Shown: positions 1 to 64,000 of the stretch, piece after piece
How the letters are laid out: each line of letters starts with the position of its first letter
Numbering within the stretch: position 1 is the first letter of the stretch
Origin: Octopus bimaculoides
Taxonomy: Eukaryota
Reading direction: 5' to 3'
DNA length: 64,000 bases
Assembly (NCBI RefSeq): GCF_001194135.2
Contig: NC_068990.1
Span: forward strand, 17,543,825 to 17,607,824
The notes under the pieces: generated by a model
What the model was told of the DNA's origin: nothing
The model's database searches: none
Seen by the model: only the letters and a program-made list of their open reading frames with translations
Position numbers and translations under genes: made by a program

Positions 1-130
1 CCTAAATTTAAAATAATATTCTGGTAATTTTTTAATCATTGCTTTTCTATTGTTTATTTTCGTTGACAATGCCGTTCTTTACTTATATTTCCAATATAAA
101 CCGAAATCGTTGCCATTAATTAAAATTATA

Positions 131-235
131 AAGGCGGCGAGCTGGCAAAACCCTTAACACACCCAACAAAAATGCTTACTCAACTCTATACGTTGTGTTC
201 AAATTTTGCCGAGGGTGCCTTTGCGTTTCATTGTG
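131..235 (+). mobile_element. SINE head fragment (AAGGCGGCGAGCTGGCA...GTTCAAATT)
   Basis: Same family fragments at about 21505-21640, 32920-33560 (several tandem copies) and 52930-53030. Confidence 0.55.
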
Positions 236-3200
236 AATCAGCCCCTGAGATTCAGTGTGGAAAATGACATCAATACACCAGATTTTAAAATTTCCTCCAG
301 GTGCAGTCAAACAGAAAAGAGGCGCTATATGTATGAAGTTTGCAAACATGATGTAGATTTATAGTTGGAATATAGAATGTAGGTAATATCAAGTAATGTT
401 GCTTAATTACAATAATCATAATTTTCACTTTTTTCAAATTTCATTGTGCTTCCTTTTCTTCTTTCTCTTTTTCTTTCCCCTTTTTCCTTTTCTTTGTCTT
501 TCTTTTGTAAAAACTTATATTATGGATTTGTTTTTCAATGTGATTTTGTATTATTCATATATCATATACATACGTGTTATCTGTTATGAGGAAGAGAAAG
601 AAATCGTAAGACAAACGATTTATGAAAACAATCCTTCGCTTAGAGACAAAAACTTAAGGACCACCTTATACATGTATAATTTATTTACAGTATATTTAAA
701 TTCACAGCGTACACTTGTAACTGGGATTGAAGGTAAATCGTGTCATTATCTAAGTGTGTAAGTGCAGCATGGCTGATTGGTCAAATTCGCTTTGCATCAA
801 TGAGGTCGCGGGTTTGGTTCTAAGGCGTGGGGTAAATGTAATCTGTAACCATAAACTATATAAAAGCCCATTGGTGGATTATGCATGTAATTCAGAAGGT
901 ACAGCTTGTCACATGCTGATTCTGTTTGAGAATTACGTTAAAGATACGTGTATCTGTGAAATGTTCAATTTAAACACAGGTAGAATCAATTGATCGAATA
1001 AATGAATTTCGTGTCAAGCGACGGAGATCCACCACTGCCAGAAGTAAGAAGTATACAACACAGTGACCTCCCTTGTATTGCTGAACGTATATTTGCGCCA
1101 TTTCAAGTGGGGTAACTCTGTGAAACCTTTCGTTGATGAATAAAATAAATATTTATATCATTATTGTTTTCCCCTCCTAAACAATTCAGTTATTCCATTA
1201 TTTGAACTACTCAGTTACCTGCTCATTTATCCAGTAATGGTGTATTCCATAGATTTGTATACACATAGCGGACTCTTTTCAGGTAGAATCAGCCTTGACA
1301 GTGTGTGACAAGATATGTCTCATGGCACGTATCCAAGATTCCACGATCTACAGGATCGTAACGGTATCTATCAACGGTTTTTATTCAAAGATAAACAGAC
1401 TAACCAGCGCAGACCGTCGATCTGCTCGAAATAGCAGCACATTCTTTAAAATTTATATAGCATAGGCGCAGTTGTGTGGTAAGGAGCTTGCTTCCCAACC
1501 ACATGGCCTTGTGTTGATATATGAAGTTAGATTCACAAACATGAGGTTCCAAATTTGATCTTACTACGTGGTATCTTGGGCAAATGATGCGTTGGATCAT
1601 CCCATATCCTGTGAATGAAATTGTATTCTTGGAAACTGTATAGCAGTCCGGCGGGTGGATTGTACTTGTAATTCAAAAGATACAGCCTTGCCACATACTG
1701 TCACCCTGGCTGTATCAGCAAATTATGCTAAGGGTACACGAAACTGTGGAATACTCAGCCACTTACATGTTAACTGAGAAGCAATTGAATCCCCGTCGTC
1801 GAACGGTGGAGCTCCACTACTACCGTTATCGTGACACTGATGTTTCTGCTCTAAGGATAAAAAAATTCAATCACTATTAGGTAAACACTATTGTTGCATA
1901 AAACATCAACAAAGTACTCGACCGTGTCTGACACGTGAGTATCTTTGGATCGTGGCTTCTTGTTGATAGAATTCTTTCTGATTCACACTCAAGAATGGCA
2001 TGCCCCAATGTTAGGTTATAACCCCCTTTGCTCATTCTCTTCAACTTACCAGTCTAATTGTCGTCATCGCCAACAGCCCAGATGATACTATCCTTATTCC
2101 ACCTTCCTCATACATATACATCTTAGATGGCTCCCCGCAAAGCTCCCGCTTATCCCTTGAACAGAGCGAGACCTTTCGTCCTTCTTCCAATGGCGTCATG
2201 TCAATTATTTCCTTCATCAGGATAGAGCTATTTTTTATGGTTTTGTGTCGTTCCATAGGACTCAATATACTTCACATATCAAGAAAACACTACCGCCCTT
2301 TCCCCTGAACACGAATAACACGTAACTAGAACCCTCAAGGTAGCTTCAGGTGCTCGAACTCATGATCACCAAAAATGTCTCCCTACACTTTGGGTACAGG
2401 CTGTTTAGAGTCACAAAATATTTTATCCATACTATTTTGGCATCTATTCCTTAAAACCAGCTGGGTTTTTTTTCCTGTCACCGCCACCCAGGCATTCCTG
2501 AATCCATTCGTCTCTCGATATTCGTATTATGTCTATTCCATTCTCAGGCTCCGCACTAACCGTTTCTGAACATGTTTTACTTGCAGCCATTGAATTGTAA
2601 TCAATCAAACGGGGACGTTAACTGCAGTTGGTCTCATTGCTAACTGTGATGTCGATATAACTTCTTCTGGAACAAATAAATGATATGGAAGGGAGCATAG
2701 CGACTGCTCTCTATTCCTATAGAATAGTGATTCGTATATGTAGACAGAGATAGATAGTAACGTAAGTGATGAAATTTATTGGAAACTTTTAACTGATTGT
2801 AAACATAATCTGATATTGAACTCAATATGCTGGATAAACTAAATCGTCGTGTTTATTGTATCAAAAATTGACAGTCTAATCTGAGTTTTGCCGCAGGCAA
2901 ACCCTTTCTCCATTCAACAGACGTGAACAGCTCAGCTGTTAACTTTTGGTATATATGTCGTGTCTAGACATCCAGTGTTGTGCTTGCTGTTACAGACTTT
3001 GTTTTTTTTTTTATAACTTGCTAAAAAATGTCTTTTTTCCTTTAATGGAATTTTACAGATATATTTTTGAAGTTATACACTTCGATTATGTTGATAACAT
3101 TAATTTTTTTTTTTTTTTATCTAGGAGGAATTTTGGATCATTCTTCCTCTTCCAAGTTTGTTTCCTCATAACTCTCTTTAAAATGCATATTTTTAAATGA

Positions 3201-3610
3201 TATTTTGAAGAAATACGTTTTCGAGGGCGTAGATTATGTAATGCTGATGTTTCAAATATAGAAATCTCTAAAAAAAAAAATGTAAAAAGTGCTACAGTCG
3301 CGTAAATTGTGATAACAAAGGAGGAGTACGAATGATCTAAATCGCTTCTAAAAATGTTTTTTTCTACATTCTATCAGCATAATTTGTTACCTATATTCTC
3401 AAACCCGTATCTCTGCAACGTTTCATAACAAAAAATATGCATTTAAAAAAAGTTATGAAAAAAAAAGGAAGTCTAAGGAGTACGAGGCGCTAAATTGCAG
3501 TTATGCCATTTATATTAGACTGTTTACATATATTTGTGTATATGTCTGTCCGTCATTTATTAGTATGTTTACTAGCACATGCGTAGATAGAAAGTCACCT
3601 GACAGATTCT

Positions 3611-3668
3611 GACCAATCAAATATTCAGTTTATTGGCGCTGAATATTGTTTTACCGCGAAAAGTAAGC
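3611..3668 (+). promoter_or_regulatory. Candidate RIF1 core promoter / non-coding first-exon region (CCAAT boxes and E2F-like site)
   Basis: CCAAT 3613-3617, inverted ATTGG 3632-3636 followed by CGC, CCGCGAAAA 3654-3662 (TTTTCGCGG on the - strand, E2F-like), donor-like GTAAGC 3663 and GTAAGT 3722. The ATG exon has an acceptor at 8578-8579, so an upstream exon is expected. Confidence 0.45.
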
Positions 3669-6479
3669 ATGGAGATAATGTCGGTTTGTTCGTGTATAAC
3701 GTTTGTATATTTAATTTACATGTAAGTTTTATGTTATCTCTTATAAATAATTCTTAATTAGCAATCTTCATTATTGGTCATTCAATTTCTTTGCATTTTA
3801 CTTAGATTGATCACTTTACTGTGTTTTTGATATCCTTGTTATGGCCGACCTATGGTGTTATGTTTTGTTAAATGAATAGAAATTATTTTCTGAAGTGACG
3901 AAAGTCTTTTACCTCTTCACTTCTATAATCTCAGATGGAAGCTGGAAATATAATTATTATCATATTTATATATATGTAATGTTGTTTCTTCGATTTTAGT
4001 AGAAATGTAGTTTTAAACAATTGGAGATATTTTGTTACGGAAAATTACTTTTAACAAATTGGGCTGACTTTTGTTATTTACCAGAAAGTCGTACAACTAA
4101 ATTCTTTTTTGTTTTTGTAAACAGTATCGTAATTGATCTCTTTAAGATTGTCTTTTACATTTTCTTACCGTTATTTCCTATTATTTTTATTAAACATTTA
4201 GACGTAAGGCATATTTAGTCATTTTTACTTTAGGAGAAAATTTCAGTAATGCATTTAAAAAGTATCAGTTGCAAAACTTTTTGGAGCATTTGTGCTTTTA
4301 GAATATGAAACTCTAAATAAACAAAACAATTTCTAAAGAATATTTCAGTAATATTTAATTTGGTGGACTTCAATATAATGTCTTCAACTGTTTATTTACT
4401 AATTAGTGTGTTTATAATGAAGTATTAATTGCAAAAAAAATAGACTCGGCTGATGTTTAGAACATTAAAATCCATTAGACCTAATACGCTTAAAATATTC
4501 CCTAAAACTATTTATCGACTTTATATTTTATTTAATATCTTCAATTATTTATCTACTACATAAAAAAAACGAGGCGGGAGAATAAAATAAATATCTTTGT
4601 CACAAATTATAACTTATATGTAGTTTAATGAATTGAGTTTAAATATCTTTTTTAAATTTAGTATTTTCAATATTTGGTTAGAGTAATAAAGTGAAGGAAG
4701 GATATTTATGTACCCATTTTTTAAATTTGGAACATCCTGGCGATTTCCCGCAATTTCTTATAAAAACGTATTTGTGTGTGTGTGTTTATATATCCATATT
4801 TCTCTCATTTTTAAAATCCCTCCCAATTTGATCGCCATTTCCTCTGTCTCAATTATTTTCAACATGAATATTAATTCTCAAAAGGATTATCGTTCCTCCG
4901 CCGCGGATTTTTTCCTGGGTTGTAATCAGTGTCTATGCTAAGATTTAGGCAGTTCTAGGTGCCATCTTATTTTTGCATATAAAACTCTCCGGCCTTTCAT
5001 TGTCCTGCCTAATATAGACAAGCAGTGGGTGTCATTCACTGAATTTCCCGGAGGAATTGGAGAAGCTCCATAATTACTACAGTTTTTTGATATATGCTTT
5101 TCCTGATTTCTTTCTGACATTGGACGGGAACAAACTTAGAGGAGGGAATGTTTTCACTTAGTCTAATTAAAAAATTAATTCCACTTGAACCACCCTAACT
5201 AGAGAAGGCACTGCATTACTGCTTAATAGTCTGTCTTCATCAGGAAAGTTAAACCCTATTTTAGTACAAGTTAATTTCTCTTATGAAGCTTGTTCTCGAG
5301 TTTTCTTTTTCTTCATAGGGCAGAACAATGGTCTATTCCATGCAACTTTCCATCAAAACCCCAGCTATGTTTTGACAGCTACGTAAAAGCTCTGTCCTCT
5401 GTTCATTTTTCTCTATTATAGCAGATTAATTTAGTTACTTGGATCAGTGGATAGGATGTTTGCAATAATAATGCTGGTTTCAGTCCTGATTTTATTCATG
5501 AAAACTAAATTTGAAGTGAGCAGAAATTACAATTTAAAGCCCCCCCCCTCCCAAGAAGTGCAGAATGATTGAATTACAGTAAAAACGAAATATATAAATG
5601 CTTTTTTTTTTTTTACGTTTTTATTAATGGCTTAGTCTGACGAGGAAAGGCAATGACCAAAACCATTTGTTTTGGAGACTGGTGAGAGAAAGGGAGAAAG
5701 AAACTATGGGTCTTGAGTTGGTCCTCAGATTGGAGTCCTGGTCCAAATTCTAATAGAATGGACTCTAAATGGCTTTGGAAATAATGGAAACTCAGAATCA
5801 AGCAATGGGTGTTGAGAAANNNNNNNNNNNNNNNNNNNNNNNNNNNNNNNNNNNNNNNNNNNNNNNNNNNNNNNNNNNNNNNNNNNNNNNNNNNNNNNNN
5901 NNNNNNNNAGTCTATGTAGATATCTAGAATAAGGTATATGCTGGGTGGTGTAAGGAATTTTGGATAATAAGCCATTATGTAAAATAGCAGCTGATGAAAG
6001 AGATAATTCTACAAAAGCTTCATAACTACTTCTCAAGATGATAGCATTAAGATTACTCCTTTAAATCTAATGGTTATTTGATATTGTTTTGAATTTATCA
6101 TACGTTATCGTGTAGCTTTGAGATTTATCGATGTGATTGTTAATTTTTAGAATGATATTTATTGTAGGGTTGGTGTGAGAAGCTGGATTTGACTAGTTTG
6201 AGCATAAAATGGGTAAAGTATTTTGGCTGGTCTAAATGCTAAAGAGTTAAACTGTTGGGAAGGAGATAATCTCAAACTGAAGACCAGACCCAAATGTTTG
6301 CAACAATATAAATTCTATTAAAGAACATGTCAGGTGGTGGGTATAAGCTGGATGATTGGTTAAGTCTACCATGGTATGATTTGAGCTCTGTGTAAAGAGA
6401 TGAAACAAATGCCACAAATGTATTCAGTCCAACATTCTTACAGTTCTGCTGATGACTACCCTGGATTGGTACCTTTTTA

Positions 6480-6765
6480 TTGGAGTTCCTGGCTGTTAAT
6501 TGGAAGGCTTGGAGATGTGTGTGTTGCTGGAGTAGAACACTTTGAAACCAAATAGGAGACTGCATGAAGAGAGACAGAGACGTCTTCAATCCCCTACAGC
6601 TTTTGTTCAGGGTCACTTCCAGTGCCACAAGATTTGCCCATCTTGTATTGGCTTTTTCAGCCATGTCTGTTGCCATGAGAAACAATGTGCTGGAGGCAGA
6701 GGAGGATGAATGTCTTGGATTGACACTTGTCATCACTTTTGATGGTCTGTCATGAGCAAGCAAGG
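6480..6765 (+). mobile_element. Degenerate 3' end of an RTE-clade LINE
   Basis: Frameshifted translation LEFLAVNWKAWR / GVEHFETK / EERQRRLQ...QCHKICPSCIGFFSHVCCH resembles the RTE ORF2 C-terminus (WExLAxDRxxWR...CxxCxRxCxSRIGLxSHxRxH); ends in GCAAGCAAG. Confidence 0.5.
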
Positions 6766-8595
6766 AAAGAGAGTTGGAAGGCAAAATTGAACCCAAAGTG
6801 CAGAGAATGTGAACAGATACTGCAAAACATCCAGCTTGAGGTTCTTACATTTACACCAATCTGTTATTCTGGATGGTACTTCTATTTTTATCAACCCCCA
6901 GTAAAGATAAAAGGGCAATGTTGACCTTAGTGTAACTTGAACTCATTGCAGAGAGTCAGAACAGTCTGTCTGATGCTCTAATGACTCTTCCAGTTTGCCA
7001 CCATATAAACTGCACATCATCCCACTAATTTCTGTTCTATTCTCTTTTCTGAGCCACTCCTATATCTCCCTCCTTCCCCGTCTCCATATTGGTATTTCCA
7101 ATCTGCACCCCCTCCTTTATTCATCACTCAATATATTTTTACCTCAACCTGTTTACTCTCCCCTCACACTTTTATGAAAGCATCCACTCCTCTCATCCCC
7201 TCCCATGATCCCCTGTCCATGTTCTCTCATGCACACCTTGTACCTTGAGAGTTTTCTCTAGCACCTCATCACTACCTTCCTTTTATCTCCTTCAGTTATG
7301 TATCTCCTCTGTAGTAAGACACCTGTATTTGTCCCTCTCTCATACTTTCAGCCTTTCAACACCTGGCATACAACCGTCCACTTCCAACTTCCCCTCCCGG
7401 ATACTTCCTCTTAGTAGAAGCTTTTTCCTTTTCCTTTTTATGTGTTCGTTTTTGTCTTGCAAGTTACATAGCAACCACATTAGTGTTGATGCCATAGAGA
7501 AAAAAAGCATCCAGTACACTGATGTGGTTGGCATTAGGAAGTGCATCCATCCATAGAGACCATGCCAAAGATAACATTGAAGCTTGACACAGCTCTGCAG
7601 CTCACCGTTCCCTGCCAAACCGTCCTATCCATGCTAACCTGGGAAGCAGACATTAAATGATGATGATGAAACTGTAACAGATAATCTCTACCATCTAAAG
7701 AGCAAGCCAAGCACTGATCATCCAATAGACTTCAGCAGTCTTCAACTACAGTTTTACTCACATTTGCCCAAGGTACCATGCAGTGGGACTGAACCTGGAA
7801 CCATGTGGTTGGTAAGCAAGCTACTTACCACACAGCCGCTGATCTGATGCTGTGTGAGAGGACATTTGGTCAGTGTCACGCAGTGAGTTTGAACCCAGGA
7901 TCATGTGGTTTTGAATTAAATTTCTTAAGCAGATGCTCTTGTTAAAACAGGCACGGCCAAGGATGTGAGATTAAGAATTTTGCTTTCAGTCACATGGTTT
8001 TAGGTTCAGTCTTATTGTGTGGCACCTTGAGCAAGTTTCTTCTAATATAGCACCTGGCCAACCAAAGCCTTGTGGGTGATAGTTGTAAATGAGTGCCACT
8101 GTGATGCAAGTGGTGTCACTCATTTCCATAATTCTGCAAAAACATGTTTGGTCATGGAGGAATATTATTACCCTTGCTTGGAAACAAGTGATGTTTAGTG
8201 ACAGGAAGGGCACCTGATCCATACAAGAAGGTAAAAAATGGATGTTAAAAGTGATACTGATAATGATTTTCTTAGTGAAACTCCTTGATGAATATTCAGT
8301 AGTACAATACCATAACTATTGACCCACCATAATCTCATCATATCTTTGTACATTTTTGGTTATGACTTACTGCTAACCACCAAACTGCACAAGTCTATCT
8401 ACTCTGTTCTCTGGTGTCCACCACATATCAAGTGTGTGTGCCACTTCAGCTTTATGGCTTCATTTGCCAATCTGTTGTGGCAGATCTGCTCTGGTAATTT
8501 TTTTGTTTTCTGTTGTGATATGAGAGATTTGTTTATTGTTTTTACTATTTATATAAATGTTTATCTTTTTATTTTTAAGGTCATAATCATCAACC

Positions 8596-8708
8596 ATGCT
8601 TGTCACAAAAGCAAACGAGGAAATGAAATTAACTGATATACTCTCTGTATTGCGATCACCTGATTGCACGACAAAAGCTAGACTAGAAACATACACTACA
8701 TTCTCAGA
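8596..8708 (+). CDS. RIF1: RIF1 coding exon 1 (MLVTKANEEMKLTDILSVLRSPDCTTKARLETYTTFS)
   Basis: Acceptor AG 8578-79, ATG 8596, donor GTAAGT 8709, phase 2 matches the next exon. Loosely resembles human LLETLEDPSA...TDAYLTL. Confidence 0.8.
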
Positions 8709-8999
8709 GTAAGTAGACATTTTTCTTTCTTTGCATTATATTTTTTCACTAAAACTTACATCCAGGTACCAATTCTGGTATTTGACATTTTCTCTCAGCT
8801 ATTTTCTAGTCTGAAGACATATGACTTAGCAGTTAGACTGTTGCACTCATGATCATAAGATTGTCATTTCAATTCCTGGACCAGGCAGTGCGTTGTATTC
8901 TTGAACAAAAACTTCATTTCATATTACTCCACTCGGCTGGTAAATATGAGTAGGACACTAAACTCGGCTTGTGAAGACCTGTTGGGACAAGTGAAATCG

Positions 9000-9421
9000 A
9001 AATCGTGATTGGACCAAATTCGATGACTGGTACCTGTGCCAGTAGGGCGCTAAGAGCACTGTCCAAGCGTGATTGTTGCCAGAGCACCAGCTGTCTGGCT
9101 TCCATGCCAGTGGCACGCGAAAAAACATTCAAGCGAGGTCATTGCCAGTGCCGCTAGACTGGCTCCTGTGCAGGTGGCACGTAAAAAACACCATTTTGAG
9201 CGTGGCCGTTGCCAGTACCACCTGACTGGCCCTCATGCCGGTGGCACATAAAAGCACCCACTACACTCTCAGAGTAGTTGGCGTTAGGAAGGATATGCAG
9301 CTGCAGAAATTCTGCCAGATCAGATTGGAGCCTGGTGTAGCCTTCTGGTTCGCCAGTTGTCAGTCAAATTGTCCAACCCATGCTAGCATGGAAGGCGGAT
9401 GTTAAACGATGATGCTGATGA
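9000..9421 (+). mobile_element. Same SINE family, with internal ~60-bp tandem units
   Basis: Repeated GCCAGT...ACTGGC...GGTGGCACGTAAAA units, then GTTGGCGTTAGGAAGG...CCATGCTAGCATGG...GTTAAACGATGATG tail. Confidence 0.8.
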
Positions 9422-12400
9422 ACTCTTTAGCTAACTGGTGTTCTATCGAGGTGGAGTATATATGCAACAGAATCGGCCTTATGAGCCTGTGACTTGGGAA
9501 GGAACTTTTTGATTTTCTAGGGTGCCAGTTCCATGTAAAAAGCACTCTGTACACTCTGTAAAGTAGTTGGCATTAGGAAGGGCATCTGGCCAAAATGGAC
9601 AATTGGAGCCTGGTGCAATTCTACGGCTTGCCAGCTCCTGCCAAACCATTCAACCCATACTGGCAGGGAAAACAGATGTTAATTGATGGTGGTGATGTTA
9701 GGTTGTATGTGTATTCGTGTTCATTTTAACAAACATATAATGTAGGGTAGTCATGTATATTCTTTGTCCCGCCATCATACTTCAGCCCCCAACACCTGGA
9801 TTAAAACTACTTCTCCATCTCAAACATTCACGTTGTTTAGTGGAAGAAGAGCTTTTCCTGCCTTTTTTTCTTGCTGCAAGTTACTTGGCAGAGCTACTCA
9901 TGATTAACATAAAAAACACCAGAAGACACTGTAAAGTGGTTGGTGTTCAGGAAGGCATCTGGCTATAGAAACATGCCAAGACTGACATTGAAGCTTGACA
10001 CAGCTCTGTTGGATCCTGCTGAGCCAACCAACCCATACCAGCATGGGAAATGATGTTTGTGGGTTTTTATTTTACTGAAGAAAACAAAGTCTGTGTAAGT
10101 TGTGGGCCTAACATGGTTATCATCATCCATTGATTACAACTTGTGGTGGAGTTGGACATGGTGATGGTATGCTGCATGTCCTATTTCATCATCAATGACC
10201 TGAGGTCATCAACAGTCATACCAGCAGTCATTAATCAGAGACTTGACCATGGTTTTAGAAGGATGCTCATGGTTCACCTTTCCCAAAGGTTGGTTCCCAG
10301 ATGATTTGGCTAACAGGCAACTTTGGGTGTCACAAAGAAGCTGTAGCCAGTCATCTTGCTATCTTGTCAACTGGAGAAGATCAGAAGACAGCAAGATGAT
10401 TGGTTGCCATCTGCATCTGTTTGAAGCTGAAGGTCATTTGAAATATCAACAAACTTAGCCATGGATGTAGTGAGAATCGAAATTTAACATCTATAAAGAA
10501 GCGTTGTCTTGATTGCTGCCAGGAAAAGTTGTCTGAAGAGGTTCAGGTATTCCACATAATAATGAGCACTTACCTGATGTCTCTCTACACCTTCATCTCT
10601 CTTTCTGAGGTACAAGACTTAAGAAACTTAGTTGATTTGAGTATCTTTAATCATCTTTAGCATACATACTGTGTAGTTCGTCTTAGTATTGTGGTGTGAC
10701 AGAAAAGGTAACATGCTGCTGGGTTAACACTTGCAAGCATTCTAAGCAGCAGACCCTTTATATCCTTCCTGAGGCTCTGGCTCCTTGAAACAAATTTCAT
10801 TTTAAAGAGATCATGTTGGAATTAATACTTTCTATCATAATCCCATTTAGGAATCGGTTGCATTTAACCTCAGATGTTCATCCTAGCTGTCAACCATATT
10901 GGTCTTCCTACTCTAGGTGAGTTGGCAAAAGTCATGGCTGGTGCTCCTCATTTACTGAAGGGCTTACAAAGAAAAGAAAGAAACCTCTGATAATGTGGTG
11001 TGTGTGTTTGTATTGTGTTATCGTAGGCAAGTGTCCTGAGCTGATTAAAGTACAGATTTGATAGATGGAAAATGAGTGAAGCTCATCATCATTTAACATC
11101 CGTCTTTCATGCTGGCTTGGATTGGATCTGATGGGTTACAGGACTGCATCATGGTATTACATTCACTTTGACATGGTTGTTTACCAGCTGATATCTTACA
11201 GTATCATCTATGTTATATTTTGATGGCGTTTCTATGGTTAGATGCTCTTCCTAAAGCCAACCATGTCTGTCTCTCTGTCTTCACTTAATAGTTGCAGATG
11301 CATGTTACCACCACAGAAATGGTCTCATTCATTTTCAATCTTTCAAGGAAATGTGTGGCCCTGAGGAAATATCTGTTGGAAACTGAGGATTGCTGACAGG
11401 GAGAGCATTCATTATGCCATAGAAAATCTGCCTCAATGATCTCTTTGATTGCAGTTCTTATTAACTGAAGCTAAACAACTAATATATCAGGCTTTAGATA
11501 TTTTATTACTCTTCCAAAGTCTAGATTAGTTTGAAAATTGAAATAGTTAAGGCAGATTACATGCTAGAAGTATAACTGTGAAAGTATTAAACTTTTTTTT
11601 TCCCATATTGTTCTAAATCAATGGCTGTGAATTTCATCAGTATATATTTCCCATACATAACTGGTGCTCTTGAAGAAAAACATTAATACAACACATTATC
11701 ATTGCTTTCCTCCTCTCTCATTGTTTTACTTTTATATTGTGCTCTATCTAGCTATTGGGTTAATAGTAAAACTGCAGCCCCTCTTTAAAAAAAGCAATAA
11801 ACAAATCCTGTACAAAATGTGGTTACTCTACCATTAACACTAGCATTTAAACCAGCCATGACTGACTTAAATAGTTTAAGGCACAAATTGTCCAGATCTG
11901 GCCTATCACACATACCCTACAATGTCATTCAAGAAATAAACAATTATATCACTGAAATCTCAATGTTACAAGATAATGCATGATTAACTCAAAACAATGT
12001 ACATAAGCTTTACATTCGACAGGGTAATCTGAATGCGAAAAGTTTAAGACAGTTTTGTGATTTGAAGATCTGGTAACCATTTCTAGAAGGTTAAACAAAT
12101 CTGAGGAACTTACATTCATTATACATTCTTAGTTGTAACAATTTCATTTCACAGATTGTTAATAAACCCTTTTAAATTACACTATGAAAGTTTTGCTATT
12201 TCCTTTGGAAATTTATGCAGCTATATTCAAAATTTAAAAGCTGCTCAGAATAAATTTTGGTCTTAAATATTAATGTTTTTTTTAAATAATACCTTGCATT
12301 GGTCATCTTGACCTTATCTTTCCAGTATTAAGTATCGTTGAAGTATTGAGCCAGTTTTATTGACCTCCTCACCTTATTTTTAAGTACCAGCCAATAGTGG

Positions 12401-13619
12401 AAGAACTTTAAGACTGACTGTCCTCTCTCCTATGAAATGCATCAAGCTACTTGACCCTTTTGTTCTTTTGTTACCGTATTTTTGTTGAAATGTCTTTCAA
12501 TTGCTAATCTCTTGTTGATGGTCACATGTCCCATAGATGATTACAGTGTTAGTCAAACTGACGAGTTTCCTGAACAATGATCATAAAAGTGTAATTTGTT
12601 CAGTGAAGTAGGAAGAAATCCAAATTATTTTTTCATGCTTAGGATTTTATTCCCTACTACCATCCCAATGATAGTGGCATTTCCACTCTTTTCGAGGCCT
12701 CAAGATAGGGGAATGGCCTGTAAATATATAGGTGAACTGCCAATATTCTGTTGAAACACTCGACTTTTAGTTCAATTAATTTCAAAAATAATGAATTTAG
12801 TAAAATAACTTTCATTATTAACTGCATTTGGAAGACAAATTATTGACTGGTGATTGAAACAACACAATTTTTGTTGGATTATAATTTAGATTACTTAAGA
12901 CAAAATTTGTATTGTAGAACCAGGCCAGTCTTGATTGAAGTGGTATCAAAAATATAGTATTTTACAAAGAAAAAATTCTGTTTGAATATGAGATTATGGA
13001 TCAGAACTTAATAAATTATTCTTGCTTTCTGATATTGGCATGAGGTCAGATTTTGTAGATGTCTCCTTAACACTTCTTATATATATGTCTTCAGTGTGTC
13101 TCAAGATTCCACTCAATCTTTTACTCCCTTCTTGTCCCTTCTGCCTCAGATCCCCTCTTACACAACCCACCCTACCACATTTTCAACTCTACCTCCCCCT
13201 CTTTCAATCCTCTTATAAATCTCTTATTACTCTTGCCTGTTCTATCAGGTGTAGTTGCCATTTGCATGTTATGAGGCAATCTTCCTTAGTGCTGGAGCCA
13301 TGGAAAAAGGCGGGGGCAGTACACCCTGTGAAGTAGTTGTTAGAAAAGACATCCAGCTGTTAAAGCAGACATTGGAGCCTGGGACATTCCTCTGACATGC
13401 CATATTCTGTCTAACCATCCAACTCATTCCAGCATGGATGACAGACATTTATTGATAATGTGAATTTAAAGAGACCCTAGTAGTTGGCAAGTCCTTCATT
13501 AAGAAAAAATTAAAGGGAAAGTTAGCACTGCTTGGTTTTGGACAGGAAATTAATTATGAAATCTGAATTTTATTGTTGTCAGTGTTGTTGCTAATACTTT
13601 TTTTCTTCATCTTTTCTAG

Positions 13620-13787
13620 TAAACTGAAAATGGAGACTAACGACATGGCTTTTGTACAAGATGTTGCCAAGAGTAGCAGACAGGTGATCTCATTGATACA
13701 ATCTGATATTTTGGGATCTTCATCAGAACTTACTGAGAATGCATTGCAAGTGTTAGGGCTCTGCCTACAGAATCAAACCATTATCAA
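13620..13787 (+). CDS. RIF1: RIF1 coding exon 2 (KLKMETNDMAF...SELTENALQVLGLCLQNQTII)
   Basis: TTTTCTAG acceptor, GTAAGT donor 13788; matches human SELSSAALQALGFCLYN. Confidence 0.92.
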
Positions 13788-14004
13788 GTAAGTTTTTTTT
13801 ATTGTTCTCTAATTTTTCTCTCTCTTTTCCTCTCTTCTGCTTTCACTCATACTCTCCCGCCTTCATTTTATTGATGAACTATGCCCCCTCCCCTTCATTC
13901 ATTGACTGCTTTCACCTTCGGAATCTAACTTTGGGAGCTAAAACTTGTAGCAACTTGTGAAGGGAAATTTTTAGTAGTTTTTGTCTTTTGTTATTTTTTT
14001 ACAG

Positions 14005-14146
14005 TTCCATGGGATTAAAAGACAGCAATGAAGTAATACGAAATCTCTGCCAGTGTGCACTGGAAACAGAAGATAAAGGGGTTTGTACCCGTGCCCTTTG
14101 GTGTTTAGCTAATCAAGTCCTACAACCAGATGTTATCTGCAATCAA
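14005..14146 (+). CDS. RIF1: RIF1 coding exon 3 (SMGLKDSNEV...DKGVCTRALWCLANQVLQPDVICNQ)
   Basis: ACAG acceptor, GTGAGC donor; matches human DKNVRTRALWVISKQ. Confidence 0.93.
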
Positions 14147-14192
14147 GTGAGCTGATTTTTTTTTTGTTTTTGTTTTTTGTTTAATAGATATT

Positions 14193-14580
14193 GGTGCATG
14201 CATTGCTGTATGGTTAAGAAGTTTGCCTCCCAGTGATGTAGTTTTGGGTTCATTCCTACTGCATGGCACCTTGGGCAAGTGTCTTATGTAATTCTGAACT
14301 GACCAAAACCTTGTGAATGGCTTTGGTAGATGGAAATTGAAATAACTGTTGAGTGTGTGTGTGTTTGTCTCCTTGTCAAATTGCATGATAGTTGTAAACA
14401 AATGCCACAGTCATATAGCAGTGTCATTTGTTTCTATTCTCCGTGAAAACATATCCAGCCATAGGGACTTTATCTGGAAACCGGTGAGGATTGGTGACAG
14501 AAAGGGCATCTGACCATAGAAAAATGTACCTCACTGAATTCCATCTGATCCATGCTAGCATGGAAAAAGTGGATGTTAAA
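14193..14580 (+). mobile_element. tRNA-headed SINE (full length)
   Basis: Head TGGTTAAGAAGTTTGCCTCCCA...GGGTTCATTCCTACTGCATGGCACCTTGGGCAAGTGTC, shared with copies near 7960, 21770, 36620, 48610, 54830, 55870 and 56410, and on the - strand near 7760, 27250 and 39050. Confidence 0.75.
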
Positions 14581-14599
14581 GCAATAGTGTTCATCATTA

Positions 14600-14885
14600 T
14601 CATCATCATCGTTTAACGTCCGCTTTACATGCTAGCATGGGTTGGACGATTTGACTGGGGACTGGTGAACCAGGTGGTTACACCAGGCTCCAATCTGATT
14701 TGGCAGAGTTTCTACAGCTGGATGCCCTTCCTAATGCCAACCACTCCGAGAGTGTAGTGGGTGCTTTTACGTGCCACCGGCACAAAGGCCAGTCAGGCGG
14801 TACTGGCAACGGCCACGCTTGAAATGGTGTATTTTACGTGCCACCTGCACAGGAGCCAGTCCAGTGGCACTGGCAATGATCTTGA
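14600..14885 (-). mobile_element. SINE copy, tail-to-tail with the preceding element
   Basis: Same sequence as 52351-52544 plus tandem units. Confidence 0.85.
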
Positions 14886-15692
14886 TTCGAATGTATTTGT
14901 GGAACTCTACATACATACTTGCAGTAACACATTCAAGTTTGATTTCTTTCAGAACCGTTGTTTCAGGAGAATGTTGGAGAATAAATAGCAATTAAGGATT
15001 CCCAACAAAAGACTTGGGTGATTTAGTCAAATTCTGAAATGCATACTATGGTATATGATTGAACAGGTTTAAAGTACTTAGTTTGAAACCAAGGGGAACA
15101 TGATTGTTACTACCTATGCTTGAGTGGGTACTTGTGAATAGAAGAGTTAGTGGGCTGAAAAACAATTTGGCAATTAATGTAGATAGGGAGAGAAGCTGTA
15201 GTTACACTGAAATATTGTCATATTTCTCTTTCCACTACTTCCTTGAAAACACATAATGCAAGACAGCCATGTATCTCCTCTACAACAAGAAACTTGTTCT
15301 GGCCCTTTCTTTCATACTTTAATCTTTCAGCATGAAACCTCCTCATTCGCTACTCTACCCTCTCTCTCAATTGAAGGGTAACTTAGTCTTGTGAGTCAAT
15401 CACATGGTGACTTCACTACTGCTGGTTCTACAAAAAAAAGCTCCCCATACATTATGAAATGGTTGGTGTTAAGAAGGGCATCCAGCTATAGAGACCATGT
15501 AAAAGCAGACCATTGGAGCATGACAATCCTTTCACAAGTTGTATTCAGTGGAATCATCCAACTCCTGTTAGTATGGAAGTTGGCCATTAAATGACATGAT
15601 TTTTCAGTTTAGGTGTACATGTAACATTGTCACTGATATTCTGTTCAATTTTATTCCTATTCATTACTTTTTCTCCTTTTTATTTCTCCCAG

Positions 15693-15787
15693 ATAAATCC
15701 TATCTTGGATGCCTTAGAACATTCATTCTCAAAGCCACTCTCTCAGTCTGTATTGGTTGAACATGAAGCTGTCAATTTAGTTGTAAG
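15693..15787 (+). CDS. RIF1: RIF1 coding exon 4 (INPILDALEHSFSKPLSQSVLVEHEAVNLVV)
   Basis: TTTCTCCCAG acceptor, GTTTGT donor; matches human IIDSLE...SAVVDFEALNVIVR. Confidence 0.92.
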
Positions 15788-15989
15788 GTTTGTATGTTAC
15801 GATTTAAAAAAAATTTTCTAACTGTTGTCCTCTTTAGTATTGCATTGGAATTTATAATTTTATGTAGGCCTAGAAAAGTGGACATGAAAAACAATGCTGA
15901 TGTTTTTACTGAAAGTTCTTCTCAATGCATCCCTCCCCCATTTTTCCACTGCTCTATTGAAGTAAAACTGTTTCTTTTTCTTCCTGCAG

Positions 15990-16179
15990 GTTGCTACAGC
16001 AAGTTCCAAAAAAGATGAATGAGAAAGCTATTAATTGGAGCCATCATGTGTATTCCTTATTAGGACATGGAGCTATTAGAATTCGTGAGAAAGCTTTACA
16101 AGCCCTCAGCATAGCTCTGCCAGCCTTTCTTGTCAATCCTAATGGTTTAGTTGCTTCAATGGTTGCTGATGTTAAAACA
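15990..16179 (+). CDS. RIF1: RIF1 coding exon 5 (LLQQVPKKMNEKAINWSHHV...DVKT)
   Basis: CCTGCAG acceptor, GTAAGT donor; matches human LIEQAPIQMGEEAVRWAKLV. Confidence 0.93.
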
Positions 16180-16762
16180 GTAAGTATTATTATTTATTGC
16201 TTGTTATGATTACATATTCTTGCCATATTTCTATTGAAATACACTACTTTTGTTTCAATTCATCAACATTTAACATCCATTTTCCATGCTGGCACAAGTT
16301 GGACGGTTTGACAGGAGCTGGCTCCATTTTGTCTTTTGACATGGTTTCTACAGCTGGATGCCCTTCCTAACACCAACCACTTTACAGTGTGTACTGTGTG
16401 CTTTTAATGTGCTACTGGCATGGGCACTTTTACTTGGCACCAGCACTCACAAGCTTGCCAAACTAGGACCCTTCAACTGAGAGAGGGATGTAGACAACAT
16501 TCCTGTATGTATGGATGGCCATGATCTCAATTAGTTAATTTTGAAAAAATTGAATTTAGTAAAACAACTTTGTCGTTATTAATCTTGTATTTGAAATGTG
16601 GTTTCAGGTTGGTATCAAAAGGTTTGACCCTTTTGTTATGTAGCTTTGTGTCAACTCTCATTGAGCAGGAACATTACTTTTTATTGATCCCACAATTCCA
16701 ATGACAAGGGGATAGCTTTAAATTATGTGTCCTTGAGTCTTATTCTTATTCAAATTTCTGTG

Positions 16763-16831
16763 GAGGCGCAATGGCCCAGTGGTTAGGGCAGCGGACTTGT
16801 GGTTATAGGATTGCAGTTTCGATTCCCAGAC
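16763..16831 (+). mobile_element. tRNA-derived SINE head running into gap
   Basis: GGAGGCGCAATGGCCCAGTGGTTAGGGCAGCGGAC (A box-like)...GCAGTTTCGATTCCCAGAC (B box-like). Related heads near 8820, 37665 and 29220 (-). Confidence 0.7.
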
Positions 16832-17306
16832 NNNNNNNNNNNNNNNNNNNNNNNNNNNNNNNNNNNNNNNNNNNNNNNNNNNNNNNNNNNNNNNNNNNNN
16901 NNNNNNNNNNNNNNNNNNNNNNNNNNNNNNNNNNNNNNNNNNNNNNNNNNNNNNNNNNNNNNNNNNNNNNNNNNNNNNNNNNNNNNNNNNNNNNNNNNNN
17001 NNNNNNNNNNNNNNNNNNNNNNNNNNNNNNNNNNNNNNNNNNNNNNNNNNNNNNNNNNNNNNNNNNNNNNNNNNNNNNNNNNNNNNNNNNNNNNNNNNNN
17101 NNNNNNNNNNNNNNNNNNNNNNNNNNNNNNNNNNNNNNNNNNNNNNNNNNNNNNNNNNNNNNNNNNNNNNNNNNNNNNNNNNNNNNNNNNNNNNNNNNNN
17201 NNNNNNNNNNNNNNNNNNNNNNNNNNNNNNNNNNNNNNNNNNNNNNNNNNNNNNNNNNNNNNNNNNNNNNNNNNNNNNNNNNNNNNNNNNNNNNNNNNNN
17301 NNNNNN

Positions 17307-17358
17307 TGAAGTATATGTCTTGAGAGTATGGAGTCTGCTGGTTCAGTTATTAGGAAAG
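17307..17358 (+). CDS. RIF1: RIF1 coding exon 6, 3' part only (EVYVLRVWSLLVQLLGK); start hidden in N gap
   Basis: Matches human ETYVLKLWPLFVKLLGR; donor GTAAAT 17359; gap 16832-17306. Confidence 0.9.
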
Positions 17359-17542
17359 GTAAATATTCTTTCTCTTTAGCATTCATTATGTCTGTTTTCA
17401 TCTTTTCTTCCCTTTTTTATGAGGTGGATAAAAAAAAAAAAAAGAAATCCCTCTCAAACATAGATAGATTCTACCACTGGATTTCCAAGCCATAATTGGT
17501 GATATAATTTTTTCTCTCTCTCTCTCTCTCTCTCTCTTGCAG

Positions 17543-17675
17543 GAATTACATTGTGTCTTCATCAACCAACTCCTCCCAATTGTAGAACTTGGCTTTAAGA
17601 GCCCGAACCCAAATATCAAATATGAAGCTTTTAGTGCCTGGAAATACCTTATTGAAAATTTTGCTTCAAACCCTG
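17543..17675 (+). CDS. RIF1: RIF1 coding exon 7 (ELHCVFINQLLPIVELGFKSPNPNIKYEAFSAWKYLIENFASNP)
   Basis: (TC)n tract plus TTGCAG acceptor, GTAAAC donor; matches human FINSLLQLEELGFRS...AWKSLIDNFALNP. Confidence 0.95.
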
Positions 17676-18402
17676 GTAAACTTTATTAATTTTTTTTCTT
17701 GTTTAAAATATCCATCTCATAAAGCAATTTAATAAAATATGCATTTTACCTTTTTTCTTTCTTAATTACCAGTTGTAATACTAATCCCACATGTAATACA
17801 GTCCATTTTTTGCATATGGACTCTTGTTCTCATAGTTTTGTGTTTGTGAATACATTCTCCTACACACGGTTTTATGTGTACACTTGCTCGTACACACATA
17901 AACACATTTTTGTTTGATCATCACAAGACAGAAATGGGCAGTGTTGCTATTGACCATTCTCTGCTAGTATTTTCACAACAAAGCACAGTTTACCTTAAAA
18001 GGACACTTTTGCATAAAGGTAAATTAAATCTATAACAAGAATTCCATGCAAGGCTGTTTAGATTACTGAAGTTCCTTGATAACTTATTCTTACAAGCGTG
18101 CATTCCATGTGCTAACACAGACAAATCTTTATTGCTGATAGAGATACTGCATTTCATTATGCAACCACAATATACTGCCAAGTTTATTATAGGCTTCTAA
18201 GCCAATACTGTGCCCCATCTATGTTAGCACTGCTATTGCATTTTAAAATTCTCTACAGATTAACTATAGAAACTAGAGCCGGCAGTATCAGAAAAGTATA
18301 TATTCGCCTGCTACTAATTGTACTTAAAAAATTTTAGGTTTTAATTTTATATTCAAAAGGTTGACTTTCTTTTAATATTTTTTCCATTGTAAAATTTTGC
18401 AG

Positions 18403-18554
18403 CCATTATTGGGGACCAGAAGCGCATCAAACTTTTGATGCAAGTCTTCAAAATTAACAATGCCAAAACTGAGAATGTGGCTTTAAAGAAACTGGAAGTT
18501 TGGTGGTATTTTGTCAGAAAGTTGGACACCAAACTGTTGGGTAATTTTGATATG
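18403..18554 (+). CDS. RIF1: RIF1 coding exon 8 (IIGDQKRIKLLMQ...KKLEVWWYFVRKLD...NFDM)
   Basis: TTTGCAG acceptor, GTAAGT donor; KLEVWWY motif. Confidence 0.95.
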
Positions 18555-18830
18555 GTAAGTGAGGGAGCAAGTTTTTAATGTTTTTTTTTTCTCTCTACTT
18601 AGTACAAGAATATTGATTGTGAATGTTGCTGAATGACAGATGACTGATCTTATATAATATCGTCATATCTTGAATGTTTGTACTGAATATATATATATTG
18701 ACAAGTCCATTTGTAATGTTGGAGGTCTGACAATTAGCTATCAAAATTGTCTGATACATGGTGTTATTAGTCTTGCAAGTTGCTGGTTCCTAGCTGTGTA
18801 AAGCCTCCCCTTGTTAGCTTGTACATTTAA

Positions 18831-19041
18831 CCCTTTTATTAGCATATTTCATTGCAATACACTGCCTTTGTTTCAATTTTAAAAATAATGAAAAAAATAT
18901 CAAAATACCTCTGTCATTTTTAAGCTGGCCTTTTGGAACATAAATTATGAAATTTTGATGGCAGTTTTTAGCTCACTTCAAACTAGAGAATACCTATAGA
19001 GCTGGAAGCTATCTATCTCAGGTGGGTTGGTATCAAAAGGG
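18831..19041. mobile_element. piggyBac-like MITE, family A
   Basis: TTAA|CCCTTTTATT...TATCAAAAGGG|TTAA; related copies at about 16520-16630, 25660-26170, 30490-30600, 30720-30820, 31200-31435 and 42581-42798. Confidence 0.72.
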
Positions 19042-19374
19042 TTAATAATTGTGTGTTCACACACCTTGCAGGATGATGTATTGCTACCTTTTAGATAGTA
19101 ATTACATTTTAAATTGTTATATTAATGTAAATATCCCACCTGTGGGAAATTATTGGTTTAAGCCATTTAGCTGTGATGATACTGGAGCACCATTTTATTC
19201 TCAGTTTTCTGTCTTGTATTGTTGGTATTATATTTACCTTGTAAATATTCTTTTTGTAGGTCTGTATCCCATGCAGTAGTTATGACCTTTTTTATTATTT
19301 TATTTTACAAATCTGAAAACATCATTTCATTATTTCTTGAGATATATTTAGTTTTGAAATTTTCTTCCTACAAG

Positions 19375-19447
19375 GTTTGTACTCCTTTACTACGCTTTTG
19401 TGTTGGTGGAAAGTGGACCCAAGGAGCTCGTAACACACCTACACTGA
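19375..19447 (+). CDS. RIF1: RIF1 coding exon 9 (VCTPLLRFCVGGKWTQGARNTPTL)
   Basis: Phase 0 to 1, GTGAGT donor 19448; matches human VCVPLIQ. Confidence 0.85.
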
Positions 19448-20328
19448 GTGAGTGTCATTTAACTTCTATATTTTTGTTATATGTTTAAATAAAATGGTTA
19501 AGTATATAATGTGGTTACCTTGTTTTGGGTCATTGTATTCAAATTTGCTGTAGGCAATTCTATGGTTTTTGAGTTCAGCATAAGATTTCAGGGATAGTTA
19601 CTAGTTTATAATAGTTTTCCTTGGGAAAAGTCAAATGGGTCCAAGTTAGAGACTCTGTATTAGACATATTTTTTTCATTAGTGTAACCCTTTAACTAGCC
19701 AAATCTGGTTCAAAATATTCTACCTGTTTTATGTTCAAACTAGCTGTATCTGGCCTCTTACACTTACCATACAATATCATTTTGAAAATAAACAATCACA
19801 TTAAAATCTCAAAACTAAAAGATAATATGTGATAAATTCAAAATGATGGAAATAAACAAGCATTACTTTTGACAGTAATTATGAATACTAAAGCATATAG
19901 TTTCTTTGATCTAACCTTATTAAAAGTGGTATCCACATGTTGAGCTTTTGTAGTAGCAAGAATTCTGCCAAGTTACCTGGAAAATCAAATTTTTCTTAGT
20001 TCCTTATCTCATGAATTAGATCAGTTTAGTTTATGTCTGTACTATGATTGGCAAAGAGTTAATTATTCTGATAACCTTTGGGGTTGTGAATTCCCTAAAA
20101 TAATGGAGCATCAGCCATGCTTAACAGCTTTGGAATATTTAGTTTTGAATTCTGTTCAAAGTTTTAAAAAAGCCCCCAAAACTTGTGTGTCAACTCTTTG
20201 AATCTGAAGTATTCTGATAAGACTTGGATTAGCAAATTGTTAATTTCAAATAAAACTATTTAGAACTACTTTGGTAATTAAAAATATGATTATAATAATC
20301 TTTATTTTTTTCGATTTATTTGTTAAAG

Positions 20329-20478
20329 GTTCGGTTGGAAACAACATCTCCCTTCCCAGTCAGGGAACTTTGTGGCCATCTTTTCCCTCACTCCAACTGA
20401 AAGGGTTGGAGGCTATAGCACATCTTCTGCAGCTTCCTTCAGCACGTATTGATTACTCCCCTATAAAATTTGATCTTG
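20329..20478 (+). CDS. RIF1: RIF1 coding exon 10 (SVGNNISLP...PSLQLKGLEAIAHLLQ...FDL)
   Basis: AAAG acceptor, GTATGT donor; matches human PSIQLLGLEMLLHFL. Confidence 0.9.
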
Positions 20479-22205
20479 GTATGTATTAAAGAACTTCCAT
20501 TTTAATCATTTGTTACAAATTCTGTTACATAAACCAGTTTATAAAATTTAATAATTGTTTAACTTCTTGGTTCCATGAGTCAGATGGCATACATTAAGGC
20601 AGAGTTTCTGTGGTCAGATGCCCTTCCTGTCACCAACTCTGTTTCCAAGCAGGGTAAGATCTCCCATGGCCTCTCTTTTCATGAAAGATTAGAAATGAAC
20701 AACATAGCTCGTATGATTGTGCTGCTCATTTTCCAACCATCATATAATGTCAGAACTGGCATGCACACACACACACACACACAAAGTGGACTTCCTCCAT
20801 CAAATACACTCACGACCCTGGGGCTGTAGTAGAGAAACTGTCCCCAAGACCACACGGTTTGGAAGCAAGATTGTCACCCACACAGCAACATCTGCACCTA
20901 TTTAAAATTTGTTTTCAGCAGTGTTGCCAGACATTAGATTTTATATAGTCACATATCCAACACCAGGTCTGTTGGGCTGAGTCTCAGGTACCAAGATATG
21001 TAAATGGTTAGAGTATTGTACAATCATTCAGTTAATTCTTGAAATTCTTATAAAATCAGTAATGGGGCCGTCTGTCTGAATCTGCTGTACTTTACAGCCT
21101 CACTTCTCTGAAGCCTCAATATTCAACTTCACTTCTACTCATGTTTTTGTTTTTCCCTTCCATGTCAGCATCAGCACAATGTCATTCACTCACATCACAT
21201 GTCCATTGCTAATCTGTGTCCTCCTGCACACATCAACTTTTGTTTCTAATGTATTGTCACTAAGCTTCCACATGTATCAAATTTCCTGCAATGTGTCTAA
21301 CATGGCAGATTTGCCCCCAAAATGCTTGAAAATTGAATGGATAGCAGTAGGAAAGGCATTCAGTTAACGTAAGTGAACACAATTGCTCCAAACACATCTA
21401 CTCTCCGCTAATGCAATCATGAAAAAAATGGTGGGGGGTGGTCATAGTTACCTATGTTACTATAAGTAACTTATAGCAAATATTTAGAAACATTATTTTT
21501 AGGGTGAAGGTGGCAAGCAGGCAGAACCCATGTCAGACAAAATGCTTTGTGGCATTATTTTTGATTCTTCACACTCTGAGTTCAAATTTCATTGAGGTTG
21601 GCTTTGCTGTTCATCATCTTGGGGTTGATGTCATTAACTGGTCCCCACTTCTTCTAAAGTTGTTGATCGTGTGCCAAAATCTGGAACAATTGTTATAAAT
21701 TTAAACATTTGTTTTACATTTAACTTTTTGCCCAATTTCTGACAGCCATCTATTTGATATTAGACACAGATGCCAATGTGGCTTTGTGGTTAAGAAGTTT
21801 GCTTCCCAACCACGTGGTTGAGGGTTCAGTCCTGCTGCATAGCATCTTGAGTAAGTGTTTTTTACCATAACTCTTGGCGAATGAAAGCTTTGTGAGTCAA
21901 CAGGGTAAATAAAAACTGAAAGAAGCCCTTTGATGTGTGTGCGTCTCCTTGTCTTGATATTTTAGTAGTTTCTATACAAAGGGTGTCTGTTTCCAATCAT
22001 CTGTGTAAACATGTCTGGTAATGGGGGAACACATTACCTTGCTTGGAAACAAGTGATGGTTGACTGCAAGAAGGGCATTTTGCGTCTGACTCATGCAAAT
22101 ATGGAAAAGAGGACATGAAAATGATGCTGATCTCTCATATTGATACCTAAATATTTAATTCATACCTCTATTTGCATTAATATATATTTTCTCTTTTCCC
22201 TGCAG

Positions 22206-22310
22206 AACCTTTGAATCCTAACATTGTAATGGGACCGGCATTATTTCTTAAACAATGCAGTGTTATTGCCTATAGTCTAGTGGAATTGGTATGTTCTGCA
22301 GATGCACCAG
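22206..22310 (+). CDS. RIF1: RIF1 coding exon 11 (PLNPNIVMGPALFLKQCSVIAYSLVELVCSADAP)
   Basis: TGCAG acceptor, GTATGT donor 22311, phase 1 to 1; matches human EPLEHPLISSPSFFSKH. Confidence 0.88.
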
Positions 22311-22432
22311 GTATGTATATATATATATATAAGTTCATATTTCACTTAATGTCCTCTTGCTCTTGTTTGAAGATACATTTTGTTTAAGCTTTCTAAATTC
22401 TAATGATAATCCATTTGATATTATTTGATCAG

Positions 22433-22590
22433 ATGATCTCGTCGTTTATATTTGGTCGTTGTTTGTGGAACACCTTAAACTTGGTCTGGAAGCTGGCCTC
22501 AAAACCGACACAAGGGATGCTCTATCTTCTTTTCTCTGTGACTTTTCAACTTTAATTCTCAGTCGACCAGCACCTTATTCTGTCAAATAT
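22433..22590 (+). CDS. RIF1: RIF1 coding exon 12 (DLVVYIWSLFVEHLKLGLEAG...YSVKY)
   Basis: ATCAG acceptor, GTAAGT donor; matches human DVVVSAIWKELI. Confidence 0.88.
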
Positions 22591-23365
22591 GTAAGTCAAT
22601 GATTCTTTTAATTTTCTTTTACTTGTTCCAGTCATTTGACTGCAGCCATGCTGGGGCACCTGCCTTGAAGTATTGTTAGCCAAATAGATCAACTTCAGTA
22701 CTTTTTTTTTTAAGCCTGGTACTTGTTCTACCAGTCATCTTCCAGAATGTACTTGTATTCATCCGGGATGAGTTGAGCTGGCTCCATCCAACAACTGTTC
22801 TCAATTTCAGTTGGAATACAAGTTCACTTGTGGTCCCTGGTTACATGCATACACACTTACTTTGCGATTGTGTGACCAGTAGGAGCTCATATTGTCATTG
22901 ATTGTTGACCATCATAGAGGATTTGCTGTCCCAAGATTTTATTGGCCAGGCAATTTTGAAGCTTTATGCAAATGCAAGAGTTCTTTTGTTTGTTTTCAAA
23001 TAGTTGTTTCCATTTTACTTTAGCTGACTTGTATGTAAAGTTTTTGCAAAATTCAACATTTACATTCTGTTTACATAAGTAGTTTTACAGCTGGGAGCAC
23101 ATTATGGTTAATAATCAGTCATGAAGTGAGAGTGGAAAAATCAGGCAAATGGCATAATGTAACTTGGTTGTTGGCTGCATGATTTGAACTTGAAACCTTG
23201 TGGTTAGTTGTTCAGTCTTCAATCTTGTAGACATTGTCTCATTTTTGTATTTTATGTTGATTATTGTATGAATTTCATGTTGTCAGTAACTTGGCTTGTC
23301 AATATTTGGTCTTTTTATTTAAAAAAAAATTTGTTTCATGATTTTCTTTATCTTCTATGTTGCAG

Positions 23366-23449
23366 AAATTATTCCTTGCTGTTACTAAACTCCCCAAGAA
23401 GATACTTTGTTCAACAGCCTATAACATTAGCAGTGGAGAAAAAATTCAT
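23366..23449 (+). CDS. RIF1: RIF1 coding exon 13 (KLFLAVTKLPKKILCSTAYNISSGEKIH)
   Basis: TTGCAG acceptor, GTAAGT donor; matches human LPQKVLGSPAYQV. Confidence 0.92.
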
Positions 23450-24238
23450 GTAAGTTTTTCTTTTATAATCCAAGTTATTTTCTTTTTAATAATCACTAAG
23501 ATTTGGTCTTCAAAATTTCGTTGCTGACTATTATCATTTATTTAATACCTAAATTAGAGATATATTTTCTTACCATTTTAAATCGATTTCCATTCATTTG
23601 CATTTGTCATATTGATGAAAACTGAGTTATCGTTTGTGTTGACAATAATGTCTATCAATCACAGCTAGGTTTGCCAGTTAAAACTAATTTCTTTATCTCT
23701 TATTGCAAGTGAAAATAATCAGTATTCACTGGGATTCAAACAGGTTATTAGAATATTGGTTGATCACTTGCAAAATATGTATTTTTATTAGTTATTAACA
23801 TTTTGCAGTCTTGGTAAACATTATTGTGCAGTTAAAATGTTTTTAGACAGTCATTGTCTGGATAGAATTTACATAAGGCTGAGCTAATCTTTATTCATTA
23901 AATCTTATCATATAATGTCCACCAGGATTTGCTGGTTCAACATAGTTATTGACACGGTCAGAGCAATTTTGCTTCCCATAGTTGAACGCTTCCAGAGTGA
24001 TTGGCTGGCTTTGAACATGTACACATACTACAAAATGTAATTTTTGTATGTGATGATGAATATTATCTCTTACCAGTTTCCAGTCAAGCCCTCTAACCCA
24101 TGCCAGTTTTGAAAACAGATGTTAAATGATATTTTGAAAGAAACCCACAGTAGTAGTAACAGTAATCCTATGTTTGTATGTGTATCGAATTATTTTATAT
24201 GATTTCTCATTTAGCTGTTTCTCTTTTGTTGTGTCCAG

Positions 24239-24312
24239 GGTACTCCGGCTCTGTTTTTAACTGAACTCTTACTGACGCCATCAATGTTACAGGAAGGAGT
24301 TTCTCAAGAGAA
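24239..24312 (+). CDS. RIF1: RIF1 coding exon 14 (GTPALFLTELLLTPSMLQEGVSQE)
   Basis: TCCAG acceptor; GTPALFL identical to human; weak donor GTACAC 24313 required by phase. Confidence 0.88.
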
Positions 24313-24962
24313 GTACACAAAAAAGTTCTTATACCTTTTTAATTGAAATTGTATTTGCCCCATCCCACTTCCAATCATTTTTCTACAAATATCACAAGAT
24401 GTGAAGTTGAAATCCTCAGGAATTAAGACTAGGAATAGTAAAAGTATTGACAATACTATTACTGCCTTTTACAACTATACCAACTTTTAAAGAAAATTAA
24501 ACAATGATGATATCTGGCCTAATTATTCCTGTTTCATGTTCAAACTGGCCAGGTCCAGCCTCTCCCACCTAGCCTGCAATGCCATTCTAAAATTAACAAT
24601 CACCTGAATGAAATTTCAAAGCTATGAAATAATGCATGATTAACTTGAAACTGTGAATAAGTGAACATTACATTTGATGGAGTAATCTGAATGCTAAAGG
24701 ATTAACATAATCTTCTAGCAGACTATGTATCAAGGTTTTGATTCATTGAATTATATACAGCTTCTTTACAACAGTTTCCATCTCCCCAGTTTTACTCAAT
24801 GTTGTGGGGTCAATATGAGGTTTATAATAGAAAACTACATTGCTGTGCAGTGCAATTAAACCTGAAGCCACCTGAACTTTGTATAAATTCGTTAGCCATG
24901 CCTGCCCTCATTGATTAAATTACACAATGTTGCTAAAACTTCATTCTCTCTTTCTCTTTCAG

Positions 24963-25143
24963 TTACCTGACATTATTTGTGAGTATGATTGAGCTGGGAA
25001 TGGCCAATCCATCTGGGGTGCTTGAATACTGTCAGGCAGTGATTCAAATTCTAGATCTTCATGCTATATATGTTGAACAGAAAGAGCAGCTATGGCGTTT
25101 GTGGTCTTGCTTAGTTAATCCTCTCTTAGACTTCATTTCAAAG
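24963..25143 (+). CDS. RIF1: RIF1 coding exon 15 (YLTLFVSMIELG...KEQLWRLWSCLVNPLLDFISK)
   Basis: TTTCAG acceptor, GTAATT donor; matches human KEHLWKMWSVIVTPLTELINQ. Confidence 0.95.
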
Positions 25144-26193
25144 GTAATTACTTGTTTACCCAACACATTACACATTTCTTGTTTACCCCCAGGCCAGTTC
25201 TGATTGAGTAGACCCGTAGTCAAAAAACATTCCAGCCCTGACTATCCTGTCTTTGTATATCAGAGACTACACTGTCCAATCTTCCTCTGTCCCCCTACAT
25301 TTTTTGGGTCTGTAAGTTAGTAAATCTGTTTGTTCACTTTTCCATGTTAATGATTTTAATGGGAATTGATTTTGGAGCAAGATTTTATGACTGGTTGCTT
25401 TTCCTGTTGCCACTCGCAAAAATGCTATCACTAGACACAATTTCACTGTTTCACCAAAATGCTGATGTGAAATATCAACATTCATTCATTCATGTGTAGA
25501 CACAATATATGACTGGCTTCATACAATTTTCATTCACTGAATTTCCTCACAAGGCACTGGTCTGTCTGGGACAGTAATAGATGATGTCCAAGGTGCCGTG
25601 CAAACTTCTTAACCAGTCAGCCATTCTTTCATTTTATGGGGTTATTAACTTGAATGTTTGGAACATGGAATTCTGATGGAAAGTTTTAATTTAGGTCACC
25701 TTAAAACTGGAAGTTTGTATCATAGAACCAGGTGTTACTTCAGATGGGTTGGTATCATAAGGGTTGACTCACACTACTATCATTGGATGATTTGCTGTAA
25801 TCAAATAAAATATGACTGGATGGTCTTCGTTGGAATGCTTTTGAATATAGATCTGTTTAACCACTTTGTTACCATATTTCTGATGAAATACACTGCCTTT
25901 GTCTTGAAATCAATGAAAAGTTTTGTAAACACAGATTATCATGAAATTTTGATGGAAGATTTTAATTTAGATCACTTTAAAATGGGAAGATTGCATCATA
26001 AAATTAGCAGTTTCAGGAGGGTTAGTATCAAAAGGGTTCACCTTTTTGTTATGTTTCTGTTAAGATACATTGCCATTATTTCATTTAATTTTGAAAATAA
26101 CAAAGAATTTAGTAAAATAAGACTCATTATTAATCTGGTATTTAAAACACAAGTTAAATTCTGAGGGAAGGTTTTGATTGCAATCATTTTTAA

Positions 26194-26408
26194 CCCTTTA
26201 GCATTTAAACTGCCCATATCCTGCCAAAATATTCTACCTGTTGTATCTTCAAACAGGTCGTATCTGACCTTTCACACCTATCCTACAGTGTCATTTTAAA
26301 AATCATCACATCATCGAAATCTCAAAGTTAGGGAATAATGCATGGTTAATTTTAAAGTAATGTGAATACATAAGCAGTACATTTGACAATCATCTGAATG
26401 CTAAAGGA
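26194..26408. mobile_element. piggyBac-like MITE, family B
   Basis: TTAA|CCCTTTAGCATT...AATGCTAAAGGA|TTAA; related copies at about 6040-6250, 11835-12045, 19690-19890 and 24490-24705. Confidence 0.75.
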
Positions 26409-26471
26409 TTAAACGGACAGTTTTGGACAGATTGGTATTAAAACAATGTTTTTTTTATTATTATTCCACAG

Positions 26472-26576
26472 AACAATGAGATTAATCAAGGAGATGCTTT
26501 AGAACACAACTTCACCTGTCTTTATCGTTCATTATTTTTTCCTGTCAAATGGTTGTTTGGCAACCAGTTATTAGCT
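26472..26576 (+). CDS. RIF1: RIF1 coding exon 16 (NNEINQGDALEHNFTCLYRSLFFPVKWLFGNQLLA)
   Basis: CACAG acceptor, GTAAGT donor; NQGDALEHNF signature. Confidence 0.97.
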
Positions 26577-27630
26577 GTAAGTTCTTTTTGTCTTTTTATG
26601 TCTCGCTCTGCTTTCATCATTTGTGAAATAATAAAGATAATTTCATTACAGTACAGCTGCTTGAGTTTCTAAAATCTCGTGATTCAGCTCTAAAATTTTA
26701 ATGTGAACAAAGTTGCAATAACTTGTAAATAGTTTACAGCTCAGCAGATTTTACATACAGTACGCACAATGTTTGCAGTGAAATTTTGTTGATTTGCCTG
26801 CTAAAGTATTAGACTCTTATTAATTTAAAGCAGTTTCATCATTTTAAGACCTCATTTATTTTCCTTCATACATTTTATTTTTTCTATAAGTGATTTGCCA
26901 TGGAGTGTTGAAAATGTCTGCTTGTGTCTTGCTCACAAGTTCAAGTCCATTAATACTTCATTGAGATTATGAGCAAAGCTCTTTTATTTTACATCTCTTT
27001 TACTTGTTTCAGTCATTAGACTGTGGCCATGCTGAGGCATTGTCTTGTAGAACTTTTAGTCAAATGAATTGACTCCAGTACTCATTTTCTTTTTCGTTAA
27101 GCCTGATACCTATTCTATCGGTTTATTTTCCTGAACCACTAAGTTGCACGGATGTAAACACAACACTGGTTGTCAAGCATTGGTGGAGGACCTCTTCAGA
27201 CACACACTCATACATGCATGTATCTTTCAGTTTCTGTGTACCAAATCCACTCACAAGGCCTTGCTTGGCCTAAGGCTTTTGTTGAAGATATTTGCCCAAG
27301 GTGCCATGTTGTGGGACTGAACCTGGAACCATGTGATTGGGAAGCAAACTTCTTACCACACAACCACAAACTTTTTATTTTAACATTTTGGGCTCTTCCT
27401 AAATTATTTGGTACTTGCTAAGAAACGAGTAAAAAAATGTTTGTATCCATCTTATCTAAGATGAAGAACAATCTCTGGTCTACTTCATAACCTGAAACCA
27501 GATAAAAGCATTAACTCTCTTGTATCTGTAGTTCATAGGTAGAAGACTCGATCCATTTTAATTTCATCTTCTGTCCTTTTCTGATTACATTTCATTCTTT
27601 CACTGATTTTTTTTACCTTTCTTTACACAG

Positions 27631-27783
27631 ACTGTCAATAAGACACTGATGAGGACCTGGTCAAACATCTATCGGACATTCGCTAATCTTGCTGCTCTTG
27701 TTGTCAATGCTGCTCCTAATATCACCTGTGAACATTTGAGCCACCTCATTGTGACTGACCTTCTCTCACCTGCTGCTAGTCAG
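27631..27783 (+). CDS. RIF1: RIF1 coding exon 17 (TVNKTLMRTWSNIYRTFANLAALVVNAAPNITCEHL...ASQ)
   Basis: CACAG acceptor, GTAATT donor; matches human KTLLRTWSELYRAFARCAALV. Confidence 0.96.
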
Positions 27784-28627
27784 GTAATTCCTTTTCACTA
27801 ATGTTTGGTTACTTAGGAAAATTATCAAATGGAATCCATTTTCAAACTTGTTTCTCCCATCAGTGGGATTCACCGAGGTAGATTTTCTACTACTGGAAGC
27901 TCTTCCTATCACCAACCCTCACCTGTCTCCAAACGGTAATATTTCCTTATGGCAGGACGTGTTTTCATGGAAGACAAATGAATGACAGTAGCACTCATCT
28001 ATATCTGTGATGTCAAGATAAGGAGACACAAACATGCACACACACACACACACACATATATAATGGGCTTCTTTGAGTTTCCATGTACCACATCCATTCA
28101 ATGCTTTGGTTGACCTTCAGCTATAGTAGAAGACACTCGCCCAATCTGCTACACAGTGAGGTGATAACTGCCTTTAGGAGGCATAGTGGCTGAATTCTCT
28201 TAAACCAGGGTGCCTTGGATAATATAGTTCTTGAAATACATAAAGACAAGATGGTAACAACTGGAATGCTTTTATTCATAGGCCCTGCTTGATCCCAGCT
28301 GGCCTGAGGTTAAACAATGACCTCATCATCACCACCATTTAGTTTTTGTCTTCTGTACTTGCATAAGTTGAATCATTCAACAGGAACTGGTATGTGAGAA
28401 GACTGCAAGACTCCACTGTCTGCTTTGATTTGGTTTCTACAGCTGGATGTCCTTGCTAACACCAACCACTTTACAGAGTGTACCGCATGTTTTTTTCCTT
28501 CAAAATTATCTCTATATAAGACTAAATATAAAACCATGCAGAATTAATCAAAAAATTGTATGTTCCAAAATATTTATGTATGAGGAAACAGTTCTATTCT
28601 AATTTATCTTGCTTTGGATTTCTTCAG

Positions 28628-28730
28628 AAACTAAAAACTGACGCCTTGTTTCTCGAGCAACTAACTTTGATTTGTGAAATCTTGCTAAGTTATGTGGATT
28701 TTTCCCCTCACAGCCGAAACACTTCTTTTG
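28628..28730 (+). CDS. RIF1: RIF1 coding exon 18 (KLKTDALFLEQLTLICEILLSYVDFSPHSRNTSF)
   Basis: TTCAG acceptor, GTAAGT donor; matches human LLFVDRII...IDFSPY. Confidence 0.93.
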
Positions 28731-30103
28731 GTAAGTTGTTTGTTTTTCTTTTTCTATTTGCTCATGTTGTTTTTAATTTTTTATTGATTTTAAAAAAAAG
28801 TTTAATTTTTTTCTAAATTATTATTGATAATTATTGTTCTGACATTAGCTTGCTGTTAATTTAGAAGGAATAGCTTGGTGGGTGTGACATTAAGCTATCA
28901 ACTAGCAGTTTGTGAGTTCCAATATATATATACATATATGTAATGGACTCCCTTGTTGAAGATAATGTGTGAATGTTCAGTTTTTGCTGAACGATCTGCC
29001 CAAATGATTTGTTTCTAGTGAACAAACGTGTGTGCTGTACATTGGCTCACTCTCTCCATCAAATTAAATGTTACCTGAACAGGTACACTGTGTGGCATGT
29101 ATCAAGTGTTGAAGTGATCGCAGAGTAATGCAAAATGAAGTGTTTTGCTTAAGAATACAACACACCACAAAGTCTAAGGATTGAAACCACAATCTCACAA
29201 TCGTGATTGCAACACCCCAACCACTAGGCCATGTGCCCTCACTATATGATGAATAAGATATTTGATCCTTGACAAACACACACTCTGCAGGCACTTTGGT
29301 TGACACTGGATTAAACATTTTATTTATCATGCCTTTCAATTTACGAATCTATCCATTGGGAAATACTGTACCAGAAGGTTAATAAATAACCACTTGACAT
29401 GTTAACTAAGGGGGGAGCAGTGGAAATTTCTTTCTCTCTTTGTTTGTCTGACTCTCTCTCTCTCTCTGGTAAAGTAATATATGAAAATATATAGAAAATA
29501 CTATATGAAAATGAAGTCCCTGTAGATCTCCTGAGGTTTGCAAAGAAATTAAAGATATATTTTGCTAATTTGATTGCAAACTGCTAAGTCCCTCACCCCA
29601 TGAGAGGGTCTTTCTAATACTAGCTTCCCAAATGAATTTATAAGTAAAACCTGGTTTCAGTCAGGGAATACAACAAAGACTAGGAGTAAGAAAAATTTAT
29701 TCTCATGGCATCATTTGTCCAATACTTCAACTTCACAGTTGTTAGATTTTATTCTACTGAAAATCTTATCTTTTTTCTGTCAGTATTCTGATGAATAAGA
29801 AGTATTAAAAGAATGTTCCTCCCTCCTCTCTGTTCCAGTAAATACCTGGCTAAAAGAGATTCAGTATTGTTCAGACAAAATATTTTATGGTGTTTCATTT
29901 ACAGTTTGAGTTCAAATTCTATCCTGATCCACACCACTTTCATGCTTCCTCAATTAAAAATGTAATTAACAGTTGATATAGCAAACATTGGGAAGGGAAT
30001 GTCAATGGAATTGGCTATTCCTTGCTCCAGTATGTTCACATTTTTATGATTGAACCCATAAAAGAATTTAAGAATTGTTGAAATTTTAAAATTTATTTTG
30101 CAG

Positions 30104-30252
30104 CTCTTGGCAGTCCTGGAAAATGGGGTGGCAAACGAAAGCAGAATCCTTTGAAAAATCTGAATTCTGTTATTGATTTGGTTGTGCTTGTCACCAATTC
30201 TGTCTTTGAGCAGGTCAATAGGGAAGAATGTGAGAATAGTATTGACAGACAG
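30104..30252 (+). CDS. RIF1: RIF1 coding exon 19 (LGSPGKWGGKRKQNPLKNLNSVIDLVV...IDRQ)
   Basis: TTTGCAG acceptor, GTACGA donor; matches human DWSKKKNEPLGKLTSL. Confidence 0.88.
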
Positions 30253-30917
30253 GTACGAACGTTTTTTTCCTTTTTCTGCAATTTTCCTGTTTTGCAAATT
30301 ACTTAACAACCATACCTGTGCTGGTGGTACAAGAAAATCACCCAGTGCATTCTGTAAAGTGGTTACTGTTACGAAGTGCATTCAGCCGTAGAAACCACAC
30401 CAAAGTAGATATTGGGCTTGCCTCGTCCTGTCAGACCCTCCTACTCATGCCAGCAAGGAGAATAGATGCTAAATGATGGAATATAGATTTAACATGTAAT
30501 TTTGATGGAAAGTTTTAATATAAATGGTTTTAAAACAGTAAGCTTGTATCATCGAACCAAGAGGAATTTCAAGCGTGTTGGCATCAGAAGAGTTAAAGCT
30601 AATTTGAGAAGCTGGAATAGCTGGCATTTTATAGTGTAATCAGTAAAGCGACTGACTAACATAGTGACAGATATGTAACTCAAGGCCTGTCACTGATCCT
30701 GTTTCTTTTTACTGCCTTAATCCATTTGATACAAACTTTTTTTAAATCACAAGTTCATTATTTTCAAAATTGATTGAATCAGAGGCAATATATTTCAACA
30801 GAAATATGATTACAATAGGGTTAAATGAGTGCTTATAATGATATCTAATGTTAAATTCTTTCTGTTGCTGATTTTAATCATTTAAATTTTATTTTTAAAT
30901 GTTACTTTAATTTTCAG

Positions 30918-31106
30918 ACTGTAAATTTTGCTTCACTCCAATCAGCTGCCAGACACCTTACTGGAACCATGATTACTCTGTTCACAGAAATAACCTCTCC
31001 AAATTCAGTTCCTTTACTCTTCGAAAAAACTTCCAAGGCTGTTAGCAGCTTGTTTGTTCTTGCTAAAGCCAGTTATAAAGTATTTCCTTCAAGCTCACTC
31101 CCAAAG
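30918..31106 (+). CDS. RIF1: RIF1 coding exon 20 (TVNFASLQSAARHL...EITSPNSVPLLF...SLPK)
   Basis: TTTTCAG acceptor, GTAACC donor, 189 nt open; loosely matches human HISLPSMIRKIF. Confidence 0.85.
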
Positions 31107-32148
31107 GTAACCCTTTTTCTTTTCTTTTTTTCTTGTGCCTTATTTTGAGGCTGAGCCAGTTAACCTCTTAACCGTTTTAACAATTTTATAGAATTCTGCC
31201 AAGTCTCATCAATGCAATCTTAACTGCTTTGATACAAACTGCCTGACACTAACCCCTCATTCTATGATACAAATCTCTTTAGAGTGATTCGAATTAAAAA
31301 CCCTCCGTTGGAATTTCGCTTCAATTTGTTCCAAAAACCAGCCTAATAATGACATTTTATTAAATTCTTTTTTTCAAAATTAATTGAAACAAAGGCAGTA
31401 CAGTCCAGCAGAAATAAGTTAATGGGTTAAATTAACTTGAGCACCCCCTCCCCTCGTTTTTAACATCCACTTTTCCAAGCTTGCTTGGCTCAGAATTCAT
31501 CTTGTTAAATGCCCTTCCTATCACCAAACCTGGATCTGTTACCATGCAAGCTAATAATCTCTTAGTCTATTAAACAATGAACAGTTTGAACATAGTTATG
31601 AGCATCTTTTGTTTGCAAAAATTGTGCAAGACATACCAAGAATCTCAAACCTGCCTCTATAGTTGACTAAGCATATAATATTGCTTGTATTTGTTAGCAA
31701 GTTCTTTTTTATAGAACACTGAAATGCATAAAGAAAACTAGTTCTTTATCCTCTTAATCTTTTATACTTGAGTCCTGCTTCCCAAAATTGGCTTGGATGC
31801 TCTTAATTAAATTTCTCACATACATAATCACCAAGGATCACTCAAAATGGTGGCATGTCATTGTTAAAGACACGAATAGTGACTTGCACTTCCTCGTGCC
31901 TCACCAACCCATCCCTGGCTCTTCTATACTATTGTTGGCCTGAGCAGCCACCCCAGGTACTTGCACCCATCAGGATGAGACTCAGTCACTCGCTACAGAT
32001 TAATTATTCGGGTATCAGTTAATGCTAATAACGACACAAGTAAATAGAGTAATTTTGGTGATGGGAATTTCTTTATGCTGTTAGATAATTAATTTCCTTT
32101 TAGAAGAAAAACTATTCAAATAATTTTTTTTCCAATCCAATATTTTAG

Positions 32149-32351
32149 CATGACAAATTATGGCAAGATATTATCAACAGTATACAGAATACCTATAAAG
32201 GTATGTATGATACAGACTTTCTGAATGTTTTGGCGCCGCTGCTGGAAGCAAACTTTCTTCACCCACGGAGATTCATCAAAAACCAAACAGCTCAGTTATG
32301 GAAGGCCACTTTCAGCCAAACTCCTTCACTAGCTTATACAGATTCTCTACG
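32149..32351 (+). CDS. RIF1: RIF1 coding exon 21 (HDKLWQDII...YDTDFLNVLAPLLEANFLHPRRFIKNQTAQLWKATF...)
   Basis: TTTTAG acceptor, GTAAGT donor; matches human YDSELLEQLSPLL...FLHKNKQIRKQSAQFWNATF. Confidence 0.96.
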
Positions 32352-33607
32352 GTAAGTGTTTTTGGAATTTAATTAGTGTCTAAGAATTGGATATAAGCTA
32401 TCTCGTTTCTTGTGTTTTTGTTTAGCCCTAGGTCAGTCCTGATTTGCTGACTTACAATCAACAGTAGATCTGCCATGATGATCCTCCCCAACCCTCTTTC
32501 TACACCCCATATATCTTGTTAGTAAAAGACATTGGGGTGAGGTTTGACTATTATTTTTAGCAAATTGTGTTACCATAAAGGGGCTGCTTCCACGACTCAT
32601 CTTATTTCATGTAAACACTGGTGGATAGCAGAATCAGCTGAGTGTCAGGTTAAATGGCTTTATGAATATTTATTTCTAAGTTCAAATCCTGGCTTGGTCA
32701 ACTTTACTTTCATCCCCCTCGGGCTGATTTGATGTCTCCTCTTTCCCAAAATGTCTTTGGCTTAAATTGAAAATATTATTATTACATACACCACCACACC
32801 ATTATTTATTGCCTTGCATCCTTCTGGACTTTAAAATATTGGTCAAGTACTGTGGTTGCTATGAACTGATTGTTCCTTTCCTTCAAATTTTTGGTCCTGC
32901 TCTTGTCTTCAAGCTGGTAGAATTGTTAGCACACAGGACAACAATGCTTAGTGGCATTTCATCTGTCTTTACATTCTGAGTTCAAATTCCACCTAGGTCC
33001 ACTTTACCTTTCATCCTTTTGGGGTTGATGTAATTGACTAACCCTCTCTATCCTAAAATTGCTGGCCTTGTGCCAAAATTTGAAATTATTATTCGGTCAG
33101 CTGACAGAATCATTAGCGTGTTGGAGAAAATGCTTAGCAGTATTTTTTTTGTGCTCTTCTCTTTACATTCTGTGTTCATATTCCAGTGAGATTGATTTTG
33201 CATTTCATATTTTGTGGTTGGTAAAATATATACCAGTCAAGTACTTGGCTCAGTGGTATTGATTTAACCCTTTTCTGAAATTTACTGGCTCTTTACATTC
33301 TGAGTTCAATTTCCCATGAGTGGGGTTGATGCTTTTCACTAACTCTCTCCCCTCAAAATTGCTGGCCTTTGCCTAGATCAGAAACCATTCTTGTTCTTAA
33401 GGCTGCGAGCTGGCAGAATTGTTAGCTTGCTGAGCAAAATGCTTAGTGGCATTTCATCTATCTTTACTTTCTGAGTTCAAATTATGCCGAGGTCACCTTT
33501 GCCATTCATCCTTTTGGGGTTGGTATAATCAACTTACCCCTTCCTCTGAAGTTCCTGACTTTGTGACAGAATTTGAAACCATTATTATTGTCGTTTTTGT
33601 TCTGCAG

Positions 33608-33713
33608 TCGTACTTTAGTCAAAGTGAAAGAGAAAATGGTAATCAGATTGCCAGGCTGGATAAGCACAGAAATTCATGTGATTGAAGAAACACCTACCAG
33701 TCAGTATAGTCAG
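33608..33713 (+). CDS. RIF1: RIF1 coding exon 22 (RTLVKVKEKMVIRLPGWISTEIHVIEETPTSQYSQ)
   Basis: CTGCAG acceptor, GTAAGA donor; matches human PVLTQAKQKFLLLLPG. Confidence 0.92.
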
Positions 33714-34438
33714 GTAAGATCTTTATTCTTATTTCTTCATGCATTTCTTTAACACCAGTTTTTCCATTCTGGCATGGCTTAGATGATGATGTGTTTGAGG
33801 CAAGAATTTTATGGCTGAAGACTTCCTGATGCCAAGAAATACCTCTTTATCAAGTTGGGTATTTGGGATTGTTTATTTTAGAGGAATTTTAAAGTGCAGA
33901 GGTAATGGATGATGTTGACAGGGAAATGTCACCATTTGTGGCTGTAGTAATGCAAACATTGGCTCTGGTACATACTTGCACATGCAAAAAGAAGAAGAAG
34001 AAGAAGATTGAATAATCTTCTAAGAAAGTTATCAGTGAATTGGAACGTTTTGTAAGCCAGGTATTCTTGGGCAGGCAAAGTATTTCTTGGTGGCAGACAA
34101 AACTAGTGAAGATGTGTGACTCAGTGGTCAAGGTGTTGCACTTGCAACCATAAGATAATGGTTTCGATCCCTGGGTTGGGAAACTTCTTTTCATGTTGCT
34201 TAAGTTCAGTCAGCTGTAAATGAGTAATCCTGCAATGGAATGGCATCCTATTTCGGAGGGACTATTGTAAACTCAGTCACTCATATGCTATGCAAAGCGG
34301 GTGATCTGGCACTCAAGGCAGTAATGTCCAGGGTTGATGTTGGCACGCCACGAACTGTCTTCATGATTTGAACATATAACCAATTATGCAAAGTCTAGCT
34401 ACCTTAACCTCATCTTACATATTTGATTTTAATTTTAG

Positions 34439-34609
34439 GCAAGTTCCCAGGTATCTGACGAAGTTGTTCCTGCTCCAGTCTCTCCAAATAAAATGCATGG
34501 GAGTCTGTTAAAGAATATTCCTTCTCCAAAAAAACCAAGTATTCTTTGTAAACACAAACCTGCTGTCAGTGTGATGAAAAGGTTATCAATTGGTGATATG
34601 AAAGATCAG
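34439..34609 (+). CDS. RIF1: RIF1 coding exon 23 (ASSQVSDEVVPAPVSPNKMHGSLLK...MKDQ)
   Basis: TTTTAG acceptor, CAG/GTAATT donor, 171 nt, phase 0 to 0. Confidence 0.85.
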
Positions 34610-34644
34610 GTAATTATATATATATTTTTGAATAACTTTTATAT

Positions 34645-34850
34645 ACTCTTTACTCTTTTACTTGTTTCAGTCATTTGACTGCGGCCATGCTGGAGCACCG
34701 CCTTTAGTCGAGTAAATCGACCCCAGGACTTATTCTTTGTAAGCCTAGTACTTATTCTATCGGTCTCTTTTGCCGAACCGCTAAGTGACGGGGACATAAA
34801 CACACCAGCATCGGTTGTCAAGCAATGCTAGGGGACAAACACAGATGCAT
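34645..34850 (-). mobile_element. SINE 3' module (CAGCATGGCCGCAGTCAAATGACTGAAACAAGT tail)
   Basis: Well-preserved copy; degenerate copies at about 22615-22720 and 26990-27240. Confidence 0.75.
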
Positions 34851-34897
<47 letters not shown>

Positions 34898-35454
34898 TAT
34901 ATATATAAACTCTCTTTTGATATTTCCTTTTATTATTTTTTGATCACCATTAACGTTGTTCTAATATCAATTTTTCCATGCTTACATGAGTTTGACAGAG
35001 TTTATTGAATCAAATTTCTACTAGCAGCCAGAAGCCCTTTCTGTTGCCAGTCCTCATCTGTCACCAAGCAAGGTAATATTTCCCCATGACCAGACGTATT
35101 TTCATGGATTGGAAGTGGACACAGCTTGTATGACCATGACATTCCTTTACTTAATGTGTGCATGGGCACCAAACCATAATATGTACATACATACTTCTTA
35201 ATTTTCTGGCATTAATAATTTTCTTCAGTAAGCTTTTTGGTTTGCATGCTGAGAATAAGAGCATATTAAGATATTAAGCTTGTTTGTGATTTTGGTAGGA
35301 TTTAATTCACAATCTCAATTAGACCTCATTCTGGTAGGAACTCAGCTTGTTGTAGTTTTAGAATTTTAAAATTAAGAAGTTGATTTATTCATTGATGTAT
35401 TAAAATTATTTCTGTGACCTGCATTTAACATTCTCTTTGATTTCTACTTTGAAG

Positions 35455-35534
35455 GATTTTGTGGTTATTGATCCTCCTCAGAATAAAAGACGAATCCTTA
35501 CTCAACACCAGAAAGAAGTATTGAAAGAGAGAAA
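35455..35534 (+). CDS. RIF1: RIF1 coding exon 24 (DFVVIDPPQNKRRILTQHQKEVLKER)
   Basis: Matches human DFVFIPP...RILTDHQKEVLKTKR; GTAAAT donor. Confidence 0.96.
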
Positions 35535-36501
35535 GTAAATATTTTCAATTTAATTTTATTTATATTTTTTGTGAGATTCTTTTTGTTCTACAAGTGAGCC
35601 AAGAAAGAAATTGGGCAGTATGTGAGAATATTGATGTGTGTGTGTGTATGAAACCTGCCAAGTTAAATTGTTGTGTGCTAACAATAGATGGTTCTTGTAG
35701 TGGGAAAAAACGGTGTGATTAGCTCTGTGGATGCTCTGCTTTGCAGACATCATGACACAGGAACCAAAATAAATGGCAATATTTTGTACTGCAGACTTAT
35801 CCAACATAGTCAAGCCTGTAAAAACCAACTAATTATATTGTTTGCTAGACCAGTGAGTGCTACAACTGATAAAATTAAGCTGCTCATGAATCTGCAAGTC
35901 AATAAGTCAAGGGCATAAGGAACACAACACAACACAACATTTAATTGAAATATTTCCTTGAGAAAAGCATCAAATATTCTGGTGAATTTTTGGACAAGTG
36001 GGTTTCTTTCTTTCTTTTTTTTCTTTTTAAAGTTCTTTACTGGTATTTGAGGCAACTTTAAAGGTAGGCTTTATACCTACCTAAATAAAATTAATATTGA
36101 TGTCATGGGAAATAAATGGATACATCAGATTGTTAGATTTTAAAAGTAATTGATAATCATATTTGTTTTAAAACAAGTCTTTTGACAGGAGTTTCTTTTT
36201 ATTAAAGTGGACTGAATTTTGTTTCTCACATATAGTACTTCTTGTTTTGCACTCCCAAACAGCAACACTATTTGAATTACAATTAATATACAATTCAAGA
36301 CTCAGCAACGGTTGTAGTTACATGCATTTGGTACAGGACTTAAGATATCACAAAAGAAAAAATAGATGTATCTAATAGATTTTAAAGGTAGTTGACATAC
36401 TTGCTGAAAGTCTTATACCACTGCTAAAGTAATTAGATCCAGCTTACCACCTTTTTTTTCTTCTTATATTTATCTATTTGCTTATTTATTTTTTGTAACA
36501 G

Positions 36502-36555
36502 GTATTGTCTTCCTGCAATGTATAATAGCCTTGACCAGTCTCAAGATTCCATGTA
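36502..36555 (+). CDS. RIF1: RIF1 coding exon 25 (YCLPAMYNSLDQSQDSM)
   Basis: Matches human CDIPAMYNNLDVSQD; GTGAGT donor 36556 splits the TAG that would otherwise stop the frame. Confidence 0.93.
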
Positions 36556-38319
36556 GTGAGTATTTTTCTTGAAAGCTTTAATCTGCAACAAAGTGTTTAT
36601 TTTTGTAAGATGACCTGTTGTATTTCTAGTAAGAAGTTTGCTTCCCAACCACATTGTTCTGGGTTCAGTCCCACTGCATGGCACCTTGGGCCGAGCAAAG
36701 CTTTGTGAGTGGATCTGGTACACAGAAAGTGAAAGAAGATTGTCATATATATACATGTATGTGTGTGTCTGTGTTTGTCCCCTACCACTGCTTCACAACT
36801 GGTGTTGGTGTGTTTACATCCCTGTAACTTAGCAGTTTGGCAAAAAACACTGATAGAGTAAGTAATGGGGTCATTTCATGCAACTAAAATTTCTTCAATG
36901 CATTCTCTAACCTCATGGTTTCAGGCTCAGTCCTACTGTGTGACCCCAATCAGCAAATGTCTACCACTATAGCCTTGAGAGTAGATTTGGTAGGCAAAAA
37001 CTGAACGAAGTCCCTCATATTATCATTTAGCACTCTTTTTTTTTTCTGTGCTGACATGACTTGGACAGTTTGACAAGAACAGATGCGGCTCTGCTAGGTT
37101 CCAAGTCTGCTTTGGCATTGTTTCTACAGCTTTGATGCCCTTCTTCACACTTAAGCCTACATCATCATCATTTAACTCCATATTGAATGAGTTGAATGGT
37201 TGTGATAGGATCCTGTGGGGCAAAGAACTGTGTTGTACTCTGGAGCAGTGCTCCTCAACCTTTTTTCACCAATGGACCCCTTTGATTCCTATTTTACTCC
37301 AATGGACCCTTGTAGCTATTTGATGTTTATAAAAAAATCTTATATTTTTTATAATTAAATATTAATAGGAATTGTATAAATTGTATATTTGGTGTATTGT
37401 AGAAGTATAACTAATTTATTTCCCATCAGATTTTAACAATAAAATCCTATGGACTCCTGTTGAGAAACACTGCTTAAGAGTCTGATTTGGTATGGTTTCT
37501 ATGGCTGGATGCCCTTATTAATACCAACAACTTTGTGTATGTATATGAACAAGCAAGTGTATTAGTTTGACACTCGGGTAAATGAAAAAGTCTTTTATGT
37601 TTCAAGCCTATGTTCTTCAACAGAAAGGAATAAGAAAATAAACAGAGAGGGAATATACACACATGAGGGCGCTTGGCCTAGTAGTTAGGGTGTTACACTC
37701 ATGATCTTTAGATTGTAATTTCAGTTCCTAGGCCAGGTGGTGCTTTATGTTTTTGAGCAAAACAATTCATCTCTGTTTATTCTGTGATCATTTTGACACC
37801 TATGCATGGTAACTGCACCTATTCATGCAACATCAATTTGATGTAGGGTGTGAGCTAATGTACAGTTCAGATATTTGTGCAGGTCATTTGGTGAAATCTG
37901 AACGCTCATATGTTTGTCTTTGATGGAAGAGTCCATCACACATGCACACAATGTGTATGTTTTCGAGAGGGGGTGTATCCGTTTCTCCTTTTGTTGACAT
38001 CACACAGTTGTAAATGAGCATCTCCGTTGTACAAATGGTTTTCAGTTTTAGTCTTTTTTGAAGCGTATATCTAGCAATGGGGAAATATTACCTTACTTGG
38101 AATGGGCATTGGAAGGTTATAGAAAATCTCTCACAAATAGCTTCAAACATGAGAAAAATTAAAATTTAAAAATGAAACAATGTTGTAAATTAAAGTAACA
38201 TGTGAAAGTTTCAACGAGAAAGGGCTGGGTTTTGTTGTTTTATCCTTTTTCCCTTTTCTGTCTTAGTTTCCTGATTAAATGTACTAATTGTACAACTTCT
38301 GTTTTCTCTTTTACTTCAG

Positions 38320-38389
38320 TTCGAATCACATGGTCACTTCACCAGTCTTGAGTTTCAGTTCGGATGAGACTTCATCACAGTATAATTTG
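38320..38389 (+). CDS. RIF1: RIF1 coding exon 26 (SNHMVTSPVLSFSSDETSSQYNL)
   Basis: TTCAG acceptor, GTGAGT donor; phase 2 to 0 bridges exons 25 and 27 exactly. No recalled homology. Confidence 0.75.
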
Positions 38390-39920
38390 GTGAGTTCCTT
38401 TTTATTGCAAATTCTACAACATTCTGTGTCTGGAAGAATTTTGTGGTTAATACAAATGACAACTAGACTGATCTTTATGCTTCACTTCCATCAACAACAA
38501 ACATTTCCATGGAAGGAGTCTCAACATCATCACTCAATTTGCTAGAAATACCAACCATGTCATCCTCAAATCACACACACAATGATTTTTAAAGGAAGCA
38601 TATGTTAGATAATGTAGTCATGGATATATACAAGACAGGATGGTCACAACTGGAAAGTTTTAATCATAGGTCTATGTAATCAGAGTTGGCTAAATAACTA
38701 CTGTCACTATTTGTCATCCTCATTTATCACTTTTTTTTTTTTTGTGCTTGCATGTGTCCGATGAAGCTAAATTGTGGCAGAATTTTCTACAGCCAACTGC
38801 CCTTCTTGGTGCCAGCACTTACCTGTTTCCATGTAAAGTAATGAACCCAAATGGCTAGACAGGTTTTCACAGAAGATTAGAAATGAATGATGCTGCTTGT
38901 TTGAAGGTGACATTCATTCATGGCTGTCATGTGATGTCAAGACAATGGCACACACACACACACTTGTATCTATACAACAGGCTCCTTTCAGTTCCAGTTA
39001 ACTAGATCCACTCTCAAGGTGCAGGTTGTCTTGGGGTTATAGTAGTAGAAGACACTTGCCCAAGGTGTCATACCTTAGGACTGAGCCTGAAACCACTTGG
39101 TTGGAAAGCAAACATCCTAACTGCATAGCTATACTTGTGCCTTGATTATTTTAACCCCCCCCCCCCCCAAAAAAAAAAATCGCCCAAACCTAAAGCCCTG
39201 TACAATTTACTATTGTTAGATGCATTCGTTTGTTAGGAGATGAATATAGTATATTCTTGTCAGCAAGAATATGCTTATTGAGAGGTTATTATCTTGATTA
39301 GATTAACCTTTTATATTTGTGTCATTCTGCATGCAACACAGTAAAGTCACATAATTATAATCTGGGAAACTCAGTCAGATACAATTTACACAAGTGTGGC
39401 TGGCACAGTCGTAACTATGGTTCAGAAGTTTACATCCTAACTACATAGTTTCGAGTTTTTGAGTTCAGGCCTACTGCTTGGCAGCTTGGGGCCAGTTCTA
39501 ATGTAGTTCCTGGTCAACCAAAGTTTTGTGAGTGGATTTGGTAGATGAAACCTGAAAGATGCCCATCCTGTGTGTGCATATATATATATATATATATGTC
39601 TCCTTGTCTCAATGTCGTGTGATAGTTGTAAATGAATGTCCATGTTAGACAAGTAGTGTCTTTTATTTCCAATCTCCTGTCAGGATTGGCAACAGGAAGG
39701 GAAATCTGGTCATAGAAAATCTACCTCAATGTATGGAAAGTGGATGTTAAAATGATGCAGATTGCTCTTTAAGCTCCTGTGATTTTTTTTACTAAATTAA
39801 ATGTTGCACGTTAAAAGCTGTTCACTCATCCATGTGATAATTTCTGGTTTTATTTTTGTATTTCTATTTTTCATGTATGTAATTTCTTGTTTTTAAAGTC
39901 ACATTAAATTCTATTTTCAG

Positions 39921-42308
39921 ATAGCTACAAATAAATCAAATCAAGAAAATTATGGCAAGTCCACTAAGAGGGTTACATTTGCCAAAGACACGAAACTCCC
40001 TGAACTGTCACCTGCAATTGGCTGTGAAAAAGTCACTGAATATACTGAAAAGCCCCAAAACATTGGAGTGAAATTAGAACCGTACACTAAAATACAACCA
40101 GCGTCAAGCCCTGCTAAAACCAAGCTCACCAAAAACAAAGAACCAGTCAGTATCAAACCTGGAAAAACGTCAAAGAATACTTCAGAAGATCAGCCAACAT
40201 CATTACAGAATTGGCTTTGCACTAGTCAGTCTTTAAAGGTTCCTTCTGTTCCTCTTCTCATGGAGCCTCATGTAACTTCAATTGTTGCTCAAGACTCTCT
40301 TACAAATGACAGTTTGTCTGCTGAACAAAGCCATCCTTCAGACAGACCAGTGCAAAGTAACTTATTTGTTGAAGAAACTCAGTCCCCAATCAAGATGTGC
40401 TCTGACCGTCAGTCTACAGGTGAATCTGTCTTGGAAACACCTGTCAAAACTTTGACAAGAGAAGTTAACACTAGCGTCAATATCAGGCGATTGTCCTTTG
40501 ATCTTGCAGAGAACGCTGATTCTAACAGTGCCATTAGCTCTTCTGGTGGTTTTGAATTGAAAGAGGCAAGTGAGGTTGAACTTGCCATGAAGGAGGAGCA
40601 ATTGGAAGTAATTCCTAAGCAAAATAATTCCAAAGATATTTCAAATAAAAAGACTTCTGGAAAGGATATTTGCCAAAGTAAATTATTTCTACCAAGCGAA
40701 AATGAGAGTATTCCTGACTCTGAAAGTGTGATACCTAATCAAAATATGGCTGCTATATCACAGAAACGAAAATTAGATTCAGATGAGAGAATATCAGAAA
40801 TTAAAAAACCAAATTTGGAAGAAAATAATTCTGTTAATATTCAGAATGATAATCAGCATGTTGCTTGTGACAAGGACAAAATAACTGATCACCATGGTGG
40901 TACTATTAGTCCTTTCAAACAGCTTCACAAATCAGATGTTTTACCAGTGTCTAAACCTATTATAGGATCTCGTAAAAGGAAACCTTTGAAGGTTACTAAA
41001 ATTGTCCAAAATACTGATCGTCGAATATCACCTGTTAGGACACGCTCATGCGTAAAGACTCTTCGTGCACGGAAAAAAGCGACTCAAAACTCAGAAAATC
41101 CTGCAAATAAATCCACTTCCAGAAAGAAAATTGGAAAAGAAATCAAAGCTCGAAAAGCTCTGAATGTGTCTGAAAAAAACAAGAACCCGACACACAGACG
41201 AAATAATAATGTAAAGAAATTAACATCTGTTGAGAAAAATGCAAAAGACAGCATGAAAATTTCTAAAACTCAAGATAAAACCTATTGTGAAACTATTACT
41301 GCTGTGGTCAATGGTGATTCCATTAATAGTTGTCCTTTTGGAGAAACTGAAAGGTTCTCTTGTGAGCAGGAAATGACAAATGTTGTTGAGCAGGAAAAGA
41401 ATGTTGTATCAGATGTGGTTGAAGAGGAGGTTGAATCAGTTAAATCAGATGTTGTTGAGCCTGAATCTGAGCATAAAAGAGACAGCTTTGACTCAGATTT
41501 AAGTGATGAAGTTGAATTAAATTTAGCTGGGCTGAAAGAAGAGAGAGAGGAGTTGGATTTAGTTCAAGAAGAAAAGAGAAAGATCAAACAAGAAAACCAG
41601 GAAGTTGAGCCAGATTTGACTGAGGAAGAGGAAATAAAAATAGACAATGTTGTGGAGGATGCACAGTCAGTAACAGTGAAGTCTAATGCTTCAGAAATCA
41701 CGATGGCTGAAGGTTCAAGCCTAGCAGTAATGTCTGAAAAGTTTGAGGGAGATGATGATAGTTGTGGGGATCTGAAGCTGGATTCAGAAAATGAGACGCA
41801 AAGTGATGCCAGTCCATCAATGACTGTTTGTGAAACTGAGAGCTCAGTGCTGCAGCCAGCAGCTATTGTGGATTCTGAAGTAAATGAGAACTTTGTGGAC
41901 CAAGAATCAGAGAATAAACCTGTTTTATCCAAAGTTGATACACCAAAGAAATCACTTCGGTTGCGTTCTGGTAATCGAGGATTTCCGTCCAAGTTCTCTG
42001 ATAGTTTTGTTTATGGTATTAAGGTTTCAAACTGTTCTATGTCTGCTGCCAAAAAAAGTGCAACTCCAAAGTCTGTGATGAAAACTTCTCCAATTCATGG
42101 GAACACAACTGTTGAGGGTGATGACTACACCACTGCTACAACAGACATTTTTTCCTCTGAAAAGCAGTTCTTATCCTCCTCACTCTGTGATACCCCTGAA
42201 AGTTGTCCTTCTGCTACCTGTTCCCCTTCATCTGTTTATTCACCAACAACTGGTATTCTAAAGAAGAGACTACAGAATAATGGTGAAACACCATCACCAC
42301 CAAATAAG
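39921..42308 (+). CDS. RIF1: RIF1 coding exon 27, 2,388-nt disordered-region exon ending YSPTTGILKKRLQNNGETPSPPNK
   Basis: TTTTCAG acceptor, GTAAGT donor 42309; 796 codons, S/E/K-rich; GILK PP1 motif 42252-42263. Confidence 0.95.
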
Positions 42309-42580
42309 GTAAGTTTACTTACAGATTGATTTTTTGCTACGTAAAAACCACACAAAGTCCACTCTGCTGAGTGGTTGGTGTTAGGAAGGACATACAGCTG
42401 TAAAAACAATCCTGCCAAAACAATCACTGAAGTCTGGTGCAGGCTTCTACCTGGCTGGTTCTTGTGAAACCATCCCACACATGCTAGCATGGAAGTCAGA
42501 TATTAAACAATGATGATGATGAATAAATTGCTTGAATTCTGCTTTTGCTCATTGTAATATTATCATTAGAATTTCTGTAA

Positions 42581-42798
42581 TCCTTTTGATACCAACTCAC
42601 TTAAACCCACCCTTAGTTCTATGATGTAAACTTCTTGTTTTTAACTTGATCTAAATTTAAAGCATTTCATCAGAATTCCGTGTTAATTGATGTTCTAGAC
42701 ATCAATTTAATAATGGCCAAGTTATTTTATTAGATACTTTGTTACTTTCAAAGTTGGCTGAAACAAAAGACTATTTCAACAGAAATATAACAAAAGGG
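42581..42798. mobile_element. piggyBac-like MITE, family A, reverse orientation
   Basis: TAA|TCCTTTTGATACCAAC...AACAAAAGGG|TTAA. Confidence 0.68.
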
Positions 42799-43456
42799 TT
42801 AATAAACACCAGTGAAGAAAAATACAATTGATTATAGGTACAAAACTAAAAACTCAAAAATAACAATTTCATTTGTCTGTAGTTTCAACTCTTGGTTCCT
42901 TGTTGGAAATAAGTCTTAGTGGCAACACCTGGTTGCCACACATTAGTTTTTTTTATTTTTATTTTTTTTTTTACCTGAAGAATTATTTTCAACTATTGTT
43001 GATACAAAACTGAATTCTCCAGTGATAAAGGCACAGGCATGGCTTATATGGTTAAATTAGCAACACAACCACATTTTAGGTTTGGCCCCATTGCATGGGG
43101 CCATGGGCAAGAGCCTTTTGCTAGAAGCCTGGGCTGGCCAAATCCTTGTGATGGAAACTGAAAAGAACTGTCATAAACGAGTTCAGATGTAAGCAAACAC
43201 ACACATGACAATCAGAAAATTTAAGCAGGCTTGTTCTTGGCATCTCCTCAGTCAATACTCAATGCTTTCGAAGCTGAAGAGGATAAGAGATCCTTACTTA
43301 AAAAACGAAGCCATTGGGCTATTAAACAGTGCCTCAACAACCTATCCATCTAACCCATGCTAGTGTAGGAAAATGGTTGTAAAATTAATATCAAGTCTTT
43401 AGTTATTAAAGTAGGTTAATTATAATTATTAATATGCAAATGTCTTTATGTTGCAG

Positions 43457-43585
43457 CAACGGAGAGTGTCGTTTGCTGATCCAATATTTGAAGAGAAAAC
43501 TTTACCATCCCCCATGTCACAAAAGAGGCGGCTCACACCTTGCAGTTCCAGATCATCACGCCGTAGTCTTCTTTCCAATTACAAG
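43457..43585 (+). CDS. RIF1: RIF1 coding exon 28 (QRRVSFADPIFEEK...SNYK), RVxF PP1 motif
   Basis: TTGCAG acceptor, GTTTGT donor; RRVSFADPI as in human. Confidence 0.95.
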
Positions 43586-44213
43586 GTTTGTCTTTTCTTT
43601 TCTTCTCATTTATTTACTCATTTCAGTCATTGTCCTACAACCTGAGCAGGATTTGAATCCTATATGTAATGGATATTGCCAAATACTGCAAGTTATTTGG
43701 TCTGTTTTTGTAAAGTATTAAAGTCCAGTAGTAGCATTTCTGCTCTTCCTGCAGCAAGTAATGATTTTTCTCTCAACAGTAGAAACAGCCAATTTGTGTG
43801 TGAAGGTATATTTTGATTGAAGTAACTTCAGTTTTTGGCCAGTATTTTTCTTCAACCTGAAGCAGTGTTAGTCAGCCATTTTTGTCTCATACTCCTACTT
43901 AAATTTTTAAAAAAAAAAAGCTCCTCGCTCTTTCATGGGTCTTGTCTTGTAAGTTACTTGGTGACCTCAATGGTGCTGGTGCTACCAAGAAAGAAAAAAA
44001 AAGAAAAGGACCCATTTTACTCTGTAGAGTGGTTAGTATTAAGAAGGGCACCCAGCTGTAAAAACCCTTCCAGAACAGATATTAGAAACTAATGCAGCCT
44101 TCAGGCTAATTGGATCTTGTCAAACCATCCAACCTGTGTGCCATGATGGAATATGGACATTAAAATGATGATGACGTGTATGTATGTATGTATATATATA
44201 TACATATATATAC

Positions 44214-44256
<43 letters not shown>

Positions 44257-45025
44257 AATTTTTAATTAAAACTTTGTTGCAAGTTTTAGTCATCTGTTAC
44301 TTGCACCCCATTCTGAAGTAACTCAAAACCTCGACTTAAGAAACCCTGGAGGGGTGGAAAGTAATGTTATCTCAAAACCCGATTTTAATTTGGAACATAA
44401 AAGAGCAGAACTAAATATTGACAGCATTTGGTCATATGTCATCGTTCCTCCTTTGTGCTGCTTCATCATCATCACAGTTTTAACATTCACTTTTCCATGC
44501 TTGTCACCAATGCACATCTGTTTCCATGCAAGCCATTAATACCCAAGTGTATCAAACACCAAATAGCCACTTGATTGCTCTTTGCACCTGGCTTTCAGTG
44601 CATGCAAACATGGCTTTATGATTAAGAAGTTTATTTTATCTTCATGTGGCTCCATGTTCAATCCCACTGTGACTCAATCTAAAACTTTGCAAAATTCGTT
44701 AGATGAATAATATGGGGGTTGGAAGCATTGGTTGGATTGTGCTTGTTTTTACACCCCTACTTGGCTTTTGGAGGTCTACCTCAGCTTCATGCATTCACAC
44801 CAGGCCTGATTCACAACCTTGCAATCTCAGTCTATTTCTCCAGTTCCCTTCATTAGCCTTGGAGGTCTTGTAAAATGGTCATAGGTGCTGCCTTTCTTCA
44901 GCTACCTCCCCCTCCTTGAAGCCATCCACTCACATTACATCTCCACATGCAGTACTTCGTTTTATTCAGTTTGTCATCATTTCTGTAATTTCTTATGTAA
45001 CTCAAATGTTTTTCTTTTTATATAG

Positions 45026-45204
45026 AAAAGAGATTCTATATCTAACAGTATCTCTGGCAGCAGTAACAGCCCTGGTAGTTCTCAGAGTAGCTACAGCAGC
45101 ACCCAAGAATCTCAACTCAGTAGCACTGGACCAGTATTTGCAGAGCTTGTTTCATGTCAGGAACCCATCAGCCTGATTCTTCCACAGCTTACTTCCTCCA
45201 TGTG
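45026..45204 (+). CDS. RIF1: RIF1 coding exon 29 (KRDSISNS...PVFAELVSCQEPISLILPQLTSSM)
   Basis: TATAG acceptor, GTAAGT donor; matches human VYPPLVNCVAPVDIILPQITSNMW. Confidence 0.94.
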
Positions 45205-45954
45205 GTAAGTTGCTTCCTGAAAAGTTTTCCAGTTTATTGAATACATCAACGATGTGTATAACATAATATATATATAGACTCTATTCTATCTTCTTAGTAT
45301 TGTGGTATTAACTGCTTTCAGTTTTCCTTTTTGACAGAAGACACTACCATGCTGCTGGGTTAACACATACAAGCAGGATAACTGGACCCTTGTGTCCTTA
45401 ATCTCCCTAATCTAGACAAGCTTGCAAACATCATGACCCTTTGTGTGTTTAGATTTATCAATTGGTATGTTTGTATTGTAATCTATCTTCAGGCTAACCA
45501 ACACCTTGAAATTGGATTTCGTATGCAGAGAAGCCTGTTGTGTGTGTTTCCTTGTACTGTTGTACAAGAAGTGTCATTCAGTTCCAGTTGTCTGTGAAAA
45601 CCTGTTTGGTTACGGAGAAATATTTTGCTTGGAAACAAGTTAGAATAGGTAACAAGAAGATCATCTGGCTGTAGAAAAGATGTAACCAATACAAGTACAG
45701 AAAAGAGGACATTAAAATGATGCTGATGATAGACATAACTCGCTCATACACACACATATGTATGTATGTACAAACATGGAATGACACTAGTTTTAGCATT
45801 TTGTCTTGAAACTTTCTCAAGGGACTTCTTTTTTTAAACACAGAGCTCTCTGAGAATGTTGGTGGTAGATCATGAATGTTTCAATATCATTTTGTCTCCT
45901 TGGTTTTAAATACTCTTGAGCATTCTGAGCTAAGCCAAAAAAGTATGTTCCATC

Positions 45955-46520
45955 ATCATTTAATGTCTGTTTTCCGTGCTGGCATGGGTTGGACAGTTTT
46001 GATTGAAAACTGGTAAGCTGCACCAGGTTCCGATCTCATTTGGCAAGGTTTCTACAACTGGATGCCCTTCCTAATGCCAACCATTCCGAGAGTGTAATGG
46101 GTATTTTTTACATGCCATTGACCTGACACCAGCATCAGCCACAACTAGTCTCACTTGGCTTAACAGGTCCACGCAATCAGTATATTACCAAAGGTCTCGG
46201 TCACTTGTCACTGCCTCTATGAGGCCCAATGCTCAAATGGTGCTTTTTATATGCAACCAACATAGGTGCGAGTCAGATGGCACTGGCATTGGCCACGACT
46301 AGGATTTCACTCGGCTCAACAGGTCTTTACAAGCACACCATATCACCCAGCATTTGAAGGGTGCTTTTTACATACCAGTTATGTGACACTGGCATTGGCA
46401 ACACCTACAATTTCATTTGGTTTGACAGGTCTTCTCTAGCACAGCATATTTCCAAAGGTCTCAGTCACTTGTCATTACTGCCACAAGGCCCAACATTCAA
46501 AGATTGTGCTTCACCACTTC
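45955..46520 (-). mobile_element. SINE copy followed by degenerate tandem units
   Basis: CATCATCATTTAATGTCTGTTTTCCGTGCTGGCATGGGTTGGAC...GGATGCCCTTCCTAATGCCAACC, then repeated GGTGCTTTTT/GGCACTGGCATTGG units. Confidence 0.7.
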
Positions 46521-47584
46521 GTCCCATGACTTCCTGGGTCTACCTCATCCACAGGTTCCCTCCACCGTTAGTGTGACACTTCTTCACACAGCTGTCCTCA
46601 ACCATACCAGTGCAGTCTCTTTTGCACACCACATCTCATCTCTCTTATGCCCAACTTTTCTCTCGAGACACTCACACTGTCATACATACACATCCAGCAA
46701 AACATACTGGTTCCATTTCTTACAAGCCTATGCATGTCCTCAGCAGTCACAGCATATCTTTCACTGCCATATAGCATGGCTGTTCACTCACAAGCATTAT
46801 AGTCTGCTTTTCACCCTGATCAAGAGGCCCTTTGCTACTATCACAAGTAGGAGACCTCTGAATTTTGTCCAGCCTATTCTTATTTCAATATAGAAATCAG
46901 AAAACAAAGCATTTTGTGATTTATATGAAAGCTAGCCCGGTTAGTATTACTTTGTGCACCTAAGAACAGTTGATTAAAAGACTAGTGTGTATCATCAAGT
47001 AACGTATACAAACATGTCTGGCTGTAATATTTTGTTTCAGTCTTCTGTGTTAAAATGCACAGGGCTTGCTCAATGCCATTGACAGATCACCAGACCTATT
47101 TGCAACAACCACTCATATTGCTGTCTACAACCACCTGCCAGTTTTCCCTCCAACTCAAGGCGAAACATTATCTATATGAAGACACTCTTACCACCTGCCT
47201 ATTGACTGTGTAGGATTTTCTGCTGCACTTTGTATTACTAACTTTTGATGAATTCCAACTTTGTAGCTGCAGACTGGTTGTGTGCTTAAAATGTTTGCTT
47301 CTCAACCATATGGTTTCAGGTTTTTGTTAATTTGTTTCCATGATAATGAATTCTTTCTATGGGCACAGGGCATGAATTTTTTTGGTGGGGGTGGTTGTTA
47401 GTAGAGTTTATCATAGAGGATATTTAAGTTCCTGTATAGTGGGACCTTGGATGTCCTCTACTGCAATCTTGGGCCAACTAAAGCCTTGGGAATGGATTTT
47501 GGGGATGGAAATGAAAAGAAACTTGTGCTTACATGAGTGTNNNNNNNNNNATGAAAAGAAACTTGTGCTTACATGAGTGTGTGT

Positions 47585-47623
<39 letters not shown>

Positions 47624-47855
47624 TGTCACCTTGCTTTGACATCATGGGATAATTATAAATACCCTCATACAAGTGGAGTTCCTCATTTCCAATCTTCCGT
47701 GAAAACTTTTCTGACCATGGGGCAATATGACCTTGCTTGGGAATAGGTGAGGGTTAGTGACAAGTATGTCGTAGTAAACCTGCCTTAATGAATTCATCTA
47801 ACCCATGCAAGCTTGAGAAAATGGATGTTAAAATAATGTTGGTGATACATACATT

Positions 47856-47861
<6 letters not shown>

Positions 47862-47926
<65 letters not shown>
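47862..47926. repeat. (TA)n microsatellite just upstream of the CII exon acceptor
   Basis: About 32 TA units. Other microsatellites: (CA)n about 34852-34895, (TA)/(TACA) about 44180-44250, (TC)n about 17512-17537, (TA)n about 51918-51950. Confidence 0.95.
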
Positions 47927-47929
<3 letters not shown>

Positions 47930-47958
47930 AATGTTTTATTTTATTTTTTTCTCATTAG

Positions 47959-48317
47959 GTTTCGTGGTCTCAGTCAACTTCTCAAAGCAAGAAAACTCCA
48001 TACTGTTGGTGATTTAGCTTCACTTTCTGAATATGATATCCATAATTTACCTGTGAGATCTCCTAAAGTACCTCATGTGAAGAAAATACTGGCTAACTTT
48101 AAGAAACAGCTCGATGCCAAAAAGGACAAGACTTCTTGTAGTCTCTTGAATACATCTGCTGGTGAAATAATGGCTGCTGCAATGGCAGCTGCCTCCACTA
48201 ATGTTGTCTCAGACTTGAAGAATGATCCACCAACAGGAAATTGCAATTCAGTTGATGGCAAGAATGTCCCAAGCAATGAAATGAAATCATTGGAACTTGA
48301 GAATCCAGTTGTCCAAG
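47959..48317 (+). CDS. RIF1: RIF1 coding exon 30, CII core (FRGLSQLLKARKLHTVGDLASL...RSPKVPHVKK...VVQ)
   Basis: CATTAG acceptor, GTAAGG donor 48318; matches human ARGLGQLIRAKNIKTIGDLSTL...IRSPKVSNVKK. Confidence 0.96.
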
Positions 48318-49384
48318 GTAAGGTTACATAAATATTCAAAAACTTTGTTTACAAGCTGTTATCAGTTGTAATGCAACCTCTGCCGTTTGTACCTAAAATG
48401 ATTATGTTGCTTTGCTCTGCTGTAATCTCTCCTTCAACTCTCAGCATCTAGCTGTAATTACTGCAGAATGGTACATCTAAACTGCAGGAGACAATGTAAA
48501 GTATGTGTTATTACCTTGTACATTTCGAAAGTGACAGTCTACAATACACAAACAGTCTTCAAGTTTTGCCTTGACAATTCATTATAAGTAAATGTATTTT
48601 CTACATACTCAGGCATGGCCTTGCAGTTAAGAATTTCGTTTCCTAGCACGTTTTCAAGTTCAGTCCCATTGCATGGCACCTTAGACAGTTGTCTTCCATA
48701 GTTCTGGGCCTTGTATGTGTTAATTGAGGACAGAAACTGAAAGCAGTATCATTATACCAGTGGTCGTTTCCAGCCGTCTGTGAAATGGTCTGGCCAAGGG
48801 AGAATAATACTTTAGTTGGGAAAAGGGGTTGGTGACAGGAAGAGCATCAAGCTGTAGAACATCAACCTCTACACATTATCTGACCATACAGGTATGAAAA
48901 AATAGATGTTAAATTATGATGCTGATGAGATATGTTTCCATACAAACATCATCATCAAACAGTCTCCTTTATTTCTAATCTTCTATTTTTACATGTCTTG
49001 TGATGTGACACATTATCCAACTGAGAAACGAGTCAAAGTTCATCACGGAAAAGACATCTGGCCTTAGAAAATCTGCCTCAAAAAATTCAAGCTAACCCAT
49101 ACAAACATGGGAAAGTGGACATTAAAACAGCAATAATGATGGTATAATACCAACAATATATTTCTACTGTAACTATCATCAGCAGACAATGTAAATAGAC
49201 TTCTTCATTGCACTGTGACAATGAAGTCTTGGTGTGTTGTTGGATGTATATTCAATTGGTTAACATAATAGTGTTGATTTAGTGAAGCTTAGGATATCTT
49301 TTAGTGATGTTTAGTTTCTAATGTCTCATAATATAGTAAACACATTGAAGTGTCACTCATGTATTGTATTTTCTTTTTCTTTAG

Positions 49385-49468
49385 CTCTCTCCTCTGATGC
49401 AGAAGAGAAGACCATAGCTACTCCAGCTGCACAAACCATTGTAGATAGGGAATCTTCTTTGCATGAAA
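49385..49468 (+). CDS. RIF1: RIF1 coding exon 31 (LSSDAEEKTIATPAAQTIVDRESSLHE), 84 nt, phase 1 to 1
   Basis: Strong polypyrimidine TTTTTAG acceptor, GTAAGT donor 49469, frame fits both neighbours. Confidence 0.8.
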
Positions 49469-49574
49469 GTAAGTAATGTTTTGTGTTTGTCTGTGTGTCT
49501 CTGTTCTATGAATGTTTCTTTGATATATTGGTTTGCACTAACACCTGAATTCTGTTTTCTTTATTTTAAATCAG

Positions 49575-49844
49575 CCACATCCACTGAGGCAGAAAAGAAA
49601 GCCACAGCTCCATCTGCTGAGGCACAAGAGAAAACCACAGAGCTATCTGCTGGGGCACAAGAGAAAACCACAGAGCCATCTGCTGGGACACAAGAGAAAA
49701 CCACAGAGCCATCTGCTGGGGCACAAGAGAAAACCACAGAGCCATCTGCTGGGGCACAAGATAAAACCACAGCTCCATCTACTGGTGCACAAGAGAAAAC
49801 CACAGAGCCATCTGCTGGGGCACAAGAGAAAACCACAGAGCCAT
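49575..49844 (+). CDS. RIF1: RIF1 coding exon 32 (partial), 11-aa tandem-repeat exon running into gap 49845-50780
   Basis: AAATCAG acceptor in phase 1; open frame TSTEAEKKATAP(SAGAQEKTTEP)n. The 3' end is not visible. Confidence 0.72.
49580..49844 (+). repeat. Coding minisatellite, 33-bp unit TCTGCTGGGGCACAAGAGAAAACCACAGAGCCA, 8 visible copies (first degenerate)
   Basis: Units start at 49580, 49613, 49646, 49679, 49712, 49745, 49778 and 49811; array truncated by N gap. Confidence 0.97.
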
Positions 49845-50780
49845 NNNNNNNNNNNNNNNNNNNNNNNNNNNNNNNNNNNNNNNNNNNNNNNNNNNNNNNN
49901 NNNNNNNNNNNNNNNNNNNNNNNNNNNNNNNNNNNNNNNNNNNNNNNNNNNNNNNNNNNNNNNNNNNNNNNNNNNNNNNNNNNNNNNNNNNNNNNNNNNN
50001 NNNNNNNNNNNNNNNNNNNNNNNNNNNNNNNNNNNNNNNNNNNNNNNNNNNNNNNNNNNNNNNNNNNNNNNNNNNNNNNNNNNNNNNNNNNNNNNNNNNN
50101 NNNNNNNNNNNNNNNNNNNNNNNNNNNNNNNNNNNNNNNNNNNNNNNNNNNNNNNNNNNNNNNNNNNNNNNNNNNNNNNNNNNNNNNNNNNNNNNNNNNN
50201 NNNNNNNNNNNNNNNNNNNNNNNNNNNNNNNNNNNNNNNNNNNNNNNNNNNNNNNNNNNNNNNNNNNNNNNNNNNNNNNNNNNNNNNNNNNNNNNNNNNN
50301 NNNNNNNNNNNNNNNNNNNNNNNNNNNNNNNNNNNNNNNNNNNNNNNNNNNNNNNNNNNNNNNNNNNNNNNNNNNNNNNNNNNNNNNNNNNNNNNNNNNN
50401 NNNNNNNNNNNNNNNNNNNNNNNNNNNNNNNNNNNNNNNNNNNNNNNNNNNNNNNNNNNNNNNNNNNNNNNNNNNNNNNNNNNNNNNNNNNNNNNNNNNN
50501 NNNNNNNNNNNNNNNNNNNNNNNNNNNNNNNNNNNNNNNNNNNNNNNNNNNNNNNNNNNNNNNNNNNNNNNNNNNNNNNNNNNNNNNNNNNNNNNNNNNN
50601 NNNNNNNNNNNNNNNNNNNNNNNNNNNNNNNNNNNNNNNNNNNNNNNNNNNNNNNNNNNNNNNNNNNNNNNNNNNNNNNNNNNNNNNNNNNNNNNNNNNN
50701 NNNNNNNNNNNNNNNNNNNNNNNNNNNNNNNNNNNNNNNNNNNNNNNNNNNNNNNNNNNNNNNNNNNNNNNNNNNNNNNN
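49845..50780. other. Assembly gap (936 N) inside RIF1
   Basis: N run. Other gaps: 5820-5908, 16832-17306, 47541-47550, 51362-51371, 51951-52237, 60459-60945. Confidence 0.99.
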
Positions 50781-50821
50781 ATTTCTAAGTCTCTCTAAAG
50801 GAGACTACGGCAGCGGTACTG

Positions 50822-51310
50822 GATATTAATAGTTATTGCCAAGCTAACATGGCTGTCCAGAAAAGTAGGACGAATGCTGCCGTTGATTAGCTCCAAGAAG
50901 CCATTGCTTCTAGCTAGCTATGTGACACACGAACCTGTGTCCATTATAACCGTTGAACAGGGGAGGTCAGCCGCTTAGAGAGACTTAGAAATATTAATAT
51001 TTCTATTTTTGAAAACCAGTGGATGTATTCCACTGAATTTAGGTAAATAATCCTTTGAACAGACGGTCAGTAGCGACGCCTGCTCGGTTTGGCTGCTCTA
51101 CATTGATAAAGGGCAAATACCCTGAAACTAGTGTATAGATGCCAGACCAGCAAGGGGAAGCGGCTGACCTCCCCTGTTCGAAGGTTATAATGGACACAGG
51201 TTCATGTGTCATAGCTAGCTAGCGGCGATGGCCTCTTGGAGCTGATCAACGGCAGCATTCGTCCAATTTTTCTGGGCAACCATATTAGCTTGGCGATAAC
51301 TATTAATATC
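50822..51310. repeat. Long inverted repeat (foldback): arms 50822-50975 and 51159-51310
   Basis: Reverse complement of the right arm aligns along the whole left arm with scattered mismatches; 183-bp spacer. Confidence 0.93.
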
Positions 51311-51404
51311 TCAAGAAGCAATTAACTATATTAATTTTTAGGGATTTGGGAATTGAAAATTNNNNNNNNNNTATGTATATAATTATTTTTAAATTTTTTA
51401 ATAG

Positions 51405-51821
51405 TGCCAGAACTTGACTCACCACATTCTTCAATAAAGTTAGACATCGAAGAAGCTAGTGTATTGCAGAATGAGAAAGAAGTTTCTGCCACCACCACCG
51501 TCCACCAAAGAGCACCAACTCCAGATTCCGAATCCCAAGTAACACTACCTCCAAGCTGTGAAGTTACCCAGGGAAAGCCTTGTGGTCAGCAAGATGTTTC
51601 TCCAGCTCTTACAAGTACTTCAGTCCCTGTTATAGTCAACCCTGAAGCTTCTAGTACACCTGTAAAATCTCCCAAAGTTTGTACAGATGAAAATGCAGAA
51701 AATGCTTCACTTGGTGCATCTGTGGAAGCTTCATGCTCTCCAATAAAACCAGTTTACTTGGAAACCAATCACAGTGAAGATGAGCAAGATGAAGATATGT
51801 TTGAAGATGAAGATGAGAAAG
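51405..51821 (+). CDS. RIF1: RIF1 coding exon 33 (PELDSPHSS...EDEQDEDMFEDEDEK), 417 nt, phase 1 to 1
   Basis: TTTTAATAG acceptor, GTAATT donor 51822; long open S/T/P/E-rich frame that fits the last exon. Confidence 0.82.
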
Positions 51822-51905
51822 GTAATTTGTTGTGATAATTTAGACCCAGATCAGCCCCGAGTAGACTTGTGATCAAAAGCATTTCAGCCATAGCTATTCT
51901 GTCAC

Positions 51906-51950
<45 letters not shown>

Positions 51951-52277
51951 NNNNNNNNNNNNNNNNNNNNNNNNNNNNNNNNNNNNNNNNNNNNNNNNNN
52001 NNNNNNNNNNNNNNNNNNNNNNNNNNNNNNNNNNNNNNNNNNNNNNNNNNNNNNNNNNNNNNNNNNNNNNNNNNNNNNNNNNNNNNNNNNNNNNNNNNNN
52101 NNNNNNNNNNNNNNNNNNNNNNNNNNNNNNNNNNNNNNNNNNNNNNNNNNNNNNNNNNNNNNNNNNNNNNNNNNNNNNNNNNNNNNNNNNNNNNNNNNNN
52201 NNNNNNNNNNNNNNNNNNNNNNNNNNNNNNNNNNNNNATCATACTTTATCTCCTGTCTTTCTCATATCCATTTAATA

Positions 52278-52598
52278 CAGTAGTACCTCAGTTTACGAAT
52301 GCCTCTGATCGTGAATAAATCATGCTTTATATTTTATATATATATATATATCATCATCATCATCATCATCGTTTAACGTCCGCTTTCCATGCTAGCATGG
52401 GTTGGACGATTTGACTGAGGACTGGTGCAACCGGATGGCTACACCAGGCTCTAATCTAATTTGGCAGAGTTTCTACAGCTGGATGCCCTTCCTAACGCCA
52501 ACCACTCAGAGAGTGTAGTGGGTGCTTTTACGTGTCACCCGCACATATATAAAGCACGATTTATTCGCGACCAGAGTTCGAAAACTGAGGTACTACTG
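52278..52598. mobile_element. Tc1/mariner-pogo (Tigger-like) MITE with TA target duplication, interrupted by a SINE
   Basis: TA|CAGTAGTACCTCAGTTT...AAACTGAGGTACTACTG|TA; about 55-bp imperfect TIRs at 52278-52331 and about 52546-52598. Confidence 0.85.
52351..52544 (-). mobile_element. SINE 3' module with (ATG)n tail, inserted into the MITE centre
   Basis: (CAT)n-CGTTTAACGTCCGCTTTCCATGCTAGCATGG...GGATGCCCTTCCTAACGCCAACC; near-identical to 14600-14790 and to 9240-9420 in the opposite orientation. Confidence 0.85.
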
Positions 52599-53223
52599 TA
52601 TATATATTTTTCCCCCATGTAGTCAGTCTCTTTTGCTTTAGAAGACAATTTGCTTTGAGGGTGGTTAGGATGTTGTTGATAAACACTACGTTTCTCACTA
52701 GTAAACACCATCTTCCTACTTTTATTTTCCATTATTAAATTGTTTTTTCCCCTCTATCATTCAATCAAATGTTTGAATTTAGGGCACATGGCTGTGTCAC
52801 CACCTACTGTATAAAGGTATTATTTTCAACAGTACAGTATTACATAGTTTAATAACTAGAGTTAATTATTCAGTGAGATGGAGCATAATATAAGAACTTT
52901 AATATTAAACTGGTGTGCAATGTGGTGACCTGGTAGAATCCTTACTGTGCTGGGCGAAACATTTAGCGATATTTCAACCATCTTTATGTTCTAAGTACAA
53001 ATTCTGTTGCAGTCCACTTTGCTTTCATCCTTGTACCACATTTTCAAACCAGTATGTTTAATAAGGGAATTAAAACTAAATTATTCAGTGAGGAAATATC
53101 ACATTAAATAAAAAAAAAAAGATTATTTTGATTATGAATATTGTTGAAGTGGGACTCCAATCTATAGTTGTTTTTCTATCCAACCACCTAATTGTAACAT
53201 GCATTTATGATTTATTTTCACAG

Positions 53224-53657
53224 ATGTCAGTACTGTTGAGGATGATGTTAACTCTATCTTGGAACATTCCGGTGCTCTGCTTCAAGAAGTCCATAAACTT
53301 TCTTTATCAGTTCAACAACTAGAGAAAACATCCAACTCTTTAAAATTTCTCCGAGATGATTTCACTGCTGATGAACATTGCCAAGGGACAGAGGGTTTCG
53401 ATGTCAGCCACCTTCTGCCATTACAGTCAGACAAAAATAACAGATTACAGCAGTCTAAACTGCTCAGAGACATTTCTGTACAGAAAGATGTAGAACTCTT
53501 ACCAACACTAAAGCTTTTGTTAGAAAGATTCACTTCCAGAGAAATCAGGCAACTAAATTATTCTGAAATCCTCCAAGCCCATTCACTTTTGCAGCATCTT
53601 TTAAAGTCTACTATGGAAGCTGCCATTCCAGATACATGTAATCAACAGAAAGACTGA
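53224..53657 (+). CDS. RIF1: RIF1 last coding exon with CIII (LLPTLKLLLERFTSREIRQLNYSEILQAHSLLQHLLKSTME...), stop TGA
   Basis: TTTTCACAG acceptor; aligns by eye to human LLAQISALALQLDSEDLHNYSGSQLFEMHEKL. Confidence 0.88.
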
Positions 53658-56600
53658 AGTTGATAACAACTTGAAACACTGAAATCTGTTTTACTTACCT
53701 TCCTCCTACCTCCTCGTCTCCTACACTTTCTTTCTCTTTCTATTCAAGCTAAACATTTTTAAAGCTGAGTTTACATCCATGACTATTAGTTTTTTTTTAT
53801 CAATAATGATAATAATACAATCTACATTAAACTTCTAATGTCATTGTGGAAAGGCAGAATGAAACAATTTTCCATTCTTTCTTGGCTCTATTTTTAAAAA
53901 CCAAAAAAAAAACCCTATTACAGTCAGTATTTTATATGAAATTTTAATGTTTGAAATCAGAAAGGTGCTATTTTATATTCTTTAGCCAATGAAGCAAGGC
54001 AGATGGCTTAAAACAAGGAATCATTGCTAAACCAGAATTTTTCATGCTTTGCTTTTTGACCTTCTGATCAGGGTAATATGGGAGTGATAGAATTGTACTC
54101 CTCTTTTTAAATGTACTCCTGGTATTGTACCCAGTCAGAAATCATCATTGTTTAACATTCAGCTTCCATGCTAGCATCGGTTGGATGGTTTGACAGGAGC
54201 TGACCAGGTAGAAGACTACCCCAGGCTACTGTGTCTGTTTTAGCAGGGGTTTTTTTTGTTATGGCTGGATGCCCTTCCTAACCCTAACCACTCTGCAGAG
54301 TGAACTGGATGCTTTTTATGTGGCACCTGCACTGGCAGGGTCACCCAATAACTTGCAAGACAAGGAATTTTGAGAGAAGAGGATCTTGTATCAGATAATG
54401 AAAGGTTAGTGTGACAGAGGCAGAAACAGATGTCTTGCTATAGATGATATATATATATATATATAATCATTGTTTGACTTTCATTTCCCATGCTGGCATA
54501 GCTGTTCAGACTCCAATTGTCTATTTTGATATGGTTTCTACAGCTAGATGCTTTTTACTTGCCACTGGTACAGGTGTGTTTACTGGCCCAAGTGCATTTT
54601 ATGTGACGCTAGCAATAGAATACTGAATGTAAATAAATACAGATTAATGTATACAGAGAAGTGATAAAAACTCAACAATATATTGTAGATTGAGTCAAGA
54701 AATTTATGTTTCTACTTACTAGCTGTTGGGTTAATAGTACAAATAATAGTCTTTGAGTAACCTCCTCCAAGACCATTCTGGAGTAATCTTGTCAACTTGA
54801 AATCTCTTAATATACTGGTGACTGATGCTATCAACATAAAAATAATGACCTGGCTGTGTGATTAAGAAGTTTGTTTTACAACGATGTGCTTTTGGTTTCA
54901 ATTCTACTAAAACCTCAGGCCAACCAAAATCTTGTGTATTTTGTAGTTGGAGAAAGAAGCCCATAATGTGTGTGTGTTTTAGAGTCTCCTTGTCTTGACA
55001 TTGCATGATAATTGTAAACGAGCATCACTGGTGTAAGTGGTGTTATTTGTTTCCAATCTTGTGTAAAAAAATTAAAAAACTGACCATGGGGAAATATCTT
55101 GAAACAGCTGCAAGTTGGCGACAGGAAGAGCATCCAGCTGTAGAAAAAAAACTGCCCTGATGAATTCCGATTCCTGCAAGCATGGAAAAGTAAACATTAA
55201 ACTGATGGGTTGATTCCATTTTCATTCATTTTGTGAGTAGTAGTGTATAAGGGTGTGCTGAAAAGGCTAACAATGAAGGAGTGATGCTAAAGCTGTATAA
55301 CGAGACTGACAATAATTTTTCTATTGTCCTTGTGAGCTTTCGCTGACATACTTGTTACTATAAATTTACTCAATTAAGAAAATTAATTAAATTAGATATC
55401 ACAGACCTAAAGAATTAGTAAATAATTCTTTAAAGTGTGCACTGCACCATCACCTCTTATATCTAACCATTAAAATGTTAAGTGCCACGATTTATACCTT
55501 TTTGTCTGTTTGATTGAGTGTTTCAGAAAGTACAGTACTAAAGCTAGAAAACTCAAATAGTATACATGGGTAGAATCATTTCATTTGAATTGTGTACATA
55601 CTACTCTCTCCCTAATGTATACATTTAGCTTGTAGTTATCCAACAAAGTAAGAGACAAATCGGGTTTGAGTATTGTGGAGAACCCCACTGCAGAAGGAGA
55701 AGTGTTATGGTTTTTAGTTTCTGTAATAAGTACTGGGTGTGTATTACCATTGATTCAGGGGCCTTGCTCTTGCAGTGACAAAAACTTTGGTGAATAATGT
55801 TTAAGGAAACTGAGTCGGCAGAAATAATACCACACTAAATTCCCCATATTTTATGCCGAAAAAGGTGACAGACATAGCCGTGATTGAGAAGTTTGCTTCC
55901 CAAACAATGATTTCTCTCTGTCTCAGCGTGTGACACATTTGGCAAGTGTCTTCTTCTATAAGTCCTGGTCCAACAATGTCGTGAGGGTGGATTCGGTAGA
56001 CAGAAACTGAAAAATCATTATATAAATATTTGTCTGGTAAACAAGTGTCACTGTCATACAAGCAATGTCAGCCATTCTCTATATTCTGTAAAAGTGTGTC
56101 TGGCCATGGAGAAGTAATACCCTTGCTTGGAAACAGATGACAGTTGGTAATAAGAACATTTGAAACAATAATGGTGAAGAGTTATGTACATAGAGCTGAA
56201 ATGTTAATGGATGAGATAAATTTTTCAGTTCTTTTCTGGTTATATTTCTAATGACTGCCTGTTTGTTTCAATTAATTGTGAAAATGGTTAGTTTGAAGAG
56301 ATTTAATATCAAAGTAACCAACTTTTTGTATATATTAGTATCTCTTAAGAATGTGGGTTTGAAATAGAACTTAAGGTCCTTACGTGATGTGAGGATGGGT
56401 GGTGTTATAGGTGCAGGGATGGTTGGGAGTGGTTAGGAAGCTTGCTTCCCAATCACAGGTTCATTCTCACTGGCATCTTGAGAAGCTGTCTTCTATAACC
56501 CTGGGTCGACCAAAGCTTTTTGAGTGGCTTTGGTAGTTAGAAATTGAAAGAAGCCAGTTTATAGATATGTGTAATTCTGGGTGGGTTTTGAAATGTGTTT

Positions 56601-59600
56601 TTGTCTCCTTGTCCCAACAGCACTCAATGGTTACTCAGGAGTGTCACTGTTGTACTAGCAGAACCATTTGTTTCCAATATTACCTTGTTTGGAGACATAA
56701 AAGGTATCTGCCTTGACAAAATCCAAGCATGGAAAAGTAGACAATATGATGATGATGATTGTGATTGAACACCTTTAAAATAGGTATTTTTTAAGAAAAG
56801 AACCAGAAGCTATTTCAATCAAGTTGGTCCATCAAAAGAGTTTAGTTTTATCACACAACTTAGTGAAATACTGTTTCATGATTTTGCATTGAAATGCCAT
56901 GGCATAGTGGCAGGTGTGTGTGTGTTGATAAAAATATTAACATAATAGGAAATGTTTTCACACAAACCTGTAGCTTTGTAATTAATGTTAGAAACCAATG
57001 TGATCAAAACTTAAATTTTATTTTTTTAATCTTAGTTCAAACAATCAAGTTTATTATTTGCCATGTATGTGCCCATTTATTAATTACTACTATCTTTGTT
57101 TTTTTGTTTTTTGTTTTTTGTAAGTCTCAGCTTCGCAGTTAAACTTGTTTCTGGCAATATTATAAATTGTTTCTTTTAGACCAACAGACATGTTTGAGCC
57201 AGTGTTCCTAATCTGGCAGTAATTGTAAACTGCATGCTTTTATTAACAGAAGAATGAAGCGAGACGGCATTGATTATCTCCTCCTCCATCTTCTTTTGCT
57301 GTATATATATTATATATATCTATAAATCATGTATACTCTGTTTTATAAGGTGGTGTGATGAAGTCAAAAGGAAATTTAAATGTATTTTTAATATTTCCTT
57401 ATATTTAAAGAAATGACAAAATATCACCTTTTCTTTTTAAATTTTTTTTATATGTATTATTGATTTAAGGCTGCTGATATTAAGAAAAAAATTAAATTCT
57501 GACCACAAATTTGACATCTGTTTTGTGTTATCTTTTACACTTGTTTGACTAAACTCTTCAAGTAGTGCACCAACATGGTTGAAACAAGAGACAATTGACC
57601 GCAGTACTTATCTTTTAAGTCTGGCACTTATTCTGTCAGATACTGGTAAGTTGTTAGAAAGTAAACAAACCAACACTGGTTATCAAACGGGGAAGTGGAG
57701 ACAAGTGCAAAGACATATTTCTGTGTCTGTAAACATATACATATGCACACACACACACACGATGGGGTTCCACACAGTTTCTGTGCATCAAATGCAGCAA
57801 CAAGGACAGAACTATCATAGAAGCCACTGGCCCAAATTGCTGCGCTGTGGGACTCTGCCTTTAACCATACGACCTACCTTTTTTTTTCTCTCTACCTCAA
57901 AATTCCATACAGCTAAGATGGTGAATGTCTCATTGATGTCTTATCAACTTTAACATTTAAACAACCAAAGAAGTGCATGTTTTCCTGGCCTGAGCCCATT
58001 TTTCTGGAAGTGATAGATTATTTTTGTTGAACAGACATATATGATGAGAATTTGAGCAATATGTACAACCTCATCCAATGTGTCTTGTTTTATATAATAC
58101 ATTAAAAGTGTAATTTTAGGGAGATTTACATAGAAAAACAGTTATGAACACTAGGCTAAAAGAAAAGGTTTGACTGGGAGACAGCAGGATAGAGATGGTG
58201 ACAAAATGCAAGGCATATTCACAAGGAATGGAAATCAGAATATAAATGGGATGGCTGAGTAAAGGAAGAGAGATATAGATGGTGGCAAGTGTCACTCTCT
58301 CTCTTCCTACACTTCCCTCAGGTTGGGTAACCATGTACTCCCTTTGCGGTAGCGCACTTGTTTCTGTCTTCGTTCCAGATTTCTCTCTCTCCGGCCAGGT
58401 AATCTTGTACTACTTCTACAGCAAGACACCTGTTTCTGTCTCACTATAACCTTTCATCAGCTGACAAGATCACCTCCTCCAATGCTCACTCCCCTCTTGA
58501 AAGTTTTTTTTTTTTTTTTTTGTCTTGGTGACCCTGTCAGTGCAGGTGCCACTTAAAAGCCCCCAGCCCCCACTGTAAAGTGATTGGCATCCAGCTGTAA
58601 AATCCTTGCCAAAACTGACCGAGCTTGTGCCATATAAAAAGCACAAAGTCCACTCTTCTGAGTGGTCAGTGTTAGGAAGGGCATCCAGCTGTAAAAATCC
58701 TGCCAAAATAGTCACAGAAGTCTGGTGCAGGCTTTGGCCTGGCCAGTCCTTGTGAAACCGTCTCACCCATGCTAGCATGGAAGGCAGACGTTAAACAATG
58801 ATGATGTATAAAAAGAATTAAAATTTATGTGCAATAAATTGGTTATACTTTTACAATACCGAAAATGTTTTAACAAATTCTTATATGGACGTCGGTTGAG
58901 AGCCACTGATTTATGGGATATTGATAAAACATCAAGGTCAATGCAAATAATCAGATATCTAGTCATAGCAATTATCATTACATGGTTATGTGGCTGCTAC
59001 ATCCAAAGCATTAAAGATTAATGTGACACTGGTTAAGCATTAGTCTCAGTGTGTGGCAACTTGGACAAGTGTCTTCTGCTCTAGCCCCCAGGCTGACCAA
59101 AGCTTTGTGAGATTTGGTTGAAAGAAACCCGTCATTTACACACCTATTTCAAATGTAATACAATATATATTTAATAAATAAATATGAGAATTCACTATGA
59201 ACAGTGAATCCCAATTTAAAAAGATGTCAAAATGACAAAAATAGTAAATAGTGATCTATGAGACTACATTGTATTTTTATATTTCTCTGCATTAAGTTAA
59301 AAGCTGCAAAAAGAAGTTAACTAGAATTATGTGGTTGAAGAATGTGGAAAATATCAGTCATTGAATTATTCATTTTTTTCTGCATGTAAGGGAGACAATT
59401 CTAGGCATGTTTTGGTCTTTATGATCTTGTCAGTGAAGTATAACCTTCAACGTATTAATGCACAACAAAGTCGTGATAGAAAAGGAAAAAAAAAAATAAT
59501 AAAATAAAATAAAAGTACAATATTATACATTGGCTGGCGTAGGAAAATAGAATTGTTCAGAGACATCATCCACACTGCAAAACAATAAGTAACATATTTC

Positions 59601-61269
59601 ATGCAGACCGCATTAAAAATCAACTAGAAATGCCGCAAGGAGAAAAACCCCATTAATCAATGACGCTTTAGTGTTTAGCTTCATCACTATGTTACAAACA
59701 CAAATTCCACCATGATCTATTGATTTTTTTTTTACGTTCTTAAGTGGATCTATAAAATACATACATGACATCTACTTATGTCGATTTAATCGACTATGTC
59801 CTTACCTGACAAATATGTAGCTTTGTGTCAATGAAAAATAAAAAGATTACAATCATTCGACTTTTACGACAGCAGTGGTTGAGCTGGTTTAGGCATACGT
59901 CTGCTGCAATAGTCTACTTCACACAATGGAGAAATTTCATCTTTCATGCTGGTGCTATTTAGTTTAAATAAACATCAATTGAGCAGATTTATAATCAAAA
60001 GCCTTCCAGCCATGATTATCCTGTCTTTCTATGAAGATCTAAATTATGTAATGTCTTTTGCTCATTTAATATGGTAAGGTAATTTAAGGTAGCAAAAATA
60101 CTCATAACCCTGACCCTAAAACCAGTACAAACGCACGAACGATCAGTACCGCCGATAGTTGTTGTTGACAAGCATCGGCAGTAATTTTATTCAAGGGAAA
60201 ATATCCCATTACACCGCCACAACGTGTTGTTGACAAACCACAGCAGTAATTGTTTTCACTTCAATAGACGTCAGTGATTGGTTGAAATTACCGAAATACG
60301 ACAACTTTTAACATGAAATAACTTCGAATATAAAAATTTTTCTCTGTTCTATAAGACAAAATATACAAGTATACGAAGTTTTAAAGTGTTTCGGTAGAAA
60401 ATACACTAGATAAAAAATGGTGTCCGCTAAATCAGAAAGATCCAAATTTTTTTTCTCGNNNNNNNNNNNNNNNNNNNNNNNNNNNNNNNNNNNNNNNNNN
60501 NNNNNNNNNNNNNNNNNNNNNNNNNNNNNNNNNNNNNNNNNNNNNNNNNNNNNNNNNNNNNNNNNNNNNNNNNNNNNNNNNNNNNNNNNNNNNNNNNNNN
60601 NNNNNNNNNNNNNNNNNNNNNNNNNNNNNNNNNNNNNNNNNNNNNNNNNNNNNNNNNNNNNNNNNNNNNNNNNNNNNNNNNNNNNNNNNNNNNNNNNNNN
60701 NNNNNNNNNNNNNNNNNNNNNNNNNNNNNNNNNNNNNNNNNNNNNNNNNNNNNNNNNNNNNNNNNNNNNNNNNNNNNNNNNNNNNNNNNNNNNNNNNNNN
60801 NNNNNNNNNNNNNNNNNNNNNNNNNNNNNNNNNNNNNNNNNNNNNNNNNNNNNNNNNNNNNNNNNNNNNNNNNNNNNNNNNNNNNNNNNNNNNNNNNNNN
60901 NNNNNNNNNNNNNNNNNNNNNNNNNNNNNNNNNNNNNNNNNNNNNTTTACACCTATTACACTTTCTATTTTCATTTTTGTGACCGGGTGTTAACGTTGAG
61001 TTTTCAGATCCTGTAAAAAAAAAAAGGGTGGGTTTTTTTGTGGGGGTGGGAGCGAAAGTCTTGCCACGTGTAGTAAACGAATATCAAGAAAAAAAAAAAA
61101 AATTCACCGACGGACGGGGAAGTGGTGAGAGGACTTGGAACACTCCCGATGTGAATTTTCCGAGTCGTCTTCCCCACTCCCGTTCGCCAGCGCGCATGTT
61201 CTTTTTTTCTTATCCGTTTACATGTTGTTTTACACCTATTACACTATTTTTTTTTTGCTCGGGTTAAAC

Positions 61270-61960
61270 ATTGGAGGTTAACCATTCTCTCATGCATTTT
61301 TGCAAACGATAAACGTAATCTGCTGGATCGAAATTTCGGTTAAGTACAGTTGTATTTGTGACCATTTGTCTAGGTAGAATAAGAGGGGCGCCATAAAGTA
61401 ATTCCGCTTGTGAAAAAAACCTAAGTCTTCCTTCACAACTGATCGAAGACCCAATAAAACAATTGGTGATTCGGAACAAGCGTGTAGAGATGCTTTCAAT
61501 TGACAGCAAAAACCATCATCCCGTTAGACCTAGGGTGGTATGCAGTGGTACGTATTCGCTGCGAACCCAGCAAGTTTGAAAGTGCAGCAGATTCGATTCA
61601 AATTGTCGACCTCCATCAGTAGTTATGATGAGGGTAGCTCCAAAACGCAAAATCCACCCGGCTATAAGGGCCTTTGCAATAGTAAGAGGTAAAATGTCCT
61701 GTCCGGCTATCCTTGATAGGTATAGTTTCAAACCATCTAGAAAAACGATCTTGAGCTGGTAGCAAAGGATCCACAATATCAATGTGAATGTGTCCGGAGT
61801 AGCAAAAGTACCCGAAGGTGCCTTTAGCTGTCTGGCACGATGTGCAAGTGCGGGCCCAATTTCGAAAATCTTTTTGCATACTGCGCCTAACAAAACGATT
61901 TGAAATTAATTTCGTTGTTGCCGTAATACCAGGATGAGATAAATTATGAAGAACCGAAAA
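61270..61960 (-). mobile_element. Gypsy/Ty3 integrase remnant (frameshifted)
   Basis: LHNLSHPGITATTKLISNRF...WARTCTSCQ (HHCC), HIHIDIVDPL, DRFSRWFETIPIKD, WILRFGA...ITTDGGRQFES, PIVLLGLRSVVKEDL, AELLYGAPL spread over three frames. Confidence 0.92.
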
Positions 61961-62580
61961 AAGAAAAAAACCCGTTCGTCTGACTCTTATGAAAATAAGG
62001 TCTGGAAAAACCGGTAGAAACATCACACCAAATAGAAGAATTTGTAGAGTGTAGTGGTAGTAGGCGGAAGTCTAAAGAAAGTGAGTACAGGTGTACATAA
62101 ACTAAGATATGTAGCTTGTAATACTTGACCAAGTAGTGTATGTTGAACAAAATGAGAGAAAATGCTGTACGCGATTAAGCCATAAAAACTTGTCTATATT
62201 CAACGCGACCATGACGAGATCTTGTAGATGAAGTTGCTGGCCGGACACAAGGCGAAAAAGCATGGAGAAATGTCTTTTCTGGGTGCAGGAGAGATATAGA
62301 AAGATACATACTGGTCATTTGTAAGTGGTGAGGAAAAAAGTTCGCTCGGTAAACGATGTGCAAAATTGAACGTCAACAATGGTCTTGCGTCATCTTGCGG
62401 TGGTGGAAACAGTGGTAATGGATATATGCTGTGTTGAAGAAACTGTTCATGCGCTGGTTGGTAGTTTGATGCAGAGTAGAGGGTTCAATAATTTTAAACG
62501 GCCAAACGGCAAAATGAATTTCCAAGGTTTAGCAGGACCACGGTGAGTGGCGATGCGTCTGGAAACATATCGAGATGGTA

Positions 62581-62740
62581 CTGTCTGGAGGTAATGTTGT
62601 TAGCCGCAAAATTAGCTTCTGGTTGAGAAAACCAAATGGCCGGGTCTCCTGTGAATGGTGGGGAAGCAGAAGATAAAGCTGGTTGCAATGGTAGAACATT
62701 GGACACGCCTGAAGAAACGTAAAGAACCGAAGATACCATA
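62581..62740 (-). mobile_element. Gypsy gag N-terminal remnant
   Basis: PPFTGDPAIWFSQPEANFAANNITSRQ matches the LPPFWxxDPxxWFxQxEAxFxxxxIT gag motif. Confidence 0.8.
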
Positions 62741-63173
62741 CTGCATTGGATAACATAAAAATAAATTTCAAAGAAAGAGCAAACTGGTGAGTACTCAACG
62801 TGAAATGTTCTGTGAAAGCAAAGTGAAATGGCGCTGTCCTTTGAAAGCAAAATGGATTGACGCTGTTATGGTAAAGTAGTCGAGGGGAGACGATAAAACT
62901 TGAACATCGGAACTTCTCGCAATCCATGATTGAAAGTATAAACTCTGCTATCAACGTTCTATATTTGGATTTTTCAATGGAAAAAATTTGATATGCAATG
63001 TGTAACCAACTTCCAAACGACTGAGCCTCTATATCCAAGATTTCCACAAAGCCCGTTGTTTAAAAATGTACAAGATTTTCGCTGTCCTCGGGATTGTAGA
63101 ATCAAGTAAAATGACAGCTGGTTAAGATACTGCATCAGACATATCAGAAGAAAAGTTTTATCAGACAGTTCTG

Positions 63174-63187
63174 GTTGGGGGTCACCA
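63174..63187 (-). promoter_or_regulatory. Candidate tRNA-Trp primer-binding site of the Gypsy relic
   Basis: Minus strand TGGTGACCCCCAAC versus canonical TGGTGACCCCGAC; lies upstream of gag in the right orientation. Confidence 0.6.
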
Positions 63188-64000
63188 ATTTTAGCCGGAA
63201 GAATGTCTCTAACCCTTTGAATACAAATTCTTGCTTTTCATGAGCTGCATGCAGAACGGTGGAAATAATACATGAAACGAGCTTTCAATTAACAGGGACA
63301 CTTTATTCTTCCGCTAAATAAAATTATAGAGTGAACCAGATTAATACATCACAAAGAATGCTGTCGGTAGAAAATCATACATAATTGTCTTTCAACTCGG
63401 TCGAACTTGGTTACATGAGCTTCAATAGAAACAAAAATAATGTGACACACCTTCCTCAAAACAAACTCTCCCCGCTGAATTAAAGTGAAAAAAATTGTGT
63501 TATTTATTGAAAAAACGAAGCTTAAGCAAGCATTTTTAATTTGCCGCTTTTGGTGGTATCTATTACGCAATGTGCTTGGATACAAGCTCGGTATCCCGCA
63601 TAAAACTAGATCAACCCCAAAACCGGACTCAACTAAGCATTTCAAGGTTTTTTCAACCGTCTTAGGTCATGTAGTAACGCCGTGCGCATGCGTAGAATTA
63701 AACAACCAAACTTTCCCGCTTTAATCTTTCTCTTTTACGGTCGGCCGACCATGAGCATGGACGTGTGCTAAAGCTGTCTCTAAATCTTTCGGACTTACAC
63801 AAGACAGCTCGCTCACAACTACAGAACAACGTCCCAACAACTATGCTCATACACACAGAAGCTGTAACAACAAGAACTAAAGATGTGTTTATATGTTTAC
63901 CACCTGAATAAATGTTGTTTAAGTTGTTTAGTCTGGAGTTCAGCGTTCCGTTATATTTTATAGTAGAAAGTCAGGTATACAATCTAAAGATGTATAACCC

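Follow-up and report, generated by a model that had tools for sequence, protein, structure and literature searches.

A 33-bp minisatellite in the C-terminal linker of Octopus bimaculoides RIF1, probably a lineage-specific coding repeat

Is the 33-bp tandem array at positions 49575-49844 of the window (the whole stretch of 64,000 nucleotides that was analysed) translated as part of a protein, and if it is, does the added peptide change what that protein does? An earlier note had read the array as a coding minisatellite in the C-terminal domain of RIF1 that might set the distance between two subdomains, CII and CIII. The answer depends on how the array is joined to its host gene, on whether its codons resemble those of that gene, and on what a second cephalopod carries at the same place.

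The array and its host gene

Tandem Repeats Finder, run on the window, placed the repeat at 49584-49844 with a period of 33, 7.9 copies, 91% matches, 0% indels and a score of 424. The consensus 33-mer is matched six times at three or fewer mismatches, with an expectation of 0 from 100 shuffles, and a BLAST search of the window with the array as query gave no further array copies. Read from 49577, the eight 11-residue units are TSTEAEKKATA, PSAEAQEKTTE, LSAGAQEKTTE, PSAGTQEKTTE, PSAGAQEKTTE, PSAGAQDKTTA, PSTGAQEKTTE and PSAGAQEKTTE, followed by P. Unit 1 is clearly diverged (9 of 33 bases), and the eight contain no stop and no indel, the period of 33 being 3 x 11. Tandem Repeats Finder and the frame reading agree with the earlier description of a 33-bp minisatellite of eight tandem 11-residue units with few substitutions. 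That description also had the array running into a 936-nt gap, and the array does break mid-unit at 49844 against exactly 936 N. With the contig ending inside a unit, it is reasonable to infer that the copy number is above the assembled eight.

The repeat translation was searched against 1.84 billion representative proteins in a full HMMER scan. One protein (P0007, 2512 aa) matched at 99% identity, over residues 2132-2219. It is XP_014790628.1, named 'telomere-associated protein RIF1 [Octopus bimaculoides]' by NCBI; the repeat peptide is already present in a public RefSeq protein. Other high phmmer scores came from mucin-like proteins rich in Thr, Pro and Glu, because these share the 11-residue period and have a similar composition (P0004, a VWD-domain protein, has GGGSQEVTTQP units). 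They appear to be secreted, P0004 having cysteine-rich domains of VWD and EGF type, whereas RIF1 is nuclear. These top matches were rejected as homologues, having no homology to RIF1 outside the repeat.

XP_014790628.1 was placed on the window from exact k-mer seeds, with the junctions found by brute force. The 35 coding exons of its CDS all fall within 8596-53657, with GT-AG junctions except the one that crosses the gap, and the repeat exon is coding exon 32. The gene carries the N-terminal Rif1_N HEAT/ARM repeat domain, Pfam PF12231 matching exons at 13.6-19.4 kb with E=1.1e-38 and 133.6 bits (cut-off 23). The Rif1_N match and the NCBI name concur in the assignment to RIF1 made from the sequence at the outset. 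Just 5 nt separate one coding exon of this part, 17312-17358, from a 475-N gap before it (16832-17306), and near 16832-17358 both the assembly and the RefSeq protein probably lack some of a HEAT-repeat exon.

Metazoan RIF1 consists of N-terminal HEAT repeats, a long disordered region and a C-terminal part with SILK/RVxF motifs plus CI-CIII, and the SILK/RVxF arrangement is a known one (PMC8583789). The large octopus exon 39921-42308 ends ...SPTTGILKKRLQ, with a GILK motif at its end, and the exon after it, 43457-43585, reads QRRVSFADPIFEEK and carries RRVSFADPI. SILK and RVxF motifs, putative docking sites for PP1, are thereby recognizable where the disordered region meets the C-terminal part. 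Octopus RIF1 thus has in common with other metazoan RIF1 the Rif1_N domain, GILK followed by RRVSFADPI, a conserved CII-like segment and the name given by NCBI. It would differ in having a repeat between CII and CIII, where the literature searched describes none, and the cephalopod interval there is long. The features of this part of the window are as follows.

47959-48317, plus strand: coding exon 30, the CII-like conserved segment (FRGLSQLLKARKLHTVGDLASLSEYDIHNLPVRSPKV...), with a phase-1 donor; exact mapping of XP_014790628.1
49385-49468, plus strand: coding exon 31, 84 nt, phase 1-1, ALSSDAEEKTIATPAAQTIVDRESSLHE; opens with a diverged repeat unit of 33 bp
49469-49574, plus strand: intron between exon 31 and the repeat exon, 106 nt; GT...AG, reproducing the RefSeq protein exactly
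49575-49844, plus strand: repeat exon, assembled part; 8.1 units of 33 bp, (PSAGAQEKTTE)n, residues 2132-2219 of XP_014790628.1
49845-50780, unstranded: scaffold gap of 936 N, concealing the rest of the array, the donor of the exon and part of an intron if the exon is real
50781-51361, unstranded: foldback (long inverted-repeat) element, intronic, directly after the gap; arms of ~155 nt, ~90% complementary
50833-50864, plus strand: mini-exon of the RefSeq model, 32 nt, DYCQANMAVQK, inside the left arm of the foldback
51405-51821, plus strand: next coding exon, phase 1-1, PELDSPHSS...EDEDEK; a poorly conserved linker, acidic and rich in Ser, Thr and Pro
53224-53657, plus strand: last coding exon with the stop; 'CIII' by position only

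The boundaries of exon 31 are those first read from the letters, and the mapping of XP_014790628.1 confirmed them. The CII-like exon is 67% identical over 69 aa to its counterpart in a second cephalopod, described below as L001, and 54% identical to an unrelated, non-octopod metagenome contig (L003); it gave no PDB or Pfam match. We take it to be the equivalent of vertebrate CII from the motif LP[VI]RSPKV. The exon that begins at 51405 (TGCCAGAACTTGAC...) is 31% identical to its L001 counterpart at 20520-20950, and the last exon also had no Pfam or PDB match. The placement between CII and CIII given in the earlier note thus stands as a placement between the CII-like exon and the C-terminal exons.

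Simple repeats adjoin several assembly gaps in the window. Long (TA)n microsatellites lie at 47860-47935, beside the acceptor of the CII exon, and at 51908-51950, beside a 287-N gap (51951-52237). Downstream of RIF1, at 61616-62026 on the minus strand, lies a retrotransposon remnant, a partial ORF with a match to Pfam Integrase_H2C2 (E=1.4e-11).

Splice sites, codon usage and the RefSeq model

On its 5' side the repeat frame is continuous with the flanking exon; its 3' side lies in the gap. An AG at 49573-74, following a pyrimidine tract, sets the exon start at 49575. Joining the phase-1 donor at 49468 to this acceptor yields the junction codon a|cc and puts the array in the PSAGAQEKTTE frame, in keeping with the phase-1 acceptor first proposed to open it.

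Splice sites were scored with position weight matrices (PWM) trained on the other sites of the gene (29 other acceptors), the AG and GT dinucleotides in the gene serving as decoys. The acceptor at 49575 scores 9.38 bits, a level reached by only 0.37% of 2403 decoy AGs; the real acceptors of the gene, scored leave-one-out, have a mean of 8.18 bits (sd 3.77). For exon 31 the acceptor scores 10.61 bits, which 0.21% of decoy AGs equal or exceed, and the donor, AAA|gtaagt, scores 10.69 bits, reached by none of 2475 decoy GTs.

Codon log-odds were taken from the CDS of the gene against its introns, leaving out the region under test. The consensus unit scores 0.516 bits per codon in the predicted frame and -0.05 and -0.30 in the other two, a statistic of only 11 independent codons under a model trained on this one gene. 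That value is reached in their best frame by 0.9% of intronic 33-mers, and by 17.6% of true in-frame CDS 33-mers. The assembled repeat exon scores 0.53 bits per codon and is CDS-like in the predicted frame only. Exon 31 scores 0.42 in frame, against -0.43 and -0.84 off-frame.

The main alternative is an intronic minisatellite or pseudo-exon, never or rarely spliced in, whose inclusion in the RefSeq protein would be an ab initio by-product at the gap; we regard this as possible but doubtful. A minisatellite of that kind would be expected to have no usable splice sites and no coding-like frame. Here a strong acceptor stands in a compatible phase exactly at the 5' edge of the array, CDS-like codon usage is confined to the predicted frame, and the period is divisible by three with zero indels, all of which speak against an intronic minisatellite.

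Other features of the array suit a pseudo-exon. A second plus-strand frame (PHLLGHKRKPQS...) and one minus-strand frame are open as well, so that an open frame by itself is weak evidence of coding. Among units 2-8 there are six non-synonymous differences and one synonymous; being mostly amino-acid-changing, they give no sign of purifying selection on the peptide. The ratio is the pattern that neutrality predicts, and the differences look neutral, on changes too few for a firm signal.

The way in which the RefSeq model leaves the repeat also favours the pseudo-exon, since it is artificial. The model exits at 49839 by a GC donor, ACAGA|GCCAT, that scores -6.1 bits, and crosses the 936-N gap with a GC-AG intron; each repeat unit contains the donor sequence GA|GCCAT. 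It then enters the mini-exon, whose acceptor (PWM -5.6) is below all 29 real acceptors and is exceeded by 67% of decoys, and whose donor scores 3.2 bits. The surrounding foldback element, of which no second copy was found within the window, folds as DNA at -183.9 kcal/mol (z = -23.7). The mini-exon is most likely a gap-bridging artefact, and with a GC donor this implausible and a mini-exon inside a foldback element, we regard the 3' repeat exit of XP_014790628.1 as an artefact too, a patch over the gap. Within the assembled units there is no credible donor. The only GT, after position 49784 in a GGT variant, is in phase and would restore a Val codon G|TG; we rejected it as the exit, because it scores 2.5 bits and the array continues beyond it. 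It can be argued that, with a clean in-frame junction available from 49468 to 51405, a predictor would hardly have settled on sites of -6 bits (donor) and -5.6 bits (acceptor), unless alignment evidence had led it into the repeat.

Repeat-bearing matches in the protein databases are limited to the predicted RefSeq model; no transcript-derived protein with the repeat was found there, a further point for the pseudo-exon. The spliced query from CII to the end of the protein, with and without the repeat, gave zero protein matches in a word-index search. We treated these negatives as uninformative, because the search also missed the window's own RefSeq protein and the CII ORF of L001. A protein search with the 753-aa exon returned three genomic ORFs only and zero transcripts. 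Exact look-up of window ORFs gave no other assembly of Octopus bimaculoides, a 23-mer of the repeat unit had zero matches in JGI metagenomes, and a scan of the same metagenomes with the CII peptide found one contig, which is non-octopod. On balance the RefSeq model, the splice-site scores and the codon usage lend support to the earlier claim that the array is coding, at the strength that such predictions allow.

Comparison with a second cephalopod and origin of the unit

The second locus, L001, is a 376-kb contig from an ENA assembly of a decapodiform-like (squid-like) cephalopod. In blocks, the RIF1 encoded there shows 32-74% identity to that of octopus, and the locus includes the RVSF and CII exons together with a homologue of the 51405 exon. 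Between the CII exon and that homologue L001 contains no tandem repeat, no match to exon 31 and no match to the unit. Octopus and L001 alike have a CII exon ending ...g|gt, followed by an exon that begins tg, and direct splicing gives the same Val codon, G|TG (48317 to 51405 in the window, 18029 to 20520 in L001). Both exon 31 and the repeat exon would therefore have been added, as phase 1-1 exons, on the octopus branch, and the comparison suggests that the direct junction from CII to the next exon is ancestral, the two exons having been inserted later. Skipping both keeps the frame. The repeat-free L001 locus, the preserved frame and the common G|TG codon again count in favour of a pseudo-exon.

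Exon 31 bears on the same question from the other side. The repeat unit recurs in diverged form as its first 33 bp (LSSDAEEKTIA), and the acceptor regions of the two exons can be aligned; none of 1000 dinucleotide shuffles reached the score of the local alignment between exon 31 and the repeat. This paralogy and the aligned acceptors suggest that a well-formed exon, through duplication of a part of it, gave rise to the array. Descent of the unit from an exon flanked by excellent splice sites argues against the pseudo-exon.

The reading that we favour, with moderate confidence, is that of a real coding cassette exon, near-neutral in effect. On this view Octopus bimaculoides RIF1 has a lineage-specific phase-1 cassette exon, of which the array would form the 5' part. 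A unit of 11 codons, found also at the start of exon 31, would have been copied with its acceptor region to a place ~190 bp downstream, where slippage during replication or unequal exchange presumably multiplied it. With a unit of 3 x 11 bases, gain or loss of copies would always be in frame. The product would be a presumably disordered insert of at least 88 residues, rich in Thr, Glu, Lys, Pro, Ala and Gln. It would lie in the long, poorly conserved stretch that separates the conserved CII-like segment from the C-terminal exon, where a disordered linker would tolerate changes in copy number. Most likely it would make a flexible tether modestly longer, with near-neutral effect, and would bring no new activity.

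Functional readings and significance

Vertebrate RIF1 has a short CII-CIII linker, and the proposal that the repeat tunes the CII-CIII distance began from that premise. It did not hold in cephalopods. From CII to the last exon, octopus and L001 both have about 200-230 poorly conserved residues without counting any repeat, which undercuts the idea of a repeat that transforms a short linker.

A repeat between CII and CIII of RIF1 was not described in the literature searched, in which the account of CI-CIII has none (PMC8583789). A search for RIF1 together with octopus returned nothing relevant, and no paper was found that mentions this repeat. The array shares with coding minisatellites of the VNTR type in disordered regions a unit that is a multiple of three, head-to-tail copies that are nearly identical, edge units that are more diverged, a low-complexity composition (Thr, Glu, Lys, Pro and Ala) and a poorly conserved linker as its setting. 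It differs from coding VNTRs in being known from one assembly that is broken at the array, with its 3' end in the gap.

L001 has a tandem repeat of its own elsewhere in RIF1. At 11959-12910 of that contig (residues ~655-970 of its protein, P0003) a 66-bp repeat of ~14 copies at 98% identity encodes a 22-residue unit, KVESSNLTRPFDNENIAVDKSN, that is single-copy in a relative (P0002) and absent from octopus. It lies in a large exon, inside one continuous ORF, so its coding status is independent of splicing. The two repeats are alike as recent, near-perfect, in-frame expansions in disordered parts of RIF1. They differ in unit, lineage and position, that of L001 falling between the PSKFSDSF block and the SILK motif. 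The independent expansion in the large exon of L001 shows that disordered regions of RIF1 tolerate in-frame expansions.

A bolder reading takes the octopus array as an expressed, length-polymorphic VNTR in the tether from the DNA-binding CII segment to the C-terminal module, with allele length measurably affecting RIF1 function and cephalopod RIF1 as a site of recurrent expansion. The recurrence would rest on two lineages, two positions and two unrelated units. We consider this reading improbable.

Marginally less probable again is an adaptive role, in which the repeat would be a tunable spacer setting the CII-CIII distance or a platform for phosphorylation or O-GlcNAc modification. If translated, the array would contribute 16 or more Thr and 8 or more Ser to the interval from the conserved CII-like segment to the C-terminal exon, and its interior units are nearly identical, as expected of an array that can change in length. 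A spacer role fits poorly with an interval that is already long and poorly conserved in two cephalopods without the repeat, with substitutions that mostly change amino acids, and with the lack of the repeat from the other cephalopod examined, L001. A phosphorylation platform is without motif support: the unit, read by eye, has no S/T-P site and no CK2-type S/T-x-x-D/E site, and the one TQ is in a variant unit.

An assembly artefact, in which a repeat contig foreign to RIF1 was collapsed or misplaced here, is very improbable. The contig does break within the array, and past the gap the sequence opens in another repeat (the foldback), but the eight units stand on the N-free contig 47551-49844 with exon 31 and the CII exon, and their unit is paralogous to exon 31, only 190 bp upstream.

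We return, then, to the coding cassette exon. The array is probably a lineage-specific coding minisatellite in a disordered linker, near-neutral in effect. Because coding repeats in disordered linkers are a common and familiar thing, our understanding of RIF1 is unchanged by it. The practical value is in annotation, XP_014790628.1 being wrong around the gap. If translated, the array would be a species- or genus-specific, probably variable insert in the C-terminal tether of octopus RIF1: a minor curiosity for RIF1 biology and a possible marker for population genetics.
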